The translations under genes and the position numbers were made by a program. Positions 1-15,037 of a DNA stretch of 15,037 nucleotides are shown in pieces (the first letter of the stretch is position 1; every line of letters starts with the position of its first letter). The DNA lies in contig JANMKN010000228.1 of assembly GCA_031372065.1 (NCBI GenBank), positions 1 through 15,037 on the forward strand, in the 5' to 3' direction. The notes beneath the pieces were generated by a model that did no database searches, had not been told where the DNA came from, and saw only the letters and a program-made list of their open reading frames with translations. The DNA is from Abditibacteriaceae bacterium (GTDB lineage Bacteria; Armatimonadota; Abditibacteriia; Abditibacteriales; Abditibacteriaceae).

Positions 1-16
1 ACGTTTGTTTGCTTAG

Positions 17-1072
17 TTGCATGATGACCGAAAAATCCGCATCCGCGACGAAAGGCGCTCCGATATTCACAAGGGACTCGTCTCCTTTGCTGCCGCACTC
101 ATCTGTTTGGCCGCTTTGTAATTCTTTTATTTAGGAACTCTTATTTCTTATTGTTTTGGCATGGCCGCTTTTTAAGTGGTTTAAGGCGCGTCTGCCGGAA
201 AAATTGGCCTTCGGCGTCACTTTTTTGGCGCTGTTAGCCGTATTAGCCCTTTTCTTCGGTTTGCTTTTTTATTCCGGCAAAGTCATGGCCGATGCCGCGC
301 CGCGTTATGCGGACGAGGCCGCAAAAATGTGGGGTCAAGCCCGCGAAAGCGCCGCGCGCTACGATCTGACGCTGCCGGAAAATCCGCGCCAGCTTTTGAA
401 AGGCTCCGGCGGCACATCTTTTGTCGGGCCGCTGCTTTCTATTTTGGGTTTGTGGCTACTGGTGATTGGTTTGGTTGCGCTGGGTTTGCACGAGGCGCCG
501 ACTTTTCGCGCGAAATTTCAGAAAAGGCTGATGATAAAGCCGAAAAAGGCGAGACGTTGCAGGTTTTGGATCAAATTATCGAAAAATGTGGTCGCTATTT
601 CTGGATTCGCACTGTTGTTAGCGTGATTCAGGGCATTTGTTCCAGCTTGGCGGCGCTGGCGCTGGGATTGGATTTGCCTTTTATCTGGGGACTTTCTGCG
701 GCGCTTTTAAATTATCTGCCGACGGTTGGCTCGCTGATTTCTGTTGTGCCGCCCGCTTTGTTTGCCTTGTTTCAATTTCAAGATGTAGGCCGCGCCGGAT
801 TGGTATTTTTCGTGATGTGCGCCATTCAATTGCTGCTGGGCACTTTTGTTGATCCGCTGCTTTCGGGTCGTCAATTAAAAGTTTCGGCGTTTTTAGTGTT
901 GTTCTCAATTGCCTTTTGGGGTTGGGTGTGGGGCATCGCCGGGGCGCTTATCGGGGTGCCTTTGACGGTCACTTTGTTGATTGTTTGTTCGCATTTCGAG
1001 GAAACGAAATGGATTGCCGATTTATTTGCGGGCGCTGACGAACAAGGCGAAGCATCAGAGGCCCCAAAATAA
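17..1072 (+). pseudogene. AI-2E family (PerM/TqsA-like) transporter, disrupted by an internal stop and frameshifts
   Basis: The C-terminal ORF has AI-2E motifs (LLNYLPTVGSLIS, LVLFSIAFWGWVWGIAGALIGVPLT). The middle TM region (LFLIVLAWPLFKWFK...APTFRAKFQK) is in a different frame. The first TM (GLVSFAAALICLAAL) ends at TAA 119-121. The start could be TTG17 or ATG21. Confidence 0.85.
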
Positions 1073-1205
1073 TTTTGCGACGCATTGGCGGGCGTTTTCG
1101 ATAAGATTATTGTCACGGCGCGCCTTGGAAATCGACAAAATCGAACTTTCGCGCGGCGTGACATCTTCCAACATTTCGAGTGTTTCTCAAGGGAGTTTTT
1201 TCAGC

Positions 1206-4200
1206 ATGAGGGTTAGTCAAAAAGGGTTATTCAGTCAGTCCGTTTTTTCGGCAGCGATGCCCACTATCGCTGCCGTTCTTGTTGTTTTGAGCGCGGTTTT
1301 GTGTTTTAGCAGTCCTGTTATGGCGCAGACAAAACCTGATACGCAAACGCCGCGCGTGGCGCGAGCCGAAGCCCGCGCCATGATTAGCCAATTGGTGCGC
1401 GAGGGCAAAATCATGCGGCCCGGCGATGCCAAGCGCGGAATGCGTGGTATCGGGCGCAGCGTGTTTCAAGGCACGAAAATCGAAGAATTTCATATCGAAG
1501 TCATCGGCACTCTCAAAAAAGTGATGGGCGGCGGCGACCTCGTGCTGATTAAAGTGCTGGATGGCCCGGTTGTCAAGCGTAATACGGGAATTATTGCCGG
1601 CATGAGCGGTAGCCCGGTTTATATTAACGGCAAAATGCTGGGCGCCATCGCCATCGGTTTTGGCTTTCCCAAAGAACCGATTGGCGGCGTGACGCCGATT
1701 ACACAAATGATCGAAGGCGCTTTGCCGGATAACACCGAAACTAAACCAACTGTTAAAAACAGCATCGAAAAACGTGCCGCACTCCAAAGCGAAACCTATC
1801 GCACCGGGGCGCCGATTGCAATTGGTGGACAGCGCATTTCGCAGGTTGTCGTTTCGCGCAATCACAGTCAGGAAATGGTGCCCGGCACATTGGTCGGGCG
1901 GCCTTGCACAATGCTGATGCAAATGGCCGGCTTTTCGCCCGCATCGCTGCCGCGCTTGAAAAAAATGATGGAGCCATTTGGCATTGAGCCAGTGCTGGGC
2001 ACTGGCGGCGTGATGTCGAGTTCTGCGTCGCCGGTGCAAGCGTTTTCGGCTGCCAATGAAAAAACCGATGTCAACCCGCCTTTTATACCCGGCGGCGCTA
2101 TCGGCGTGCCGCTGGTGACGGGCGACTTAGATATGTCGGGCGTCGGCACCATTACGTTTCGTTGGGGCAAGCGCATTTTGGCTTTTGGTCATCCGATGTT
2201 CGGCAAAGGCGCCGTTTCGATGCCGATGACCAGCGCGTATATTCACGATATTTTTCCGAGCTACCAGCAATCGTTTAAATTGGCTTCGCCAGTGCGCGAA
2301 GTGGGCGCTTTGCAGCAGGATACCGAGTTTGCCATTGGCGGCACCATCGGGCGGCGCGCCGATATGGTGCCGATGCACGTTCACTTGAAAAATGCCGAGC
2401 GCGATATTGATCGCAGTTACAATGTGCGCCTCATCAAAGACCCGGTTTTCACGCCGATGTTGTTACAAATGGTCAGTTCCGAAGCGCTGGGCGGCGCTTT
2501 TGGCATGGACTCCGACAAAATGGTGCGCGTGAAATTTCGCATGGAAATGCAAGACCTGCCGACCATCGAAAAAGAAGAATTTCTCTATGCGCAAAGCGAT
2601 GTGATGATGCCCGCGCTCGGCGATATGTTCGAGACGATTATGCTCACGCAGATGAATCCATTTTCGCGTGGCGATATCAAGCGCGTGGACTTGGATGTGT
2701 CGCTGGAGCCAAAGCGTCGCACGGCCATAATTAAAAGCATCGAAGCGGATCGCAACCGTGCCAAGGCTGGCGATAATGTGCGCGTTAATGTCTTATTGGA
2801 GCCGCACGACACACCGGGGCAATACATTACGCGCGTTTTTAATTTCAAAGTGCCCGACGATTCGCCGGACGGCGCCTTGCGCATCACTGTGAATCCGGCC
2901 AGCGATTACTGGCAAGGCCAGTCGCGCGTTGGCGGTGCGCCGCCCGATCCCGATAATCTTAAAGAACTGGTGGAAGCCTACCAAAAAGCGGGCGCTTCCA
3001 ACGAAATCTTGGTGCAAGCCTCAACGCCGCAAGCGTATTTAATGGTCGGACGCCAAAAAGTGGCAAACCCGCCGTCATCATGGGCACGCCTCATGCCTTC
3101 GCGCGCTTCGACAAATATCGCGGCCTACAACGAAACGCAAATCCAACGCGATAAAGTGGGATTTTCACTGACGGGCGCACAGTATCTTTCGATTCCTATT
3201 GAAAGTGCCCGTCACAGCGACCGCGAACGCCCCGACACCGGCACTACCGCCGATGGCAAAGCGGGCGCGGCCTCCTCGGCGGCTTTGGCCGCTGCAATGG
3301 CTGCCGAAGAAGCCAGTGCTGATAGCGGTTTTGACCCTTCTGATTACGAAACCGACGAACTGGCATTGATGCGCTTGCCCTTTGCGCGGCAGATGCAAAT
3401 TAGTCCGTTGGTTGGCCCCGATATGCAACTTTGGTGGAATCGCCTGTCTGCCTCTTACAAAGTGCCGTTGCAGTCAGGCGCCACGCCGCCCGCAGCAGCA
3501 GAAGCGATTACGCCTTCGATAACACCTTCGATTTCGCCCGTGAAGACTCCCGCCTCCAGTGCTGAGAAAGTCACCGACACGGTGGTGGCCACTGCTGAAC
3601 CCGATACTAATTTGGCCCGCCCTGTTTCACGTTGGATTCAAGACGATGCCAAAGATTTTTCGCGAGGCACCTTTGAAGGCACTGCAACTTCCTCCGACGG
3701 CATGATTCGCCCGGCGCCGCACGCCGAACTTTTGGCGACGACCACGCAACCTGTCGGATGGAGCATCGCCGCTGATCGCAACGGTTACACCTATATGGGT
3801 TCGGGCCACAAAGCGCAGATTTATCGCATTGATGCCAAGGGCAAAACGACGCTGCTGTATGACGGCCCTGAAGTCGCTGTCACGGCTCTGAACACCGACG
3901 AAGCGGGCAATCTTTACGCGGGCGTAACGCCCGGCGCCAAGGTGTTGCGTTTTAGCAAAGAAGGTTTTGTAACCACGATTTTTGATGGCGAGGAAACCTT
4001 CGTTTGGGCGCTGGAACGCGACGCCCAGGGGCGCCTTTTAATCGCGACGGGTGGCGGCGAAAAAACTGTCGGTGGCGCGATTTATCGCTTGGATGACGCT
4101 GCCACGCGCACCGAGCCAAAAGCCAGCGTGCCGCTGGCTCGCGTGCCGCAACGTCATGTGCGCTCTTTAGCCGTGCGCGGCAGCGACATTTTCGCGGGCA

Positions 4201-6005
4201 CTGGAGATGAAGATGCAGTTTTGTATCAAGTTTCGGGCGAAACCGGCGCTTTGAAAGCGCTGTATGAAGCGGGTGTCGGCGCGGCTCCCTCGGCTGGCTA
4301 TGGCGGCTATGACCCCAACCTTGCCGCGATGATGATGAATAATGCCTCGCGCGCCATGATGGGCGGCGGCGCGGGCCGACCCATGATGGGTGCCGATGCC
4401 ATGATGCTGATGGCCGGTGCTTCCGGCGTGCCGATGATGAGTGGTGCCGGTTTGCAAGCGCAGGGCACTGAAATTTTGGCTATCGCGGCGATGCCGGATG
4501 GCATTTATTTTGGCACAGCTAATAGCGGCACTATTTATCGCTGGACGCCTGAACGTGGCGCGATTCCGGTTTATGCCGCGCCCGCTCGCGCTGTTTATGC
4601 ATTGCGGGCACAAAACGGCAAACTGTTCGCGGCAGTAGCCGGCAGTTCAGGGGCGGCGGCACAGGCCGCTCAAATCAGCGCTGCAATGACTGCTGGCACA
4701 AGCGCGATTCAGCCGATTTCTTTGCCAGCCAGCAATGGCGCGCATGGCGCGGTTTATGAAATTGATTTGGTCGCTGCCGGTGACAACGCCGACAACACGC
4801 GCGCCGTGCGTTTGGTTGAAACCACGCAGCCTCAAGTCTTGGCGATTGCCCTGTCGCCGGGCGGCGATTTACTGGCCGCGACGGGAAACAATGCGGCGGT
4901 TTATCGCGTGCCTTTGGCGGCGCAAGGCGGCGGCACTTACACTTCGAATGTGCTGGACGCTGGGCGTTTAGTGCGTTGGGGCGCGCTTCGTTCTCTCAGC
5001 AAAAATGCGCCGCTGGAAACGCGGAGCGGCAACACTTTGGAGCCGGATGCCACATGGAGCGATTGGCAAAGCGCGACGAAAACCGAAACCGGCGAAGCGC
5101 GTGTCGCTTCGCCGCCTGCGCGCTATCTGCAATATCGCGCGAAGTTGGCATCCGATGGCTCACTTTCGCGTGTCGAAGCGATTTATCGCCCGCAAAATCA
5201 GGCGCCGGCAGTGCAATTTGCCTCGCCTGTCGGCGGCGAATTTTTGAAGGCCAAGAAGAAGTTGACTTGGAAGGGCAAAGACCCCGACAGCGATACGCTG
5301 CGTTATCGTTTGTGGCTCTCGCGCGATAGCGGCGCGTGGCAACCTGTCGAATTAAAGAAAAATTCGGCTGCGAGTTATGCCATTGAAGCCGATAAATGGC
5401 CGGATGGCTCATATCGCGCCAAAGTCGAAGCCTCAGATCGTGAGCGCAATCCAGAAGACCCGCGTTTGGCAGAGATGACTTCTTCGCCCTTTACCATTGA
5501 CAACACCGCGCCCAAATTGGACGGCCAAACTGTGCAAAAGCAAGAGGGTGCGTGGCGTGTGCGTGCCCTCGCCAGCGACGAACTTTCGCCTATCATCGGC
5601 GCCGAATGGCGTGTTTTCGTGCCTGAAGCAGAAAAGAAGGACGAAAAAGCCCAAAAAGAGGACACCAAAGACAAAGCCAACGCCAAAGACGCAAAAGCAG
5701 ACGCTAAAAGCGGCAAGATCGACGAAAAGACTGATGCTATTGCTATCCTTGATGAGTCATCAGATGACGCCGATGGCGATGCCGACATGGGCGATCTGAC
5801 AGATGCCAAGAAAGATGAAGCGGAATGGCACGCCTTGGCCGCAAGCGACGGCATTTTCGATGCGCGCCGCGAAGAAGTTATTGCTTCGATTGAAAAAATG
5901 GCCGCGCAAGGCAAGATTCCCGAAATCAAATCCGGCACCGTCATCGAAATCCGTGTGCGCGACGCCGCTGGCAATAGCACAACCGTGCAAGTCACGCTGT
6001 CGTAA
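1206..6005 (+). CDS. Large exported protein: SpoIVB-like peptidase S55 region + low-complexity linker + beta-propeller repeats + Ig/Fn3-like C-terminus
   Basis: GIIAGMSGSPVYINGKMLGA (from 1587) and GVGTITF...AFGHP (2181-2195) match SpoIVB motifs. There is a hydrophobic signal peptide ending VMA-Q. Propeller-like blades include WSIAADRNGYTYMG, TALNTDEAGNLYAG and WALERDAQGRLLIA. The C-terminus reads RVRDAAGNSTT. AGGGAG at 1190-1195 favours ATG1206 over the track's 981 start. Confidence 0.85.
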   Translation: MRVSQKGLFSQSVFSAAMPTIAAVLVVLSAVLCFSSPVMAQTKPDTQTPRVARAEARAMISQLVREGKIMRPGDAKRGMRGIGRSVFQGTKIEEFHIEVIGTLKKVMGGGDLVLIKVLDGPVVKRNTGIIAGMSGSPVYINGKMLGAIAIGFGFPKEPIGGVTPITQMIEGALPDNTETKPTVKNSIEKRAALQSETYRTGAPIAIGGQRISQVVVSRNHSQEMVPGTLVGRPCTMLMQMAGFSPASLPRLKKMMEPFGIEPVLGTGGVMSSSASPVQAFSAANEKTDVNPPFIPGGAIGVPLVTGDLDMSGVGTITFRWGKRILAFGHPMFGKGAVSMPMTSAYIHDIFPSYQQSFKLASPVREVGALQQDTEFAIGGTIGRRADMVPMHVHLKNAERDIDRSYNVRLIKDPVFTPMLLQMVSSEALGGAFGMDSDKMVRVKFRMEMQDLPTIEKEEFLYAQSDVMMPALGDMFETIMLTQMNPFSRGDIKRVDLDVSLEPKRRTAIIKSIEADRNRAKAGDNVRVNVLLEPHDTPGQYITRVFNFKVPDDSPDGALRITVNPASDYWQGQSRVGGAPPDPDNLKELVEAYQKAGASNEILVQASTPQAYLMVGRQKVANPPSSWARLMPSRASTNIAAYNETQIQRDKVGFSLTGAQYLSIPIESARHSDRERPDTGTTADGKAGAASSAALAAAMAAEEASADSGFDPSDYETDELALMRLPFARQMQISPLVGPDMQLWWNRLSASYKVPLQSGATPPAAAEAITPSITPSISPVKTPASSAEKVTDTVVATAEPDTNLARPVSRWIQDDAKDFSRGTFEGTATSSDGMIRPAPHAELLATTTQPVGWSIAADRNGYTYMGSGHKAQIYRIDAKGKTTLLYDGPEVAVTALNTDEAGNLYAGVTPGAKVLRFSKEGFVTTIFDGEETFVWALERDAQGRLLIATGGGEKTVGGAIYRLDDAATRTEPKASVPLARVPQRHVRSLAVRGSDIFAGTGDEDAVLYQVSGETGALKALYEAGVGAAPSAGYGGYDPNLAAMMMNNASRAMMGGGAGRPMMGADAMMLMAGASGVPMMSGAGLQAQGTEILAIAAMPDGIYFGTANSGTIYRWTPERGAIPVYAAPARAVYALRAQNGKLFAAVAGSSGAAAQAAQISAAMTAGTSAIQPISLPASNGAHGAVYEIDLVAAGDNADNTRAVRLVETTQPQVLAIALSPGGDLLAATGNNAAVYRVPLAAQGGGTYTSNVLDAGRLVRWGALRSLSKNAPLETRSGNTLEPDATWSDWQSATKTETGEARVASPPARYLQYRAKLASDGSLSRVEAIYRPQNQAPAVQFASPVGGEFLKAKKKLTWKGKDPDSDTLRYRLWLSRDSGAWQPVELKKNSAASYAIEADKWPDGSYRAKVEASDRERNPEDPRLAEMTSSPFTIDNTAPKLDGQTVQKQEGAWRVRALASDELSPIIGAEWRVFVPEAEKKDEKAQKEDTKDKANAKDAKADAKSGKIDEKTDAIAILDESSDDADGDADMGDLTDAKKDEAEWHALAASDGIFDARREEVIASIEKMAAQGKIPEIKSGTVIEIRVRDAAGNSTTVQVTLS

Positions 6006-6015
6006 AAAATCTTGC

Positions 6016-6057
6016 ACAACAAAGGCCGTCATCTGCAAAGATGACGGCCTTTGTTGT
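6016..6057. terminator. Probable bidirectional intrinsic terminator
   Basis: Perfect 19-bp stem ACAACAAAGGCCGTCATCT / AGATGACGGCCTTTGTTGT with a GCAA loop, between convergent genes. Confidence 0.85.
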
Positions 6058-6121
6058 TCTGCTGTCTTCAACAACTAAGCGTGCTGCCTAATAAAGCAGC
6101 CCTCTAAGCGTGCCAAACGCC

Positions 6122-7102
6122 TTACTTGACAACATTAGTCACTAATTGCGGGCGCGGCCCTCCAGAGCCGGGCATTTTGAGTTCGGCGGCCAGCCATGCC
6201 AGGCCGCGCTGATATTTGCCCAATGTGATTTCGGCATCGCCGCCTTGTTCGGCAATCAAGCCAATCGGCCCACGCCAGCCGCTTTGTTGAATGGTGCGCA
6301 GCATTTCTAATTCGTGATCGCCTTGCGAGGGCGGAATTAAGTGATCGTCGCCGCCTTTCACCATGCCTGTGATGTTCACCGTTACCACATACGGTTGAAT
6401 GCGCTGCCAAATGGTTGGAAAGTCGGCAATGTCGCCGTGTCCGTGGCTGAAATTGTAAATCATGCCCACGCCAGTCACGCCTTTTTGCTTTAAGCGCTCG
6501 ATAACCGCCACTTCGTTGTCCGGTTGGCCGAACCAGCCATTGTGATTATAAAGCCGCACCAAGCAACCCGACGGCCTGGCTAACTCGACGATTTGGCGAA
6601 TGCGTTCGGCTTCCTGTTCAATGCGCTGCTCTTGTTCTTCGGGCGTTTTGGTTGGTGCGCCCGAACCCATGACCCACAATTGCGGATGAATTTTATGGCG
6701 CCCGATAACATCTAAAATCTTTTGCGCGTTCGGGTCGCGCGCGTCAGTGGGAAACCACCACGCCGTGAAATCAATGCCGCGTTTTTGCAAGGCTTCGACT
6801 TCGGCATCAAAGGTGGAAATATGCTCGGCGCGCCAGTCATAGGCGAACTTTGTAAATCCAAGGCGCTGTAACATGGCGGCGCGCTCTTCCGGCCCGCGCT
6901 TTTTAGCATCAAAGGGCACAACGCACCAAGCGATTAAGTTTTGTTTATCGAAAAGCTCCATAGTTTTTTGTGGCGCAACAGGCAAAGCGAGCGCCGAATT
7001 TGTCGGAGACGGTGAAGCGGCGAGCAGAGGAGCGGCGAAAATTGTCAGGCTGGCGCACAGGGCCAAGACTCCGCGCATTGATTTGAAATGAGGGCGATTC
7101 AT
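6122..7102 (-). CDS. Sugar phosphate isomerase/epimerase-like (AP endonuclease 2 TIM barrel) protein with signal peptide
   Basis: AWCVVPFDAKKRGPEERAAMLQRLGF, LYNHNGWFG, YNFSHGH and SGWRGPIGL follow the layout of the xylose-isomerase-like barrel. The N-terminus is a basic then hydrophobic leader. Confidence 0.7.
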   Translation of the reverse strand: MNRPHFKSMRGVLALCASLTIFAAPLLAASPSPTNSALALPVAPQKTMELFDKQNLIAWCVVPFDAKKRGPEERAAMLQRLGFTKFAYDWRAEHISTFDAEVEALQKRGIDFTAWWFPTDARDPNAQKILDVIGRHKIHPQLWVMGSGAPTKTPEEQEQRIEQEAERIRQIVELARPSGCLVRLYNHNGWFGQPDNEVAVIERLKQKGVTGVGMIYNFSHGHGDIADFPTIWQRIQPYVVTVNITGMVKGGDDHLIPPSQGDHELEMLRTIQQSGWRGPIGLIAEQGGDAEITLGKYQRGLAWLAAELKMPGSGGPRPQLVTNVVK

Positions 7103-7135
7103 AGGGATTTTGTGCGGAGCAAAGTTGGATTAACG

Positions 7136-7179
7136 AAAATAAAAAGCGAGACACTCAATAAGCGCCTCGCTTTTATTTT
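7136..7179 (-). terminator. Intrinsic terminator after the acetylesterase gene
   Basis: The minus strand reads GCGAGGCGCTTATTGAGTGTCTCGC (stem with G-U pairs) followed by TTTTTATTTT, just after the stop at 7185. Confidence 0.8.
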
Positions 7180-7184
7180 GCAAA

Positions 7185-8003
7185 TTATGGATTGACGACA
7201 CATTCTGCCTTGGCTGCTGCGAGCGCGCGGCCTTTTTCTGAAAGAAAGGCTGCAAAAGGTGCGTCTTTCAAGGCTTGCAAACCTTCGACGACAGATTGGG
7301 CATTCAATTCCGCTCCCGCTTGATCGGTGTGCGTGTGTTCGTTCGGGAAAAACGGTTTGACGGCAGCTTCGCCCATCGCATCGTATTTATTAGCGACGAT
7401 GCCGTTTAAATCTACGAACGCCGTGCCGCCGGCTTGGGCGGCGTCTTTTGCCATTTGCCCGTAGCCGGGAAAAGCGCGCAGCACTTTGCCGTCTTTCCAA
7501 TCGTTGCGCGGAATCAGCGACAGCACAATCGGCGTGGCGCCTTTGGCTTTGGCATCGGCGATGTATCTTCGCAAATACCAACCGAAACTATGAACCGTTT
7601 CGGTTTTGCCGGTTTTTTCGTCCTTATAATCTTCGGTTTCCTCGCCGTTGCCTTTCAAAGAAGCGCGTGTGCTTTGACGCAGCGAGCCGCCATCGTTGTG
7701 GCCGAACTGCATCAAAACAAAATCGCCTGCTTTTATCTCTTGGAGAACCGCGTCCCACAAACCTTCGGTGTAAAAGGTGCGGCTGCTGCGCCCGCCGCGC
7801 GCTTTGTTCACGACGTTGATTTTCGTTTCATCGAAAAACGGCGCGATGACGCTACCCCAGCCCTTTTGCCCTTTGGTGCCGTTGTTGACCGTCGAATCGC
7901 CAATCAGCCACAGTGTTGGCTTTTCCGTTAATTTATCCTGCGCGTGGGACACGCCGACAAAGGTCACGCAAAATAACGCGGCGAGTTGAAAAAGTTTTTT
8001 CAT
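7185..8003 (-). CDS. Rhamnogalacturonan acetylesterase-like SGNH hydrolase (CE12)
   Basis: SGNH blocks LIGDSTV, GGRSSRTF, QFGHNDGG and EHTHT are present. The signal peptide ends SHA-Q. An AAGAGGA RBS lies upstream. Confidence 0.9.
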   Translation of the reverse strand: MKKLFQLAALFCVTFVGVSHAQDKLTEKPTLWLIGDSTVNNGTKGQKGWGSVIAPFFDETKINVVNKARGGRSSRTFYTEGLWDAVLQEIKAGDFVLMQFGHNDGGSLRQSTRASLKGNGEETEDYKDEKTGKTETVHSFGWYLRRYIADAKAKGATPIVLSLIPRNDWKDGKVLRAFPGYGQMAKDAAQAGGTAFVDLNGIVANKYDAMGEAAVKPFFPNEHTHTDQAGAELNAQSVVEGLQALKDAPFAAFLSEKGRALAAAKAECVVNP

Positions 8004-8015
8004 GATGCGTCCTCT

Positions 8016-10463
8016 TTACTTCGTTTTCAATCTTAAAATCGTGAAGGAATGCGCGGGAAACGTGTGGGCGAAATTCGCTTTCACGTCATTGACGTTTTCT
8101 TCGCGCGGCACAACTTTGCCGGGCGCTTGCAGCGAGTTTTCATCACCGGGCGCGCCGCTTAAAACAAGGGCTTTGCCCATTGTTGCCACTAAGTCAACTC
8201 CGCGCAAGTTGATGTTGGCGACGCAAGCTTCATTAGTCGGGTTCACTACATCGAGAATCACTTCGCCGTTTTTTTCATCGCGGCCCGCGACGGCATAAAG
8301 CGATGTTACTGGCTTGCGTTCGCCTTGCTGCACCAATTTGCCATTGAGATAAGCCTTGACTGTGGCGCCTTTGAGTTCGATGCGCACATCATACCAACGA
8401 TTGTCTTCAATTTTGCCCGGAATGCGTTCGGCCTGTCCGGTTAAATCAAGGCCATGCAAGGTGTTGTTCCATCCGCCCAAATTCCACACGCCCACGCCGC
8501 TGTCATTGCGCGCGAAAAAGATCATAAAGCCTTCTTTGCCGCCAGTTTTGCGCGCCTTTAAAGACAACGTGTAATCGCTCCACGTTGGGTCACCGGCAAA
8601 ATAAGAGACATCCGGCGCTTCGGCGCTTTGCTGCAAAACGCCGCCTTCGGCTTTCCATTCGCCGTTATGTTGCTCCCAACCGTTTAAGCTGCTCAAATCG
8701 GCGCGCCAAATGGTTTTGCCGTCTTTGATGACTTCGATGTCTTTGAATTCGGCCTTGCTGTTCCATGTCCCGACGCCGATGCCGCCGGTAAAGGGCGCGT
8801 TTTGGACGCCGCTATCAAGTTGCAGCGGCAAAACGTGGTCGGGGCGGTTGGTGCCATACATTTGCTGAACATAATACGACGGCGAACCGTAGGAATTTTC
8901 GTTGTCGAACCAGATTAAATCGGGCGTCCATTGTGTGTTGCCGATTTTGGCGAACAGCGGCGCGTAGGACGCCATCGAAACCACATCAGCGTTGCGCACA
9001 AGGCCGGTCATAAACGCCGCTTCCGCAAGGGCCGCTTCCAAATTATTGCGCTTGCCGTTGGTGTGCGCCGCGAATTCGCCCGCGAAAACTTTGGCGCCTT
9101 TGCGGTCATAGTTGTCGTAGCGATGATCGTTGCTGAGGAACCACTGCGGCGCGCGGTAGTAATGCTCGTCCACGATTTCGGCAGGCGTGCCGTTTTTGAA
9201 TTTGTCCCACGCATAACGCCAATGGTCATCATCTACGCCCGGCCCCGCCGTGGTAACAATCGTCATTTCGGGATAGCGCGCTTTGATGGCTTTTTGGAAA
9301 ATCGGATAGCGCTCGAAATACGGCGCGTCCCATTGTTCGTTGCCCACACCCATGTATTTCAAATTGAACGGCGCCGGATGGCCCATATCCGCGCGCACTT
9401 TGCCCCACTTGCTATTGACGGGGCCGTTGGCGAATTCGATTAAATCAAGCGCGTCCTGCACAAAGGGGTCAAGTTCGGCAAGGGGCACGAGTTCCTTGCT
9501 TTGAAACTGGCAGGCCATGCCGCAATTGAGAATCGGCACCGGCTCGGCACCGATGTCTTCGCACAATTGAAAATACTCGAAGAATCCCAGCCCGTAGGTC
9601 TGATAATATTGCAGCGCTTTGGGTTCGACGGCATCCTGCCAGCGATTCCAGTTTTGCGGGCGCGTTGCCACATCGCCGATGGTGTCTTTCCAGCGATAGG
9701 CATTGGAAAGCACTTTACCTTCCACGATGCAGCCGCCGGGAAAGCGCATGAAACCGGGTTTCATATCGGCCAATTTTTGCGCGAGGTCGGCGCGCATTCC
9801 GTTGCGGCGATTTTTAAAAGTGTTGCGCGGAAACAGCGAAACCATATCCAAATCAACCGTTCCGGCACCATCGGCCAAAATCACTAAATGCGCTTTGGCC
9901 GATGTGGATTTCGCCGTAAATTCGCCTTCGTAGCGAAACCATTGAGGCGAAAGTTTGCTGCTGTGAACTTCACCCACAACAGCGCCGTTTTCGTCTTCGA
10001 GAACGGCGCGCAAGCCGCCGCCGTAATTGATGCCGCGCGCGTAAACCGAAAATAAATACTTCTCGCCCGCTTTAAGAGGAATGCCATCCCAGCCAATGTT
10101 GGCAACGCCGAAACCCTGCCCGGCGTTGGCGATTTGCAAGCGTGCGAAATGCGTGTTCTTGGCATTGAGCGGCGCTTCGTCGGCAATCGTCATGGTGCCT
10201 TGCCCGCCGCGATTGACATTCGACCACGCGTATAAATTTTCGGCGTGTTCAAACGAGCGATTTTGAATCAACTCAGCGTATAAGCCGCCATCGGCGCCGT
10301 AGTTGATGTCCTCGAAAAAGATGCCGTGCATCGTCGGGCTGACTTTGGCGCCCGCTTGATTCACGTCAATCGTCAAATTCGCCGTCTGCGCGTTCGCGCC
10401 TTGCGAACCAGTTGCGAAAGTCATGGCTAAAAGTCCTGTGGTGAGGGAGTTCTTGATGTGCAT
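8016..10463 (-). CDS. Alpha-L-arabinofuranosidase, GH51, with inserted beta-sandwich domains
   Basis: GIFFEDINYGADGGLYAELIQNRSFE, RFPGGCIVEG, GVGNEQW (acid/base Glu), DEHYY, FAGEFA (nucleophile Glu) and SYAPLF are present, with an N-terminal signal peptide. Confidence 0.95.
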   Translation of the reverse strand: MHIKNSLTTGLLAMTFATGSQGANAQTANLTIDVNQAGAKVSPTMHGIFFEDINYGADGGLYAELIQNRSFEHAENLYAWSNVNRGGQGTMTIADEAPLNAKNTHFARLQIANAGQGFGVANIGWDGIPLKAGEKYLFSVYARGINYGGGLRAVLEDENGAVVGEVHSSKLSPQWFRYEGEFTAKSTSAKAHLVILADGAGTVDLDMVSLFPRNTFKNRRNGMRADLAQKLADMKPGFMRFPGGCIVEGKVLSNAYRWKDTIGDVATRPQNWNRWQDAVEPKALQYYQTYGLGFFEYFQLCEDIGAEPVPILNCGMACQFQSKELVPLAELDPFVQDALDLIEFANGPVNSKWGKVRADMGHPAPFNLKYMGVGNEQWDAPYFERYPIFQKAIKARYPEMTIVTTAGPGVDDDHWRYAWDKFKNGTPAEIVDEHYYRAPQWFLSNDHRYDNYDRKGAKVFAGEFAAHTNGKRNNLEAALAEAAFMTGLVRNADVVSMASYAPLFAKIGNTQWTPDLIWFDNENSYGSPSYYVQQMYGTNRPDHVLPLQLDSGVQNAPFTGGIGVGTWNSKAEFKDIEVIKDGKTIWRADLSSLNGWEQHNGEWKAEGGVLQQSAEAPDVSYFAGDPTWSDYTLSLKARKTGGKEGFMIFFARNDSGVGVWNLGGWNNTLHGLDLTGQAERIPGKIEDNRWYDVRIELKGATVKAYLNGKLVQQGERKPVTSLYAVAGRDEKNGEVILDVVNPTNEACVANINLRGVDLVATMGKALVLSGAPGDENSLQAPGKVVPREENVNDVKANFAHTFPAHSFTILRLKTK

Positions 10464-10579
10464 AATGTTTTTTCAAATGCGGTGACAACAGTGGGGAGAA
10501 TTGGCTTACGCTCAGAGTTTATAAAAGAGTGACACAATAGGGGCACAGGGCATGGCTAAGTGCGGTATTGTCGTTTGAC

Positions 10580-10608
10580 GTGACATATTCGCGAGTGTCT
10601 GGTTTAAT
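10580..10608 (+). promoter_or_regulatory. Possible sigma70 promoter for the anti-TRAP-like gene
   Basis: GTGACA (10580-10585), a 17-bp spacer, then TTTAAT (10603-10608) preceded by TGn. The -10 lacks the conserved A at position 2. Confidence 0.35.
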
Positions 10609-10666
10609 ACCTTACTGTAGTCCGCGCCTTTGTGGCGTGCAACGCTTTTACGACGAGGGAATGAAA

Positions 10667-10882
10667 ATGGAACTAAAGTTAGAAGATTTGATGATTGATT
10701 GCGATGTCTGCCAAGGGACTGGAAAAGTTCGGAATCCTAAAGTTGGTAAAGTTCCTAATCAAATTGGACCTGAAACAGTGGAGTGTGAGAAATGTAAGGG
10801 CAAAGGTGTCCTTCTAACCGAAAGCGGAAAGACTTTGCTTCGGTTTATTCAACAGGCAAAAGCAAAGTCTCTCCCATATTAG
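10667..10882 (+). CDS. Anti-TRAP (RtpA)-like small zinc-finger protein, 71 aa
   Basis: MELKLEDLMIDCDVCQGTG...CEKCKGKGVLLTESGKTLLRFIQQ has two CxxCxGxG motifs, an N-terminal xxDL segment and the LTxxGxTLLxFIQ helix characteristic of Bacillus anti-TRAP (sequence recalled from memory). GAGGGA at 10655-10660 fits ATG10667. ATG10661 is an alternative start. Confidence 0.75.
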   Translation: MELKLEDLMIDCDVCQGTGKVRNPKVGKVPNQIGPETVECEKCKGKGVLLTESGKTLLRFIQQAKAKSLPY

Positions 10883-10900
10883 TCATTTGGGAAAACGGAT

Positions 10901-11554
10901 TCAGGCTTTTTTGGCGCTCCTGCCACTTGTTTTGGAGATTCGCGTTTGACCTGTTTTTGTTGTTTTCTTAGGCGGAGAAGGCTGCGTTCCAATTTTTGCT
11001 AATTTTGCATTAGCGGCTCTTGTTCGCTGCGCTTTCAATTGTCTGGACACTTTGATTAAGGTATCCAGTTTGTCCTGATAAGAAGCCGCGCTCATTGGAC
11101 TTTGGTTTATTTCTATTCCTACATCCTGAACAAATTGGTGTATATCTCCGGCTTTCTCACAGCTTAAAGCATTGTATTGTTTTAGAGGGTCTCGTATTAT
11201 GCTTCCAGTGGCACCAACAGCGAGAATCGGAAAAATTCTATTTTTGGCTCCAACCGAACTTGCATACATTCCATAGTCCTGAGTTGCGCCCCACCGTGCA
11301 CCGAGCTCAAAAAGCACATAAGCAGAATCCAAACTTATTTCGCTGAGAATGCCAATAAAAACGCGAGCTTGTTGGACTTCGCTACGCAACTCCCTTTCCG
11401 TGTCAGCGCCAGTCTTAAGTTTGTAACCGGCCACACTTGTGCAGCGAATTCTGTTTGGTTCAATGTGAAAGGCGTCACGCAGAAGATCAATTAAAGCTTT
11501 AGCAACTTTTTCATCGGCGCTACTGTGGCTAATAAAAATATCAATTTGACTCAT
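10901..11554 (-). CDS. Stand-alone TIR domain protein with Lys/Arg-rich C-terminal tail
   Basis: DIFISHSSAD (box 1), VFIGILSEISLDSAYVLFELGARW (Glu at the catalytic position of TIR NADases) and IFPIL are present. Confidence 0.9.
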   Translation of the reverse strand: MSQIDIFISHSSADEKVAKALIDLLRDAFHIEPNRIRCTSVAGYKLKTGADTERELRSEVQQARVFIGILSEISLDSAYVLFELGARWGATQDYGMYASSVGAKNRIFPILAVGATGSIIRDPLKQYNALSCEKAGDIHQFVQDVGIEINQSPMSAASYQDKLDTLIKVSRQLKAQRTRAANAKLAKIGTQPSPPKKTTKTGQTRISKTSGRSAKKA

Positions 11555-11555
11555 G

Positions 11556-11581
11556 TTTCATCACTCAATTTCATCACTCAA
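11556..11581. repeat. Perfect 13-bp tandem duplication (TTTCATCACTCAA x2)
   Basis: Copies at 11556-11568 and 11569-11581, immediately upstream of the TIR start codon. Confidence 0.9.
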
Positions 11582-11591
11582 ACTCATAGAG

Positions 11592-11620
11592 ATTATACTA
11601 TTCAATCTTAAATGAAACAA
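11592..11620 (-). promoter_or_regulatory. Sigma70-type promoter of the TIR gene
   Basis: Minus strand TTGTTT (11620-11615), a 17-bp spacer, then a perfect TATAAT (11597-11592). Confidence 0.65.
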
Positions 11621-11652
11621 AAAACGAACGGTTCGCACGAATCCAACCAAAC

Positions 11653-11686
11653 CGCGCCCTTTTCATCTTTCAATGAAAAGGGCGCG
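11653..11686 (-). terminator. Hairpin, probable terminator of the helical+Fn3 gene
   Basis: Perfect 14-bp stem CGCGCCCTTTTCAT / ATGAAAAGGGCGCG with a 6-nt loop, 24 bp past the stop. The U-tract is weak (GTTTGGTT). Confidence 0.7.
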
Positions 11687-11710
11687 TTTAGGTTTGGGGC
11701 CACCGTTTGA

Positions 11711-12631
11711 TTACGTCACTTCGATTGTGGCGACGGGCGAGTGGGGGCCGCTGCCGACTTGGTTGACGCCGCAATAGGTGATTTCGTAGGCGCCGGGCGC
11801 GAGGCCGGTGAGCGTGGTTTGGTCTAAAACGCGGTTGGTGACGCGGGGGGCGGGTTCGGGGCTGCCCGCGAGACGTGCGAAGACGAAACAGGCATCGGCG
11901 CGTCGGGATAATTCCAGATTCGTCACGCGCGCCGTGCCGCCACCTAAGACTTCGACTGTCGGCGCGGTGGCGGGCGATTCGGGTGTTTCGGGGTCGGCGG
12001 GGCGGCTCAGATCGAAATTCCACCAGCGCGTGTCGTCCTCGCCCAATTCTTCGTCGAGTTCGTCCACCAAGCCGATAAACGCCTTGCGTGCCGCTTTGTA
12101 GGCGTCGTCGCGGTTGTCTTTGGCAGTTTGCCTCACTCCGGCGGCGCTGTTGACGGCTTCTAAAACGTCGTTCCACTCGTCTATCAGCGTGTTGGCCCGC
12201 GCCACGGTCAAGCCTTTGCCCGCGTTGACCAACGCGGCGTTTTCCGCCAGCACAATGGGAATGCGCTCAAGGATAGTGATGCGGTCTTGGGCTTGGCGTG
12301 GGATTTCCGTGGAGTTGTCGGGAAAGCCCGCCAACTGATAAATCGCATGATAACCGTTGCCCAGTTCATAAACGATGGCGCTCTTGAAAGTCTTGATGAA
12401 AGCCTCAATTTCATCGTCTTTCTTGGAGCGGTCATTTTCGCGGTCATGCCACGCGATTTCGGCCTGATCATAGGCGTATTCGGTGTCAAATAGGTTTTGT
12501 TTCGCCGAATTAAGGCGCGTGGCGGCGTGTTTGAGATTGAGCGTTGCACCATGCAGTGCGGCTCCGATAGCGGCTTTGCCAAGCGCCTGTTGCAATTTGT
12601 TGGAATCTTCGGGTGCAGGATTGCCTGCCAT
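11711..12631 (-). CDS. Uncharacterised 306-aa protein: helical N-terminal region, Pro-rich linker, C-terminal fibronectin type III-like domain
   Basis: Strong AAGGAGA RBS (12643-12637). Amphipathic helical segments lead to RWWNFDLSRP and PADPETPESPATAP. The end has an Fn3 signature, LTGLAPGAYEITYCGVNQVGSGPHS. No signal peptide is visible. Confidence 0.8.
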   Translation of the reverse strand: MAGNPAPEDSNKLQQALGKAAIGAALHGATLNLKHAATRLNSAKQNLFDTEYAYDQAEIAWHDRENDRSKKDDEIEAFIKTFKSAIVYELGNGYHAIYQLAGFPDNSTEIPRQAQDRITILERIPIVLAENAALVNAGKGLTVARANTLIDEWNDVLEAVNSAAGVRQTAKDNRDDAYKAARKAFIGLVDELDEELGEDDTRWWNFDLSRPADPETPESPATAPTVEVLGGGTARVTNLELSRRADACFVFARLAGSPEPAPRVTNRVLDQTTLTGLAPGAYEITYCGVNQVGSGPHSPVATIEVT

Positions 12632-12680
12632 GATTTTCTCCTTCGGTATTTTGCTAAAAGAGCAGTCGGTAAGGCTAAAA

Positions 12681-12823
12681 AGCAGGTCGGAAGCCTCGCG
12701 TGAGTCCCACGCGAGGCTCTGGAGCAGGTCGGAAGCCTTGCGTGAGACTCACCTGAGGCTTCCTAGCACGTCGGCAGCCTCAGGTGAGACTCACGCGAGC
12801 CTTTCCAGCACGTCGGCAGCCTC
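12681..12823. repeat. 42-bp tandem array (3 full units + 1 partial) of internally palindromic units
   Basis: U1 at 12681: AGCAGGTCGGAAGCCTCGCGTGAGTCCCACGCGAGGCTCTGG. U2 at 12723: AGCAGGTCGGAAGCCTTGCGTGAGACTCACCTGAGGCTTCCT. U3 at 12765: AGCACGTCGGCAGCCTCAGGTGAGACTCACGCGAGCCTTTCC. U4 at 12807: AGCACGTCGGCAGCCTC. Confidence 0.95.
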
Positions 12824-12922
12824 AAAAAGGACGAAAATGCCGCTTTGGAGCCGATTTGGGCCTTTTCAGAGGCGTTTTTCGCTGCTGTTGGGCTAAAGTG
12901 AGATCAAAGTGGCCCAAATTCC

Positions 12923-12952
12923 AATGTAGCAAATCTCAAATGGGTTGGGCAA
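12923..12952 (-). promoter_or_regulatory. Putative extended -10 promoter upstream of the repeat array and Fn3 gene
   Basis: Minus strand TTGCCC (12952-12947), an 18-bp spacer ending in TGn, then TACATT (12928-12923). Confidence 0.5.
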
Positions 12953-12959
12953 GGGCAGA

Positions 12960-13021
12960 GTAGGGGGCACGCTACGGGGTGCCCCAACGAATAAAAAGGG
13001 CACGCCGTAGCGTGCCCTTAC
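12960..13021. repeat. Inverted pair of GTAG-type REP-like palindromes; the second probably also terminates the VOC gene
   Basis: Plus copy: GTAGGGGGCACGCTACGGGGTGCCCCAAC (12960-12988). Minus copy: GTAAGGGCACGCTACGGCGTGCCC followed by TTTTTATT (from 13021). Confidence 0.7.
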
Positions 13022-13024
13022 CAA

Positions 13025-13525
13025 TTAACCATCATACGCCTGTTTGATGGCGGCGATGTCGATCTTCTTCATTTGCATCATGGCTTTCATGGAGCGCTGC
13101 GATTTTTCGGAGTGCGGGTCGCCGGTGAGTTCCAAGAGTTCTTCGGGGAAAACCTGCCACGACAAGCCGTATTTATCTTTGAGCCAGCCGCATTGCTGTG
13201 CGTTTTCATCGCCGCCTGCCGACAACTTTTCCCAATAATAATCGGCTTCTTCCTGCGTCGCACAGCGCACTTGAAACGAAATCGCTTCGCTGAATTTGAA
13301 CGCTGGGCCACCGTTCAGGGCGGTGAATGTCTGACCTTCGATTTCAAAGTCCACCGTCATCACTTGACCTTCTGGCTGACCGTGAATCTCGAAACCTTCT
13401 TTGCCATAGTGCGTGATGCGCCCCAGCTTGGAATTCTTGAAAATCGAAGTGTAAAAGCGGGCTGCTTCTTCGGCTTGACCATCGAACCACAAACAAGTGG
13501 CGAGTTTTTGCGTGTTGATTGACAT
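13025..13525 (-). CDS. VOC family protein (PhnB / 3-demethylubiquinone-9 3-methyltransferase-like)
   Basis: CLWFDGQAEEAARFY, ALNGGPAFKFSEAISF, CGWLKDKYGLSWQV and MKAMMQMKKIDI are present. AAGGAGA at 13537-13531 supports ATG13525. Confidence 0.93.
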   Translation of the reverse strand: MSINTQKLATCLWFDGQAEEAARFYTSIFKNSKLGRITHYGKEGFEIHGQPEGQVMTVDFEIEGQTFTALNGGPAFKFSEAISFQVRCATQEEADYYWEKLSAGGDENAQQCGWLKDKYGLSWQVFPEELLELTGDPHSEKSQRSMKAMMQMKKIDIAAIKQAYDG

Positions 13526-13583
13526 TGTGTTCTCCTTGCCTTCCGTAAAGCGCAAAGCCGATGCCCGATTGGTGCTGATTATG

Positions 13584-15037
13584 TTATTTTCCGTCTTCCC
13601 ATTGCAGAAGCAGCAACGAAACCGCTTGGCGCGGCAAATTAAAATTCAAGGTGGTTTGGGTATTCTCGACACTTACTTTCTGCGGTTCCCATTCGGCCAA
13701 CAGGCCCTCTCTTTTCAGTTGCGCGATTTGTTCGATGGTCGGGTTTTGCGGCGAACCCATTTTCTGCCACGCTGCGAAGGAATTGCTATAGGTTTGATCA
13801 ATCACAAAAGTCCGCAAACGCGCCGCGCCGTTTTTCGGCAGGTTGCTGATTTTTAGCTCAACCGCCGCGTCGTCGCCGCGCACATCGTCGTCGTGATAAT
13901 GCCACGCCATCACAGCCAGTTGGTTTTTATCCAACGATGAAATCGCCCCAACATCCGGCGCTTGGCGCACGCCGTTTTTCAGGATGTCGTCGAGAGAAAT
14001 CTGCGCCGAACTTTGCACTTTTAGTTGCTGTCCGCTCATTTTGCCGAACATCCGAAACACATTGAGAACCGGCAAATCAATGCCTTCGCTGGCAAGGGCG
14101 CGAAAACCGGCGAAATAAGCCTGATTTTCAAATTCAAAAGCCCACGTTAAAGCGCCTTCCAAGTTCACGCCATGACGCTCGGCCAATTCCAATTTACGCG
14201 GAAAACTGGCCGCAGTGTAACTCGAATAAACCGTGCCATTGCGATAGCTGAACTGCGGCCCCTGACAGGCGGCGCAGCCTTCGGGGTCGCTTTCGCCAAT
14301 GACAATCGGTTTGTTTTTGACTTCGGGAAACGAAGAAATTATTTTAAAACCATCGTCAATGGTGCGTAGCTGGTTGGCGATGCCCATGCGAATATGGCCG
14401 TCCACAAACTGCGGCGAACCTTTGGCGTGAAACGACATGAAATCCAGCGGCGTGCCGGTTTTACCCGTCGCGTAATTGGTGCCACGCAAGCAATGCTCTA
14501 AAAAGTCGCTTTGCAATTTGCCGCCGCTTCCGGCCCAATCTGGGCCACCGACGCGCGCCGTCGGCAAGGCGCGTTTCACGCCGTCAATGGCGTAATCGTG
14601 CAGCTTGCGAAACTCTTCCGATGTGCCGCGCCAATAGCCGATATTCGGCTCATTCCACGTTTCCCAATACCAACTTTCCACTTCCTGCCGGCCATATTTT
14701 TCAACGCAGTGCTTTGTCCATTGATAAACCAGTTCGCGCCACTTGTTGTAGTCTTTGGGCGGATAAGTCCAGCCGGTAAAAATCTCGTCGTATTTCGCGG
14801 TGGGCGTCCAGTGATGGCGATACGGTTCGGGCTTGATGGAAAGCGCTTGCGGCATGAAACCGATTTGCACATACGGCTTGATGCCGTTTTGCAAATACGC
14901 GTCAAAAATCCCGTCCACAATCGTCCAATTATAAACCGCGTTGCCGTTGGCGTCTTCGGTATAAGCGTTGGTGCTCCCCCATTTTAAGGCGGGCGTGCCA
15001 TTGCCGGTGGTCAGCAAATTGTGCGCGCGAAAATAAA
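13584..15037 (-). CDS. GH39 beta-xylosidase-like glycoside hydrolase, 5' end outside the window
   Basis: WETWNEPN (acid/base), SFHAKG and VIGESDPEGCAAC (nucleophile region) are present. The frame stays open to the window edge (YFRAHNLLTTG). Confidence 0.9.
   Translation of the reverse strand, partial: YFRAHNLLTTGNGTPALKWGSTNAYTEDANGNAVYNWTIVDGIFDAYLQNGIKPYVQIGFMPQALSIKPEPYRHHWTPTAKYDEIFTGWTYPPKDYNKWRELVYQWTKHCVEKYGRQEVESWYWETWNEPNIGYWRGTSEEFRKLHDYAIDGVKRALPTARVGGPDWAGSGGKLQSDFLEHCLRGTNYATGKTGTPLDFMSFHAKGSPQFVDGHIRMGIANQLRTIDDGFKIISSFPEVKNKPIVIGESDPEGCAACQGPQFSYRNGTVYSSYTAASFPRKLELAERHGVNLEGALTWAFEFENQAYFAGFRALASEGIDLPVLNVFRMFGKMSGQQLKVQSSAQISLDDILKNGVRQAPDVGAISSLDKNQLAVMAWHYHDDDVRGDDAAVELKISNLPKNGAARLRTFVIDQTYSNSFAAWQKMGSPQNPTIEQIAQLKREGLLAEWEPQKVSVENTQTTLNFNLPRQAVSLLLLQWEDGK

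Follow-up and report, generated by a model that had tools for sequence, protein, structure and literature searches.

Upstream of an uncharacterised gene in an Abditibacteriaceae bacterium (assembly GCA_031372065.1) lies a palindromic tandem array with a period of 42 bp, which raises the question of whether array and gene form a system and, if so, whether the array acts as RNA or as DNA. An earlier note, made from the sequence alone, had suggested either a structured non-coding leader or a phased DNA-binding platform working with the adjacent protein, in a class that could not be named. Here we present a computational analysis of the window (the whole stretch of 15,037 nucleotides), of its source genome (G000) and of related loci elsewhere.

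The tandem array and its surroundings

Autocorrelation, which gives the looser boundary, places the non-coding array at 12668-12833 (no strand assigned), and TRF run on the window returned a core at 12681-12823 with a period of 42 bp, 3.4 copies, 81% matches and a score of 167. The palindromic units are arranged head-to-tail and are 76-81% identical over their whole length. Identity at a lag of 42 reaches 0.79, a level that 1000 shuffles never approached beyond 0.50, and the top lags are 42, 11 and 31, the fundamental period being 42. TRF, autocorrelation and shuffling thus all bear out the array as it had been described from the letters. The same is true of the reported stops, which occur within the array in all three minus-strand frames; on the plus strand one frame is open across it (137-aa ORF, 12483-12896). 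A coding repeat or leader peptide is ruled out by the stops in all three sense frames together with the family periods of 41 and 20, which do not fit a reading frame. The 289-nt gap between 12632 and 12920 folds with a z of -5.06, a value equalled by none of 200 shuffles. Rfam gave no family at gathering score for the array, and a known RNA family was dropped as its identity since all matches were sub-threshold hairpins. The array has one solo copy in the genome, 78% identical (G000:C351:34660-34870); the two also have a flank in common (12834-12893, no strand assigned), and the shared stretch stops short of the ribosome-binding motif.

The promoter proposed at 12952-12923 was missed in a consensus scan, but in a model trained on 599 upstream regions of the source genome it is the top upstream match, a weak candidate sigma-70-type promoter with an extended -10 (12923-12952, minus strand; score 8.0, p 0.05-0.07). 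A competing site in the interval from array to gene reaches 6.7 (p 0.03-0.07). As to the hairpins said to flank the unit on both sides, the one 3' of the gene (11645-11694, minus strand; hairpin 11653-11686) is terminator-like and single-copy, whereas those on the 5' side are an inverted pair of REP-like hairpins (12960-13021, no strand assigned) that lie outside the unit and belong to a dispersed repeat not specific to it. This repeat has 14 matches at ≤ 4 mismatches and also ends the upstream gene, of which the pair is likely the terminator. By a loose pattern 43 such elements occur genome-wide, and three of them interrupt the spacer of a truncated paralogue (G000:C98). An association of REP-like repeats with arrays as a rule was rejected because cases are too few: the repeat lies ≤ 300 bp from 6 of 57 linked and 2 of 227 solo arrays.

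The partner protein

The gene (11711-12631, minus strand) specifies a soluble protein of 306 aa composed of two helical modules of ~105 aa and a C-terminal fibronectin type III (Fn3) domain, and its start codon is preceded at a distance of 6 nt by a ribosome-binding motif recognised from the sequence (12638-12643, minus strand). Module 1 (12320-12622, minus strand; residues 4-104) has a short helix followed by a 54-residue helix (37-90). Module 2 (11996-12316, minus strand; residues 106-212), with a long helix at 143-195, is its homolog: hhalign gave a probability of 96% for residues 1-105 against 106-212. The Fn3 domain (11714-11992, minus strand; residues 214-306) matched with a Z of 12.5 and an rmsd of 2.1 over 89 aligned residues. 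An AlphaFold2 model built from 101 sequences (pLDDT 97) has helices at 10-31, 37-90, 114-130 and 143-195, then a beta sandwich. The gene with its ribosome-binding motif and the helical-plus-Fn3 layout had both been read correctly.

The protein matches no family in Pfam, NCBIfam, PADLOC or PHROGs, and NCBIfam has none for 100 of the 101 aligned members of its family. Fold searches with the whole protein returned Fn3 matches only. Neither an RHH nor an HTH domain was matched in Pfam or NCBIfam, in keeping with a model made of two long-helix modules and Fn3; no Nop domain was matched in Pfam at E ≤ 1, the whole-protein fold searches being filled by Fn3; and there was no match to Y1_Tnp. No membrane or signal-like stretch, known DNA-binding domain or evident catalytic motif was found. 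Its net charge of -15 makes the protein acidic (family median -6), but conserved basic columns of the family are grouped where the two long helices end (83, 117, 171-184, 202). In a profile search 702 representatives reached E ≤ 0.001; of 150 listed, the majority are close to 305 aa long. Atlas look-alikes of a stored homolog fell into unnamed clusters in which Verrucomicrobiota were most frequent. A resemblance of the partner proteins to DUF6261/HagB was not retained: Pfam gave no match to it in 19 partner representatives, for which the one match over cut-off was to fn3.

Many homologs carry an N-terminal extension of 28-59 residues with repeated aromatic-Asp/Gly motifs that ends in a basic stretch (P0011, P0014, P0016, P0017, P0020, P0028, P0029, P0047, P0080, P0094, P0099, P0100, P0103, P0106, P0114, P0117 and P0153; locus L046:2405-2500). 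The basic stretch is followed at once by an inner Met that corresponds to the start of the core. By pattern, 15 of 155 homologs have the extension, and it is also in frame in L046. The extension, missing at this locus, possibly reflects two start sites or a targeting tag.

Genomic context

The unit lies in an accessory block (10464-13583, no strand assigned) made up of an anti-TRAP-like gene, a TIR gene, the array-gene unit and a glyoxalase-like gene; it has been inserted where a GH39 gene meets a GH51 gene. The latter two are separated by 16 bp in G002 and adjacent in G001, and a related contig (run X4) is joined across the site. The 3.1-kb block with the unit is missing in two congeners and one related contig, the site being a chromosomal sugar operon, and the unit is a recent solitary insertion. 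Paralogs of the 306-aa gene each stand alone among unrelated genes: 17 of their neighbours were scanned and are mostly housekeeping or sugar genes with no family in common. The paralogs at C151, C159 and C9 have as nearby genes a methylase, a STAND NTPase and a CHAT-TPR gene, respectively. As the earlier note had stated for the window, no Cas, Nop, RT or transposase family was found among the 10 proteins scanned.

Within the block, the lone TIR-domain gene (10901-11554, minus strand) comes immediately downstream of the unit, in a patch of low GC, and has SpbK as its best PADLOC match (E 6e-15). An exact 13-bp duplication (11556-11581) stands immediately upstream of its start codon. The anti-TRAP-like zinc-finger gene (10568-10882, plus strand; Pfam PF15777 over cut-off) is convergent with it. 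Elsewhere in the window, 981-6005 (plus strand) encodes a 1,600-aa protein with a SpoIVB/S55 peptidase domain and a long beta-rich unannotated region.

Linkage of array and gene

Family loci were collected by sequence search before any look at their flanks, and 12 were found in the source genome. All 10 with full upstream DNA have an array, with identities of 0.68-0.95 at a lag of 41/42 and background values (0.34-0.45) at lags of 20-22; an eleventh has a partial 42-bp array cut by the contig end and the twelfth has no upstream DNA. The distance from array to start codon is 37-92 bp in eight of the 10, some with a promoter-like site on one side. Outside the source genome, 41-bp arrays precede homologs in G001, G029 and a Verrucomicrobia MAG (L046), that is, in three of five testable cases; the Verrucomicrobia homologs L048 and L050 have no array in 2.2 kb upstream, and six further loci were set aside because their upstream DNA was too short. 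In total 14 of the 16 family members that could be tested have a 41/42-bp array; for other genes the figure is 27 of 425. Collecting homologs and scanning their flanks, the check that had been suggested, thus revealed recurrent linkage. That homologs might lack arrays was true of L048 and L050 only, an array being present at 11/11 paralogs of the source genome and at 3/5 loci elsewhere. Array and gene are a recurring unit.

The family was found in three of 301 genomes of a phylum sample, the source genome included, and its 12 loci there compare with 1, 0 and 0 found in three congeners. With the queries used, searches of phages, viral contigs and a set of 72,556 plasmids (the last with one paralog as query) gave no relatives. 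One metagenome scan was without a match and another gave two loci with too little upstream DNA. In a class-level relative (G029:C521 and G029:C435; L036, L041, L043) two homologs are split over two frames and represent broken genes or assembly errors.

The full family arrays mostly differ in sequence between loci, one close pair excepted. Proteins 87-91% identical may have arrays with 4-8% of their 8-mers in common, so that whatever reads the arrays must tolerate sequence drift and strict sequence reading is hard to reconcile with the data. Array similarity does drop with protein distance; strict co-evolution of protein and array was not retained, this drop being indistinguishable from linkage.

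Periods and protein families

TRF periods over the 6.1-Mb source genome peak at 21, 42, 63 and 41. After merging, 300 arrays of at least 80 bp were counted, 284 of them outside long ORFs; they fall into 146 sequence kinds, 77 of which are multi-copy. Sixty precede genes of 17 uncharacterised groups and ~240 have no recognised partner gene, but these groups were seeded by eye from array-adjacent genes (58 seeds), which biases the rate of linkage, and partners of some solos may have gone unrecognised.

Among 272 classed non-coding arrays the period is 21 in 190, 20 in 13, 22 in three, 42 in 37 and 41 in 29, which corresponds to a mean pitch of 10.5 (20-22 class) and 10.4 (41-42 class) bp per turn; that of B-DNA is 10.4-10.5. 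The period follows the gene group: three other groups have 42 only, and most groups have 21. A family with one module plus Fn3, homologous to the two-module family (module 81%, Fn3 98%), has 21-bp arrays at six of six loci in the source genome and in G004. Period goes with the protein family, 21 bp in one-module relatives and 41/42 bp in two-module proteins, with one exception at C190 (198 aa, one module, 42-bp array). Groups of 230-325 aa with 21-bp arrays, whose kinship to the two-module family is not established, fall outside this rule. Perfect stems of at least 6 bp are present in 58% of 66 42-bp units versus 8% after shuffling, and in 10% versus 2% for 21-bp units. In congener G002 (79% complete), the one in which genome-level co-occurrence was sampled, neither family was found and 400 kb contained 0 arrays versus ~20 expected from the density in the source genome.

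Solo arrays and their spread

By a hand count, 39 of the 77 multi-copy kinds include a gene-linked copy, and when a linked array is compared with another copy the similarity ends before the start codon in 69 of 86 pairs. With gene calls from our own crude predictor, solos are enriched in convergent gaps (36/161 vs 197/1834, p 5e-5), depleted in divergent gaps (21/161 vs 420/1834, p 0.003) and, in tandem gaps, closer to the upstream stop in 74 of 104 cases. Their scarcity between divergent genes excludes them as operators of a regulon. The note had held that a repeat scattered irrespective of the gene would speak against a system. This is partly the case, most arrays having no recognised partner and the array at this locus having its one solo copy.

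Array ends are ragged among the copies in the two sets that were aligned. An empty site for a solo copy was sought and none found, the neighbours being rearranged in congeners. No RVT_1 was found in the 94%-complete genome, and spread of arrays driven by a reverse transcriptase was dropped on that ground, although such a result is not proof of absence. Seven Y1_Tnp matches occur in the source genome, none at the unit. The array kind at G000:C365:670-1020 has spread recently, with copies of up to 96% identity on C16, C19, C28, C53, C208, C304, C320 and C326; these carry a strong promoter plus the array and end ahead of the ribosome-binding motif, which makes this the best locus for seeking the copying mechanism. 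At G000:C298:15758-16179 (L052) the array is followed only by the last third of the partner gene and its end, and an internal deletion of this type may be the origin of some solos. Inner segments are seemingly flipped in place in the arrays of C151, C159 and C365; the count of in-place inversions showed no excess over an off-grid control.

Promoter position and folding

The side on which the promoter lies varies among members. In the family it is between array and gene at C219 (score 11.3), in G001 (11.9, p 0.003) and at L046 (11.9, p 0.01), and upstream of the array at C365 (14.4). Among 21-bp units promoters with p ≤ 0.05 lie between array and gene in 20 of 46 and upstream in six of 46; among 42-bp units they lie upstream in six of 18 and between array and gene in two of 18. 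A promoter on either side of the array would point to operator-like behaviour rather than an obligate leader, and so favours a DNA-binding lattice over an RNA leader. Eighteen 42-bp arrays showed no preference for sense over antisense folding (p 0.47); in the 21-bp arrays the sense strand has a slight advantage in folding (p 0.02, from related arrays that are not independent). Between the two readings of the earlier note, then, the phased DNA platform is favoured by periods that match the DNA pitch, by folding without strand preference and by a best promoter between array and gene in three members. The structured leader is disfavoured and owes its remaining plausibility at this locus to a best promoter that lies upstream of the array. 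A sigma-54 enhancer array was rejected: by a -24/-12 consensus the motif occurs in one of 64 spacers and 0 of 64 upstream flanks, in a genome with a match to the sigma-54 gene.

Comparison with known systems

REP/REPIN sequences with their RAYT have one master copy linked to the gene of a Y1/HUH transposase and, near the 3' ends of genes, many palindromic copies without it. The present arrays likewise combine a gene-linked copy with many gene-free palindromic copies near gene ends; they differ in that the partner is no Y1/HUH transposase, the repeats form a phased tandem lattice and the true REP-like repeats are separate (12960-13021).

Several published systems share part of this arrangement. 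The closest in its working appears, by analogy, to be the omega-parS arrays of plasmid pSM19035, in which, according to the part of the source consulted, 7-bp heptads of fixed consensus and mixed (also flipped) orientation are bound by omega, a RHH ParB with a ParA partner (PMC9499535). Common to both are contiguous, variously oriented repeats that lie close to or at the partner gene's promoter, with more copies elsewhere; here, however, there are 41/42-bp units of free sequence, a protein of long helices plus Fn3, and hundreds of arrays on a chromosome (PMC9499535, same part). A partner NTPase and plasmid location are absent in our case, which has no common neighbour family and lies in a chromosomal sugar operon. 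BrickBuilt, a minisatellite/MITE of Porphyromonas gingivalis, consists in the portion of its description available to us of 23-nt repeats, 19 copies of one sequence family and inverted-repeat ends (PMC4596501). It resembles our arrays as a multi-copy, intergenic, spacer-less tandem repeat near two helical turns, and has a leader, a tail and promoter activity; in contrast, ours comprise 146 sequence kinds with ragged ends and a family-specific partner gene, none being named for BrickBuilt in that portion (PMC4596501). The MITE feature of an intergenic, non-coding, multi-copy tandem repeat is present here (284/300 outside long ORFs, 77/146 kinds multi-copy).

TIGR-Tas has 36-nt units with 9-nt spacers, box C/D motifs and a Nop-domain protein (PMC12045711, in part), and VIPR has 5-nt GGY/NN units (10.64898/2026.10.21.760802, in part). 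As far as these partial sources go, both share with our unit a tandem array that adjoins one small protein gene and is little conserved in sequence between loci (PMC12045711, 10.64898/2026.10.21.760802). The present array differs from TIGR in having homogeneous 41/42-bp units without unique spacers and no 36-nt alternation of repeat and 9-nt spacer (PMC12045711, in part), and from VIPR in its fundamental period of 42, with no 5-nt GGY/NN period (10.64898/2026.10.21.760802, in part). Unlike CRISPR-Cas, it has no unique spacers between units, and none of the 10 proteins scanned in the window matched a Cas family. In the part seen of a 2026 survey devoted to periodic clusters between genes, the periods named are 60-79, 18, 5, 10, 8 and 7, and 21 and 42 are not among them; its supplements or database may hold a 21/42-bp class (10.64898/2026.10.21.760802). 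The full-text literature searched, subscription journals lying outside it, contained no description of such an array-plus-protein system. The claim that no known class can be named for the unit thus holds against TIGR, VIPR and CRISPR arrays and that literature.

Proposed explanation and alternatives

The explanation that we prefer, and to which we give about an even chance, is that the 42-bp units of the array make up a non-coding lattice of DNA, likely coated by the adjacent protein, that the unit represses itself, that solos are occupied too and that the module is selfish. The two-module helical-Fn3 protein would tile the array cooperatively as double-stranded DNA, one protein per four helical turns, reading spacing and shape more than sequence. 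Coating would repress the protein's own promoter, stray array copies would offer it further docking sites, and the module would persist as a selfish, chromosome-decorating element. We infer DNA binding, shape reading, autorepression and selfish persistence from the linkage, the family-specific period at the DNA pitch, the variable promoter side, the strand-neutral folding, the apparent flips in three arrays, the conserved basic columns and the lack of both arrays and families in G002. Against this stand an acidic protein with no known DNA-binding domain, L048 and L050 with no arrays, the dissimilar arrays of closely similar proteins, the exception at C190, the upstream position of the best promoter at the locus, the lean of the 42-bp class to upstream promoters and the better sense-strand folding of 21-bp arrays. 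A bolder version, tentative and on the whole doubtful, envisages a non-catalytic superfamily of helical rods in which the number of modules, not the sequence, would set the lattice step (one for two turns, two for four) and each gene would seed its array chromosome-wide, giving ~150 orthogonal satellite-like scaffolds that spread selfishly.

Were the array instead transcribed, its structured RNA, as a leader or as processed 42-nt hairpins, might be bound or tiled by the protein as Tas or Vipr act with array RNAs. The upstream position of the best promoter at the locus, the palindromic 42-bp units (58% vs 8% in shuffles), the locus fold (z -5) and the C365 solo copies, which consist of promoter plus array and end before the ribosome-binding motif, would suit such an RNA, but three family members and many 21-bp units have the promoter downstream of the array, the 42-bp class folds equally in sense and antisense and has no unique spacers, the period is that of the DNA pitch and no Rfam family reached gathering score; we consider this explanation unlikely. 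Arrays could also be fast-changing decoys or tripwires for invader proteins, with the helical-Fn3 protein as guard or responder. The massive lineage-specific expansion (12 loci vs 1, 0 and 0 found in three congeners), the faster divergence of arrays than of proteins, the block shared with the SpbK-like TIR gene and the methylase, STAND NTPase and CHAT-TPR gene near C151, C159 and C9 are compatible with a conflict device, which nonetheless seems to us quite improbable: most of the 17 paralog neighbours are housekeeping or sugar genes of no common family, nine partner proteins scanned had no PADLOC match, there is no effector domain, and no relatives turned up in phages, plasmids or viral contigs with the queries used. 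We put equally little weight on the idea of minisatellites that some nucleoid or regulatory protein of the host reads, or that perpetuate themselves through slippage and hairpin-driven inversion, the gene only co-travelling with them. It would accommodate the ~240 of 300 arrays with no recognised partner, solos that are enriched in convergent and depleted in divergent gaps as tolerated insertions would be, the acidity of the protein and the two homologs with no arrays. It fails to explain why the period tracks the adjacent protein family, why 39 of 77 multi-copy kinds include a gene-linked copy and why the sampled congener lacks both arrays and families.

Significance

If the lattice explanation is true, bacteria would have in these units an equivalent of satellite DNA, served by binding proteins of its own, that conserves geometry and leaves the sequence free. 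A single genome offers ~60 natural array-protein pairs and ~240 solo sites for testing specificity, the one- or two-module ruler and the route of spread, and small orthogonal DNA-coating proteins, if that is what they are, would be usable as scaffolds or repressors.
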